The position numbers were made by a program, and so were the translations under genes. Source: Trichoplax adhaerens (Eukaryota; Animalia; Placozoa). Taken from it: a stretch of DNA of 64,000 nucleotides. How positions within the stretch are numbered: the stretch's first letter is position 1; each line of letters starts with the position of its first letter. The stretch lies in contig NW_002060944.1 of NCBI RefSeq assembly GCF_000150275.1, positions 9,076,159 to 9,140,158 of the forward strand. Reading direction: 5' to 3'. The notes beneath the pieces were generated by a model. It ran no database searches and had not been told where the DNA came from. It worked only from the letters and a program-made list of their open reading frames with translations. Positions 1 to 64,000 of this stretch are shown one piece after another.

Positions 1-978
1 ATAAAACTTCATATTTATCTAAAGGTGTATTTATAATAAATTAATTTTATACGAAAGCGATACTTGCTACATAATTTAAATTTAAATCTCAAATCCTATA
101 ATGTACTCAAGCTGTTTAGCTTACTGATATTATATTATAACTGGAAACTACAAGTAAGACTTAGCAAAGGAGAGCAGTGGCAACAAATGTTATCAAGAAG
201 TGAATGAGTCATCAATTTACTATATAATCTAATAAAGTTTATAACGAATTCTTTAGGAAAATTTCAATGTGAAATATGAAAGTTAAATAACCATATGGCT
301 ACTGCTGATAAAAACATATGAATATGATAGATTCGATTCCTACATGATTTTTTATACTGATAATGACTCAAGTTGAAAACGCGGGTAGCATGCAATGTAT
401 CAAATATTTAAACTCGATTTTCATGTCATCTCAAACAGGTTTCAATGCAAGGTTAACTGTCAATCCTATTATGTACTGTGAATGGTCATATAATTTCATT
501 AAGGATTTTTGGCGATCCAGTATAGAAGTGCAAATCTTTTATAATGCAAAAGAATTTCAATAGATTGTTCATTCAGATATTATGCATATCAGTAATTTCG
601 TAATACAAAGTATACAATCCATTTGAAATTTCAAGATTCATTCTAACAGAATGGAGCTCTATATAGGTTAACCTAACCAATAATCATCTATATATTTCGT
701 GTATGAGCTAAGAAATTTTTAGTTAGATCAAGAGAAAAGGAAGAACGTTAACGTAATATGAAAAATTAATATGATGTTTAGCGTATTAAATACACAAACG
801 CTAGCATTTCATAGAAGTTAATATTTTAGCTATGAAATATTGTAGATAAGATTAGGAATTACCGTTTGGGAGCTACTCAATTATTTTTATGTATCAAAAC
901 GACCAATCAAGCATCTTATAGATATAAACAATCTGTTTGCTAATATATGTTCACCTAATAAGATATAGCATATCCCAA

Positions 979-1552
979 TCTACGTAGTCTAATATGTATT
1001 AGAACCAGTTTAAACGGATTATGCAATCCCTCCTATACCATATAATTCACATTTCTATGGCAGATATCTATGAAATTATATTTAGAATTTTATTTCTGAA
1101 ATATTTACTTTTTAAGCTTATAAATATTACACCAATTATAGAATGTTATTATAATGAAGCAATACATGCTTCGAGAATCCAGCATACGGTACTGGTGTGA
1201 CAAAATATCGTTCGATGAATACTGTAAAATATTTTAAATACTATCCATTTTCTGACTTAAACGGTTTGTCTGCAATCTATGTAATCTACTACGAATTAGA
1301 GCCAGTTTAAACGGATTGCACAATCCCTGTGCCTTTGAGTTTAACATATTCATGCTAGCTATCCCATGAGTTGACATTAGAAATTTTATTTTTGAGACTT
1401 TTACTTTATAAGTTGACAAATACTACTTTAATTGTGTTACATTATTGGTTAAAGGGAAATATTAAATGTTATGACATTAGATTATACAGCACTGCCAGGG
1501 CAAAGCGTGAGCGTCGTTTAATAACCGTAAAATTTAAAATACATTTTCTGAT
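979..1552. repeat. Diverged tandem duplication, about 297 bp unit, 2 copies
   Basis: ATTAGA(A/G)CCAGTTTAAACGGATT at about 998 and 1295; the downstream AT-rich blocks (TTAGAA.TTTTATTT.TGA..., CATTTTCTGA) also align at the same offset. Confidence 0.8.
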
Positions 1553-2878
1553 ACCAATAATATCCAATGACCTTATAAAATTTTAACTAAATTAAACTAG
1601 TCTAATTCATCACTGCTATCTGACTAGTCATATATTACACCCTTCGTAAGGTACCGATTTAAATCATGATCTCTATTGTAACATAAATGAAATAGATTTT
1701 AAAATTATCTTTACACATTCGGAAGTGACATCATAGAATAAAGTTCTCATAATTTAATATCATTCGATTACGTATCCATCAGTTTATTGCCTAAATTCGA
1801 TTTATTCTGATCCACTGATGATTATTTAGGCTATGCCATCCTAATCGATTGTCATAATTATTAATAGACTGATTTAATTTCAGATTTTCTTATAGACTAT
1901 TGCAAACACTGAGTAGTACTTATAATCTAGAATTTTGTTTGTTTATACTGATAGATAGGAGAACTAATCTGTCGAACATTGCTTACAACCTGTAAATGTA
2001 AATTTCGAGTAAGAAATCATTTTAGCATTCTTTTCAAATTTAAGCAGCAAGTAATGAATCAGTACGACGATTTTTAAGTAATAGCATCATGTAGACTAAA
2101 AAATTGCATGAATCTACGACTTAAATTGAAGAAAAAGAAATAACTCAAGGCAATTTCTGTAAATTATTGGCTATTCAGGGCATCGGTATCTTAATCTTCT
2201 ATAGCACAACCTCAAACACCTTGAATTTGCAATTCTTCTATGTCATAATGACGTGTATTAATGGTTGCTATAGCAAATATGACGATAATATACCACCAAA
2301 GGAGATTCTAATCTTAAAACAATTAATCTAATCTCATGGGTAGGTAATTATATTTAACAATAAAGTAATTGTTGCTGACATGATTGTTATCAACATGTCA
2401 ATTTTTATGCCTTTGTTGCTATAATAATTAACCATCAATTACGTTAGATAAATACGTATTATCATCGATGATACTAGTTCCGAAGGTTATTAATCCTATG
2501 CATATAACAAGTGGTAGCAAGGGCTGTTCAATATTGATTCTAACCGATCTGAAATCATAAATCACCTCTTATATAATTACTGATTTGTAGTATTATTTAT
2601 GAACTTAAATCCTTTCAAGCAAAAGCACCACCACTACAGGCGTAATACTATATCATCACCAATATTTCTCATCGGATAAACAGACAGATTTCTGATGATC
2701 TTATAATGAATGGTCAATAGTAAAGTTCAAGGGAGAAGTGGATACTTTCTTAATTCTAATTACTTAGTCGATTGTACAACCAGACCATTTAACGAGACCT
2801 AAGATATATTTTGTGTCACACATTAGTTATTCAATAAGTTTTGTCTCAATTGGATCGTTTAAATTATAATTACATGAG

Positions 2879-5800
2879 ATGATCAAGCCAATGAGAACTA
2901 TCGACGAGGAATCTATCCATCATCGGTCGAGGAACGGCCTTACTAATGGTAAAAGAAACGCTTTTGAATTACAAACGACAGCAGAATCGATATCGAATCA
3001 CTCCTCTATAGTGGATGATGTCGATATAAAAGTGCTTAAAAGTTCAAAAATTAAAAGAAATTTTCGAACAGGCTTTAGACGAGCATCTATCAGAAACAAT
3101 TTACAAACCGAAATTCTTCCTGTACACCAGGCAAGTCATTTACATGTTACATTAATTTCTATTACCCAGGTGTTACGAGCTAGGAATAGCCCTAACACGC
3201 AACAAAGATTTGAGAGGGTGAGATCTACCCTTTACTACTGCTATTTGGAATACCAGACAGTTGGTATTCCAAGGCAGATAGAGTTTAACGTAGGGAGATC
3301 ATCAAGACTTACTAGAAAATCACAATCTAATTTATTGTCGGCGAACTCGCCGTTTATATAGGTTTCGGACCTGAAACCGGTTTAGCTACACAAGTCACCT
3401 CGTCTATTAGAAATTAAACAAATTAATACCCTAAAAAGTTTCTATCTGTACAGATTAGATACAGTCTAATCCTATTAAATTTACTGTAAGCGTATTAAAA
3501 TAATCAATGCTTATTATTAGTTTAACAGATACATATATATAGCTATCCTATTAAGACATTTTCTCTAAACTTAGGAATTGTACTTTGAACTTTAACAACT
3601 TGGAGGTGATAGATATAGTCGAGTTTAGCTGGTTGTCAACTACTATTTTAGTCTATTTAATCATAAATTAAGGATATCAACTGTTAACCACTAAAATTAC
3701 AATTAAGGAGATCGCAAAACATTTCTGAGATATAAACATATATATAACGTAACATAGAAATAAAGTATACGTCACGAAGACTACTTTCGTGACACCAGCC
3801 TAGCTTATTATAATATCATCTTAAGTATTGCCAAGTTAACCTATGTAGAACCTGTATTATTTCTATTCTTACTTTAAACGAAAATGAACAAGTTGCAGCT
3901 CTATAGTTCAACGAGTTTTAAAGTCTTTTCGTCATGAAATGATAGCTATATAATTTTTCCTCTAACTTCCATAATTTGAATAGTATTACAGTTTTAGAAA
4001 TAGATTTAATCCGTCTAATTGCGTCTACTATCGTCGAAAATATAATAGAGTTATCATTAAACCTTCTTGATCGCTGCGATCAACTAATGACAGGCTTTTA
4101 CCTCTATTTTTAGGCTTGTACAAATGGAAGATTAAAAACTTTGCAGGAAATCTTAGACGAACACTTTGAATATGCAAAAAATTCAATCACTGACATTGTT
4201 AATACGATTGATGATAATTTAATGACCCCTTTACACTATGCCACCATACATGACCATATCGATGTCATGCAATATTTACTTTCCAAAGGAGCAGGTAAAT
4301 CATTATTATAAGAAATTTTATATAGCACATTCAATTTTATTTCTTAATACTTCTAATTTCAATCACTAACGTAGCTTTGATCTTCAACTTGTAACCTATA
4401 AAATACACTAACGACCTTTTATTTCTTGGTTATGTTACATCATGTTGTAGACATTGATGCTCTTGGTGGTAGACTAGGTAGAACACCCATACTTGTAGGT
4501 ACAGAGTTCAATCGAAAAAATGCCGTTCAAGAATTACTAAATCATGATCCTGATATGTCAATCAAAGACAGTAACGGTCAACAGATATTACATATTGTTG
4601 CACAGCAAGGAAATGTTGACTTAGCCAAGGTAAGCCTTAACTATCATGACAAATTAAAGCACTACTGTAGTATTTATACCCTATTCAGATAGGGTTATTC
4701 AATTCACTTTCTGGTTAAGAATTATATCTTATAAACTGTAAGCTAAGAAATAATTATTATTGCCCTATGTAGCCGTTATTCTACCAATTTCTATAAATTA
4801 ATTTATTCATCCAAAATATCCAGTAACTAATTAACAGACCTTTTTACTTAGAATAATATCTCATTAATTTCTTAAACTTTTCCAGTATAGTTAGTTAGTA
4901 GTGCATAGCAGTAGAGTCTATAATAATGGCAAGCCTTAAATTTGATCTTGACATCATGAAGCGGCGGTAGTGATCAGAAAACTAATTTCTATGTACTGAC
5001 CGACAACATCCATAGTCATTAGCTAAAGGATTCGGTTGTACAAATTGTAACAAGTATAGAATATTTCTACAGATATAGTAACATACAACAAACAAATTAT
5101 ACTTCGAAAACCACGATTTTTACTCTCTGTTAAAATAGTGCAAAATTAAAATAGAATCAACTAAAATAGTTACCGAACAAACTACCGTTTAGATCATGAA
5201 ATTCGATCATTACCTTTTATAGCCCTATTTTCTCTTAATCATAGGAGCACTTTTATATTTTCAGATTATTCTACAAAAACTAGTAGAAAAAGGATTGGCA
5301 TTTGTTAACGATATTGACGATGAGCATAAGTCTCCTATCCATTTTGCTGTTGACCATGGTCGGTTTGGGCTAACTGAACTACTGGTAAGATAGTTGTTAT
5401 GATTCAATCTAAATCCTCAATCTATCTCCAACTCAAGCTACAATATGACCTAGAATTGCTAATCAACGTGAATTTATAATTAAAAAGATCCAACATGGTG
5501 CCCAATTATGTGTAGCAGCTGATGATGGAAGTACACCTCTTCATTTAGCAGCTTACCGCAAGGATTTACGAATAATGCGATTGCTTCTCGGAGCAGGTCT
5601 GTCATTACAATTTATTCGTTTCACCTAATTATTGCCCTACACTACAGTCATTCCACTTGTACCTTCGTAGTTATGTACCATATTAATGCAGTAGTTATAA
5701 TGAAACTCATATTTCAGCATCTGATAATATCCTTAATCATTAAATAATCGCTTAAATTGAAGTCCTTCCTGTTACATTTTTAGAAAGTTTGATGATGCTA

Positions 5801-8800
5801 AAATTTTAATTATGCTAAATAAATTAATCATTCGAAAGCAATTGTTAAATTTAATTTAATCATAAACTACTAAACGATTTAGTAGATTATCCTTCAGTTC
5901 ATCACTAGGTGACATTTCTACCATTATTAATGTCAAAGTAGTTGAGATTTTCCATCGAAGGACTTTCAAATTATGGCTAACAGAATTATATCGTTTTATT
6001 TTCAGCACTTTCATTAAACTTCTCTATTCTGATTCCACTTGATACATCATTAAATAGCATATTGCTTGATTCTAAGGACTAAATTTAAATTTTAAAGTGT
6101 ATTTGTCTCAAAATCAGTAGATATAGCATAATAATACTTAAGCATATTGATATCTCGTTCTTACTTCTCATTTAGTCGAAAATCAAGGCAAAAAAGGCTA
6201 TCTCAATATTTTCGACAACGAAGGCAAAACAGCATTACATATCGCAATAGAAATGAATCATCTTGAGGTAGCAAATTTGAATTATAATGAATTTCGAAGT
6301 GACTTTATAAACGATGTAGAAACTAAAGCTCTTAGGAATTCTTTAAATTTGTTTACTGATAATAAAAAGAGCTCAAAAATAGCAAATTCTCGATTTAATT
6401 AGCCAATAAACAGTAGATATTTCAACACTAGCAATATTCAGTCTAATAATTGAATTTTAATATCCAAATATTCGGAAGTGCAATTTTTTATATGTCTAGT
6501 TACAATTTCATGATCTCTTAAACTAGATGGTTAAACTATGCCTGAATTATGGGGCCAGCGTTATGCAAGAGGTAAAACATTGATTTCCTAGTTCAGTTTT
6601 CAATATTTAATTATATTAACCTTGCATGAATTGAACAGTATCTTAAACAGGAAATTGATAGCATGAAATATTTTATGTTAGAAAGCTAGAGTAATCAATT
6701 TCTGCGTTTATTATTTATAGAACAATTTAAAGCCATTGATCCATATAGCAGCTATCAATGGAAGTATAGAAATAGCAAAACTGCTTCTACAACATCATGT
6801 ACAAGTTAGCGATCAAGATAATCGCGATAGAACTGCGTTGCATCATGCAGTACTTGGATACCAAACAGAAATGATTCAATTTTTGCATAGTGAGGTACTC
6901 TAATGTGCGAAATTTGATATATTATTTAGATCAAGACTTAGTAGTTAAGCCATACTAATGCTTTAGCCTTAAAACAATCCTATCGTTCTACCTAATTGGA
7001 TGATGGAATAACAGAGATTCACCATTAAATGGTATAATAAATGCAAAATTTATTTTATTACATATTGTGCTTAGGGAGCTACTCTTGAAAGTTTGGACGA
7101 AGAGTGCAAAACGCCCTTTTTAACCGCTGTTGAGAACGGTTTTGTAAACGCCACTGTAGTATTACTGAACTTGGGAGCGAATATAAGTGCAACAGATAAT
7201 AAAAACAGAAATTGCTTACATTATGCCTGCCGTCATCGAGATTCAACAATCTTAGCAGAACTATTCAAGGTATTTGAGATTATAAATTACAGATTATTTA
7301 GCCAAGCTGGCTATTACCATCGCTGTTCAATTTTATGTACTGATCCTATTCGCTTTAATAACTCTACTCTAGTATGGAGCGGCAAGTTCAATTAATTATC
7401 ACGATTTTGAAGGCTGCACACCTCTTCTTGCTTCGGCATCTACAGGAGATTTACATGTAGGCTTGATCAACTGTTAAATCACAATCTCTTTGGCTCTAAT
7501 ATCAAATAAGTTAACTTGATGTAGCTTAGAGAATAATTTTTCGATATCTTCGCCAACATTGTTGTAACTGTTTCAGATTATTAATACTCTACTCGATAAC
7601 GGTGCCAACTTGACAGCCGTCAATAAAGATGGGGATACTTTACTTCATCTTATCGCATCCAATAATGGTCATGAGTTAATAAAACCTGTGGTCAATTTAA
7701 TGAATACCTCAATCAATATCAATAACGGGTACGGTAAAACGCCACTTCATCTTGCAGCACAAGCTGGTTATTTAAATACAGTTAGAATACTACTGAACTG
7801 TGGAGCCGATGTCAATAATAGGTATGAAAAACAACCGTTCAAAATAGCCCATAATGTTAAATAAAAATTTTTTAAAATGCATTCTCCATGAACGACAGTC
7901 CTTGAATCATGTTTAAGCACCATTTGTGTCCATATATGTATAATTAAAGATATTAAGGTAAATGATTAATTTATTTCGACTGTCAATAGTGATATATATG
8001 GCAATTCCGCACTGCATTATGCTGCAAAAGAGAATCGATCAGAAGTAATGAAATTATTAATTGAGCATCATTGCAATATCAACATTACCAACAGAAGAAG
8101 GGTAAGAATCTTCAAACTGTGAGACAGCTAGCATTTTATATGCGTTAATGACTTGTTGTATATCATCCCTAAAACAGCAAAATAAGTACCCACATTAAGG
8201 GAGTGCTTGTGACCATTTCAGTCTGAATAGTGTGATAAAACCTAAAATTTATTGCTCCATACTTATTATATACTTAGATTTCTAACTTTAGGAATTTTAA
8301 CAGCTACTACTTGTAACAAGAGCGCTATATTACTATACGAGTATATACCAACTTGTATCAAAATTGGATACTATTTATTAGGATACACCTCTCCACTTAG
8401 CCAGTAAAGAAAATGCTCTAAGCGCTGTACGAATTCTTCTAACGGAAGACGTTAACGTTGCCATTAAAAATGTCAAACACCAGACTTGTTTAGACATGGC
8501 TATAGATTATGAAAATACCGATGTTGGCCTAGAATTGATTCGCGATAAAAGGTAAGACAAGCACATCATCATAAAATTTTTAGATATCTCTGCTATACCA
8601 TACTAATGAAGCTTTTTGTTATGATGAATCTTCAATAATGAATATTCTAGGTGGCAAGAATTGATGGATAGTAACAACAAAATGGGTTATCGACCAATGA
8701 AACGTTTGATTGAGAAACTACCAGAAGTTGCACAGGTACTGAATTAATCAAATATAGTAAACTGTCAGAGGTACAATTTCGCTGCCATTTCATATAATCA

Positions 8801-11800
8801 TATAACCATCAAATATTTGTATACTATATATGCTAATTACGAAATTTCATTAAATTAGGCGGTCATGGATCGCTGTGTAACGCGCTCAAATCATCCACCA
8901 GATCATCCTGATTCATTTGTAAGATCAAAATCTTATTCTTACCTTAATTTAATAATGAGCACCACATCTAGCTATCCAGATAGATATCTATATAGACATG
9001 GTTGTGTGATGTTATGATGTGGTATTATTGCTATCATTCAGTAGTGATAGTCCTATGAAACTTTACATATTTTAAGAATAAACATTGGAGACAGTAGATT
9101 AAATAGCCAAAGCAAAAAATTATAGCAAGGCATTATTAGGGATTTAGTGATGCCAATAGAATTTCTACTCCATGATATGCTCTATAGCCTAGGATGATTG
9201 GCATTAAGAATCTTAGCCTAAGAGCGTTAAATAATCTATCCCCAAATATGCAATAATAGTCGTACTGAAGCGTCTTCAGAAGCTATATTTTAATATCGCT
9301 TTTATCGTTTTTATACTAGGTCACTTTCAATTACAAATATCTTGAATCATCTCCACATGATCCAGAAAGCGTAGAAAGTCAAAAAAAATACCTTGCTGTC
9401 TCTGTAAGTACTGTGCAAATTCATGATAGCACTGACACATGCTGGTATTTCATTTGTATACTTTATTTGTAAGCTTAAATTGCAAAGTTGATTCAATAAT
9501 GATTGGAATTGATTTCCAGAGCATGGTAGAACACAATCGAGCCGATCTTATCTTACATCCATTAACAGTAGCCTATCGAATGCATAAATGGTAACATCTA
9601 CTAGCGTCAGCATTTAATTTTGCTAATGACTGGTTTATAATGAAAACTATTAACCTATATTGTTTCCTACAGTACTCACTCTATTTCATTCCATTATTTG
9701 ATAGGAGAGGGCCATCTGGATTTTTATTCTATCTTCACATTTTTATTTACTTACTCATCGTAACTATATTCGTTACTGGACTTGCAATCGATTTATTATG
9801 TAATCCTACTGCCAACAGAACAGACAATGTTAGCGCATTAGTAAGTCAATCGAATAGAAACTACCGTATTTTAAAAGCATAGTAAGAATATAATTATGCA
9901 CACCATGCAAAAAGTCCCAAAGTCGGAAATTATTCATATTTTTAAATCAAAGGATTTTACGGCATTTTGGAATTACAATACTAAATATGCATATACCTAT
10001 AAAATGCGACTATTACGGTACTAGTGAAGAATACTGATCGTTTTACTTCTATTTTTAATAGTCCGGATGTGAGATTATTCCCGTCGATTTCGCCAGACAA
10101 ACACCATTTATCACCTTAGCGATTGGCATAATCATTTTCGTAGCACATATCATTAGCTTCATATACACGGTAAATCTTTGGATATATGTAGAGAACTTAA
10201 CATATCAACATCCATTTTAAAGGCAATTTAGAATTTCATCTTCAGTACCTCATATTTATTACAGGTTTTTAGTCTACTTAAATTAATATCGATACCAGAT
10301 AGATTAGCCATCGTAATCATTTCTACATTAATGAACGCTATGAAAATTGAAATACAATTATCAACCTAATCCTAATTTTAGCCGCATTGCTATCTCTACG
10401 TTTACTTTTCATTTGGAAGGTACTGGTAGACGATCAAATTTGTTCCTAACAATCTCTGTTCTATCTACATTTTAGCCGTACGAATTTGTTAAGAAACTAT
10501 CGTCAAATGTAATGGAAATGCTTATTGGTTTGGTGGCAGTAATTTTTGCAATTCTATCCTTAATTTACGGCTCAAACATAGTTAATGCGCAAGCGGGAGC
10601 CATTCTGGCATTTACAGCCATGTTGACGCTTATTTTAAACTTACAAAGGTAATCGATCGTCATGAATTTATTTTAAAATCGTATTTATGAAAGGTTAAAC
10701 TATTTTAATAAATTTCAACTCGATTTATTTACATTTATTACAGCACAAAGATATTTGGCCAATATATTGTTATGTTTTTAGCAGTATTGAAAACTGTTTT
10801 ACGCGTGATGGTATTAGTTATCATGGTCTTAGCAGTATTTGGTATATCATTTCAGTTTGCATTTAATGCTACACAGGTGCGTAAATTTGAATTATTTTAC
10901 GCAATTAACAATTATAAATCTCTTTGAAAGTCGACAATTTTAACTGAGTAAACACTTTGTCGGCTCCATATGAGGTACAATGGACGTAAAATAATATGTA
11001 GAGGATCACCGTCTAAACTGAAATTGAATAATTTTGTCTACAAGATTATCCCTTTCTCCGAAGCCCTTACCGCCATACTTGGAATGTTTGTCATGTTCGT
11101 GGGAGAAATCAACTTTTATACTACTTTTGAGCCAAGAATGCGCACTTTAAGTCCTGGTCATTTGGTAGCCATTGCAATTCTTATCTTATCATTTATGATC
11201 GTGGTCAATATCACTCTATCCAATTTATTGGTAAAATGATAGTTATAATTTTTAGTACGTTATCTACGATCGTTCTACAATGCTTCGTCTATTTTAACAT
11301 CATATCATCTTCATGAACATTTGTGATAGATTAATATTTCAAATAATTAATGATTAAGAAATTCTAATTATTCGTATTTCGCCGGCTTAATGATAGTAAG
11401 CAATCAAAGCCTATAATATCTTAGTTATAATGCAATTTATAAGCATTTAAATACAAAATACAATTTTATAAGTAAAATTCGGTTACTTCATGCCTGTATT
11501 ACGTAAATTGATTTATAAGATTTCAGCTAGCTAAGGAACTTATTTGCATTTACATTCGAACAGATTGGCCTTGCCGTTGGAGATATTAACAAATTACAAA
11601 AGGACGCGGAATTAGCTAGTGTTACTCAAGAGCTTGTCATGATTTATGATTGTCACAACCTTATCCCTTTATTTTTAAGAAAAGCATATTATAAACCTAT
11701 CCATGTCTTCAAGGGAACAGGACCACAAGGGAAATTAGCTAAAGTAAGTCCACCGATCTGTGCAGTTTATAAAATTCATGGCTTCGAAAATTTCTTGATC

Positions 11801-12921
11801 CAAGCTCGCCAAATTTCTATCCATAAACTGGATAACATTATCTGTAGTACTCCTGATGGTAGCTATTCTATCGTGATAGTTCTAAATCGATCAGGCTTTC
11901 TATTGTAACATTCTAAGGTTATCAAGCTTTTCGAAGTATTTTTTTAATGTTAACCTAGTTGATATTTAACTTTTAGGGTATTTTTTATTGTGATATTCTT
12001 AAATCCTTTTCTACTATTTTACAAAGCATTTCAAGATTACAGAAAACTTGTAATGTACCTTCGTAAACTGCAACACTTGCAATAAAATTTTCTTTAGTGT
12101 ACACATCTTCCTCAATGGTTTTACGTCTATTCGATTTAATTAAATTGCAGTACTCTTTGTAAAATGGTTAATATTAATGTAGTTCTAAATTTCTCTTATT
12201 TTTAAGTTTAAGAGTTGTTTCACCGGCTAAAACCTATTTCGATTATATTTCTAATAGTATATGTGGTCTAGAAATTCACAACGAGCATCACTTCTTGACT
12301 GCGTTAAGGAACAGCTGACTAAAACTCATCACCAATATCAAAACTTAGCGCAAAATTTTTCTGAAGATAAAAAGTAAGTTTAATTATTAATGGACAATCT
12401 GATGTTGCCTCTCATATAAATTAATAGATCAGATGAAGAGCACTGTAATGCATTCTTCATGTATTCGTATATTTATAGTTTACGGTTCCTTAGATAATTC
12501 TACCATTCGACCAAGATTTGATCTTGATTATTGTAAATTTTGATACACGCAAAACCTTTAAACAATTATACTCAAAACTAGTTTCTATATAAATAATAAT
12601 TGAGTAAAGCCGTAAGTTTAATTACACAATTTAAAATTACTAGATCCAGATTACTGTTTGACTAATTCTTTGCGACTCATGACAGACTATTTATCATTAA
12701 TCTTTGATAGAATTAAAGTCTGTCCAAGATTATAAGTTTTTATCAATTATTATTTTAGAACTGCATCAGCTATGTATGATCTTGTTAAAGAATTAACAAA
12801 ACAAAATGAAACTTTCAAAAAGGATAACGAATATCTTAAAGAAATGATTTATTCCATTGCTCAGAAAGTTAATGCCATATCACCTACCCAAGCACAACCC
12901 ATTTTACCCGATGTGTGTTAA
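2879..12921 (+). CDS. TRPA1-like ankyrin-repeat TRP cation channel, paralog a (25 exons, about 1150 aa)
   Basis: Exons 2879-3130, 4114-4294, 4451-4629, 5265-5384, 5488-5596, 6176-6267, 6527-6571, 6721-6894, 7075-7269, 7373-7456, 7577-7821, 7990-8101, 8382-8551, 8651-8735, 8859-8918, 9320-9403, 9520-9590, 9705-9840, 10062-10169, 10476-10648, 10744-10876, 11045-11230, 11564-11743, 12258-12373, 12759-12921 splice in frame (3453 nt). About 17 ankyrin repeats (TPLHYA, TPLHLAA etc.), linker LIEKLPEVAQAVMDRC, pre-S1 LILHPLTVAYRMHKW, FGQYIVMF, filter MFVGEINF, S6/TRP-like NLLIGLAVGDI, C-terminal coiled coil. Confidence 0.92.
3171..3794 (-). mobile_element. Probable solo LTR in intron 1 of TRPA-a
   Basis: Termini TGTTACGA...TCGTGACA (7/8 inverted, TG..CA); flanks CCAGG / CCAGC (4/5 target-site duplication); the minus strand reads TATATAAA - GC hairpin (CGGCGAGTTCGCCG) - AATAAA at about 3360-3331. 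Confidence 0.65.
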
Positions 12922-13432
12922 TTATTTATTACTCTTGCCTTCTATAGGACACAAATTACCTTGACTTTATTATGTAATAAATCCAGTAAATATATTGTTA
13001 CTCCAACACATAAATTATATCCATAAATTAAGCAAGTTACTCAATAAAAAATTAGACTATGTTGTTACAACCGGGATAAATTCTAGTATACTGAGAACTA
13101 TTACAAAATAGAATAATATTGTAATTGCTACCTTTAACGGTGAACGTCGTTATATGATATGTGTGCAACCTACACTAAATATTGTATATAGATAGATATA
13201 GTTAGCATACAAAAAATACTCCCGATTTAAATTATTTCAGTATTTATTATGGCTGTAAAAGCGAACATTTAGTGGTTTATTAACTTTCACTAATCGTAGG
13301 AGGTGTCTCTAAATGTATATATCTATTTATTTACATTGCTCGCTACATGTTATCTATGTAATTACAATACACTTGTTAAGCGGATTGCTTTCCAAGTCTA
13401 ATATAATACGGAATATGCATAGATCAATTTTA

Positions 13433-14247
13433 TAACGCTTGGCGTATCCTCAATCATTCATAAGTTATGAGCTCGAATTTATATATTTATATTATTCTAT
13501 AATCGCGAAATTGCCAGGTAATTCTTATAAACTATTTTCATGAGTTATCCATATTTATAACGATTACTTGCTGTAATATCTGATATTACTATTGCAATTA
13601 TCATAAAATGTTAACGTTAATAAAGATTCGGATCATAATGATTAGTAAAATTATGGATAAAGAAACGTATTAGAACTACCACCAAAGATTTTTTAAAGAT
13701 AGCAATTTCTATCTCAAGAGTTCATTATCGTTCTTATAGACAATGAATAACTAGAGTTTGCATTAGATCAATCGTTATTGAATAGTAACGAAATGACTAC
13801 TTTAATTAGAGATAAAATTGAATACACAGAAATGTGAATAATCGCTTTGGTAACGTTGTGCTTATCCTTAATTTTTATAAGTTGTGAGCTCGAATTAATG
13901 TATTTATATTTTGTAATCGCGATATTGCCAAGCATTTGATACAACTTTTATGGTTAAAGTTATCCATATTTCTCACGATTAATTACTGTAATATCTGATC
14001 TTACTACTGCAAATATCATGTAACACTAACCCTAATAAATATCCTGACTACAATAATTAGTAAATATTATCCACCAAATGAACGTATTAGAAAGAACAGC
14101 AAATATTTTAAAGATAGCGACATCCGCCGTATCAAATGAGCCAGTTATCTTTCTTGTAAATAATGAATGATTAGATTCTACATTAGATGATTTAGCTATT
14201 ACATGGTAACGAAATCATATTATTTAGAGACGAAATGGAATATACAT
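13433..14247. repeat. Diverged tandem duplication, about 418 bp unit, 2 copies
   Basis: ATAAGTT.TGAGCTCGAATT, TAATCGCGA.ATTGCCA, CTGTAATATCTGAT, AACGTATTAGAA, CATTAGAT and GTAACGAAAT each occur twice at about the same offset. Confidence 0.85.
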
Positions 14248-17131
14248 TATCACTATTTCTTTAGTCTGCGGAGTTGTCCATAGAACTAGTTTACCAGGAT
14301 TCTTATGTACTGTGGATCATACATTTGTAGTTCACTCTGAAAGTTTACCTACTGCATAACAGATTTGTAGTAAAGTGACTCTGCGCACTACTTTGGTGAA
14401 CTATATTTGGCTAGTCTCCCCTAATTCAAGCGTTCACCACAGGATTTTTGAGGCTATTGCCAGGGGTAATAGCTCATCTACACCAATAAGGTTAATATTA
14501 CTTTAGTTGTGAGGGAAGTGCGTAGTTTTATCAATGCAAATCAATGCAGAAAAGGAAGAACGAAAGAATCGATTTCACAGATCGGGGCCAGATGCTTATA
14601 TAGCTTCGGGTCCGCTAGCTATGCGCTTGTACTTTTAAAAATATTGCAATTTTTATAAGCTTTACTCCAGAAGATTTAGACTATATGGCACAGTATGGGT
14701 TTAGGTCCTTACAAATAACATCCTTTAACAACATACTACTCATCCAGTAGTATGCTCGGAGCTCTGTGCATCCCTTCCTTGTTCATACCTCATGGTACTA
14801 CATTCCTTCATTTTGGATGCAGCACCTAGCTACCATACAGAACCTCTCATCTCATATATAGCATACAATGCATCATTATTTTTTCTTATTTGTAACATTA
14901 TGACTCCATTAATTCATTAATAACTCGGATGATTTGGTCCTTGTTGTCTGCACACAAACTAATCTAATCTATCAGGCTCCTCTACATAAATCTAATCTAA
15001 TCTAATGGGCTCTTCTACAAGATCATAGAAATATTACTGTATATTTGCTCTATAAAATACTGTACAATCATCAATTTCTAGAAGACGTATCGATAAATTA
15101 TCATGATTGTGGAATAAAATAGTATTCGACCGGGGTACACTATAGTTTCAGCTATCTCTCACGCTATATCTGCTATGCCTCCGTATATACAGATAAGAGA
15201 GAGAGCTAAGTTAGAAAAATGGTAAATTTAAAATAATCATCAAGTATTTGATCTCGATGGCACCCTAAAGGCAACAATTTACGTCCACTGCTTTCGAAAA
15301 TAGACGATAATCTAATAAAATAATGCAAATAAGCTTACTAACTGCTAAAATATCGAGAAAGTTTTAATTTTTAATAATCCTATTGTAGTAAATAATGGCG
15401 TAAATTTGAACTACTGTTAAGCCAAGTTAAAGTAAATTCTCCTTCTTATGAAGAGTTCGTAATTAAATTCTCCTTATAGCGAAGGATTTATAACTCAATT
15501 CTTCTCTAGTTTCGGGTTTATACCGCAAATGAGGCAATTATTGAAGATGAGACAGCAGGAGAATGCATATCCATATAAAAATATTAAAATCAAATCAGTT
15601 CAAGCAGAATTAAATGTTCTGTGATTAATACTGCAGATGATATAAGCGTATATCATAGCTAATCTATACTACCTCCAGCAAGATGGTCCTAATTATACCA
15701 TATTATTCTAGATTGAAGTTATGATTAGAATCTATAAATGGAGTGATCGTAGCAAAGGAGAGGCTCTATCTATTAAAAATCGATTTCACAATCACAGTAA
15801 ATTTAATAACATGTTTTTCAGCTTACATAGATGAGATCTATTACGTAAAGGAAAAAGGAGAGAACAATTTTAATTCGAAATCATTAGATGTGGAAGTTTT
15901 ATATAATTTATAATCGAACATGGATATAAGCTAACACTTCCTCAAGCCATTCACTGCTATAATGCTCAATACCGCATAAACCTTTCACAAAGGGCGTGTT
16001 TAGATCGATTTAAATGATATTAGAATTTGCTATCGTCCTACTTTAATTAAATAATTAGGAAAGATACGTATTATACATAACATAGCAGTGACTAGATTAA
16101 GCTCTTCAAAAAATCAATAGCAAGATCTAAATTTAAATTTGCATTTTCCATTAGTATCAAGACTGTAGCAACTACGCTTATTGTGATATTTGTCCTTTAA
16201 TATTTGAAAGTTTAATTATAATAGATCACACTCTTTCTATTGTAACAGGATAGCAATGACGTCGTAGACACGGTGGCATTCTCATTAAAGTTACTAATTT
16301 ATTTTTGACCTGCCTACTTGGTAATTGTGATTACTCCAGGTCCTACGGGTGACTATGTAATGAGAGCCTTAATCTTCTAGTTCCAATAAACGAAGCTTTA
16401 AAACAAGAAGAAATTCATCATTTTATTATAGCAGCACAATCCATAAACCATCACTATGGCTATTTCATTATGATGTAACAAGGAGACGATCATTGAACCT
16501 AATGAAATAATTAATACTGACATTAGTAATGACAAAAATAATGACAAAAATAGGCTAAGACAGCAGGGTTATCCAATTATCATAACAAAACGATCTATTC
16601 AATTGATGATCAATAAAAATTATTTACACCTACAAAATCTTCAATGTTCTTTAATAATACCATTATTTCATTCCAATAACCAATTTCGTCGGCTTATTAA
16701 ATGCACGTAACCAACCACATTAACTTTAATTGTAAAATAAATTATCGAAGTAGTCGTTTGTCAACTCTATGATAAAAACTTTATATTTGTATGTTAATGT
16801 TATAATAAAATAACATTCTACGCTCGCCTTTATTGTTAACGTAATGATGTGCATTTGCATGAAAAGAATAACAGTAGGAATAACCCTGATTGATTCTTTA
16901 GCTTTAGGCAATTGATGAAAAGAATAGAAGGCTACGATGTATTTGGCCGTGACCTAAATTAAGAGCAGGTAATTAATTGATCTAATGTGTTACTTTACCG
17001 TCAGTAAGAAAAGAAAATCTAAGCCATGGTCTTGACTCAAACCTAATTCTCTTTCAATAATACTGATACTTCGATCTATTTGCATGAGAGATCTATTTTG
17101 TAGTGATTTAAATTAGACCAGCACAACGATC

Positions 17132-20100
17132 ATGATGATCCAACCGTTGCCTAATGGCAGCGAAGAAACAGGCGATATCTCACTTAAAGTCGTCAGGAAA
17201 AATGATGATAAGATTTCAGAAAAAGCTGAAGAAAATGATTATGATTCTAGTGAAGTGTCATTCGATCCAAATTATATAAAATTTATCGCTACTCCACTCA
17301 AGAAATCTAGATCTACATTGAAAAGAGCAGCAACAAGAAATAATCTGAATATAGAAATATCACCAGTCTATAAGGTAAATTGGATTAAACTACAACGGTA
17401 ACCACCTGTTTATCTATAATTTGAACGTAAATAATGATGGTGGAAGTTAATAACATTCTCAGAGTCATGTAAAATGATCGAGGTACCGTCTCAAATTTGC
17501 AAGAGAGTTACCCAAAGAGAGATATAGGATAATGACTAGCTATAAAAATAAAATCATGGTCAGTACACGGTAACTTCCACTCTATTCTTTCATTATACTC
17601 TTACTCCTGAAATAGGATTACTATCTTCCATAAAGCAATAATCGAGAATAAATTATCGTCGACGACGGAATAACAGCTTCAATTTGTTATACCTGTTATC
17701 GTTATTTGCTTCTTAACGTCTATCAATCTAACGAAGAAAATTTATAACCATGCCTTATGTATTTAAAAATTTTTCTTATGTCATTTGATCACTTCATATC
17801 TTGCCCATCATAAAGTTGATTAAATCCTAATATAGAATTTCTTATTCGTTAATATCGTACGTACATTACGATAATTGGAAAAGTACTTGAACTTAACTGG
17901 ATTATGTTTGTAGCTTATTCCATAATTGAATAACTAAACTATGATGACTACATGAAAAAACTGTACGTTTATAGAAGCACAAGTGCTATATTTGTCACTA
18001 ACTCAGTTTGTTAAATTAGACCTTAACAGACCTAGTAGAGAATAGTACCTTACATGTTCTACGCTAATGTATAGGCAAGGAAGCAAATAAAGTTTTCTTG
18101 GCTCAGGATTAATTGGAAAACAATATTAGTTAATATAAATATCGCTGTCGTGCGATGTTTATTCCCTAGGGTATATATCAAATGCGCTAACAATTATTTT
18201 GCCATGTGATAGATGACTTTTCTACCGATATTTGTATGCACCTGTTGATCTTTGTCTCAGATATATGTAATAGCCATTAGACATTTTAAACTATAAAAAA
18301 ATACCTATAGTGATCCACTTCTAGCCTAGCTGCAAACATAAGAACGAATGAATTGCCTACTCTATCAAATCCTTCAATGTAAACTTAAGTCCTCTTCAGG
18401 AAATGAAAGCTTCCTTTTCTGTAGTAATCCGACTAAGGCAGAGAATTTCTTCTTTTTTGTCGTAAACATCATGGATTGATGCCAAATTATTCTAGTAAAT
18501 AAAAGCTATCCTGATTATTCATTGGCTACTTACCACAGTGAATCAACGCATGGCCATGAAGTAAAATACATATCGCTATTTAATAGTCTCTCATATATTT
18601 TTCTTTGATTTATTTATAAAGCAAAAAGATTTTCTTTAAGCAATACGCATTATGGAAAAGAAACAGAAATTAAATTATTTAATATGTCATCATATCCAAT
18701 TTGAAACAGCTTTCCAGGATTTGATTTTCACTCCATTGAATACTTTTTTAGGCATGTCAAGCAGGCGATTTACGAAATTTAAAAACATTCGTGAGGCAAG
18801 CGGACATAAAGTCGAAGGAGTTATCTGCCGATCTGGTCAATGTAGTAGATGAAAGTCTCTTTACACCATTACATTATGCCGCAATCCACAATCATGCTGA
18901 TATATTGGCGTTTCTACTATCTAAAGGAGCAGGTAGATGTGCCTAATCTATCTTAAATTATAAGAGTAATGGAGTTTGCATGTGTTTTCAACTTTTTATT
19001 AATTCAAAAATAATAACGATAAATATAATCATATATATGTATACGTGTATATAAAACATGAAATATGATATTTACGGTGACGTACCAGTGTTTCTACTTT
19101 CTCATGAAGAAGATAAATATAGCTAGTCGATCTTAAATTGTGATACTAGTGGGTTCGGATGTATTTTAACTTTTATTAATTCAAAAATGATAACGCTTAA
19201 TATAAACATATATATATATATATATACCTGTATATATAAAACACAAAATTATCTATTGTTGGTGTACTGGTGTTTCTACGATCTAATGGAGCAGGTAAGT
19301 AAGCCTAATCTATCTTAAGTTATATAGTATTGCTAATGTGGTTTATATCTATTTTCGATTTTTATTAATTTCTTTACCGAGTCATTGCTGCTATTTTACT
19401 TATAAATAAAGAAAGATACAAAACTTTCAATTTACTTATCGTAATACTGATAAGAATGCTAACTGTATCTTTTACCGTAGTCTTTTTGAATACTTTAACT
19501 TATGCTAGATATTGATGCAGTTGGAGGTTGCCTAAGTCGAACTCCTCTGCATATGGCTGTTGAAAATAACAGTTTGCAATCTATTCGAGAATTAATAAGT
19601 CGTGATGCTGATATGTTCATCACAGATGAGCACAATCAGCACGTTGTGCATATTGCGGCGATGCAGGGCAACACCGAAACGACTAAGGTAATAAATTTTA
19701 AATTTTAATAAGCTGCTGATATAATTATTCCATATTTAGTTAATTTCGATTATCACGCACAAATATCCACCAGTTAATACTTGATGCTTTCGAGCTATGC
19801 ATTTACAATTAGATGCTGTTCGACTTTCAATTTTATCCTCAGTGGCGACACTATTTCATTTTAATTGGGTAAAAACTTCTTCTTCAGCTTATCCTTGAAA
19901 ATCTGCAGCAGTACAGTTCGACTTTAATCAACGACGTCGATGATGAGAACATGACGGCCTTGCATCATGCAGCTGATCGATGCCACTACGGAGTTTGTCA
20001 GCTACTGGTAAGTTAAGATCTTTGAAGTAATAATTCTTCTAATGTATAATTTCTCTTTACTACAACCCCGTGTGGAGTATGTGATTATTAGATTTCATGA

Positions 20101-23100
20101 TAAGTTGACTTTGCTAGATATTTTTGCCATATTAAAGTTCACGATATATAATTGCAATGTTTACTTAACTTTTTACGGTTTATACAGATAGAACATGGGG
20201 CAAAGCTAGCTGTGGTAGCTAATGAGGGCAGTACTTGTCTTCACTTAGCTGCATATCGTCTCGACCTAGGTATTATGGAGCTCTTGCTTAGGACAGGTTA
20301 GAAATCTCGGCCTAGTTTCCAATCTATATTCTTCAATCTTATTTTTGAATGCAATACAATTTTTCTGCTACTTCAAATTTGTAACATAGCTGAGAATCAA
20401 GGTATTAAGCAGTTCATTAATATGGGAGACAGCGACGGGAAAACGGTCCTAGAAATTGCCGTAGAATTAAATCACTTTGAGGTAATTGTAAGCGTTACCT
20501 ACCTGGTGTAAGTATATCTGTAAAATAACTGCTATGGCATGATAGATGTTTATTTGATGTATTCGATGGACTTGGATCCAATATTAGTGTTCCTAGGCAG
20601 TTATTAGCAAGTTAACTCTTTCCTTAGCGTAATAGATCACTGTTTCGTTAATAAGATGTTCTAATATTAACTGAAAATGTCATTAATCACGTATTCAATT
20701 TACAGATGACACAATTATGCCTCACCTATGGGGCAGATCCAGCCGGGGACCCTATCAAGAGTGGTGATGGACCTCATCAGGTATGATGAACATACTGAAT
20801 TTGTTAATATCCAAGTTAGAAACATGACGTATAAAAATAGAAACTTAATTGAGTTTTCTTTATTACATATGTGCTTATGTGTAGAGTCGATCCAAGTCGC
20901 TATTGCATATTGTAGCCATTAATGGCCATATTGAAATTGCAAAACTTCTTGTTCAATATGGAGTCTGTTTAGAGAGTGCAGATGATAAAGGTAGAACTGC
21001 AATGCATTTTGCAGCTTTAGGAAATCATCCTCATGTCATCCGATATTTGCATAAACAGGTGCTATTCAATATGCGTCTAAATCTATTTTATACTGCTGTT
21101 GTACATATAATATATATATACTATTTTTAATAAACTAGTATGTTCCTATCACGATAGCTTGATTGTACCAGCATAGCTAGTAGTAAGCAGATAAGATACT
21201 CTCTTTAACTCCTGTTTACTGTTATGAGATAAATATATTGCTGCTTTTTGAATTCTAGGGTCTGCACATTGATATTATGGATAAAAATAAAGTAACACCA
21301 TTCCTTACAGCATTACAACGAGGCTACATAAATATGATAAGAACGTTGCTCAACCTAGGGGCCAACATTATGCATGCAGATATAAACAATCGCAACTGCT
21401 TACATTACGCTGTCAATCATCAAGACATTTCTCCATTGCAGCTGCTATTTGATGTAAGTCTAAATCCTTCTAAAGGATTAATTAAAGTACAGTAAACGAA
21501 GGCACTTACCTTCTGAATATCTATAGAGTTTAATTTTTTCATTCAAGCAGACTTGTTATATGTCTGACCCTTCATCATGTCTTTCTATTTTCAAAATATT
21601 AGCGAGGAGCAGTATCTGCTATCAATGACAAAGATCGTAATGGCGATACCCCCCTATTGGTCTGCATTCCTAATAGAAATGAACAAGTTAGCGCATAACA
21701 TCAGTTTTTAAATGCTAAAGAAACTAGAATAAATATATTCCTTTTCACTAATACACCTATAACTGAGGCAATCTTTCCATAATTATACGTATATCAAATC
21801 GAGCAGGCTATCAACATGTTAATTAACTATGGCGCAGATGCAACATTAACAAACAAAGCTGGTGATACTTATTTACATATTGCCGCCGCTCATAATGGCT
21901 TCTCGTCGATCCGAACAATTTATAGCAAGCATAGCCTTAATACAAATACGAATAATTATAAAGGTATCACAGCCTTGCATATTGCAGCTCATCGTGGATA
22001 TCATGAAACGGTTCAAACTTTGTTAGATATCGGAGCTGATGTCGATAACAAGTAAGATTCTAGTTAAAATCTATAAATTAGTTATTGTTACTTACGTCTG
22101 CTGTATTTAAGAACATGATTAGTAAAATATACGAGAATATCGTAAAAACATTTTTGCCTTACCCTTCCTGATACTATAATACATTTCGTAATTTGAAGCA
22201 TCATATACATGCATATGTAACGGTTGGGTTTATCTAAATTTATTTGTATACTCTCTAGTGACATCTTTGGTAATACACCATTACATGGCGCTGCAGAAGA
22301 AAATAAAGTAGCAGTTATCAAATTACTAGTTAAGCAAAGTGCCGATATTAACGCTGTAAATAGGAAAAAGGTATATCAATATACGAATAATCTATTGAAA
22401 TTATCTTAGCTTTACCAAATTTGTGAATTAAAACCAGTAAAGATTACTGAAACACTTTCAAGAGAATTGTTAAAGCTTAAAACGACAAGTAAGATTGATA
22501 TTAATACAATGCATTTTATATACCCATAGAACACACCTTTGCATAGAGCATGCCAGAAAAATTCTCTAGATGCAGCTAAATGGTTATTGAATCATAATGC
22601 TGATATATCTAGGCGCAATATTAAAGGCCAAACTTGTCTTGATGTGGCTATAGAAAATGATCGCGTTGATATTGGATTAGCTATTATCAGCGATGACCGG
22701 TACATTGATAAATTTACATTTATAATGCTGCAATACATGAATAAGGTTTAATAAAGGAAATCGTAAAATCTTTCAATTATTATGGAGCTTATGATATCAT
22801 TTCAACTGTATGTATATTATAATGTAATTAAAGTTGGCAGGCTGTGATGGACTGCCGCGGGCCAGACGGGTATACACCCATGAAACGATTAGTGGAAAAG
22901 ATGCCTAAGGTTGCAGAGGTAAAAAGATTTTAACCTCGAATTTGTTGAATTACTAAATTAATAGCAAGTCCTATATATGGCGATTAAATATGTAATATAT
23001 ATATATATTGTAGTTTACCTATCTAATTATTCCATCCATGACAAAATAATGTTTCCTTATTTTATTTCCATACCTAATTTTTCTTGGCCTCCAACTCTAA

Positions 23101-26100
23101 TTACAGGCTGTCATGGACCGTTGTGTAGTTCATTCCACCCATCCATCAAATCATCCAGATGCATTTGTAAGCATCTTTTTAGGGATGAAATTAAATCACT
23201 ATTCTTGATTTTTTTATGAAAGTCATTCAATAAAAGTGACAGGTCAAATTACAATTATTAAACATTTCACTTTCCTTTCAGATTACCTTTAATTTCAAGT
23301 ATATCGAATCATCACCTGAGCATGTTCATTTACAAGAAAATAAAGATAAATACTTAACTATCTCGGTAAATATTATTAGATGGTTTACATTAATCGCGTG
23401 CATCACAATAAAACATATTCTCATTTGCCATAACTATGCCAGATTAAATTAAAAACAAATTTATCATCAAAACTTTTCTCTCTACCCTTGTGAATGGAAT
23501 GATAGTCTCGCTAGCTACTATTTAATTTTTTACTTCTTATAGAGTATGGTCGCATCAAATCGGAGTGAATTATTATCTCATCCATTAACAATGGCCTATC
23601 GAATGCAGAAATGGTATTATTTCTTCCCATGTTATTACACCAATACGATAAAATTAAACCTAGCAGAAAATGGTTAAATTCAACAGCTTCATCTTTTCGG
23701 CTAATATAAGTAGTGAAGGAGCTATTATGAAATAGGATAGCGCTTATCGGTTTCGTTTTGAAATAGATAAAAAGTTTCGTCTAATTATGAATTTAAAGTA
23801 TCTCTGTGATTAAGTATGCAAGTGTACATACGAATGTATGAATATGTATTAGAAAAGTAAGAGACCTATAGTATACGATGCTATGGAACCTGTAAACCCG
23901 TATATTAATCTGATGAGTACTTCAAAGATTTAAATTTGATTAAATTAAGTATTGGACATGAATCTAACTGACTTAACAATTAATAATTTAACAATTTTAA
24001 TAATCGATCAATAGTTTGTAGACAATATTTAATAGCATACGAGATGATATCAAATGAATTTTAGGATTAATTTTAAGTCTTCTATCTCATATGTGTCGAA
24101 TAATTAGGAACGGTGGCATAGGTTTAGCGTATTACCTGAAACTTATCTTCTACATTATAATTGTTTCTATCTTTGTTTTGGCAATGGGGCTTGATATAAT
24201 CTGCCATCCTTCGGCTAAAAAACGTATAAATAACACAATTATAGTAAGTAATATTTTATAACCGATTCAGATAGAGCGATTATTATCGTGAATAAGATGA
24301 AATGGCTAATTTTTCAACTATTCATTACAGGACTGTAGCTTTTTCTCGCGTACTTTCATCAACAATTCTTCTATAGTAGTTATGATTCTTGGATTTATGG
24401 TATTATTCGCTCACTTCATTTATATTTGGAGATGGGTAGGTCATTCGATTTCATCATTATTACGTTAACCATAATTCTAGCGAATTAACTTGATCTAAGA
24501 TTTCTCGGAAAATGCCTTTCATAAAGCGTATTTTCATACAAAAGTGTAGTTTAAATATCACCGATTTACTTTTTATTGTAATCAATTAAGAAGTAAATCT
24601 TCCCTATGATTTTAGAAATATCATGACGAAATTCTGCAGTATTTAAATTTTATACCAATCAATAATTTTAGTGATTATATTTTATTTTATTGCCGCACTG
24701 TCTTCATGACTCATTGATTTATCCAACAACTTCGTAACAGTTATTTTTAACTATGATAGAACATAATATTGTTTCAATAATGTAATTTATCTTTTCATAA
24801 GCAAAAAATATATACTATTTTGGCACAGCATTATGATATTGACAAAAATTGTTTGCTAGTCAAAATTTAAAGTTTAAGATATCTTTTTCTTGATATCGCC
24901 GTATCATCCTTATGATTTCTAATCGGATTATTCGATATGCTTTATCCATCTATGATAATAGCTACTGTATTTTCTACCCTTACGAAATATTACTGTAGAA
25001 AGCGAAATTTTGTCACGCTGTCATAACTCTGCACAAACAATGTAAACAGCGATCTATTAGCAATTAACTTTTATGCCACTTATTATCTCGTATGTAGCAT
25101 CGACATAGTTATTTCAAATCTAAGTACATTTAGATCTTAAGATATACCTATTTATGTTATTTAAATTTCTTTTTAGCCATTTGAATATTTAAAGAAACTA
25201 TCAATCAATGGCATTGAAGTTATAATTGCCTTCTTAGCCATAATTGTTAGCATAATTTCCTTAACACGCCGACATAATACTGTCAACGAACAAGCGGGTG
25301 CTGTCTTGATATTCTTAACACAACTGGTTTTAATCGTAAATTTACAGAGGTAAAAGAAAATTATGCCTTATAATTAGACTTCTAATTTCTATTATTATAT
25401 CTATACCATGATTTAAGACGCATTCATCACTATATAATTTCTTACTATTTGAACCTAGAGCTCATTTTTTTGGTAAATATGTCGTCATGTTTATATCCGT
25501 CCTCAAGACAGTTATAAAAGTCATGTTTCTTGTAGCCTTATTCCTATTTATTTTTATGATTTCATTCGTTATGGCTTTCAACATTAATGACGTAAGCTTT
25601 ACTCTTACATAAATTAACATTAATATTTCAGCCATTTATTTCCATATTGAATATGTAAAAGTGTTATATAACAGTATATCGATCTATGAATATAAACTTA
25701 ATGTAATATAAATTTAATTCCGTAATAATATCCTAATCTTTTCGGCAGACTGCTCCGTTCGCAACAATCTTCAATTCTGTTTTGAGTACAGTAGTGATGT
25801 TTTCAGGGGAAATCAATTTTAACAGTAACTTTCAATCTCCATCTCATAACTTACCTCCTGGCCAACTGGTATCCCTCGGATTACTCTTGATCGCTTTCAT
25901 TGTTATCATGAATATTACATTGTCCAACTTACTGGTAATTCTTAACTCCTAGGCTTATATATTAAGGCCTATTACTAGAGAGGTTATAATATTCATTTAC
26001 TACCTCATAAATGACAGTGCAATGTAAAAATATACGATAATAATATCTTTGTGCAAGCATACACGTATATTAGGCAGAACAAAATGGTCATTTTCTAGTA

Positions 26101-27261
26101 GTAATTATGTATTTAAACTGAAAATATGGTCGGCGTTCTCATCATAATTATATTAACGAAGTTGCTAAACTTTAAAACTCTTCCTTTTGTTCATTTCTCG
26201 TGTGTAGATCGGTCTAGCTGTCGGTGATATTCAAGAATTACAACAGCAAGCTGAATTAACGAGTATTGTTCATGACTTAGTCTTAATCTATGAGTATAAC
26301 AATCAGTATCCTTTATTCATTCGAAAATGGCTGTACAGGCCCACGAGTATCATTAAAGCTTCTGGACCTGAAGGAAAATTTAAAAGAGTAAGATGTATCA
26401 AAATTAAATGAATTAGTATGAATAAGTTTTTTCATAGGTAATATCTTAATTCATAATTGATCTTCTTAAATCACAAGGAAATACAAATTTGGAGTTCTTT
26501 TAGAGAATTTGCAGTTTAAATTAGTCTGCTAATTTTAGGCCAATGGCAAAGACTTAGCTATTATTAGTGCCGCTACTTGGCAACTGCCTAGATTTCTAAG
26601 ATGTGATCTTATACTATTACTATGACTTGAAGAGATTCCTTAATTAAGGACTTTTTTCCGTCTTCTCCATTAGTACGTATGGGAATCAGTTTCGGAAAGA
26701 GCAAAATTGTTATCCATCTTACGGCAGAAACGTATACACATTTGTAGTAATGAAGTGAAATCTGTTGCAGAGGAAAATAATCGCAGCTTACTAGATGAGT
26801 AAGTTACCATCATTTTGTCTAAATACCTGTGGATGATGAAAATAGAATATGACAATATATTTATAGGATTATCATTACTTATCCACTCCACATTTTCTGC
26901 TGATCCATATTGATAAAACAATTTATTGCCTTAATGATATGCGTTAATTAAATTGTAATATTGCTATGTATTCCATAATTGTCTGTAGTTGCGCTACTTG
27001 TTTATTTTAAATATGACCTCAAGTATGAATACTTCATTTATCGTACGGTAAAAGTTAGAAATGTTTGCTTGATAGTTGCTGTTGCCGATTCATAGAAGTT
27101 TATAATTTTTTCTTTACATCCACAGAATTACAGCATTGAAAGCTTCAGTTAAAGCTCTGACTGAACAAAACGAAATCACACAAAACAACAATGACTATCT
27201 CACAAAGATAATTCAAGCTATAGCAATCAAAGTGGATGCTTCTATAGCTGATTTAAAATAG
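17132..27261 (+). CDS. TRPA1-like ankyrin-repeat TRP cation channel, paralog b (25 exons, about 1150 aa)
   Basis: Exons 17132-17374, 18752-18932, 19509-19687, 19888-20007, 20188-20296, 20390-20481, 20706-20780, 20885-21058, 21259-21453, 21603-21686, 21807-22051, 22259-22370, 22530-22699, 22834-22918, 23107-23166, 23282-23365, 23543-23613, 24108-24243, 24331-24435, 25177-25349, 25459-25591, 25749-25934, 26208-26387, 26674-26798, 27126-27261. Same intron positions and phases as paralog a; LLSHPLTMAYRMQKW, FGKYVVMF, MFSGEINF, NLLIGLAVGDI. Confidence 0.92.
18909..19370 (+). repeat. About 180 bp tandem repeat (about 2.5 copies) that includes the exon-2 3' end and donor of TRPA-b
   Basis: GTTTCTAC at about 18909, 19090, 19272; TCTTAA.TT and TTTTATTAATT recur; copy 3 retains GGAGCAG|GTAAGT. 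Confidence 0.8.
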
Positions 27262-28492
27262 TCCATAAATCTAAATAACTGATTAAACATTAGCTCAAAT
27301 TATATCATTTTTTTGCATTATTTTGTTAGATCAACTTACAGTTTTAACTGAACAATGTCAATTAAGTTTATTTATTAGTACTTTGCGATATAATTGATTA
27401 AATATTCCGAGAGGGTAGTATACATTAAATATAGAATATTCCACATTTATTTAACAAATACGAAAATATCAGATAAGATGTTGCACAATTAATACTGGCT
27501 TACTAACCGAGGAAGGAAATTAAAATTTTCTTATAAGGAAATAATTTGCTATGGATTGTTGCCACACCATGTTGATGAAGTGTTTACTTTCTTTCCTATG
27601 AAAGTAGTTTATCCTTAATATTCTTTATCGATTTTTGGTATTACTTAATTTTTGCTATATTATTTGAGTTTTATCTCATTCTTATATAACGATGATAGCT
27701 CCTTTGTATATTTTACTTTTCGAGGATATGACTACATCAGAATAACTGAAACTAATCTCACAATTGTTGTATTAATTAATTCTAAGAAGTTATAATTAAA
27801 ATTAACTTTCAATTACCACGTTTGAATCGATGTTTCCTTAAATTATTGTTGTCATCCTCAGTATTGCAGCCAGTATATAATAGTATCCAAAGAATGAAAT
27901 ATAATATATACAAGTAATATTAAGGATTCTTCTCAATGTAGGCTATACAAAGAATTTAAATTAATTAATTATAAGTACTTGTGGATTGTAGTATCATTAA
28001 ACAACAAACACCTTGGGACATTCCGAATAAAAAGTGCGAAATGCTATTAGATCATTATAATAATTGCTTCCGCTATAATCTAGGCATTCTGGCAAAATCA
28101 TAAGTTTATTGCACAGTAGAGGGTTATCTGCATTTCCGACGCGAATTAAGTCTCTTCCTCGATTCTTAAGGTTAATTTATTTTTATTCAATCTTTATCAG
28201 TTAGTATTCGAAAAATTCGAATAAAATAATGAAATTATTCATTAATGCCTTTACTTAAATTTTTTCCTATTTTAAATTAATGGAAATAATGAATTTACAT
28301 CTTGATAAAATAGTGTACTTTTAAACAACTTTACTCGAATACCTAGAAATTTAGATTTATATGATAGGTGCTGTCATCCGAGCTATCAAGATCCATGAGG
28401 AAGATCGACTTATGACTACAATATTTTAGACAGGGGCGATATCATATACAGTAAGAGAGAAATAATTATAACAATACTACAATTTTACAATA

Positions 28493-30835
28493 TTAATCAA
28501 ATAAATCATGTATATTCCAAGCTGTTCTAGCATTATTAATGATTTCAATAAGATCATCGATCAGTACATTTGCATCTGTAACTTCTTTTTCTTTCTCTCC
28601 TTCACTTAACATATCGGCTTTTTCCGCTAGCTCTTTCTGATCTCTCTCAACTTCCGGTTCTGGCTTTGTACGTAAATAATCTGGTACTATAACGTACATA
28701 TAAGTATCGTAAGTATTATAGATCAACATTCAGAGCTGTTATAATATGGTTGAAAGTGTAAACTGATTAGTAAAATAATAGTCCATTGGAATAAATAATC
28801 TACACTAATGAACGTTACCTACAGAATCATGCGGTTGAAGATTTAAAATAAATTGTGTAAACCAACTTAAAACTTTTGAAACACTAACAAGTGATCAAAT
28901 GGTCTGCACATCAAAAATCATCTGTATACTCGTGCAAGCAACAACATTCTTATTATACTGTAAAAGGATCGGTGACTAGAACCGTCGATCTATTTGACTT
29001 TCTATCTAGCTACACTGTAGACTTTGATTAACAGTCATATCTAAAACGCAATTATCTCGCAACATTGAACTAATATACTGCACGTCTATGACACTGTATG
29101 TATGTATTCTATGATGAAAAGTATTTAGCGAACAGCCTTAAAATCGCATCTAAAATAGAAAGTCACCTATACTATACCGAATACAATTTATATCTTAAGT
29201 ACGAAATAAAGGTTACCCAATGGAGATTAAACAACCACCTACCAATTTCGTGATCAAATGTCTGTATTCGATTCTTGGTGATTTCCTACGAATAGCAACA
29301 GAGATCATTTATGCAGTCCATATGTAAAAACTGTATCGTATATACTACAGTATTTCACTAAGACGCTAGATGATTTTGATGTAGTATTCTCATCAAAGTA
29401 GTATGGAAGTCTATTAAATCACTTTTATGCTTATAGTGCAGTGCTATTTAACATACCTGTAAATTGCTATCTGTTTCCTGACTGATTGTAAGCGGTAATA
29501 ATATTAAATTATGTAATTGAGGTAGTTTTTCATTCCTCAGATGATTATTCAACATTGACATTTGTCCTGCAATAAAATGAATCTTGTCAATAAAAATCAT
29601 ACCATCTGTTTACGTAGCATTGAGCTCGAACATTTTTAATAGATACGATAGAATACAAAAAAGTGAGCATTAAAACGCGTATAGCAGATTACTGTATGAG
29701 AGTACAAGTGGATATTACATTCACACCGACAGAGTGCGATATGCACAAGCAACTAATATCAGGCATTTCTGAATAATAGTGAGAGGACAATTTTTATCAG
29801 TTAACAGTGATATTGCCTTGGATTAATTTACAACTAATAGAAATTTGTAGAGTAGATGGATAAGAGCATACTACATTTACTATCATCGTGCTAGATTTAC
29901 TTAGACAATGCATAAAGAAGCATGAAGAAGTCTGGTATATCTCCTGACGTTCAACTCGATTTAGAATTCAATTTCTACGGTACATATCGTTATATCTGTT
30001 GAAGTTTTATCTTTTAATACTATTTGTAACAGCCATAAAGGAGTCTACAGAGGCCTGGTACCTCTACTAAAGTTCAACTCGATTTAGAATTCAATTTCTA
30101 CGGTACATATCGCTATATCTGTTGAAATTTTATCTTTTAATACTATTTGTAACAGCCATAAAGGAGTCTACAGAGGCCTGGTACCTCTACTAAAGTTCAA
30201 CTAGATCCAGAATTCAATTGCTATAGTATATCAAGTTATATCTATTGAAATTCTATCTTTCAATACTATTAGTAAGAGCAATAAAGGAGTCTACAGAGGC
30301 CTGGTATATCTACTGAAGTTGAACTGGATTTACAACTGAATTGCAACGGTATATTAAGTTATCGCTGTTGAAATTCTATCTTTCAATGTCATTGACTTGA
30401 TAGCAAACTCGTCAATACACCGTCAACATACCTGCTATAAGGGCAAAATTATCCAACACCGTAGGCCTATAAAATTGAAATAGAAACAACACTCGATTAA
30501 GGAATGAATTGACCTTCAAAATTTCATCTTCAATACAGTAATTATTCATGGTTATCCTAAGCCAATAAGCAATATCCATCGCCAACTTCTTTATTCAGTT
30601 TGTCCCATGAATATTGGATACAAATGTAGTCAATGATGCTATCATGTGTGTGCGTATTGATCTGCATGTCTAGAATGGAAGATTGAAAAGTTACTGACCA
30701 TAGGCTGTATCCCATTCCAACTTACCATTGAAGATTTTCATATTGTAAGCGATAGGTAAAGCTCTCTAAGCTTGCTTGTATATCGTCCAAGCGAGTACCA
30801 ATACTTTGTTCAGTAAATTCTATTGATTTATCCAT
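28493..30835 (-). CDS. MED8: Mediator of RNA polymerase II transcription subunit 8 (5 exons, about 163 aa)
   Basis: Exons 30835-30726, 30466-30432, 29566-29457, 29285-29243, 28686-28493 give MDKSIEFTEQ...YENLQWPTVLDNFALIAGQMSMLNNHLRNEKLPQLHNLILLPL...FDHEIVPDYLRTKPEPEVE; WPTVLDNFALI.GQ and VPDYLRTKP.PEVE are Med8 signatures. Confidence 0.93.
29949..30390. repeat. 123 bp tandem repeat, about 3.5 copies, in MED8 intron 2
   Basis: GTTCAACT... starts at 29949, 30072, 30195, 30318; ATAAAGGAGTCTACAGAGGCCTGGTA present three times; copies 1 and 2 nearly identical. Confidence 0.95.
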
Positions 30836-31269
30836 GTTTTGAGCGTTTTTAGACGTGATCTATCCAGTGCTTTTCCACGCCGTAATGGTAGAACAAATAA
30901 AAGACACCAGCAGCTAGTGATGAAAATCGACTCAACTTGGAGATTGCTACCTTAACACAGTGTATTCCAACTCAATCTACCGTAGTACTGCAATTGGCAA
31001 GCGTTCTAGTGCACTAGAATGCCTTCAAAACTGTTTTACCTCGATCAATTCGACGAATTAAAGAGGAATTGCAAGCCTTTAAGGATAGAAAAAGCGATGA
31101 TTAATTTGGGATAGCGAATTGCAGCTTATTACTACCGTGTGTGCCCTGACAGCACTGGTCGTCGATGGTGGCAGTATAGGGAAATGGTTTTGGTCAAGGT
31201 CTCCACTTGCTACAACTAGCAGCGGCCATAGTTAGCCATAGTGGTGTGCGCAAAACACTGTCCGGGTAG

Positions 31270-32310
31270 AGTCTATTGACTCGAACTGTAGTATACTGTT
31301 GCATGTAGGACTGCAAGCTGTAGTCTATCACAATAGGCTTACAACCAGCACGAGATTGGAACCGCTCCGATCGCTTCTTTGCAGTTGAGGAAGGCCAATA
31401 AGACTTTTCATCTTCAATCAGCAAGGCAATCCTTTGCAAAGATTAAGAGGATTCCAATGGATTCAAGTAGAATGTGCTTGTGGAAGTGCAACTGAAGTCG
31501 ATCTGAAGGATGCTGTTGTATGCAAGACTGCAAGTTATAGTCGATTGCAACAGGCTTATAACGGCCACTTGCATGCAGTAAGGGAGGTCAATATGACGCA
31601 GTTCATCAATATATTGAGCAAGGCAGGTGGCCCGAAAAGCAATTCTTGGCAAAGATGAAGAGGATTCAAGTAGAATGTGCTTGTGGAAGCGTAACTAGAG
31701 TCGAACTGAAGTATACTATTACATGCAGGACTGCAAGTTATAGTCGATCGCAATAGGCTTACAACAAACTCGAAGGGCTTTTATCACTCTATGCAGCAAT
31801 ATGGCGCGTATTCTTGAATATTGAGCAAAGCAATTGAACCGAAAAGCAATCCTTATGCAAAGATTGAGCGGGTTCAAATAGAATATGCTTGCCAAAGCGC
31901 AATTGGAGGCGAACTGAAGTATACTGTTACATGCAGGACTGTAAGTTTTAGTCGATCGCAACAGGCTTATAATAGCCACCAAACTCGAAGGGCTCCTATC
32001 ATTTCTTTACAGTAAAGGAGGTCAATAGGACGCAATTCCTGAATATTTAGCTAGGCAATTGGCCCGAAAAGCAATCCTTTGCAAGGATTGCTTGGATTCA
32101 AGTAGAATGTGCTTACGGAAGCGCAACTGGAGTCTAACTGAAGAAGTTGTAGTCGATCGCAGCTGGCTTACAACAGCCACCAAACTCAAAGGGCTCCTAT
32201 CACTTCTACAAGTATGCAGTAAAGTAAAGGAGGTCAATGTGACGTAATTCTTGAATATTAAGTTGGGCAATTGGCCTGAAAAGCAATCCTTTGCAAAGAT
32301 AGAGCTGATT
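31270..32310. repeat. Diverged tandem repeat, about 200-225 bp unit, about 5 copies
   Basis: TTCAA(G/A)TAGAAT(G/A)TGCTT at about 31462, 31665, 31873, 32097; TAGTCGAT.GCA..AGGCTTA and GAAAAGCAATCCTT.GCAAAGAT recur in each unit. Confidence 0.92.
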
Positions 32311-33448
32311 GAAATGGATGCAAGGATAAAATCGTGCAAGTATGTTAATGCACGCTTAATGTATAAATTATTATTATTATTAGTGTACACAGGCAGTAAA
32401 GCAGTATAGCAGTACAGTATACTTTAGTAGTAAACTGCTGAATGTCAATGTCATGCTTGGCGGTACAGCAACCCCTCTTGAGCGCTCAGAAAAGCTGACG
32501 ACTTTATACGCGTTAAGGTCCTAAGGCATAGTTTCTAGGCAATTTCATCAACGAAAATATCACGCTACTTGTAAAGCAAGGCGAGGCTTTACTATGATGG
32601 AACTATTCGAATACTCCATAGTTAGTAGTCAGTACTGTAGTATACACTTTACGCGTAGGTAATAATGGAAATTGTTTGGTATACTAGTATAATTTACTAT
32701 TTATCAAGAACGGAAATTTCAGCTACAAGCTTCAATCTATAGACAGTGAACATGGGAACGGATCTAAGAAATCCATATCAAACCGTAATAACACGTGATG
32801 ACCATGAAATTATGTGATTCAACATTGAATACAACTAGATGAATATCGTTTGATATGCATTTCATAAAAGGAATTTAGGAAATGAAGAAAAGAAAATCGA
32901 ATTTACACCTATACGTCGATATACATAACTAGAAATTTTAATACGTGTTTCACATAGATAGACAGTCTATACTGTAGAAGTAATATTGTATAGGGTATTT
33001 GCATATCTAGCATTTACTTAAAGTAGCCCTTATTGCAGCATGAAATGATATCTCGGATATTCAATTTATTCATCAGATTGATAAATACCGAATCATCAAG
33101 ATTCAAACTTTGTCGAGTAAACACTACTACAAGATAGTTTTCTTAAATAATATAATTTGAGATTTTATAGTGTAAATCCAGCAAAATGTCTAAAATTGAA
33201 CCATAACAATCGCAAATGGAATCCATTTAATGAACATTAAAGTTGCTTATTATATTATGCATACGTATATCTTGGGCCTGCCTCAACAATGTACAACATT
33301 AAGCACCTTCGTGTTCTGTTTACATGTTGATAATGCAATTGCTTACTTATCATTGATAGTATGCATGGAGGTATTCAATTTATGTACATCTTGGGAAGTG
33401 GATGATTGTGTACCGGCATTACCTCCTCATTTTGATATCATTGGCGTA

Positions 33449-34531
33449 CTAAGGCGATGAAAGCGTCTTGGAGCTGAGATAATTGGACCACCACCGATTT
33501 AATTTATATTGATCTAATGCTTGATAAAATTCGTACCACCACAGTTGCATGATACCATCAATACTTGATAGCAAATTTTTTCGACCTAATATTATCGGTC
33601 TGGATGGCTGTGGTAATTTCCACGGCTTTTTATATTTACAACAGGCGAAATGATACGCCTTGATTGGAAAATAAACCATCCGACGGACATTATATGAATA
33701 AGGCAAAGGATCCCATTGATATCTTTTAGCAAAATATTGATACATTAAAACCTGATCATCGAGGCATTTCCAACTATAAAAGCTATTCCATAAAGCAATT
33801 AAATCATTGAATATCTTGATGGAAGGTTGAATGACTAACAAACCGGCATTAAAACATGGATCGATTATTCCAGGCCGAGCACAATAAGCCGCCATGAGTT
33901 CTTTATTGGTAGAAAGCGTTAAAAAGGAATCGAAATTACCAAGTAGTAAAAAATCTGGATCTAAGTAGACAATTCTAGAATAATTGATTAATTTCCAAGC
34001 ATGAAATCGTGTATGAGTACCAAGAATTCCCGAATACTTTGGTAATTTTCTTTTATTACGATGATGTAAATACTGACAATCAAGATGTTGTACTTGCAAT
34101 ATTGAAAAGCCAACTGCTTGTAGAGCTTTTCGACTGTGATGGCTAACATTTGCAGTCACCAATGCCAACATCCTATGACAGCAAGAAAATTTTCGTAGAC
34201 CATGGCCAAGTACTATAGCCGGTATAACATACTGATCATTGACCATTGCTGTTAACCACGTAAATTTTTCAGGGCATGTAGTACCTTGGGCTTGACATTG
34301 ATCTTGATAATGTTGGCTTTCAGTACGATACAACTGCCAAAATTGATCAGCCATTAGATTATCTCTATTCAATCTGCGAGAAGGTTCTTGACTTATTAGT
34401 CGAATAATATGAGGAGGATAAGTCAATAGACAATAAATGATGAAAGCATGATGCCAATAAATGAGAAGCAAGCCAATGCCGACTGTTCCCAAAGCCCATT
34501 TGCCTTTCTTACCACGATAGCCTCTTCTCAT
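33449..34531 (-). CDS. Intronless glycosyltransferase family 8 (glycogenin-related fold), type II membrane protein, about 360 aa
   Basis: HTRFHAWKLINYSRIVYLDPD (DxD), CFNAGLLVIQPS, DDQVLM, LPYSYN and YHF...KKPW match GT8 motifs. ATG at 34531 gives a basic tail (MRRGYRGKKGK) plus a hydrophobic anchor; the frame stays open upstream to an ATG at 34693, so the start is uncertain. Confidence 0.88.
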   Translation of the reverse strand: MRRGYRGKKGKWALGTVGIGLLLIYWHHAFIIYCLLTYPPHIIRLISQEPSRRLNRDNLMADQFWQLYRTESQHYQDQCQAQGTTCPEKFTWLTAMVNDQYVIPAIVLGHGLRKFSCCHRMLALVTANVSHHSRKALQAVGFSILQVQHLDCQYLHHRNKRKLPKYSGILGTHTRFHAWKLINYSRIVYLDPDFLLLGNFDSFLTLSTNKELMAAYCARPGIIDPCFNAGLLVIQPSIKIFNDLIALWNSFYSWKCLDDQVLMYQYFAKRYQWDPLPYSYNVRRMVYFPIKAYHFACCKYKKPWKLPQPSRPIILGRKNLLSSIDGIMQLWWYEFYQALDQYKLNRWWSNYLSSKTLSSP

Positions 34532-34754
34532 CTTGTACCTAGTATTTCCATGCAATAATTCAGTTGGAATCCGTTGACAATCATGACAAAAGAATAGTGA
34601 AAAGAAGACTTTTACTATCCTACTCTGCAGTTTTCTCGATACTGTTGATGTTGTCTTGGCAAGGACAATCGATGGCTGCAGATCTGCCGGCATTTGAATA
34701 AACAATTGTTCATTTCAACTTGATGATTGTGACAGTGCTCATGCGTGATTTGAG

Positions 34755-35235
34755 TACAGACAGACAGACAGATACAGTCCTTGACCATTGTACACAGTAG
34801 CAACAGTACAGCATCGGACATGTCAAATGGTTGAAAGTCGTGGAGCTAAATAGTGTTGCCTTATACATTTATACTCAAGTTATGTCTTCCAATTTTGAAG
34901 AAATCTACTTTCAATTTGGCTCCAATTCCACGCTGACAGCTTGGTGCAACCTTGAGCAATTGTCAACGACAACTACTCAAGTAGCTCAACTTCATCAATC
35001 TACAACATGTACGGACAGACAGATAAGTCCTTTACCAGTGTACAGCACTGGACATATCCAATGGTTGAAAGTGGTTGAGCTAAATAGTCTTGCCTTCTAC
35101 TCAAGTTAGGTCTTTCAATTTTGAAGAAATCTTCTTTCAATTTGACTCCAATTCCACGCAGACAGATCGGTGCAACCTTGAGCAATTGTAAATGACAAAT
35201 ACTCAACTTCATCCATCTACAACATGTACGGTCGG
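34755..35235. repeat. About 235 bp tandem duplication between the divergent GT8 and CEP70 genes
   Basis: AATGGTTGAAAGT..TGAGCTAAATAGT, CAATTTTGAAGAAATCT, GGTGCAACCTTGAGCAATTGT and TCTACAACATGTACGG each occur twice. Confidence 0.9.
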
Positions 35236-35519
35236 TCTAATCATGTTGCAAGTCACGACGCAATACCGCCGGTCTTAAGCTCTTATTACTGGCGCAGTAT
35301 TGAAAACATTTTTGAATACAGAATAATAGTGTCAAGCAGGACCAGATCATGAAGGCCTTTATACTAGATCATTTCCTATCCATCGTGTTTCAATTTCCTT
35401 AACATTATTAGACTAGGTTCAGCATATTTATTGGGGAATTTATTTATTTATTTCAGCCATTGAATACGTCAACACTGGTGAAATGAAATTCACCAATGTA
35501 CAGAATTACAACCTGAAAG

Positions 35520-35725
35520 CGTACAGTACGTACGGTAGCCATCTACAATACACAGGACCGCCAAAAATCAAGCTACAGCACAGTCCTGTGTGGTACTGTA
35601 CGGTACAGTATATACTAATACTACTGTACCCTACGGTACTATGCTACAACGTAAGGGCGCCAGAAATAGCGTGTACTGTACAGTATTCAGAAAGGTATTC
35701 AACCAAACCGAACCGAACCGAACCT
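35520..35725. repeat. (ACAGT/ACTGT)-rich low-complexity tract plus (CCGAA)n upstream of CEP70
   Basis: GTACAGTACG, GTACTGTACGGTACAGTA, GTACTGTACAGTA; AACCGAACCGAACCGAACC at about 35705. Confidence 0.65.
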
Positions 35726-35801
35726 TCTCAGGTCTACTCTCGTTCCCTTGTTGATATAATAATAAAGCTCAAGGAATGAGCTATTGAGCTTGCTATCCAC
35801 C

Positions 35802-38800
35802 ATGGATTCTGATCAGGTAATTCATGTCTATTAATGTATCTTTTAAACGATTGCAAGGATTTATGGTCGCAGTGAACAACCTTTGCCTAATTGTGTGCTA
35901 AATGGATAGGATATCCTGCTTATTATCTACTGTCTGGTAGGGAATAGTCAACACTGCAAAATGATAACTTGTCATGCTTGTCAATAGAGTAGAAATGAAT
36001 GATACCAATACAGTGAAGAGGGGAAAAGCATGTGTAGACAAGGCAATCGATATTCTTGTGTCATGAGCGATCGCTGACTACTATATTGCCAATCCACTGC
36101 TAATAGACTACGAGTGTACCAGGCATTCTAAGCCATTAAATGGAAAGTTCTTCCGATAGACAGTGAATTACATTGACAGCTACATTATTTCCATACAATT
36201 GTATTTTAAGTAAATTTGAAAGCCTCATAGATGACGACGACAGATTCAACTTGAATTATCCACAGTATACGAGTAGTATATCTTGTCTTGAATAGACATT
36301 GTTCATCTCTAGGTTTATTTTGACTCCATGGCTGTAGAATAACGGTAATTCAAAAGCATGGAAATAGTGTCAACGATGCAAACATCACATTAGCCATTGC
36401 TCGATTCTGCTGACTGCCCTACCTAGTCATCAAGAACTGCTGCCGATCAATAGCAATAGTGGACGAGTGTATCTTTCATGCTTTGGTCTTATACAGTTGC
36501 ACGTAGAACATAAATAAGCAGTAAAATATCATCGTTTTGGCCACAATAATGCCCACTATAGGAATTGGTACAGCAAAAGTAGGGAAGTAATAGATCAATT
36601 GACATGACCATTTTATTGTTTTTTGAAGGTATCCGAAAACTCAGCAATGGCACAACCGTACCATAACGACGATGATTCTGGCCGAGAGTTAAGCGCAGGT
36701 ATAATAGATGAAGGATAGATGAGTAGAAACGAATACGATCTTGATTGTTTTGAATCTGTCTGATTTCATGTATGCCACTATGCTCACAGAATATGGAAGC
36801 AGCCGTCAGGAAGATCATCAGGTCAGACAAAATTATCATCATGTTCAGTTAGCTATAGAAGATTGGCTATAGGTCTATCAATTATAAATTCCAATCTGAA
36901 ATCGGTGCTTTTATTGCAAACAAATTTTGATATCTACAACAAGGATATCTTTGGAGTTATCAACATAGTTTGTTCTTGCTGATAATCGGAATGAATTCTA
37001 TTTTAATAGCACCATGCAGATTTACAATGGAATAGCATTAATCGATCACTCCGTCATCATGGCTTGCAACCAATTTCTTTTCTATCGCAAGATTCTGTTG
37101 AAATACCATGCCAAAGTACGCACAAATGCTGATAAATTCTAATACCAACTGTTGATTTTATCATCCATACTTATGACCTTATCTTTATATAATCATCCAA
37201 TGGTTTCATGTAGGTTCGACTTTATTTATTAATGTCATTCGTATGCAGATTCAGTCGTCGTATAAAAAATACATATTGGCAAAACAGTATGAAGTAGAAA
37301 TCGAGTCATTTTTGTAGTATGCAACGCAGATACCGTCCGCGTAGTCTACTGTAAATTTCTGTAAACTACGATATTCAAAAAGTTCTTAGAGAGTACTATT
37401 TTGCATTTGTTTATATAGCTACCAGGAAGCAGAATGTAATGACAATAATACAGATCTTTGGTCTTTGTTTCCTACTTCATCAATTTTACTGATTGAAACG
37501 AGTACTACATCATATCCACCACATACACGTATACTGCAGAGATTACTACCTCCATGTGCTTCACTAATAATCATTACTCGAAACGTCGCCATAGACTATT
37601 GCTGTATCTTAAGATAACAACTGGATAGAACGCTAATGTTTCTTCCTCCATTAGATATCATTATTATGGATAATGCAATGTCAGCCATCTTAAGAAATAA
37701 CTTATCAAGCCTGATGGACGATTGTGACAGACGTCAAGCACTGATACAAGAATTAATCACAACCACCAGCAATTTTCAGTGAGTTTAAAATCACACTTTT
37801 TATTCAACATGGGACTGTAAGAAGTACAGTAGATCAGTTTATGACTTGCAAATCAATGACATGGATACCTTCTTGAGTGATTAGCAGTAACGCTAACTCA
37901 AAGTCATTTGTCGATCCTGTGAATTCACTGTTGTAAAATCCATAAATACCAAGGCGTTGCTTTTTCCAAATTAGGGCTAAATCTCGTAATGACAATTCTA
38001 ATACGGAAAAGCTACATATGGAGGTACTTATTTATTACTCGTAAATATAGCGACATTACCCATACTTTGGTAGATTATCCTAATCCTTCCGATCTTGATC
38101 AAATTATGAAATTGAAATGATGACTATTTTTCTAATAACTTTATCCTATAGATTACGCAATTGCGAATGCAGCTGGAGGATGAAAGAATAAAATTTAAGG
38201 TTAGTCATAACCCAAATATCCAAGCGTGTAGAAAGGGCTTCTACTACAAATTTTGAGGGTATTGACTTTCACTACCTTTTATACTGCATATATCGCGCGA
38301 ACTATACAGGAAATCAATGAGGATAGAACATTAGAAATCCATCAGTATACTGATGAAATTGAGACTTTGCGTTTATCGAGGGATAATTATCATAGCAAAT
38401 ATTCTCAATTATTACGAAAGCTGCGACACAACGAGAAAGAATCAGATCAGTTGCGACAGCAGTATAATGATCTAATTGATAAAGTAATTGAACATTTCAA
38501 TTTTATAGTTATAAATCTATATTTCAGTTAACTTCGTATTAAATTGCAATGATAACCTTATTCAATATGGATGCAGTATTTGTACATGGCTGCTATGTAA
38601 TTTAAAAGTAACTAAGTGTGGAACTAATTTTTTACTATCGAAATCAATATAAAATGCTTGTGTTGACTAATAGCTTTCATATTTGATTTTAAGGAGGAGA
38701 AACGAATTGATCGCCACAATGAAATCTTTCGTTTAATCAAAAAGAAATCACCTCGGCTTTACAATGCTTTGGATCGAGCGTAAGTAGCATCTAAATACTT

Positions 38801-41800
38801 GGTCTTGTTATGCTTCATGATATAATAAACTCACTGAAAAGATTCACTTTGTAGTCATACGTCTATAATGTTAAATTCCAATAACGTTTTAGAACTTTGG
38901 AGATTATGGATGCGTATGAAAATGTTATTGAAAAGCTAAAAATGGAATTAGAAATTATGAGGTCTTACTCAATCTTGCAAGGCTTTAAAGCTAATAATAA
39001 GCAAATTGAAGCCAAACTGATAATCAACGCTAATTGACCTCATCGTATTTTGCAACTTCTGCTTTAATTTTAAAACAGAGCTGAAACTAATGAAGCAGAC
39101 TCTAATCTCGTTGGTTTACGTACAGATATAGACGTTTTAAGTCATAGTAGTAATCCAAGGGCGGTGCTAGAAACCGGTGAAACAGCAGAAATCCAGGAGA
39201 AAGCTAATAAAATTACCCATCAAACGGTTGCAAAGCAGGAAAAGAAATTTAAGGAATTACAGCAAAAGTTAAAGGTAAGATCGTATATCGCAAATACTGT
39301 ATATTCAATTACTTTACTGTAAGTGCTATTAGGATAATAAATAATCACTTTTCGACTATGTTACACTTGATTTATCAAAAGGCAGCAGATAAACAAATAC
39401 ACGAGTTGAAATCGCATTCTAAGAATCTCGATGTTGACAATGTCAGCATGAAAAGAGAGTTACAAGACAGGTTATACAGCAGCCACGGGATAACTGCTGC
39501 CATAAAACTACATAGGGCATTACAATTTCCTTAATAATTTCTACCCTACTACTATGTGGCTCCTGATATTACATTAGTGATTTTCATTTCCGATAAAATT
39601 AACTAAACTATTCATGTTTCTCGTTATCGAAACATCTTGTAGACCAAGCTTACGTGAATGGAATAAACTGAAGCGCCACGCTAATAAACTAGAAGAAATA
39701 TTGCAGGAGAACGACATAAGGTAAAAATTTTCACGTCTACGGCAGATAATATTCATTTCCGTTGCATATTAAATTTAAAATAATCCGCAACATAGTATAA
39801 AGGATAGAAAGAAAAATCAACATACACAAGACACGGTAGAAGACACCAACCTACAAAATTTAGTAAGTGCTACCACGGTTGCAAATAATTTAAATTTATT
39901 ACTTTATGGATTTAGTAATTATGCCCTAAATTAGTCAATTGAATATCTTATTTTAAGGAAAATCAAATCAATAAAATGTCTCTGCTTAAGTGCCGTGATA
40001 ACATCAAGGTAGTTGCCAAAAATGTAAAGTGATACGTACGAAAGATAGTACGACTACGAATTAATGCTATGTTTTATACTGTAAATAATGTATCCCTCCG
40101 CCTATATTAAATATACAGAAAATCTGTACCTTTATGAAAATTGATGACTTTAACCGAATTTGGCCTCATCTAGATGGAATGGCATCTATTGCTGACACAT
40201 ATAGGCTTATGGATAAGGTAATAACTAGAACATGCTATCGCATGGTCGATTTATTTTTCACTGAATTAATAATTTAGAATGTTCTGCTCTTTTAAATAGC
40301 TAATCCGTGCTATCATCGAGCTTATAGCAGAAAGTGAATTACCGGATGTAAATGAAGGTATCCGGTTGCAGGGTCTTGATAACTTATGTGAGGAAAATTG
40401 GCATCACATTATACCTACTCTTAAAGCATGGATAAAGCAACTTCATGGTCTTCAGGTAGCTACACTCGACAAGTACAACATTCATATTTAGGATGTTCTT
40501 AAATTACGTGTCATGACGCTCATTTAGTCACATGCAATAATCTCTTACTTCTGTATCTTAATTTCGCTTTCCCTTTTAATTTGCTCTATCAGGAATTACA
40601 GCAGTCAATTAATCGCCTAGCTTCTACGCTGCTGCCATGGCAAAGAGACGATATCGATATATTTAAAGATAAAGCTTTAACAGTAACCGAAATTAATGCT
40701 GCTGTTGATGCCCTAACAAGACATGGCGAAGATAACGGAATCAACATTCAAGTTTGTATCATATATACCGTATTGCAATATTTGATTTTCTTTTTCGTAC
40801 ACTTAATGTACTACAGTATTTGCGATTTGTCGTGATCCGACATTTTAAGAAAAATACTGCTAACACCGCTACTGGATAATTACAATTGATTAATGCAACA
40901 ATCGAGCTTCGAATAATCGTTTTTAAACTACAAATCAATGATAGCATTTGTCGTCTACTCTGACCTCTGATTTTGAGAAATGATTACTATTGATTTTAGG
41001 AATCAGAATCGGACCCTTCTCATCTAAAAATGCTGCAGACTGTGGTACAACATTTTCAAAAACTGTTTGACGTCAAAACTCTATCTGGTGTATTTACTAG
41101 AATGAACGATATATACGTTAAGTTAAATGAAACTTACAATATTTTACACTCCTTGAGAGAAACTTTAGGTTTAGGTAAGAGACTACGGTAGTTTATGAAA
41201 GTGCATATAGTACGCTCCTAGAGTAGCTTCTAGTAGTTCTGAAACGATCTCAAGTTTCCATTTTAATTACTAAATTCTTTTTACAATTTTTGTATTCAAT
41301 TTGTACAGAAGAGAATTGCTTACCACGCACAATAGTTGCTGCAGTTTCGAAATTGGTTCAAATACATGATAATGCATCTTATAACCAGATACAAAAGCTA
41401 CTGGGTGTAAATGACTTAAAAGAGTAAGCAGTAATAGAGATATACCTTGGTTGCATATTGTAATATGCAGCTGAGTAAATGCTCGCATCTAAATTTCGGC
41501 TTCTGATCATGTAATTAATAGAGTAATTTCCAGAATTAAACGATATGATAAATTTTTCCCTATTTTTGAAGCCATGGTGGAACAACTATTTATCATACTT
41601 GGTAAGCTTGTTTACTCAGCTTAATAATTTTTTGCGATTTTTAGCGAATAGCAAGCACTATGCTTTAAATTACTCCGTTTATATACTAGCATTAAGTATA
41701 TTCATAAAAGTCTTTTTTATATTTCATATGTTATTTTACGGGAAGATGTTAACGATATCATGCAAATTGTTCCAGCTGTCAGACGCATAAAATTGCAAGT

Positions 41801-41804
41801 TTGA
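35802..41804 (+). CDS. CEP70: Centrosomal protein of 70 kDa (multi-exon coiled-coil protein; 5' exons uncertain)
   Basis: Exon 37010-37115 QWNSINRSLRHHGLQPIS; exon from 37655 LRNNLSSLMDDCDRRQALIQELI; exon from about 41000 [31 protein letters not shown]; last exons YDKFFPIFEAMVEQLFIIL and DIMQIVPAVRRIKLQV*, all matching recalled CEP70 blocks. The first exon (CCACCATGGATTCTGATCAG|GT, 35802-35816) is tentative and extra exons may lie in 35817-37009. Confidence 0.85.
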
Positions 41805-42879
41805 CCGAGATTCATTTATTATACATCTGAATCTATCTTCCGGAAGGATAAAAATGTGATTGCACCGAGGCAAATTAACGTAGTAGAATGGCCAGATACA
41901 TTTTAAACAATTTAAAATTGACTATATGAAAATAATGGAGCTTGAATCAACATGCAATAGAAACTTTCGATTATAGTATGGCACAACCGCCCTTGCTTGC
42001 TACCAACCGACATTATTCACTAAAGATACTTTTAATAAATAATTAGCATTAAAGGGAAGTAAATTCATTACATGAAGGGATAATATCCATGACTCAATGA
42101 CTGATGATTGCTAGCGGCAACGGTAGTAAAATTACAATCACGTATCGCATTATTTACTTAGATTTATATGATAAATCAGAATTTTTAAATGAAGATATTT
42201 ATTATGAGTTTCGAAGGCTTTTTCTTACTTTCCTGTATGTTTCACTAATATAATATATTAACTTCTTACGCTACGTAAAGTTACCCATAGCGTGATAGAG
42301 TTTCGTAATACATCTGAATTGCGACACCCTGATTCATCACTTAAAATCTCTATCTCTCTCTGTATATATACATATATACAAGTATGACAGGCGAATAAAT
42401 GCCACTAATGCTGCTGTGAACGTTTAATATTTAAAGTAGTAAATATTTGCTATTACTTCATATAATATTGTGTAATGGAAGCAAAACAATAGTGTCTGCA
42501 ATAAATCACTATCTACCTCTATCATAAACTATTTTACAATAAGAGACTTTTTTATTTATATTCTTAATAATTAAAAGGACATTTTGCAAGTACGGGATAA
42601 TAGTTCGTTTCTATTAATTTTATTTTATCACAGCTGGTTCCGTCTGTAACTATCCGTATGATTACAATTATAGTTATCCAATTTCTTTAGTTGATTGCTT
42701 AGCATTGTTTTCTATCACTCACTCAATATAACTGGCTTGTTGATAGCGACAAGATATGTCTGCGTTCAGGTGAATTTAATGACAAGTTTGGCCAAATACC
42801 TGAATATGATAACAATAATGCCGCAGTTCGTCTATAGCACAAAAGGCTGGTCATAATTAGGGATGAGAAATTCATAGTT

Positions 42880-43148
42880 GCTACTTATCTCTGCTGCACT
42901 GCGTGATACCATTCTTTATCGTTGCCTAATGTTCTATACTAAATCATTTTTAATTATAAATGTTCTCTGTCTGTCGTCATGAAAATAATTGGCAAAACCG
43001 CTAACTCATAGTCGTTACTTACCGCCTCTGCACAACTTGACACTATTCTTGGTCATTGCTTAATGTGCTATACCAAATCATTTTTAATTGTAACTAACCT
43101 CTGTGTATAGCTGTGAAAATAAATTGACGAAAATCACTATTTGCATAT
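42880..43148. repeat. About 134 bp diverged tandem duplication
   Basis: TTGC.TAATGT.CTATAC.AAATCATTTTTAATT.TAA and TGAAAATAA occur twice at about 134 bp spacing. Confidence 0.75.
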
Positions 43149-45661
43149 GGCTAAGTACGACAATAACAATAACTGATGGGTTAGTTGGCTATAAACTCTT
43201 GCAATACTGTAAACGATTAATTCTCTGAAGGACAGCCTCTTATTAGTTGATTAGTCCGTAAAATGTTTAATAGTGGGCTTTACCTAATTTTTGGCAATAT
43301 TTAGAAAAGAAGCGATCAAATTAGTCATTGCAGCTACGCAAGGAAACACTGCTGGAAGCCAATAATCTGTTAAATTGTGTAAATAGTTAAACATTATTAC
43401 CTGGTTTACCGGCTGATCTTATCTTACAATGCTTTGAATCAAGTATAAGTAAATGATGATACATAAATTATTACCTCTTTCCCATCAGTACTAATTAAGG
43501 GCGGTGATAGCCGCTAGTTATTAAGCAATGCAGCTATGATTGAAATCAAATGAATTGGTTTATTTAAATTTAAAGGCTTCCAATTTTTGCAACACATCAT
43601 TATTCTGTTTAATAATTGATAGTTGTTAGTTAGTCCTTAATTTGTCTATTCATCTTTTAGAACAACTGTATCACTAAGCTATAGATTATTATTAAGAATT
43701 GAATAATTCATGGTTTAGCATATTAAATCGCTGGGAAATTGCCGCCGAAATAAAGCTTGTGCAGTAAATTGTATTCTACTAATCCAGTATCATGTCCTAT
43801 GTATGTAACTATACGCGTAAGAATAATTACATGCAATTACATAGTAGTGTGTATCACCAAGGTATCAGTAATGAAATTGCAACGACTTATTAAGTGCGAG
43901 ATGAAGTATCAGCAAGTGCAGGTTATCCACGGTACTCTAAGTAAAATATTTTGTATGTACAGTAAATATAAAAGCATTATATACATATATATATATATAT
44001 GTATGATGGACAAGCTAATTAAGGTAGTCTTACCCATTAATTAGCACTAATAACTGTTTTAACTGGTTGATATCCAGCCAGTTAGCTAACTAATTGATTA
44101 CTCTACTTGGATTCCCAAATTCATGCTACGCGTAACAATGTTTTAGTCATTTGTGAGAAATTAACTCTTACTAGCAATGAAAAAGTGCCCACATTGAAGA
44201 CTAAAGTATAGCGTTATATCCTCTGGTTGATTCATTTGCTTGGGAACGCCGTCGATGAGCCTACCGGTAGATTGCTTCAAGAGATTTGTACAGCTTTTAG
44301 TAATGAAAGATATTATCATACTTTTATGAGTCCATGATGCATCAGATAATAATTTATAATCTCATTGATCGCAGACTACAAACTGTGCAACCAAATTACC
44401 ACAGTATATTATTCTGTGAAATGATACACTGATTAACTTGCATCTCTTCAATTCCGAAGGCTGATGCACTTTACCTAGCTAATACTGAATCATGCATTAT
44501 CCTAAACATGAAGGCGTCGTACGAACGATTTTTATTGCACCGTGATTTTCAGAACTGTAATCATATCATTGAATTTGACACTTAGCATTTTTACTGAAAC
44601 ATTTTAAAGTTTTTAACTAAGGCGTATTAGCCAGGTAGAGGTGTAAGTCTAAGGTTAAGAATGATCTTATGAGCGGCTATTTTATGAATTAATTTTAATA
44701 ACCACCTCCATTGCAGTACACAATAGGCTTCTACTCGTGATTTTTAGCAATTGTGTCAATTTCATCATTTGTAATAAATTGACTCATGAGATATTTGCCA
44801 TATATCCACTATACATAACGGTACCGATATCATCAAAGAACTAAGGTTATTAACGATAAAACGAATCGTGTATTAACTTGCTCGCCAGGAGTCGCTAGTA
44901 TCTATTTTTCGCTAATTTCCTTCTTGGCCTTAAATCAGCTGGTTATTTTTTTTTAAATATTATCGTCTTGTACACTTATGTTAGCCATGTTCAGTACATC
45001 GTATAGTATCAGAAATGATGAACCCAATTGAAAGAATTAAGCGCCACCTACAGGCTACAGTTGCAGCTGTTGTTTATCGCTATGGTAACATTGGGAAAAA
45101 GGAATCGCACGCCATTGTCCATCTCTACTAGTAATGGGTTCTACAAATAACTATTGTAATGATGATAGTGAGTACTGTATAATAATAATCAACTATTGTA
45201 ATTCAATGCATACTGTACTATTCATATCAGCGTTTCTGGGAAAAGGATCTTAATTAGAAGGTCAGAATCTGAATAAGCATGCATGATCACCTTCTCGAAC
45301 TCGCTTGGATAGTATATAGTCTTTCGTCTTCATTATTATTATGATCCCATTTCTGACTTGAGTACGATAGAGTCATATAGAAATTAGAAATATCAAAGGA
45401 AAATACATCAAATAACAAAAAATATTGTCTATAACCCTACTATAACCGTATCATCAGACGTCAATATGATGTTTAGTTGCATCATAGTTTAACTTTATTA
45501 GTAATTGGAAATAAAGTATTACGAAATTTGAAAATGGAGCTAGCCGCCCTTGCCTTCATTGAGTTGAGAGAAACCGGTTTGGCCGGTTTAATTATCACAC
45601 TGTGCGCAGTCTGCTAGACTGACGATATCAACATTCCTTTGTCCGAGTTTTCTTTCATGGC

Positions 45662-46020
45662 TTACTGTACTGTACTTTACAGCATACAGTAGTACTGTAT
45701 ACTGTATACTGTACTGTAGAAAAGCGCGTACTCAACTAATGGAGTGGATCTTCTATAGTGTTATACAGTATACTGTACAGTACTGTATATGCATAGTCCT
45801 ATACTGTCTATACAGTACAGTGTGCATCAAAGTATTTTATCGCTTTGAAAAGCATCAACCAGTGATCTTAATAAGTAAATACTGATTAAATCATTCCATT
45901 ATAGCTTTACTGTATTTTTAAAGAAAAATATTGCCCGAAAGTGACAAAATGTTATGATACAGTACACCCTGTACTTTGCCATAGTCATCTAATACTGTGT
46001 ACTGTATACTGGATACTGTG
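45662..46020. repeat. (ACAGT/ACTGT)-rich tract upstream of the SLC34 gene
   Basis: TACTGTACTGTAC, TACTGTATACTGTATACTGTACTGTA, TACAGTATACTGTACAGTACTGTA. Confidence 0.75.
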
Positions 46021-46045
46021 AAGCGGCAATTTGGATCCTTCATTC

Positions 46046-46370
46046 CACGTGAACGTGACGTCACGACGCCCGTTATCATCAAATGGGTTCCACGCGCTCG
46101 ACTGGTAGTCTTGATGGTTAGTCTAATAACCTTAAATTAATAATAACTTAACCAGAAATGGACAATGGTGCTAATATTGGAGATCCTAGAAGGTCAATCA
46201 AATCCTTTACATACCGTACTATACTGTACCTACTAAGTACCGTACGGGTCCATACTGTACGCCTAGTAAATTAAATTGTCTAATTAGGAAAAAGTGCGTG
46301 CATTGCATTATACTGTACTGTAATTTGCTGTCCACGTGGTGCGGTGGCCTGATGAATCAACCCTTATAAA
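46046..46370 (+). promoter_or_regulatory. Putative SLC34 promoter: E-boxes, CRE and TATA box
   Basis: CACGTG 46046-46051, AACGTG 46052-46057, TGACGTCA 46056-46063, CACGCG 46091-46096, CCACGTGG 46332-46339, TATAAA 46365-46370; ATG at 46532. Confidence 0.6.
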
Positions 46371-46531
46371 TTGCTGGAATTTATTCAATTCACTTGCATT
46401 CATTGCAGCGTATGCTCGAGTTTTGCCTTGACCAAAAAGTAAAATTGTCTGTGCGCTTTTAGCCGTCCTTCAGATCAATTTTGGACTTTTTCAACTTTTC
46501 TGAATCCTGCAACCGCTACATCAAGACACAA

Positions 46532-49500
46532 ATGGGAGTAAAGAGTGAAAGAAACGGCAGCGTTAATGCAACCAAGAAGCTTGAATTGAGCGACATCGAA
46601 ATGAATAGCAATGTAGGTTAAATTTTCGATCAAAGGCCATACAATTGCCTTTTTTCTTTTTACTTTACTGCAGTACTAGCGATTGAGCGCGAAGTTAGTA
46701 GTGCTTTTCACAGTTGATTCATCTCTATGACATAAGATGACCAGTTTATTCTGCTACTTTCATCCTCTGTAATCTTTCGATAACATAGAAACTATTTTGA
46801 CTTATCTTGTCGTGTAGGAAAAGCAACTTTCAGAAAAAGAAAAGTATTTTCAAGATGAGCAAAGTGAAGACTACGATCCTTGGCGCGCTCCTGAGCTCGT
46901 CGATAATTCACCGGCTTGGTCAGGTAAAAAGATGTAGAATTGTATAGCAAATATAGTACTATCACAAGAATAATTTTATAAGCGTCAATTGGGGATAAAT
47001 GCTAGAAGATAACGCTACTTTTAGACTTAAGTGAAGCGCCATTGCTTAGTTGACACAGAAGAAAAAATCAAATTCGTTGTATTTGCCAACTTTCGTTTTT
47101 TATTAATTAAAAAGTACCACATAGCATTCACTATGAACTTAGCGGACCGTTTGTCGCCTGCCCACTCGTGAATTAAATATTCACTTTACTTCACGGGTGA
47201 CGTTGCAGCGTATGAATTTTGAATGATCTCTTGTATGTTCTTAGTGACGCTAGTATTAAAAAGTAAGAAGTATTGCTGTACTGTACAGTGGACAGTCATA
47301 CGTGCGGTACAGAACAGTAATTTAATATTCGGGTGTTGTGCGGATGTGGACATTTCATAGACAGTACAGTGCTGTACAATGGTAACAGTTAATTAATTAA
47401 TTCTACTGTATACAGTATTGTACTGTACCGAAGTAGTAGTAGTAGTAGTAGTAGTACTATAGTAAAACACTAGTTGTGAATTTTGACGCCGCTACAGTAC
47501 AGACAGACATTTTTACGCGCGTAAAATATCTCATTCAAGATGCCCTCAGATCATTTATTTCTACACAGTAATTTTAACGCAGACAACCTAGACAAGCAAC
47601 CTATATTAGCATTATGCTTTTGGTACTACTACGAGACGTATTACATAAGTAATCAGGAAGACAAATACAACAGTTCATTAGTAAACCGTCGTCTACTTTT
47701 TTAAGATATCCAAGAACAATACCCCACCATAAAATTTGAAATGGTTGCTATAACAACTTTCGCTCACGTCATTCTGGGTTCGGAAAAGTATCGTAGAGTA
47801 CAACATTTAGGCGCGAGTTTTTCAATTTATTTATAAAGTGTGGTAAACTTTTAAATGAAGCCAACGAATGCAATTGCCATTAGAATACAGTACAGTAGTA
47901 TAATGTGGATAATGGAATACTGTCAGATTGTACAATTGCATACTTGTTTTCGGTATCTTATGGTAATTCCGTTAACGTCAAATTTTTTTAATCACACAAT
48001 CTGGCGATAGAACTCAGCAATGTGCAAAGGATACAAAGAGTTTTGTTTTGGATTTTTCGTATCGCTGTCGTTTTGGGGTCGCTTTACCTATTCATCTGTT
48101 CTCTGAGTTTGCTGTCAGACTCTTTCAGACTTTTGGGAGGAAAGGCTGCTGGAGAAGCATTGGATTCAGAAGGAATTGTCTCAAATCCGATAGCAGGTTT
48201 GATGCTTGGCATTTTAGTTACGGTGCTGGTACAAAGCTCGTCAACCTCAACGTCTATTGTCGTAACCATGGTTGGTGCAGAAAGTAAGTTATACCTTTCT
48301 TCAAATATCGTATTGCCAGATACTTAAACAAATTTTGTATTGTATTTCAGTTCTTACAGTTAGCAACGCAATTCCTATCATCATGGGTGCAAACATAGGA
48401 ACTTCTGTTACTAATACGATTGTATCACTGGCACAATCTCCCAATCGCGACGAGTTCCGCCGTGCATTTGGTGGCGCAACGGTTCATGACATGTTCAACT
48501 GGTTAAGTGTCATAGTTTTACTACCCATAGAAATTATCACTCACTATTTATATTGGTTGTCCCTTGCTCTAACTAGCGGTATCAAAGGAGACAGTAACGC
48601 GAAGCAAGATTTATTAAAGGCTCTCACGAGTCCTTTTACTAAGCTTATAATTCAGCTTGATAAAAACGTAATTACCAACATAGCCATTGGTCAGAAGGAG
48701 TACCTCAACAAAAGCCTAATCAAATCTAGTTGTGGTTCTGTGGTACGAATTGTTCCGATGAATGTTTCATCCTTAGTTAATGTTACCAATGAAACGAGTG
48801 GGGAAACTACGCTAGAAATGGTCTATGAATCTGTGAATGTTAGCCAAGCTGCTAAGAAGCATTGTAGATTCCTCTTCGCAAATACTGGCATGAGTGATCC
48901 CGTGATAGGGATTATCCTATTAATAGCCTCCGTTGTGCTCCTGTGTGTTTGTCTAATTCTCCTTGTAAAGTGCTTGCAATCCATGATGAAGGGTCATGTC
49001 GCAAAAATTATAAAGAAAACTATCAATGCAGATTTCCCTGGTAGATGGAGTGTTTTGACGGGCTATGTGTTTATGCTTGTGGGTGCTGGAGTAACAATCA
49101 TCGTGCAGTCATCTTCCGTTTTCACGTCAACAATTACTCCTTTAGTCGGTATCGGAGTGATAGAATTAGATAGAATGTATCCGTTGACATTGGGTTCGAA
49201 TATCGGTACTACAACAACTGGTGTTCTTGCTGCTTTAGCAACAAAGACAGGATTACATAATGCTATGCAAATCGCAATATGTCACCTGTTCTTTAATATT
49301 TCTGGAATTCTGGTCTGGTATCCGATACCATTTATGCGCAGAATACCGATAAAATTGGCAAAGTTTATGGGTAACACTACTGCCAAGTACCGTTGGTTCG
49401 CTGTTGCATACTTGGTCTTTATGTTTTTTATCATCCCCGGAGCCATTCTTGGACTATCCTTAGCCGGATGGTACGTTCTATTGGCCGTTGGTGGTCCTTT

Positions 49501-49696
49501 CCTACTCTTGCTTATCTTTATAGGTATAATAAATGTATTACAAAAGCGAAAACCCAATCTCCTACCCAAAGGCCTACAGTCTTGGGACTGGGCGCCAATT
49601 TGGTTAAGATCGCTCGAACCGTACGATAGAATATTCTCTAGAATATGTTGCTATTCGAAGCGTTCTAAACCAGAAGTTGTAGCATGTGAATTTTAA
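46532..49696 (+). CDS. SLC34 family sodium-dependent phosphate cotransporter (NaPi-II, SLC34A2-like; 4 exons, about 601 aa)
   Basis: Exons 46532-46612, 46818-46923, 48011-48283, 48351-49696 (1806 nt, in frame); DPWRAPEL...WSE, two QSSS motifs (VQSSSTSTS, VQSSSVFTS), MGANIGTS, AFGGATVHDMFNW, LGSNIGTT, HLFFNISG. Confidence 0.96.
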
Positions 49697-52073
49697 GAAT
49701 GAGTGTTAAGAATTAGCACAATAAACGTTATGACACCATGTGTGAGAATTGCCTTTTTTGGTATTTAGGTTATTTATTAATTTTTATGTTGTCCAAACTT
49801 GAAACATCATATCTTATAGATAAATCGGATGATTGTTTTAATCATTTAGTTGTGATTGACATATATATATACATATAAACATATACAGTTAATTTAATTA
49901 ACTATTGATATCGATAAACTATTAAACCTTGATGTGGTTGTATACTCGGTGCGTAAATTGCTTTACTATGTTTGGTAAAGGAAACTTAGCTCGAAACCTA
50001 GCTACGTCGTAATGAAAATTTATCTTATGTTGCCAAACGTTTATTATGTTAAATATCTAGAAATCATTGTCTTGATGCCTTTTTTTTTTTAAGATATTTA
50101 ATATTGATCAGTAAATCTGAAATCAACAAAAATTTCGGTCATATGAATCGCAGTTATATCAGCATAGTTCATCGCATCAGTTCAATATAATCCCAAAATA
50201 TATATGCAGTAGCGTATATACATATATAGCGTCGGCTGCTTATAAATTGAGTAGACGACGCTGTACGTACGAAATTGCGAGATTCTCGCATACTATACTA
50301 CAATTAGAATCTATGGTCCATGAGATCAATATCTTACGGTATTTTTATACCAGTTTTGTACAATGACCGTAAGCAGTCGGTTGTCCGGAAATAATGCTTT
50401 CCAAATGCTCTTGCTTACTGAAACGATATTCAAATGTAAATTGTATTTTTTAACTTTTAGTAACAATAAAACTTTCATGCATTGTAATTCATTGTTGTGG
50501 TAATCGTGTAACAATTGCAGTGTCTTCAAGTAGACGCATAGTTCTCAAGTTACACTGCGTTCACATTATATCAGCAGGGTGGTTGCCTATACCGAATACT
50601 TATTGTAGATCAATCTGGATAAAGTTTATGTAGAATCTTTTCACATAGCTCCATGCTATTTTATACACGTATGCATTATGCCCATCTTGAATATATTAAC
50701 TTTATTAAACATACAATACTTCAGTACAGTAGTAGTGTTGATTAAATGAACATTTAAGTCATGCACTGTTCATGTGAACTTACAGTTCTGTAGTTATTAA
50801 TTATTATTAATTAAATAATATCTGAAGGCGATCTGGCCAGGCTCAAGCGACAAATACTATACTATACACTTACGTTAAAACGAGTATAAATGACCACCTT
50901 CATATAAAATTGTACAGCAAATCCTTAAGCAGTAATTATTGTAAATTTAAAGACCATACGAATAAGGCATCAAAATAGTACACTAAATGGTGTAGTAGAT
51001 CATCTACTGTAAGAGCGATTTAATAATTGAAGCCTTTTACTTCGTAATGTAAGTGTACAGTACAATACTGTAATAAAAGATTGGTTAGACCTGAATTTTC
51101 TTTTGGCATGGATGCCGTATGGTCTCCTACTGTACACTGAGTGTGCAGTATGTTGCCCATTTCTCATCTCCCCAATACAGGCCAAAGCCTAAGTAGCATC
51201 AGCAGGATATCATATACAGATTAATGTAACGAGTTATTTTTCTAATTCTGCAAAGCATATCGACGGCTGAAGCATTTAAATGTTGTAACTAGGACTAGGT
51301 TCAAAGTCTAAAATCTCTTGGTTCAGCTATCAAGCTGCGTACATACGTCTATTCAATTCGTACAACTTAGTTTGGGTAACACTAGAAAAGATCAGACAAA
51401 ATGGAGAGTAAGAAGTAGAAACTGTTAGTACTTAATTCTAGACTTCTGACGTCAGTGACTTTAATTGCATTGCACGAAAAGCTGATTCTGTGATCTGTAA
51501 TGTATGAAATTTAGAACACTTTGGAGACAGTTAACCGGCAACGTACTGTCAAATTTACAATTTTTTGTGTCAAGCAAAGGCGTAGTGCTTGGCCAATACA
51601 GTAGCTCTCGGCAATTTTGAACATTCTCACTCTGATAAGATACCGTTGAAGGTATCTTAGGGTGAAAATAATAACCTCTTACGGTATCTCGGAATGTGAA
51701 TGCTGCTGAATCCATCCAGACCACTGCACAACAGTACAAATAAATATTCGTTTACGCGTATTATTGTACTGTAATTACAAAAAAAAAATTCTACGGCGCT
51801 ATGACATCAATCTTGTCAAGACAGTTACAGTACCGGACATGTACAGTACTGTAAGTACTGCATCTCTTCAGAAAGGTCAGCTGGAATGCTACAGTACAGT
51901 ATACTGCTGTTTTGGCATAGTTTTTCTTCAAATGCACAAGTCTGGTAGATGTAGCACTGTGTCAGTAGTCATGGCTATTTTTCTTTACCGTCGAGTCATG
52001 GGCTACTCTAAAATTTGATTTCAATCCCTCGCGGGAGTGCCCTTCCCGTCGTGAATAACAAGGAAGTTGCAAA

Positions 52074-52440
52074 AAATGTACAGTACAGTACGTTTCTTCT
52101 AATGTACTGTACTGTATAGTACTATAAAACTCAGGTGTACAGTACTGTACAGTGTACAGTACAGTACTGTACTGTACAGTACGCAAGCACATTCAGTACT
52201 GCCCCTTACAGTACAGTACAGTATACTGTAGTACGTTCAGTTTGTACTGTACAGTACAGTACATTGAAAATGACCAATGAAATACTGTACAGTATTGTGT
52301 GCTGCCACCAGGTGGCGATGATCGTCACGTTTCAATACGGAACGCCTGCAGTACTACAGTACAGTACAGTACAGTACACTGTACTATGCACTCTGTGAAC
52401 TCTACAGTACTGTACTGTATACTGTACTATGGACTACTAG
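52074..52440. repeat. Dense (ACAGT)n/(ACTGT)n pentamer tract immediately upstream of SHMT
   Basis: Runs such as GTACAGTACAGTACTGTACTGTACAGTAC and TACAGTACAGTACAGTACAGTACA in both orientations. Confidence 0.9.
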
Positions 52441-52505
52441 GCCACAGTCAATAGCATTTACGGTCATTCTAACACCAAAAATTGAATGGTAAGGAACCCA
52501 GCAGA

Positions 52506-55500
52506 ATGGCCAGTTTTCTGAAAACTACTCGATCCCTCGGCAATTTGGTAGGACAACAGATGATGTTCATGATGAGCTAGTATCACTTACAATTAATTGT
52601 TTAAGCTAGTGACACTGTTCATTTTTATATTTAAAATGGCAGATGACTAAAATCTTATGTTACTTTATTTTTAAAAACAAATTTGCTGACCAACATTTTC
52701 TTTTAATCCATTTAAACTCGTCGGACGCTTTCTGCAGCCAGCCCAAGTGCGAAGTATCCTATTTGCCCGCGGACTACCTGTTCGTACAGCTTGGACTGGG
52801 TTACAGTCTATTTCAGAAGATGACCCAGAACTGTTTGATATCATTCGTAGAGAAAAATCACGCCAGAGAGGAGATTTGGAATTGATTGCTTCGGAGGTAT
52901 GATAGCGTCTAAATTTTCAAAACTCAGCCTGGACAACGTTCAAATCCACATGACACATGAGATGCAGTGATAGCTACGGTGCTGTACTGTACTGTGCCGT
53001 ACTTTGACATGAAATCTCGAAAATCAACAATGACTGAGCCAGCTAAGCAATGTGAGATAGAGTCAACCTAAAACGATGTAATTTGCATTGCTAGCTTGGG
53101 CATTATGAAGTGAAATATTTTGTGATTTATCTTTTAAAATTGGTTAATTAATTATAGTATGTTCAAAGCACTACTTTACACTGAAAGGCACTGTAATCAT
53201 TAATGAATGTGCAGTTGGCTATCATTTGCTTACCATAGTACAATATATTATATATTAAATTGCCATATTTATCATGAACATTCTTATTCGTTAGATAACA
53301 TCGGCGATAACTTTATTTTAATTTATAGTCACTTAATTAATCGCTGTCAAATGCGACTAGTTTATTTCAGAAATCAATGCACAATGTATCGAAGGGATCC
53401 ACACTTTCTGTGTTTACGCCTTTTATATTAGTTTTACTGAATCTACACACGCACTGTCTAATACTCGTACAGTACATAGAATTGTTAGGAAAATTTGTTT
53501 ACCTCCTAATACGGTGTGCGAATGTTTCTGTTAGGCAGTGGACAAGTAGACTGTCCATTCCAATGGACAGTTTGAACAGCTTTGGTTGTTAATAGTGTGA
53601 GCAACTACGAAAGAGCATATCTTTCTCTCTTTACTGTAATACAAGTCACTGTAGTACTTTTCATGTGACAAAGTCTAGGCTAAAATTATATAATTCAGCG
53701 GCACGTCGCCAGCATCTAACGATCAAATGCCGCTGGTCGTTCAGTTACAGGTTTTGTACAGAAAAGGCATCACTTGTAGCAGTGACACGCCGATCATGTA
53801 GAGGTAGCTTTATGTATCATCATACTCTTGCTAACGCTTAGTCCTAAATTAATGTTATAGATGTACGAGTATATACAGTATTCCAATCGATTTAGATTGT
53901 GCTTTAAGCCGCTGTGGTGCCGTCAGTAATTATTAAATGTGTACATGCACGGACAATCAGCGAAATGCAATAATTACGCTATTCCTATTACTACTGCAAT
54001 ACTGGTAAATGGATAAAACCCTTCACTTTGTACATTAAGTTAATCATAGCAGTAGTTTTACCAGCCTGATTGCCATGGAGCAGTGGAACAGACAAAGATT
54101 TTTAGCTGACTCTTGATTTTTACAATGACTGGTTAAGGCCAGGGTCGGCAATGATATAGAAATATTAATTTACAACCTGTTGCTTTATTTGAATAGCAAA
54201 TTAATTAATTCATGGCATTAACTACTATTGAAACCCTGATATTTGTAATGTGTAAGTTGCAATTACAAAAATCGTGATAAAATTTCCTTATAAACCGATA
54301 TGCTGGAAGCAAGCGTAACGTACAGCTGCACACCTTCCTAAATCACGATTAATTTTAGTAACTACTAAGGTAACTTTTAAAATATGAACGTAATGGTGCA
54401 GTAATCAGACTGCAGCGTTTTCTGATTAATTCTATATCAGCATAGCTTTAGTGTAGAACCGAATCTTCGGCAGATGTATGCAAATGTTTAGCACATGCAC
54501 ACCAATTTTTTGAATGCACAATCCTGATGGATTTATGCTGTATTTCATACGGCACGTGTTTCGATGCCGGCCGTAAATAATACAGTTATACCAGCTGTCC
54601 AGGGACGCCCTTACCACGGAGCTATGTTCTGAGGACCTCTAGTTTATATAACGCTGTCTAGCGTTAAAGTAGCCCCTCCCTTAATTTTTGCCTTATTGTT
54701 ATACAGACTGCAGTCCGCTGTACAAATACGAGCACAGTACATTACTGTTAGTACGGTGCCGAACGCACTATTGCAATTACTAATTCGCCAAAGAAGATAC
54801 AGAATGTTGCTATTACAGAAAAATTATGTTGTACATGTTGTGAAACGAATGTTGATGAGAATTTTTTACTACTTACACCAACGTAAATGCACCTAGACCT
54901 GATGCTTTCGCAACTTCCTAAACAACAATTGATGTTGACAGAGAATATAGTGTTCTGTACAGTGTTTAACTGTATTATATGATATTATTGACCGATCACC
55001 ATAATGATGTTCTAGTAATAATTTTTATTACTATTTAATGAAGAATTTCACTAGTCGGGCTGTCATGAATGCTCTTGGATCCTGCTTGACCAATAAATAC
55101 TCGGAAGGATATCCTGGCCAAAGGTAAGTTTGTATGTAATAAATAAATACAACTGTACTACAGTACTTGTAATCAGCTACAGCATTTGTTGTGTGTAGAT
55201 GGAAGCTTCGAAATTAGTTATATGCATTTTATTACAACATTAATTTCGAGATAAAATGTATGTTATTTTTGTATACGTTTACTGTTTCGCCTGTTGAAAT
55301 TATTATTTTACGTTCTAAAAGTACTTCGATTGGCTATAAATTAACAACATTAGATTACTGTAATGTATCATACATCAATTACTATGTACATTAAGTGATT
55401 AAAGCTTAGACTAATTATTAATAACAAATTATCTAATATAGATATTATGGTGGAAATCAGTGCATTGACGAGATTGAACTTATGTGCCAACGTCGTGCTT

Positions 55501-58500
55501 TGGAAGCGTACGACCTTGATCCAGAAAAATGGGGAGTTAACGTGCAACCATATTCAGGTAATAGCACCCATAAAGTAACCTCATATAAAGAAGCTATCTA
55601 TTCTATCGTATTCGTTCATCATTTAACTGACAATATGTTTGCTTCATGAAAACTCAGGGTCACCTGGCAACTTTGCAGTCTACACTGGTTTATTAAAGCC
55701 TCATAGTAGAGTTATGGGTCTCGATTTACCTGATGGTGGACAGTAAGTCGTAACCTTTAACGTTAGTTTACGTGAATTATCTAGTGCACATCTTATGGAT
55801 CTATTTGAGATGATATTTCTCATATTTTGATCAATAGTTACTAATAACATCGTAAATGTAGTAGTACAATAGATTAACATAAGATAATATGACATTTTGT
55901 TAACACATCGAACGCTCATTCCATAATCTACTTCGTATGGTTATATTTAGTTAACTTGTAATTTTAAAACCTTTACAGTTTAACTCATGGATTTATGTCA
56001 GGAAAAGTCAGAATCTCTGCAACGTCAATTTACTTTGAATCATTGGCTTATCATTCCCACGTAAGTATGATTACTTAAGTTCTTTTCAGTCTGATATAGA
56101 ATGGCTCACGATAATGAAGTTATCAATTACTGAATCTTCATACTGCGCGACTGTATAATTTATATAATCGATCTGTCATAATATCAAAATCTTTTTCTAT
56201 TCAAGCAACTCTTTACTTCGAGAAATAGTTAGATTATCCAACTTTTATATGTAATTCTTGCAAGTAGTCAGAAGTAAAAGGCGGTAAATGGTAAGAAGGC
56301 GTGCCATCATCTTCAGCATACTACACTTACAGTAAAATACTTTCTTCAACAATACCTATCTTAGTCACTTGTTAATTATTAAGCACATGAAATGCTACAC
56401 GATGCAGATACCGCTTAAATTTAGTGAGGGTCTGATTATATTACGTATATATTAGCTAAAAGAAGAGAACATAAATTAGATAAATGAAGCGAGTAACGAT
56501 TTTTCACAATAGTACCGACTAAATCATATGCTACTTTGGTTACAAACGAATGTAAGAAAAGATAATCTGCATACTAGGTCCATTAAACAACTTTTGTATA
56601 TTAAGAAATATAACAAGTTAAATTAATTCTATCTGATGATGGAGTGGGCCCCGTAATGATTAGGTATTTACTATTAGTTGAAATCTGGTCGTTATAAATG
56701 TTTTCTACTGCATACAAGTAAACGCTGATGTATTTCGCTCCGTTAGATGAATATCAACGGCAATGTGGGTGTTATATTATCAGCAGTATTTAGTTGCTGA
56801 TTTCTTCAATATTTTTCGATCTCATGAATTTAACACTGGTCATTAATATGAAAATAGTTTTAAGATCTCTTACGCCTGCGTCAGCTCTTCACTGAGACAC
56901 CATTGTCAGTTTACAGTTTTACTTAAAAATTATGTCTGCAGCGTATCTGCTGAATCTCTTCTCTGATCTACGGTAACCAATTATCGCTATAAAGTAATTG
57001 CTGATATCAAAAAGTATTTGCAGCGCTACAATGAGTTACAATTATAATCTATATTAACTCTAGTCTAGTGAATAAAATGTTTTAGGAAAGCTCAGACAAT
57101 TTTTTTTGTCCTTTTCCTCATTCCTACTGCTGGTATTGAGTAACTCGGACCAATTTAAATAAATTGACGGCAGACCTGCAGAAAGCATCTGTCTGTCCTG
57201 TATAGTGTACAGTACCTTACTCTATCCACTGTCCAACTGTATACAGTACTATAGTGATGGCGGCATTTCTATCTAATTTGCATAAATCCCATAATAGAAG
57301 AAATAGTACCAAAGCCACTATATAAATCCAATCGAACTTGCAAAGTGAGTGAGTTAGGTTAGAAGCTCGCTGTAGGGGCTACATTCGAGTGCTCTTGTAC
57401 TGATCAATCATGATACAGATGCACAATTCGCCCTTGGGAAGGTCTGAGACCAAGGTCGCTTTACGTCTTCCAGACGAAGGCCGCTGTAACAGGCGGGTGG
57501 GTCACCAGAAATTGGCTTGATGGAGTTTATATCGGTCCAAGACACTACAAGGGATTTATCTCTTTAGTGGAGGCCATGAACTTGCATCATAGTTGAAAAA
57601 AGACTCACGACCAGCTGAATGAGTTCAATTAGCGAGGTGGCACTTATGTGTTCTAACTCAATTCAGACTACTCTCTGACCTAGCTCGCGTCTTTTTATCG
57701 CTAGTAGAACTTGGTATACTATCGGAATTTTATTCTTAATTTTGCAGTACAGACATTGAAATATTTCAATCGCCTGGATTGATCTGTAGATTTACGCACT
57801 AGATAATCATCACTCTGTAATAGCTAAAAATGGAAACCCTGCATGTAGAAGGTATTTACATCGTCGACGTAATAATATTGATATGATTGGAATAAGGATG
57901 TACGCAAAGGTGTCTTTGTAAATTCTATGCTATCAGAATAATATCATGATGTTTGTTTAAAGAGCCTCTGGTATTCCCGTAAAACCAAGGCTGAATTCAA
58001 AAATAGACTAAAAGCCATTTTACTAATGATCATCTATTTAGTATTTTAATGGTTGATACTAGATCCATGATAACTATCGATGTATTTTATAACTATTCTA
58101 GCCGGATACTGGAGAGGTTGACTACGACGCATTACAAAAGCAAGCGAAAGCATTTGTACCAGAAATGATTATCGCAGGAACCAGTGCCTATTCCAGATTG
58201 TTGGACTATCAAAAATTTCGCGAGGTACCGGCTTCTAAAGTAGATAGAATCACTTAGTTATAGTAACATGTTTATATCAAATAGAATCTTTTATTGTTTA
58301 ATGTACTTGAAAAGATTCGTCAATGTTATGATTACGTAAGCGTTGTAATTAATTTTTGTTAACTTTCTCTCCCTAGATATGTAACGATGTCAAGGCAATT
58401 CTCATGGCCGATATGGCACATATTAGCGGCCTTGTTGCAGCTAAGGTATCTCAAGAATATTCTATAGTATCAACATATAGCGTGGAAGTCTCATTGCTTT

Positions 58501-60052
58501 ATCATTATAATCATAGAGAATCTTTTTGAGCTTTCAAAAGTTCGAATGCGTTTCTTACTCTAAGTCAATATTCGTGAAAATGTATTTGTAGGTTGTCCCT
58601 AGTCCTTTTGAATATGCTGACGTTGTAACAACTACTACTCATAAAACCCTCCGGGGCCCAAGGTAATAAGCCCTTAATGCTTTCAGTTTGATTCGAAGTG
58701 ACATCATGTATTCAATTAACATTCCAAATTGATAGATCTGGAATCATTTTCTACCGCCGCGGTGTGAAGGGGGTCGATAAGAAAGGAAATGATATCCTTA
58801 AGGAATATTGACTTAGTATTAATAATTATGTTACGTGATAAAGTTGCTGTATCAGACAGGAAGCAGCTTTATAATTGAAGAATTCCTTGACCAAGTTTAA
58901 AAATTAAGTATGATTATGAAAGCAAGATCAATAAAGCTGTCTTTCCCGGTCTGCAAGGAGGTCCTCACAACAACGTCATAGCTGGTGTTGCAATCGCTCT
59001 GAGACAGGTTAAGTCCCATGAATCAGGACAACAACTACAAATGTGTATACTGAATGGTGACCTTATGACTTGTTTATAACAATATCATTGTTTTAATTGC
59101 AGGCTAAAACTCCAGAATTTGTTGAATACCAGAAACAAGTATTAAAGAATTGTAAAGCCATGGCAAATGCCTTGCTTAATAAAGGATACACACTTATTTC
59201 AGGTAGGCAAAATTATTAATAGCTACTGTTTTTCTCCATTTTATATGCATGTACATTGTACATTGTTTAGTAAATTAGTTTATGATTTCTTCTATGCAAC
59301 ATTTTGTAACTTTGCAAGTTATTTTAATTTAAGGTGGTACGGATAATCACCTTATTTTGGTCGACTTAAGACCAAAGGTATGTCTGTCTTTTGCCTTTCG
59401 TTAAGTAAAATCAATGGGATGACTTCAGTTCAAACGTCTAATAAGTTTTATTGATAATATGATTTTAAAAATCTAGGGAGTAGACGGATCCAGAACAGAA
59501 AGGGTTCTTGAACTTGTCAATATTTCAACGAATAAGAATACTTGCCCTGGTGATAAAAGCGCCCTATTTCCTGGCGGAATGAGACTCGGTAAAAATTATA
59601 GCATCAAATTATTGCTTTATTTGTACAAGCTACTGGTAATCATCATTTAATACTTTTATTCATTGATCTGACTAGTGGCTTAGCTTAGTGTTGACACGGA
59701 TTTTTGACAACTCTTCTAGGAACACCAGCGTTGACATCGAGAGACTTTAAGGAAAAGGACTTTGAACAAGTTGTGGAATTCATTGAGCGTGGCGTACAGA
59801 TTACTTATGAAGCAAAGCAAAAAACCGGTTTGTATTTATCTTCACCAATAGGATTTGCTACTGCATGTGAAACCTGATTTCTATATTGCCGTTTTTAGTA
59901 TGTAATTGCTTTTGTATTGCTGTTCAGGTACCCTGAAAGAATTCAAGGAGTTCGTTATCAGTGACCCTGATATTACTGCAAAAATTAGTGCTCTTCGTCA
60001 AGAAGTGAAAGAGTTTGCTGAGCAATTTCCTATGCCTGGTCAAGATTACTAA
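52506..60052 (+). CDS. SHMT2: Serine hydroxymethyltransferase, mitochondrial type (16 exons, about 492 aa)
   Basis: Exons 52506-52547, 52738-52896, 55044-55123, 55442-55557, 55658-55742, 55979-56060, 58102-58224, 58377-58445, 58592-58662, 58736-58791, 58901-59007, 59103-59202, 59334-59377, 59477-59588, 59720-59827, 59928-60052 (1479 nt). [43 protein letters not shown] site [26 protein letters not shown]. Arg-rich, acid-free N-terminus [35 protein letters not shown] resembles a mitochondrial presequence. Confidence 0.93.
57276..57326 (+). promoter_or_regulatory. Putative type-3 Pol III promoter of the RNase P RNA gene
   Basis: Octamer ATTTGCAT 57276-57283, PSE-position element TCCCATAATAGAAGAAA about 57287-57303, TATATAAA 57319-57326 about 30 nt before the predicted 5' end. 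Confidence 0.7.
57349..57690 (+). ncRNA. RPPH1: Nuclear RNase P RNA (H1-type), nested in SHMT intron 6
   Basis: CCCTTGGGAAGGTCTGAGAC (CR-I), TAACAGG, CCAGAAA, AGACTCACGACCAGCTGAATGAGTTCAAT and TAACTCAATTCAGACTACTCT (CR-V) match the recalled vertebrate H1 RNA in order; GTCTGA pairs with TCAGAC (P4); the ends GAGTTAGGTTAGA and TCTGACCTAGCTC form P1. Confidence 0.96.
57692..57696 (+). terminator. Pol III oligo-T terminator
   Basis: TTTTT a few nt after the 3' strand of P1. Confidence 0.7.
58792..58900 (+). other. U12-type (minor spliceosome) intron in SHMT with apparent AT-AA ends
   Basis: 5' end ATATCCTT, branch site TTCCTTGAC 58883-58891; splicing G|AA ATT AAG TAT restores [15 protein letters not shown]; the unspliced frame hits TGA. 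Confidence 0.85.
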
Positions 60053-60621
60053 CGTAATATGTTTACCATTACTATAGCAATGTTGATTTCATATTCGCTT
60101 ACTTGTTTTGACAATGCAAGTGTACAACTTCATACATATTGCATGTTGTAATTATGTGATGGCATTACGTTTGTAATGTACGCATCATGATAGGATAGAT
60201 TTTATTTCGCATGTCTTTTTATTATCAGTTATCAATGTATTCTTTAAATTGACTTTGCTTTGCAATGTCTTTCACTAAATTTTAAAATTAATAAACGGAG
60301 CTCACTACCTTGTTGTTTGTAGCTTATTTCATGAGCATAATATGAACTGAGTTTGATAGTATGGCTATGTCCGTAATTACAAAGTGCTAAAATCTTCTAT
60401 TACGTATTGAAATATCTTGCAAGTTTATTGTATGGGTTGTAAAACTTTCCCGCCTAGTGAAAATTGTACATCATGCAGACTCTTGTGAGGTAATTGCTTT
60501 TACTTCTTGGGTATTATAATTACGTAGACAGACGTATGTCTAAATATATATACTGATAGTATTGATAGTTTAGTTTCGCACCTACCGATAGTACACTAGT
60601 ATCGTAAAGACATGCCTGATC

Positions 60622-60898
60622 GTACAAGATTCTGTCGCAAGCCGTCATGATGTATATAGTGTGGCATACGAGTTTAGGCTGTAGCTAATCACTATCATTA
60701 ATAGTAAAATGTATAAGATTCTGTCGCAAGCCGTCTTGATGTATACTGTATAGTGTGGCATGCGGAGTTTAGGCTGTAGCTAATCACTATCATTAATAGT
60801 AAAATGTACAAGATTCTGTCGTAAGCCGTCTTGATGTATACTGTATAGTGTGGCATGCGAATTTAGGCCGTAGCTAATCAATATCATTAATAGTAAAA
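60622..60898. repeat. About 90-95 bp tandem repeat, 3 copies, between the convergent SHMT and SLC35B1 3' ends
   Basis: GTA(C/T)AAGATTCTGTCG(C/T)AAGCCGTC at 60622, 60711, 60806; GTAGCTAATCA.TATCATTAATAGTAAAA in all three. Confidence 0.95.
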
Positions 60899-61641
60899 AA
60901 GTTTAAAGTGTACTGTACTACTACGCTATTACTGTATATCTACACTTTAACAGGAGAGCAGTATTTATCATATACAGTAATGCCATACACCTTGACTATC
61001 AGTAACAAGTTTATTTATTTGAGGAAACTTTTTCGTAAAAACAGCCATAGACGCGTATTAATAATTAATCTAGCAGGAAAACTTGAAATTTAGTCAACAA
61101 ACCAGTTGATTAACCTTTTCATGACGATCTTTCTTTATTGTGATTATTATTGTTTAGTAGGGTTATAACAGTCATCCATAATAGAATAATTTTAAACACG
61201 TATAGTCAACATGCATTTATAGTGTATCCTTGAGAATTATTCATCATAGAAATTTCTATTGTCTTAGTTGTTTTATATAAACATAAAAACATTTTGAATT
61301 GCTACTGCACTATCACAGGGTTCAAGTCCTAGCTCTGGATTTTAAATTCAATATAGCTGATATCAATCTTTGAACACCTTACCTTAATCTGTAATCGTAA
61401 GAGTTTAGAAATAATATTTGTATCTCCAAGCATTATCCAAGTAACTCTTTCTATCGTACAATATACAGCATTAAATCCATCAAAAGACTACAATTCTTGG
61501 CATGATACAAAAGAGATGTTGATCAATGCATTAATGTATTGCTCCAAAAGTAGTCATCCAATTTAAATCATTTCCAAAGTTTGAAAGATAAATTTTTATA
61601 CAGAATCATAATTCAATAATTGGTTTGTCTGATTGGTAAAA

Positions 61642-63399
61642 TCATTTCAGAATCGGAGTTTTTTTTTTGCCGAAAAAGGCATCCGCGAACAGTCCTGCAA
61701 AGACGAGCAATACTCCAATCCATTGTTGCGTAACCAATTTATTTGAAAATATAATAACGGAAAATAAAATAGTAAAGAACTTTCTGGTGGTAGTAATTAG
61801 GGCACAGGTTAACGGTCCAAATGCAGAAATACACTCAAAGATAAAACTCTACGGTAATAATAGAAAAAACGTCAACATTGTAACGATTATAATAACCGTG
61901 ATTGAGGAATATGAAAATTGAAATTTTATTCAAGATGATAAAAAAAATTTTTACCTGTCCAATTGCGCTAGTAATGCAGAACCCAAGAACGTACCAGTAC
62001 AAAGATGGATGACGTGAACAAAATGAGATAAATTCCAACCCATCACCAAATGATACCATGACTAATAATAATAATATAGTTATAAGTTAGGTTAAGCTGT
62101 GAAACTGAGAAGTTTGTATTGGCTAATAATGAAAATTGTAGACATGAGTCCAATTTGATTGATGAACGACTTACTAAGTAATAAGATGGTAGAATAAAAA
62201 TTGGTATGATACATCATCTCGTAACCGCCAACATTTGCCCTAGCTCTCATTTTGTCTTGAATAGCACCAGTAATTCCATCTGACGCTAATGATATTAGCT
62301 AAGAACAAAATTGATACAGAGTTTAATAGCTTTTTCTTAATTTATAGAGCGGCACTACAACTATTCAGGTTGGAAATAAGGCCTTACTAGTAATAATTCT
62401 CCAATGCCGAAATTGGCTTTAAATGTATGTTCAGATCTCTGCTTAGGAAATTACAAAGAAAGAGCAATGTCAAATGTACGTAGATATCGCACATAGAATA
62501 GCTAGCATACTCGTAAGGTATTCACCTACCGTCTTGTAAAGCATAAAGACTACAATTCCAAAGACAATAAGGAGAACAGATAAGTATTTCGTTAAGGAAT
62601 ATCGTTTTCCTCCAATTAAAGCCCCAAGTATCATGACAGGAATTGGTTTGCATGCTTTTCCCAAAACCTAATGATTTATATCAAGTTCATATTATCTTAT
62701 GGACTGACTAATCATCACAACGGTAAAACTCATGATTAAAATCATTACTCTATGTATACTATTGCTATCAACTGTACATCGTATTCTTTTGAAAATGTAG
62801 CCATGTTCAATTACCTGTTCGGGATAGTTTATGAATATTAAAGCCTTATTACTAGCTGTCATGGCTCCAATATATGTCAAAGATAGCATGAAATACCAGT
62901 GCGAAGGCGTTTCGCTACTCGTCTTTCCAGCAAGCTGTACACCTAAGAGTTATTGCATCCAAGAACATCCAAATAGAAGCACTTTATTATACACATGAAA
63001 GATGAGTTACTTTTATCCTACTGATTTTAGTAGCCTTGAACCGCTAAAATGGGTGCATCATTCAACTACTAACATCAATGATTGTCTTTACGTGGCAAGT
63101 ACAGTATACAAATGTTCTACCCTATCAGGAGTTGATTTATGTTATTGGAACGTCTTATTGATGAATTACCGATTGAAGTACGAACAATATCAGAAATAGT
63201 ACTAATCTTCTCTCTGATATTGCGTTCAATATTGATTACAGTAAGCTCCTACAGAGCAAGTTTATTTATTCAATTCATTCATTCAATTAGCTTACCGACA
63301 CGAGCAATGAGCAAATTAGCCAAGCATTGGAGAGCCACTAAAGAGGTTGAAAATGTAAATTTATCTGTAGTACCATCGATGCTAAATTTGCCACGAGTA
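61642..63399 (-). CDS. SLC35B1: SLC35B1 (UGTrel1/AXER, ER ATP-ADP or nucleotide-sugar transporter family); 5' exon(s) not found in the window
   Basis: Seven exons read TRGKF...[94 protein letters not shown]. Confidence 0.92.
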
Positions 63400-64000
63400 C
63401 TGTTATAAAAAATAGAAGCAATTTTTTTGAGTTAGGATCCAGTGTAACAAGACACTAACTATTCTCTATGGTTTATCACCGTTTGTAATCATCTCATTGG
63501 AAAAGCATACGACAAACGACTCGTTCAATTGAAGACGACGGGTTTTGGTCACGATTGACTACTAACTAAATTACCTTGAGCCGTGATCGTACAGTAGATC
63601 AACATGTCCATTGACTGCATTGTACAGACAAGAATTGTAAAATAACATGGATGTCTTTACTCTATCATGGATTAGTAAAATGAGTGCATTGATCAAGCAT
63701 GTAGGAAGATCAATGAATAGCAAATGCAAGCGGAGGCCATCATTAGCACAGCACGATAGTATCAGTCAGTGATTGAATTTGATGGTGTTACTATGCCTAT
63801 TGGGTAGGATGGATTTTCAGGGGTGGATCATTCATTTCCTGAATGGATGCAATATCTATCGTGCCAAGACAAGAGTGGGAATTGATCCGAGTGTGTCTAT
63901 CTGACTCTCGTTACTAAAAAAATGAGCTTAAGCGATGCTAATAATCCTTCTTTATTACATGTACTGTCTACATCTAGCGATCATTCAATGCGATAGGGCA

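What the first reader, a model, noticed from the sequence alone, without database searches (positions are those of the whole stretch)
57276..57696. Complete RNase P RNA gene nested sense-strand in an SHMT intron, still carrying its own Pol III promoter and terminator
Seen: all conserved RNase P RNA blocks and the P1 and P4 pairings lie inside the 2 kb intron 6 of SHMT (56061-58101), on the host strand, with octamer, PSE-position element, TATATAAA and T5. Established: most animals transcribe RNase P RNA as an independent type-3 Pol III gene, whereas insects and crustaceans embed it in Pol II host introns and have lost the Pol III signals. Inference: this locus combines both states and could be the missing intermediate. 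The RNA could come from Pol III and from the excised host intron, and Pol III occupancy could act as a roadblock that tunes SHMT elongation or splicing. The RNA itself may already be annotated for this species; the nested dual architecture is the point to check.
Basis: partly seen in the sequence, partly recalled or inferred. Interest (0 to 1): 0.9.

Follow-up and report, generated by a model that had tools for sequence, protein, structure and literature searches.

The report
RNase P RNA gene inside SHMT intron
The only RNase P RNA gene of this placozoan (Trichoplax) genome lies, in the same direction as its host, inside an old intron of a serine hydroxymethyltransferase gene, and it keeps a full U6-type RNA polymerase III promoter and terminator, so it is most likely an ordinary self-transcribed gene in an unusual place and not an evolutionary missing link.

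Summary
Observation confirmed. Rfam's nuclear RNase P model hits window 57355-57682 (+) at 143 bits. It is the only copy in the 105.6 Mb assembly, by covariance model and by BLAST.

The gene lies in a 2041-nt GT-AG, phase-0 intron (56061-58101) of a + strand SHMT gene. The flanking exons map to consecutive SHMT residues (135-161, then 162 onward).

Upstream elements, counted from the inferred start G57349:
- octamer at -73
- 13-nt PSE at -61, matching this genome's U6 and U6atac PSEs 12/13, at nearly the same offset
- TATATAAA at -30

The T5 at 57692-57696 is the first T-run after position 57200.

The same intron position exists in the annelid Capitella, where it is 56 nt and empty. The RPR unit therefore entered a pre-existing intron.

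Interpretation partly supported. The architecture does combine "sense-intronic" with "Pol III signals", and I found this described in no paper I searched. "Missing intermediate" fails on phylogeny: placozoans are not on the pancrustacean stem, so this is an independent analogue.

With introns and intergenic DNA at about 1:1 in animals, sense nesting by chance is likely. The RNA itself was annotated in 2009. Moderate-to-low interest.

The parts
57207..57260 (+). GTACWGTAC-type motifs upstream of the promoter: an exact GTACAGTAC at 57207 and TACAGTA cores at -141 and -107. Possible distal enhancer element.
   Evidence: The same motif forms arrays upstream of U6 (both copies) and MRP (both copies), and a dense cluster of 21 at 51.8-52.4 kb upstream of SHMT exon 1. 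Any function is inferred only.
57276..57283 (+). Octamer ATTTGCAT at -73, four bases upstream of the PSE (a compact DSE-PSE arrangement).
   Evidence: U6 (both copies) has ATGCAAAT at -88. U4 has CTAATTTGCAT directly upstream of its PSE, and U2 has two ATGCAAAT copies.
57288..57300 (+). Proximal sequence element (PSE) CCCATAATAGAAG at -61.
   Evidence: It matches U6 (CCTATAATAGAAG, -63) and U6atac (CCCATAATAAAAG, -63) at 12 of 13 positions each. The core C.ATAA..AA is invariant across 8 snRNA-type promoters (alignment A1). It carries the A at core position 8 seen only in the Pol III genes.
57319..57326 (+). TATA box TATATAAA at -30.
   Evidence: This is the same -30 position as TATATATT in U6 and CATAAATA in U6atac.
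57349..57691 (+). RNase P RNA (RPR), about 343 nt. The 5' end is inferred at G57349. The Rfam hit covers 57355-57682.
   Evidence: RF00009 at 143.3 bits, full model. P1 pairs G57349-C57688, duplex energy -25.5 kcal/mol. Single copy in the genome. GC is 46.6% against 32-33% in the flanking intron, and there is no internal TTTT.
57692..57696 (+). T5 Pol III terminator, 3 nt after the P1 3' strand.
   Evidence: it is the first run of four or more T on the + strand after position 57200. The intron flanks carry 17 such runs in 1621 nt. U6, U6atac and MRP end in the same way.
56061..58101 (+). Host intron: 2041 nt, GTAAGT...TAG, phase 0.
   Evidence: The other introns of this gene are 34-315 nt, except one of 2144 nt. 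The same intron position exists in Capitella SHMT, where it is 56 nt.
55980..56060 (+). SHMT exon upstream of the intron (27 aa, LTHGF...AYHSH).
   Evidence: It aligns to rabbit SHMT 1cj0 residues 135-159 over query residues 1-25 of 27. An identical 27-aa exon exists in Capitella.
58102..58224 (+). SHMT exon downstream of the intron (PDTGEVDYD...KFRE). The 3' boundary is approximate.
   Evidence: It aligns to rabbit SHMT residues 162-203. See also the sequence.
52804..60046 (+). Host SHMT coding region, at least 14 exons.
   Evidence: Local tblastn with the intronless paralogue (L048) as a guide, and the ORF translations.

Best explanation
This is the single, functional RNase P RNA gene of a Trichoplax genome. 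It is an autonomous type-3 (external-promoter) RNA polymerase III unit of about 420-490 bp. The unit has an octamer enhancer, a PSE bound by SNAPc, a TATA box at -30, a start near G57349, and a T5 terminator right after helix P1.

The unit lies in the sense orientation inside an ancestral, phase-0 intron of an SHMT gene. The RPR unit entered, or the intron expanded around it, in the placozoan lineage. That intron is 56 nt and empty in an annelid.

Pol III makes the mature-length RNA directly. Pol II also reads through the unit as part of the SHMT pre-mRNA, and the intron is spliced out. Any RPR salvaged from the excised intron would be a by-product.

Shown here: RNA identity, single copy, promoter homology to U6 and U6atac, the terminator, the intron context, and the age of the intron.
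Inferred: actual Pol III transcription, the exact 5' and 3' ends, and the direction of the relocation.
For: - RNA identity: RF00009 at 143 bits over the full model length.
- Copy number: the only hit in the genome by covariance model and by BLAST.
- PSE: 12/13 identical to the U6 and U6atac PSEs, at -61 against -63. TATA is at -30 in all three.
- PSE subtype: A at core position 8 and an offset of -60 to -62, as in U6 and U6atac. U1, U2, U4 and U5 have T there and sit at -56 or -57 (alignment A1).
- Octamer: adjacent to the PSE, as in U4, U2 and U6.
- Terminator: the T5 directly follows P1 and is the first T4+ run in 490 nt, while the flanks carry one per about 95 nt.
- Host intron: flanking exons are contiguous in SHMT coordinates, splice sites are canonical, and there are no assembly gaps.
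- Intron age: the position is shared with Capitella at 56 nt, and is absent in Lottia and Saccoglossus.
- Literature: type-3 Pol III signals are the rule for RPRs outside Pancrustacea (PMC4287351).
Against: - Pol III use, the ends of the RNA and the relative contribution of the host transcript are therefore inferred.
- The Pol II snRNA genes of this genome also have A/T-rich TATA-like stretches near -30. TATA alone therefore does not assign the polymerase here. The assignment rests on the PSE subtype and spacing, the T-run, and analogy to other animals.
- The two MRP genes of the same genome lack this PSE, so type-3 promoters are not uniform here.
- The absence of an internal TTTT is only weakly significant (P about 0.25 on the RNA's own composition).
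Confidence: 0.8

Rival explanations
1. Dual-source, regulatory architecture. RPR is made both by Pol III and by exonucleolytic trimming of the excised SHMT intron. The Pol III complex also acts as a co-directional roadblock that tunes SHMT elongation or splicing, coupling one-carbon metabolism to tRNA maturation.
For: - Sense orientation in a housekeeping host gene is exactly the geometry used in Drosophila (PMC4287351).
- Palsule 2019 argue that the conserved Xrn2 and exosome nucleases, together with the RNase P proteins, would trim and protect any intron-borne RPR, and they postulate a transition period with both modes (PMC6797745).
- Pol III units in introns can impede Pol II, as with the Polr3e MIR (PMC5358760).
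- The intron is about 10 times longer than typical introns of this gene.
Against: - No expression data are available.
- The documented roadblock case is antisense.
- Only about 25% of the intron is the RPR unit, and a second 2.1-kb intron in the same gene has no RNA gene.
- A chance sense-intronic location has a prior of roughly 0.2-0.25, given about 1:1 intron to intergenic DNA (PMC5534336).
- Nothing in the sequence calls for a second pathway.
Confidence: 0.12
2. Drosophila-like state already reached. The Pol III signals are inactive relics, and RPR is produced only from the Pol II host intron.
For: - It is the single copy, in the sense orientation, inside an intron.
- This genome's Pol II snRNA genes also carry a PSE plus an A/T-rich -30 region, so these motifs do not by themselves prove Pol III use.
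Against: - All four elements are intact and correctly spaced to within 2 nt of U6 and U6atac.
- The PSE is of the Pol III subtype.
- The terminator abuts P1.
- The body contains no T4 run.
- In insects and crustaceans these signals are absent. Relics would be expected to decay.
Confidence: 0.04
3. Artefact: a misassembly or chimeric scaffold places an intergenic RPR between two SHMT exons.
For: - This is a draft assembly of 1414 contigs.
- The intron is unusually long for this gene.
Against: - There is no N anywhere in the 64-kb window.
- Splice sites are canonical GTAAGT/TAG in phase 0.
- The exon pair matches consecutive SHMT residues, and the same exon boundaries occur in Capitella.
- The remaining exons continue in order on the same strand.
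Confidence: 0.03

Closest known systems
Vertebrate-type RPR genes (human H1 RNA/RPPH1) and other type-3 Pol III genes (U6, U6atac, 7SK, MRP)
   Same: - External promoter with an octamer enhancer, a PSE, a TATA box at about -30 and a T-run terminator.
- The RNA is made with mature ends.
- The compact arrangement, with the octamer almost touching the PSE, recalls the compact human H1 promoter. That resemblance is from my own knowledge and was not tested here.
- The promoter is homologous to this genome's own U6 and U6atac promoters.
   Different: - It lies inside a protein-coding gene's intron on the sense strand, not in intergenic DNA.
- Manivannan 2015 found intergenic locations for all RPRs outside Pancrustacea, except the centipede gene.
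Pancrustacean intron-embedded RPR (Drosophila ATPsynC intron; Manivannan 2015, Palsule 2019)
   Same: A single-copy RPR in the same orientation as the host, inside an intron of a housekeeping Pol II gene.
   Different: - The insect and crustacean genes lack PSE, TATA and T-run. They depend on the host promoter, splicing, debranching and Xrn2/exosome trimming.
- Here all Pol III signals are intact.
- The host gene is different (SHMT).
- The lineage is unrelated (Placozoa), so the origin is independent.
Strigamia maritima (centipede) RPR
   Same: Intronic and still carrying typical Pol III signals.
   Different: The centipede gene is antisense to its host and cannot be supplied by the host transcript. 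The Trichoplax gene is in the sense orientation.
Pol III units nested in Pol II introns (for example the MIR in the first intron of Polr3e; Yeganeh 2017, PMC5358760)
   Same: An occupied Pol III unit inside a Pol II intron. This is the precedent for transcriptional interference.
   Different: - That element is an antisense SINE with an internal promoter, and interference was shown experimentally.
- Here the unit is a sense-strand essential ribozyme gene with an external promoter, and interference is pure conjecture.

Membership tests
Nuclear RNase P RNA (Rfam RF00009) | Covariance-model score above the curated gathering threshold over the full model. | tested here: met
   143.3 bits against a threshold of 28, model positions 1-301 of 301, E=2.4e-41.
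Nuclear RNase P RNA (Rfam RF00009) | Conserved regions CR-I and CR-V forming P4, and a closing P1 helix. | tested here: met
   GGGAAGGUCUGAGA and AAUUCAGACUACUCUC are aligned to the P4 strands. P1 forms a 15-17 bp duplex at -25.5 kcal/mol.
Nuclear RNase P RNA (Rfam RF00009) | It is the functional copy: no better or free-standing copy exists elsewhere in the genome. | tested here: met
   One covariance-model hit and one BLAST hit, to itself, in 105.6 Mb.
Type-3 (external promoter) RNA polymerase III gene | PSE at about -55 to -65, shared with the U6 gene of the same genome. | tested here: met
   CCCATAATAGAAG at -61, against U6 CCTATAATAGAAG and U6atac CCCATAATAAAAG at -63.
Type-3 (external promoter) RNA polymerase III gene | TATA box at about -25 to -30, at a fixed distance from the PSE. 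| tested here: met
   TATATAAA at -30. PSE-to-TATA spacing is 31 nt, against 33 nt in U6 and U6atac. Caveat: the Pol II snRNA genes of this genome also have A/T-rich stretches near -30.
Type-3 (external promoter) RNA polymerase III gene | Run of four or more T immediately 3' of the RNA, with none inside it. | tested here: met
   T5 at 57692-57696, and no TTTT in 57349-57691.
Type-3 (external promoter) RNA polymerase III gene | Transcription by Pol III: inhibitor sensitivity, ChIP signal, 5' triphosphate. | not testable with these tools
Pancrustacean-type intron-embedded, Pol II-dependent RPR | RPR in a host intron, in the same orientation as the host. | tested here: met
   Intron 56061-58101 of the + strand SHMT gene, with the RPR also on +.
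Pancrustacean-type intron-embedded, Pol II-dependent RPR | Absence of PSE, TATA and poly-T signals. | tested here: not met
   All three are present and match U6 and U6atac.
Pancrustacean-type intron-embedded, Pol II-dependent RPR | Expression depends on the host promoter and on intron processing. | not testable with these tools
   This needs reporter or inhibitor experiments.

The most novel reading that the evidence does not exclude
The sole RNase P RNA gene of placozoans is stably served by two polymerases. Pol III would make most of it, while the SHMT pre-mRNA intron supplies a second pool trimmed by exonucleases. The nested Pol III complex would in turn throttle SHMT elongation. On this reading the arrangement is conserved across placozoan genera. 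It would be a living example of the transitional state that preceded the Pol III-to-Pol II switch of RPR in insects and crustaceans, and it would make that switch experimentally approachable.
Probability: 0.1. Interest if true: 0.6.

Novelty: new member of a known kind. Interest (0 to 1): 0.35.

Why it matters
RNase P RNA is the textbook Pol III ribozyme gene. Its switch to intron-embedded, Pol II-dependent production in insects and crustaceans is an unusual change in how an essential gene is expressed.

The authors of that work proposed that an RPR copy first landed in an intron and later lost its Pol III signals. They found no extant animal in that first state on the sense strand.

Trichoplax shows that a genome can run on a single RPR gene that is sense-nested in a Pol II intron while keeping a full Pol III promoter. 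The proposed first step is therefore viable. This gives a natural substrate for asking whether an intron-borne RPR is salvaged from host transcripts.

It says nothing direct about arthropod history. The nesting may simply be neutral in a genome where about half of the non-exonic DNA is intronic.

Two side results may help placozoan genome annotation:
- The SHMT intron is ancient.

Tried and rejected
No expression, end-mapping or splice-junction data were obtained.

2. Cross-placozoan synteny.
- An exact look-up of a spurious 36-aa ORF inside the RPR found nothing.
- A full-length search with the intronless paralogue found the Trichoplax sp. H2 protein (100% identical) and an 80%-identical protein that occurs only in Logan transcript-like contigs.
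- Neither gives a route to the genomic SHMT/RPR locus of another genus.
- Exons were searched singly by reference.

3. 7SK. Rfam found none in this genome, so it could not serve as a promoter comparator.

4. PSE as a genome-wide predictor. The 13-mer occurs 30 times against 30 for the reversed control. 26 of the 30 have no Rfam RNA within 1.5 kb. The motif alone is therefore not diagnostic; its fixed offset is.

5. MRP promoters do not share the PSE.

6. Signs of insertion. There are no target-site duplications or flanking repeats around the RPR unit.

7. Other RNA genes in the two long introns. None was credible. The best were sub-threshold U8-like (E=0.29) and snoU105B-like (E=1) hits.

8. 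The bacterial-type promoter and terminator scan is irrelevant here and was at chance level.

It was repeated by reference.

10. I did not determine whether the other snRNA-type genes of this genome are also nested in introns.
Full report
**1. Observation**

The Rfam scan of the whole window gives a single hit at gathering threshold: nuclear RNase P RNA (RF00009) at 57355-57682 on the + strand. It scores 143.3 bits against a threshold of 28, with E=2.4e-41, and covers all 301 model positions. The CR-I and CR-V/P4 strands are aligned.

By hand and by duplex folding, P1 extends outward to G57349-C57688, with a duplex energy of -25.5 kcal/mol.

In the window's own assembly this is the only RF00009 hit. 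It is also the only BLAST match of the 348-nt unit. The assembly has 105,631,681 bases in 1414 contigs, and the window lies at about 9.1 Mb of a long contig.

**2. Organism**

- Copy numbers match the published Trichoplax adhaerens ncRNA annotation (Hertel et al. 2009, PMC2655684): one RPR, two nearly identical MRP genes, two good U6 genes, and single U1, U2, U4 and U5 genes.
- An intronless SHMT paralogue 97 kb downstream on the same contig is 100% identical over 470 aa to a protein named "[Trichoplax sp. H2]".
- I take it as Trichoplax: adhaerens H1, or the near-identical H2.
- Hertel et al. annotated the RPR but say nothing about its intronic position.

**3. Host gene**

SHMT exons lie on the + strand from about 52.8 to 60.05 kb.

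- The exon 55980-56060 (27 aa) aligns to rabbit cytosolic SHMT residues 135-159 with query residues 1-25. Extrapolated to all 27 residues, it covers 135-161.
- The exon starting at 58102 aligns from residue 162.
- The interval 56061-58101 starts GTAAGT, ends TAG, and is in phase 0. The window has no N.
- The interval is 2041 nt. [quoted passage not shown]
- From the first coding exon I could find, it is the fifth intron rather than the sixth.
Exons were searched one by one by reference.

**4. Promoter and terminator, tested against the same genome**

I located U6 (two good copies), U6atac, MRP (two copies), U1, U2, U4 and U5 in the assembly and compared their upstream regions (alignment A1). 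Offsets for RPR are counted from +1 = G57349.

| Gene | Octamer | PSE | PSE offset | TATA-like element | TATA offset |
|---|---|---|---|---|---|
| RPR | ATTTGCAT at -73 | CCCATAATAGAAG | -61 | TATATAAA | -30 |
| U6 (both copies) | ATGCAAAT at -88 | CCTATAATAGAAG | -63 | TATATATT | -30 |
| U6atac | none found | CCCATAATAAAAG | -63 | CATAAATA | -30 |

- The PSE core C.ATAA..AA is invariant in all eight snRNA-type promoters aligned.
- The Pol II genes U1, U2, U4 and U5 carry the core 5-6 bp closer to the start (-56 or -57), with T at core position 8.
- U6, U6atac and RPR carry A at that position and sit at -60 to -62.
- The RPR promoter therefore belongs to the Pol III subclass on two independent criteria.

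The 13-mer alone is not enriched genome-wide: 30 matches against 30 for the reversed control. 26 of the 30 matches have no Rfam RNA nearby. The four that do (U6 twice, U6atac, RPR) all hold it at the same offset. With about 30 sites in 211 Mb of two-strand sequence, that has a chance probability of order 1e-6 per gene.

The T5 at 57692-57696 follows P1 by 3 nt. It is the first T4+ run on the + strand after 57200, whereas the intron flanks have 17 such runs in 1621 nt. U6, U6atac and MRP end the same way.

Caveats:
- Pol II snRNA genes here also have A/T-rich stretches near -30, so TATA by itself does not decide the polymerase.
- The MRP promoters lack this PSE.
- 7SK was not found.

**5. Age of the intron**

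I fetched SHMT loci of three bilaterians and mapped their own proteins back.

- Capitella has the same 27-aa exon (LTHGF...YRLN) and the same phase-0 intron before P-x-TG-x-IDYD. There the intron is only 56 nt.
- Lottia and Saccoglossus lack the intron.
- The intron position therefore predates the placozoan-bilaterian split. The RPR unit entered, or the intron grew around it, in the placozoan lineage.
- No target-site duplication or flanking repeat marks the event.
- No other credible RNA gene lies in either long intron.

**6. Mechanism**

The best-supported reading is an ordinary autonomous type-3 Pol III gene that happens to be nested in the sense orientation (confidence about 0.8). SNAPc/TBP/Brf2-type initiation at about G57349 and termination in the T5 would give an RNA of about 343-347 nt with mature ends.

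Pol II necessarily transcribes the same DNA as part of the SHMT pre-mRNA. Whether some RPR is rescued from the excised intron is open. Palsule et al. 2019 (PMC6797745) argue that conserved Xrn2/exosome trimming plus protection by RNase P proteins would act on any intron-borne RPR, so the route is feasible, but nothing here shows it. A Pol III roadblock has a precedent only for an antisense MIR in Polr3e (PMC5358760).

**7. Comparison with what is known, and novelty**

Manivannan et al. 2015 (PMC4287351) divide animals into two groups:
- insects and crustaceans, whose RPR is embedded, sense, and without Pol III signals;
- all other animals, with Pol III signals and an intergenic location, except the centipede gene, which is intronic and antisense.

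Trichoplax was not in their sample. The present locus meets the location criterion of the first group and fails its defining criterion, loss of Pol III signals. It meets every sequence criterion of the second group. It is thus a type-3 RPR gene in a new place, not a member of the pancrustacean class.

As a "missing intermediate" it fails. The lineage is wrong. The intron is empty in an annelid, and sponge, mollusc and annelid RPRs are intergenic. [quoted passage not shown]

Because intronic and intergenic DNA are about 1:1 in animal genomes (PMC5534336), a non-exonic gene lands in an intron on the sense strand roughly one time in four or five. The nesting needs no selective explanation.

**8. 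Verdict**

- Observation: confirmed.
- Interpretation: partly supported. The architecture is real; the evolutionary and regulatory claims are not.
- The RNA is already annotated. I found the nesting described in no paper I searched.
- Interest is moderate-to-low (0.35). It would rise if the nesting proves conserved across placozoan genera or if intron-derived RPR is detected.

Noticed in passing
L048:973-2421 (+) = G000:C1413 at about 9230756-9232204, roughly 97 kb downstream of the window's SHMT: A second SHMT gene with no introns: an uninterrupted 482-codon frame, 470 aa from the first ATG. It is about 52% identical to the host gene's exon and 100% identical to a protein NCBI names 'SHMT, mitochondrial [Trichoplax sp. 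H2]'. An 80%-identical orthologue occurs in Logan contigs of three SRR runs. It may be a retrogene or an old cytosolic/mitochondrial pair. The host gene's N-terminus ([16 protein letters not shown]...) looks more like a mitochondrial presequence than the paralogue's does.
   Followed up: partly
L052:5069-5205 (Capitella teleta SHMT), compared with window 55980-58101: The 27-aa exon and the phase-0 intron after it are exactly conserved between Capitella and Trichoplax. The intron is 56 nt in Capitella and 2041 nt in Trichoplax. The intron is missing in Lottia and Saccoglossus SHMT.
   Followed up: yes
Upstream regions of L042 (U1), L043 (U2), L044 (U4), L045 (U5), L002 and L003 (U6), L007 (U6atac), and window 57288-57300: [quoted passage not shown] The PSE core sits at -56/-57 with T at core position 8 in U1, U2, U4 and U5. 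It sits at -60/-62 with A in U6, U6atac and RPR. Both classes have A/T-rich stretches near -30. This suggests that polymerase choice is set by PSE subtype and spacing, reminiscent of plant and Drosophila snRNA genes.
   Followed up: partly
window 51841-52407 (21 copies); also 35.5, 45.7, 47.3 and 60.9 kb; upstream of U6, MRP, U4, U5 and U2 in L002, L003, L005, L006, L044, L045 and L043: The palindromic motif GTACWGTAC forms dense arrays just upstream of SHMT exon 1 and upstream of most snRNA-type genes. In the two MRP genes it replaces a recognisable PSE. It is probably a general placozoan promoter or enhancer element.
   Followed up: partly
L007:528-1629 (-) = G000:C1402:438491-439592: One full-length U6atac gene (104.8 bits) is followed within about 1.1 kb by five tandem truncated copies that cover only the 3' two-thirds of the model (30-50 bits).
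   Followed up: no
L004 = G000:C460:774-871 (+): A third U6 hit, just at threshold (44.1 bits). Its 5' half is divergent and it has no PSE, TATA or octamer upstream. It is probably a pseudogene or an assembly fragment on a 1.4-kb contig.
   Followed up: no
whole genome G000: No 7SK RNA (RF00100) was detected in the assembly, although the control genomes cannot validate this search. A scan for the Pol III-type PSE plus TATA at fixed spacing might find a divergent 7SK or other type-3 genes. 26 PSE 13-mer sites have no known RNA nearby.
   Followed up: no
window 52897-55040: The first coding intron of the same SHMT gene is also about 2.1 kb, against 34-315 nt for most others. No RNA family hit is above noise there; the best is snoU105B-like at 54827-54897, E=1.
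   Followed up: partly
window 56523-56639 (-): A sub-threshold U8 snoRNA-like hit (24 bits against a gathering score of 41, E=0.29), antisense in the RPR-bearing intron. Most likely chance.
   Followed up: no
window 58792-58903: Another first-stage note on this window proposes an AT-AA minor-spliceosome intron in the same SHMT gene. My tblastn exon map places an intron between 58796 and 58903. I did not examine its splice sites.
   Followed up: no

What the first reader, a model, noticed from the sequence alone, without database searches (positions are those of the whole stretch)
58792..58903. Minor-spliceosome intron with non-canonical AT-AA termini in SHMT
Seen: exon 10 ends AAT G|ATATCCTT (U12 donor consensus) and a U12 branch site TTCCTTGAC follows at 58883. 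No AC lies between the branch site and the next exon, and both nearby AGs (58894-58895, 58907-58908) give immediate stops. Only cuts after AA keep the frame: after 58900 (GNEIKYDYE, favoured by the SHMT pattern G-x-E-I-x-Y) or after 58903 (GNVKYDYE). Established: AT-AA is a rare U12 subtype and U12 introns often limit mRNA output. Inference: retention gives a stop 5-6 codons in, so this intron could rate-limit mitochondrial one-carbon metabolism. Standard gene predictors would mis-model it.
Basis: partly seen in the sequence, partly recalled or inferred. Interest (0 to 1): 0.8.

Follow-up and report, generated by a model that had tools for sequence, protein, structure and literature searches.

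The report
AT-AA minor-spliceosome intron in SHMT
One short intron of the mitochondrial-type serine hydroxymethyltransferase gene of this placozoan-like genome carries perfect minor-spliceosome (U12) signals but ends in AA instead of AC; a related species shares this, so it is a real but known kind of rare intron that gene predictors would miss.

Summary
The exon ends AAT G|ATATCCTT at 58791|58792. TTCCTTGAC lies at 58883-58891. No AC follows it, and both nearby AGs are out of frame.

The gene is a 16-exon SHMT (52506-60052, + strand). Its other 14 introns are all GT-AG. All four minor-spliceosome snRNAs are present in the genome.

The decisive evidence is a 704-nt metagenome scaffold (L012) from a diverged relative. 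Its exons differ from the window at 43 sites, 32 of them third codon positions. It has the same exon structure, the same G|ATATCCTTA donor, a branch site at the same spacing and the same AAAAA run. Both window AGs read AA there. So the AA end is conserved, an AC-to-AA assembly error is unlikely, and the in-frame GT-AG alternatives cannot work in the relative.

Pfam SHMT coordinates leave exactly one profile position for the split codon. That fixes the cut after 58900 (GNEIKYDYE) rather than 58903.

AT-AA is the commonest non-canonical U12 subtype, so this is a new member of a known kind. The rate-limiting idea is untested, and no transcript data were reachable.

In passing, I found at least three more AT-AA U12 introns in this genome: exportin-7, a KCBP-like kinesin and a Ras-family gene.

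The parts
52506..60052 (+). SHMT gene, mitochondrial type. It has 16 coding exons: ATG at 52506, exon 1 at 52506-52547, exon 2 from 52738, stop codon at 60050-60052.
   Evidence: tblastn of the intronless paralog against the window. Junctions read. Pfam PF00464 matches to single exons. PDB SHMT hits. The N-terminus [14 protein letters not shown]|[17 protein letters not shown] has no acidic residue, and the paralog lacks this extension. Mitochondrial targeting is therefore an inference.
58736..58791 (+). Exon 10, encoding (R)[18 protein letters not shown] plus the first base (G) of a split codon (phase 1).
   Evidence: Pfam maps N (58788-90) to SHMT profile position 256. The orthologous exon in L012 differs at 13 sites, 11 of them third positions.
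58792..58900 (+). U12-type intron, 109 nt, termini AT...AA.
   Evidence: It is the only non-GT-AG intron among the 15 in the gene. The donor, the branch site and the AA end are conserved in L012, whose intron is 103 nt at L012 363-465.
58792..58800 (+). U12 5' splice site ATATCCTTA.
   Evidence: It is identical over 9 nt in L012, while the intron interior is not alignable.
58809..58811 (+). In-frame TGA reached if the intron is retained, after six extra codons (DILKEY).
58883..58891 (+). U12 branch-site motif TTCCTTGAC, with the presumed branch A at 58890. TGA at 58888-90 is in the frame of exon 11, so any acceptor must lie downstream of it.
   Evidence: It is complementary to the GAGTAAGGAA box of the genome's own U12 snRNA. 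L012 has TTTCTTGAC at the same spacing.
58898..58900 (+). 3' splice site TAA|, 10 nt after the branch A.
   Evidence: This cut gives G|AA = Glu, then Ile-Lys-Tyr. It fills the single profile position 257 between N (256) and I (258). The result has the same length as the paralog and as uninterrupted homologs such as GVKGVNKQGKEIKYDYE. L012 has CAA| at this point, so a pyrimidine at -3 is kept.
58901..59007 (+). Exon 11, encoding (E)[35 protein letters not shown]. It is followed by a GT donor at 59008.
   Evidence: The differences from L012 at 58905 and 58908 are synonymous third positions.
58902..58903 (+). Alternative AA acceptor, 13 nt from the branch A. It would give GNVKYDYE, one residue shorter.
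   Evidence: It is in frame and within the published optimum distance of 11-13 nt (PMC3584512). It requires a deletion relative to PF00464.
58764..58908 (+). In-frame GT-AG rival: GGT|GTGAAG (or GGG|GTCGAT at 58773) joined to TTAAG|TAT. It would delete 12 (or 9) conserved loop residues.
   Evidence: The AG at 58907-08 is AA in L012, so this route does not exist in the relative.

Best explanation
Positions 58792-58900 are a 109-nt minor-spliceosome (U12-dependent) intron of the AT-AA subtype, in phase 1, in the mitochondrial-type SHMT gene of a genome that is most likely Trichoplax adhaerens. The proposed mechanism follows what is known of U12-type splicing. U11 recognises /ATATCCTTA, and later U6atac does. 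U12 pairs with TTCCTTGAC and bulges A58890. The 3' cut is then placed by distance from the branch point rather than by an AG or AC, at TAA| ten nucleotides downstream. This joins G to AA and gives ...GVDKKGN-E-IKYDYE... Shown here: the signals, their exact registration with the coding gap, their conservation in a second species, the presence of the four minor snRNAs, and the gap-free fit of the 58900 cut to the SHMT profile. Inferred: that the minor spliceosome actually removes the intron, and that 58900 is the main cut.
For: (1): the other 14 introns are all GT-AG, and only this gap is not. There is no GT or GC between 58775 and the in-frame stop at 58809. TGA at 58888-90 bounds the acceptor on the other side.
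(2): the 5' splice site ATATCCTT and the branch site TTCCTTGAC are both perfect, and there is no polypyrimidine tract.
(3): U12 (97 bits), U6atac (105), U11 (99) and U4atac (59) are all above the Rfam cut-offs in this genome; the U12 snRNA carries GAGTAAGGAA.
(4): ortholog L012 from a diverged relative differs from the window at 7, 4 and 32 sites by codon position. It keeps G|ATATCCTTA, a branch motif 10 nt from the same AAAAA run, and has no AC and no AG at all between the in-frame TGA and the exon.
(5): N maps to PF00464 position 256 and I to position 258, so exactly one residue comes from the split codon. The paralog, P0003 and P0026 are gap-free over the same stretch.
(6): the paralog and uninterrupted homologs have the same loop length and the pattern G-x-E-I/V-x-Y.
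(7): other U12 introns of the same genome with homology-fixed frames also end YAA| at 10-11 nt (exportin-7 and the kinesin). The geometry therefore has precedent here.
Against: I had no transcript or junction read. A branch-to-3' distance of 10 nt is one below the published optimum of 11-13 nt (PMC3584512), whereas 58903 lies at 13. The relative's branch motif has one mismatch (TTTCTTGAC). The motif pair alone is no commoner genome-wide than the backwards control (17 against 11). The genome's U6atac lacks the AAGGA box thought to pair with the 5' splice site (noted for Trichoplax in PMC2396436). Only one other species was available for comparison.
Confidence: 0.8

Rival explanations
1. The same U12-type intron, but the main 3' cut is after 58903 (also AA). 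This gives GNVKYDYE, one residue shorter. Alternatively, both AA sites are used.
For: It is in frame. 58903 is 13 nt from the branch A, inside the published optimum of 11-13 nt. Selection of the U12 3' site is reported to be error-prone (PMC3584512). The 58905 T/C difference from L012 is synonymous under this model too.
Against: It needs a deletion of one PF00464 position that the paralog and all close homologs fill. It loses the conserved Glu of G-x-E-I/V-x-Y. Its -3 base would be A in both species. The 58900 cut has T/C at -3, as do the other AT-AA introns found here.
Confidence: 0.12
2. A major-spliceosome GT-AG intron from GGT|GTGAAG (58764) or GGG|GTCGAT (58773) to TTAAG|TAT (58908). The U12-like motifs would then be coincidental.
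For: Both combinations are in frame. GTGAAG is an acceptable U2 donor. Another intron of this gene uses a TTTAAG| acceptor. The bacterial enzyme lacks this loop (my own knowledge of GlyA).
Against: It would remove 9-12 residues ([12 protein letters not shown]) that are encoded in frame, match PF00464 positions 248-259 and are under purifying selection between the two species. In L012 the AG is AA, so the route does not exist there. It could at most be a minor cryptic isoform in this species.
Confidence: 0.04
3. Artefact: an AC-to-AA sequencing or assembly error at 58900, or a decaying pseudogene.
For: The site lies in an A5 homopolymer run. There is only one assembly of this genome in hand.
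Against: An independent assembly of a diverged relative has the same A5 run and no AC. The gene has 16 intact exons, 14 clean GT-AG introns and strong third-position bias in its substitutions.
Confidence: 0.03

Closest known systems
Non-canonical U12-type AT-AA introns, e.g. human/mouse RASGRP4 and FLJ21106 and human MSH3 (Sheth et al. 2006, PMC1557818, Tables 2-3). AT-AA is the commonest non-canonical minor-intron terminus in animals and plants (Larue & Roy 2023, PMC10639083).
   Same: ATATCCTT donor, TCCTTRAC branch site close to the 3' end, no polypyrimidine tract, 3'-terminal A instead of C. The AA end is conserved between two species, as for RASGRP4.
   Different: The host gene (SHMT) is not one for which I found any U12 report in the held library. 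The lineage is placozoan-like. Here AT-AA seems to be frequent rather than exceptional among A-type introns.
Canonical AT-AC U12-type introns
   Same: The 5' splice site, the branch site, the short branch-to-3' distance and the dependence on U11/U12/U4atac/U6atac (inferred).
   Different: The last base is A, not C. The distance of 10 nt is one below the 11-13 nt optimum.
A-type (AT-AN) minor introns defined in the CENATAC study (PMC8280824)
   Same: It belongs to the AT-AN class by sequence.
   Different: I have no data on retention or on a CENATAC orthologue in this organism.
U2-dependent AT-AC introns (Wu & Krainer 1997, cited in PMC3584512)
   Same: They also begin with AT.
   Different: Those have a U2-like donor (ATAAGT-like) and no U12 branch site. 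This intron has the full U12 donor and branch consensus.

Membership tests
U12-type (minor-spliceosome) intron | 5' splice site consensus /RTATCCTT | tested here: met
   ATATCCTTA at 58792-58800, identical in the ortholog L012.
U12-type (minor-spliceosome) intron | Branch-site consensus TCCTTRAC near the 3' end | tested here: met
   TTCCTTGAC at 58883-58891. It is complementary to the genome's U12 snRNA box GAGTAAGGAA. L012 has TTTCTTGAC, one C-to-T change that would still allow a G-U pair.
U12-type (minor-spliceosome) intron | Short branch-point to 3' splice-site distance (optimum 11-13 nt, PMC3584512) | tested here: inconclusive
   The distance is 10 nt for the 58900 cut and 13 nt for 58903. 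Ten is just under the optimum, but it recurs in the exportin-7 intron of the same genome and in L012.
U12-type (minor-spliceosome) intron | No polypyrimidine tract before the 3' splice site | tested here: met
   GACCAAGTTTAA precedes the cut.
U12-type (minor-spliceosome) intron | The organism has U11, U12, U4atac and U6atac snRNAs | tested here: met
   All four are above the Rfam gathering scores in G000.
U12-type (minor-spliceosome) intron | Canonical termini AT-AC or GT-AG | tested here: not met
   The termini are AT-AA. No AC or in-frame AG is available. This places the intron in the recognised non-canonical AT-AA subtype and does not exclude it from the class (PMC1557818, PMC10639083).
U12-type (minor-spliceosome) intron | Removal shown to depend on the minor spliceosome, or the junction seen in RNA | not testable with these tools
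   No transcript data were reachable. The word search found no transcript-derived fragment of this gene.
Serine hydroxymethyltransferase (PF00464) | Match to the SHMT profile and to solved SHMT structures, exon by exon | tested here: met
   Exons match PF00464 positions 152-191, 215-237, 226-262 and 258-292, with E-values down to 3e-13. PDB SHMT hits reach E = 1e-13. Fifteen exon pieces are collinear with the paralog. I did not search the joined protein.
Mitochondrial SHMT isoform | N-terminal targeting presequence | tested here: inconclusive
   There is an extra basic, acid-free N-terminus of about 35 residues encoded by exons 1-2. It is absent from the intronless paralog. I ran no targeting predictor.

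The most novel reading that the evidence does not exclude
In this placozoan genome the 3' end YAA| is not an oddity. It may be a main, perhaps the prevailing, terminus of A-type minor introns. Among the short introns with perfect ATATCCTT and TTCCTTRAC signals that I could place in genes, four end in AA with no in-frame AC or AG: SHMT, exportin-7, a KCBP-like kinesin and a Ras-family gene. A DEAD-box-like gene is a probable fifth. Only one candidate ends in AC. That would mark a lineage-wide relaxation or shift of the last intron base in minor splicing, possibly driven by AT mutational pressure. Placozoan gene models would then be wrong systematically at such introns. Separately, the SHMT intron position was absent from about 25 other eukaryotic SHMT exon fragments. 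It may therefore be a placozoan-specific U12 intron.
Probability: 0.45. Interest if true: 0.6.

Novelty: new member of a known kind. Interest (0 to 1): 0.4.

Why it matters
For this gene, the correct protein (…GVDKKGNEIKYDYE…) can only be obtained by allowing an AT-AA intron. A predictor restricted to GT-AG, GC-AG and AT-AC must truncate the gene, skip 9-12 conserved residues or split it.

More widely, the case adds a cross-species-conserved AT-AA intron from an early-branching animal. Together with the other AA-ending U12 introns seen here, it suggests that minor-intron catalogues for placozoans undercount, and that the identity of the last intron base is weakly constrained in this lineage.

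The idea that the intron throttles one-carbon metabolism remains speculation.

Tried and rejected
(1) I aligned the paralog with all 15 exon pieces as separate rows to make a profile for a full-length search. MAFFT scattered the fragments, so I dropped the alignment. Every search was exon by exon, by reference.

(2) The word search with the exon-11 open frame found no transcript-derived or annotated placozoan protein. It returned only exon-sized ORF calls from other eukaryotes, plus P0001. I could not retrieve the public gene model of this locus because of the search's length window, so the 'mis-modelled' claim is unchecked.

(3) Two metagenome DNA pattern scans for further orthologous introns found nothing.

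(4) The primary papers on 3' site distance and terminal dinucleotides (PMC86782, PMC1370826, PMC60238) are not held. I cite the review PMC3584512 instead.

(5) The pattern survey with longer spacing (161-420 nt) and with a relaxed branch motif gave counts near the backwards control. The flanks did not look like genes. I treat these as noise.

(6) PDB and Pfam did not identify the flanks of L026 (downstream side), L028, L057 or L061. Their intron status stays open.

(7) L017 looked like a hit, but it is coding sequence of a midasin-like AAA protein, so it is a chance match.

(8) Some exportin-7 peptide fragments returned may be mammalian, possibly human. I only read short peptide strings. I fetched, saved or compared no DNA for them.

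Full report
**Setting.** The window is G000:C1413:9076159-9140158 of a 105.63-Mb genome in 1414 contigs. That size equals the 105.6 Mb listed for Trichoplax adhaerens in PMC4773876, Table 1. The genome's U6atac carries GCCGA where most species have AAGGA. PMC2396436 reports this variant for Trichoplax among others. I therefore take the organism to be T. adhaerens or a very near relative. This is an inference. Nothing suggests a human contig.

**The gene.** Stop-free stretches and tblastn of an intronless paralog define an SHMT gene on the + strand.
- The ATG is at 52506 and exon 1 ends at 52547.
- Fourteen further junctions were read.
- The stop codon is at 60050-52.
- Fourteen of the 15 introns are plain GT-AG. 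The exception is the gap between 58791 and 58901.
- Single exons match Pfam PF00464 and solved SHMT structures.
- The N-terminus has a basic, acid-free extension that the paralog lacks. This fits a mitochondrial isoform, but I did not test it with a predictor.
- I did not build or search the joined protein. All searches were exon by exon, by reference.

**Observation.** One search confirms every sequence statement of the finding.
- G|ATATCCTT has its A at 58792.
- TTCCTTGAC is at 58883-58891.
- No AC lies after the branch motif.
- The AGs at 58894-95 and 58907-08 both lead to immediate stops when joined to the phase-1 G.
- Retention reads six codons and then TGA (58809-11).
- One correction: cuts after 58897 (TT) and 58906 (TA) are also in frame.

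Taken singly, the motifs are not rare. Even the pair within 40-160 nt occurs 17 times in the genome against 11 for the backwards control. The motifs alone therefore prove nothing. Their exact registration with a coding gap is what counts.

**Why an intron must start at 58792.**
- The frame through 58737-58790 encodes [18 protein letters not shown], which maps to PF00464 positions up to 256.
- It is under purifying selection (see below), so the exon reaches at least 58790.
- Between 58775 and the read-through stop at 58809 there is no GT or GC.
- The only donor-like sequence is the perfect U12 consensus.
- On the other side, TGA at 58888-90 is in the frame of exon 11. The acceptor must therefore lie in 58891-58908.

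**The minor spliceosome is present.** U12 (97.3 bits), U6atac (104.8), U11 (99.2) and U4atac (58.7) are all found above the Rfam cut-offs. The U12 gene carries GAGTAAGGAA, the complement of TTCCTT-G-A-C with the A bulged.

**The comparative test.** The word search with the exon-11 open frame returned P0001. Its contig is a 704-nt ENA metagenome scaffold, fetched as L012. L012 holds the end of exon 8, exons 9-11 and the start of exon 12 of an orthologous gene, with the same intron positions.
- Exons 9-11 differ from the window at 43 of 234 sites: 7, 4 and 32 by codon position. This is a well-diverged relative with a functional gene.
- Its intron 10 is 103 nt against 109 nt, and the interior is unalignable.
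- The first nine bases (ATATCCTTA) are identical.
- The last 22 bases are 16/22 identical. They include TTTCTTGAC at the same ten-base distance from the same A5 run.
- Both window AGs read AA in L012.
- As a result, there is no AG and no AC anywhere between the in-frame TGA and the exon in that species.

Three things follow. The AA terminus is conserved and is not an assembly slip. The two in-frame GT-AG alternatives of the window (58764 or 58773 to 58908) cannot operate in the relative. The differences at 58905 and 58908 are synonymous third positions, so these bases are exonic.

**Which AA.**
- Pfam maps N (58788-90) to profile position 256 and I (58903-05) to position 258. Exactly one residue must come from the split codon. 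Only the cut after 58900 provides it (G|AA, Glu).
- The paralog (GIRHHDQSGQPIYYDLQ) and uninterrupted homologs ([34 protein letters not shown]) have the same length and are gap-free against the profile.
- The -3 base of this cut is T in the window and C in L012, giving a YAA| site. The 58903 cut would have A at -3.
- Against 58900: the branch-to-3' distance is 10 nt, one below the 11-13 nt optimum quoted in PMC3584512, while 58903 is at 13.
- I put 58900 at about 0.8 as the main site. 58903 remains a possible minor alternative, since U12 3' site choice is reported to be error-prone.

**What is known.**
- AT-AA is an established non-canonical U12 subtype. Sheth et al. 2006 list three human, four mouse and one Arabidopsis case, some conserved between human and mouse (PMC1557818).
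- It is the commonest non-canonical terminus in animals and plants (PMC10639083).
- It belongs to the AT-AN class that shows higher basal retention in human cells (PMC8280824).
- I found no report of a U12 intron in SHMT and none on minor-intron termini in Trichoplax.
- About 25 SHMT exon fragments from other eukaryotes run straight through this position. The intron is therefore not widespread, although the taxa behind those fragments are unknown.
- My classification is a new member of a known kind.

**Function.** Nothing here bears on it.

**Seen in passing: AA ends recur.** I checked the genome-wide pattern hits and found further U12-type introns whose reading frames are fixed by homology and which have no in-frame AC or AG.

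| Locus | Gene | Junction | 3' end | Distance (nt) |
|---|---|---|---|---|
| L013 | exportin-7 | ...QIYAM-K-LKGISICF, gap-free against exportin-7 fragments | TATAA\| | 10 |
| L027 | KCBP-like kinesin | same length as KCBP between DLL and DIKKD | CATCAA\| | 11 |
| L019 | Ras family | Pfam positions 59\|60 | TATTAA\| | 20 |
| L026 (probable) | DEAD-box-like | not fixed by homology | CTATAA\| | 11 |

- Only L028 looks like AT-AC (11 nt), and its gene is unidentified.
- First-reader notes for this genome, which I did not check, list AT-AA introns in HBS1L and spermine synthase and AT-AC introns in VPS11, KIF15, SRSF10 and AMD1.
- So the scan has met this kind of intron before on other pieces of this genome.
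- The sample is small and I chose it by a strict motif. It nevertheless suggests that YAA| is a regular 3' end for A-type minor introns here.

**Limits.** I had no RNA evidence and only one comparison species. The public gene model was not retrievable. The survey of other introns is partial.

Noticed in passing
L013:1501-1640 (+) = G000:C1392:687680-687819: Exportin-7 gene. The U12-type intron reads atg aa|ATATCCTTCC ... GTTCCTTGAC gatgtataa|g ctt aaa. The split Lys codon and the sequence ...QIYAMKLKGISICF are gap-free against exportin-7 fragments from other species. AG and AC are out of frame, so the termini are AT-AA with a branch-to-end distance of 10 nt. This is the same geometry as the SHMT intron.
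   Followed up: yes
L027 minus strand, + coordinates about 1491-1616 = G000:C1412:5448898-5449023: KCBP-like kinesin. The junction reads ...LLAAVNSE|ATATCCTTTT ... TTTTTCCTTGAC tttacatcaa|CCA GCA AAG ATG GAT ATT AAG. The frame is fixed by AKMDIKKDKN|GMV against KCBP. AC (12 nt) and AG are out of frame. AA at 11 nt gives the same loop length as KCBP.
   Followed up: yes
L019 minus strand, + coordinates about 1482-1617 = G000:C1410:8258616-8258751: Ras-family gene with the atypical motif WDMTGNE. The junction reads gaa a|ATATCCTTAAC ... CTTTCCTTAAC ttttcattttgggtattaa|ga ttt aaa. Pfam Ras positions 59|60 meet at the junction. The termini are AT-AA, but 20 nt from the branch motif, which is unusually far.
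   Followed up: partly
L026:1501-1599 (+) and L028:1501-1605 (+): L026 is DEAD-box-like upstream (GRTGR motif). It has no in-frame AC or AG, and CTATAA| lies at 11 nt, so AT-AA is probable. L028 has long open frames on both sides and an in-frame AC at 11 nt. It is the only AT-AC candidate in my set, and its gene is not identified.
   Followed up: partly
L011:688-2100 (+) = G000:C1413 about 9230792-9232204, 96 kb downstream of the window gene on the same strand: A second SHMT gene as a single uninterrupted open frame of 470 codons from its first ATG. It has no N-terminal extension and matches PF00464 end to end (E = 2e-194). It is presumably the cytosolic isoform. It is intronless, while its neighbour has 15 introns.
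   Followed up: partly
G000:C1402:438491-439592 (-), loci L002-L007: One full-length U6atac (105 bits) is followed within 1.1 kb by five 5'-truncated U6atac-like copies (31-50 bits). The full copy has GCCGA in place of the AAGGA box that is thought to pair with the U12 5' splice site, yet the introns here keep ATATCCTT.
   Followed up: no
G000:C1411:3643404-3644557 (-), loci L021-L025 and L043-L046: A tandem repeat whose unit carries AGG|ATATCCTTATACCCTTCCTTAAC, that is, a U12 donor-like and a branch-like motif a few bases apart. It inflates genome-wide motif counts. A first-reader note (s1-743004) describes a 144-bp minisatellite of this kind.
   Followed up: no
window 12303-12311 (-), 25257-25265 (+), 35395-35403 (+), 62591-62599 (-): There are four further TTCCTTAAC motifs in the window, making five in all against 0.89 expected. 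None has an RTATCCYY donor within 6 kb upstream on its strand. The excess is unexplained.
   Followed up: partly
L012:432-644 (protein P0001): The database 'protein' that led to the ortholog is an artefactual ORF call on eukaryotic DNA. It starts at an ATG inside the intron and reads the in-frame TGA of the branch site as Trp. The tool reports that the locus does not translate to the query.
   Followed up: yes
L017:1501-1607 (+) = G000:C1408:65602-65708: ATATCCTT...TTCCTTAAC lies here inside a continuous open frame of about 1000 codons of a midasin-like AAA protein (DE-ISLADDSVLERLNSVLE). It is a reminder that the motif pair occurs by chance in coding sequence.
   Followed up: yes
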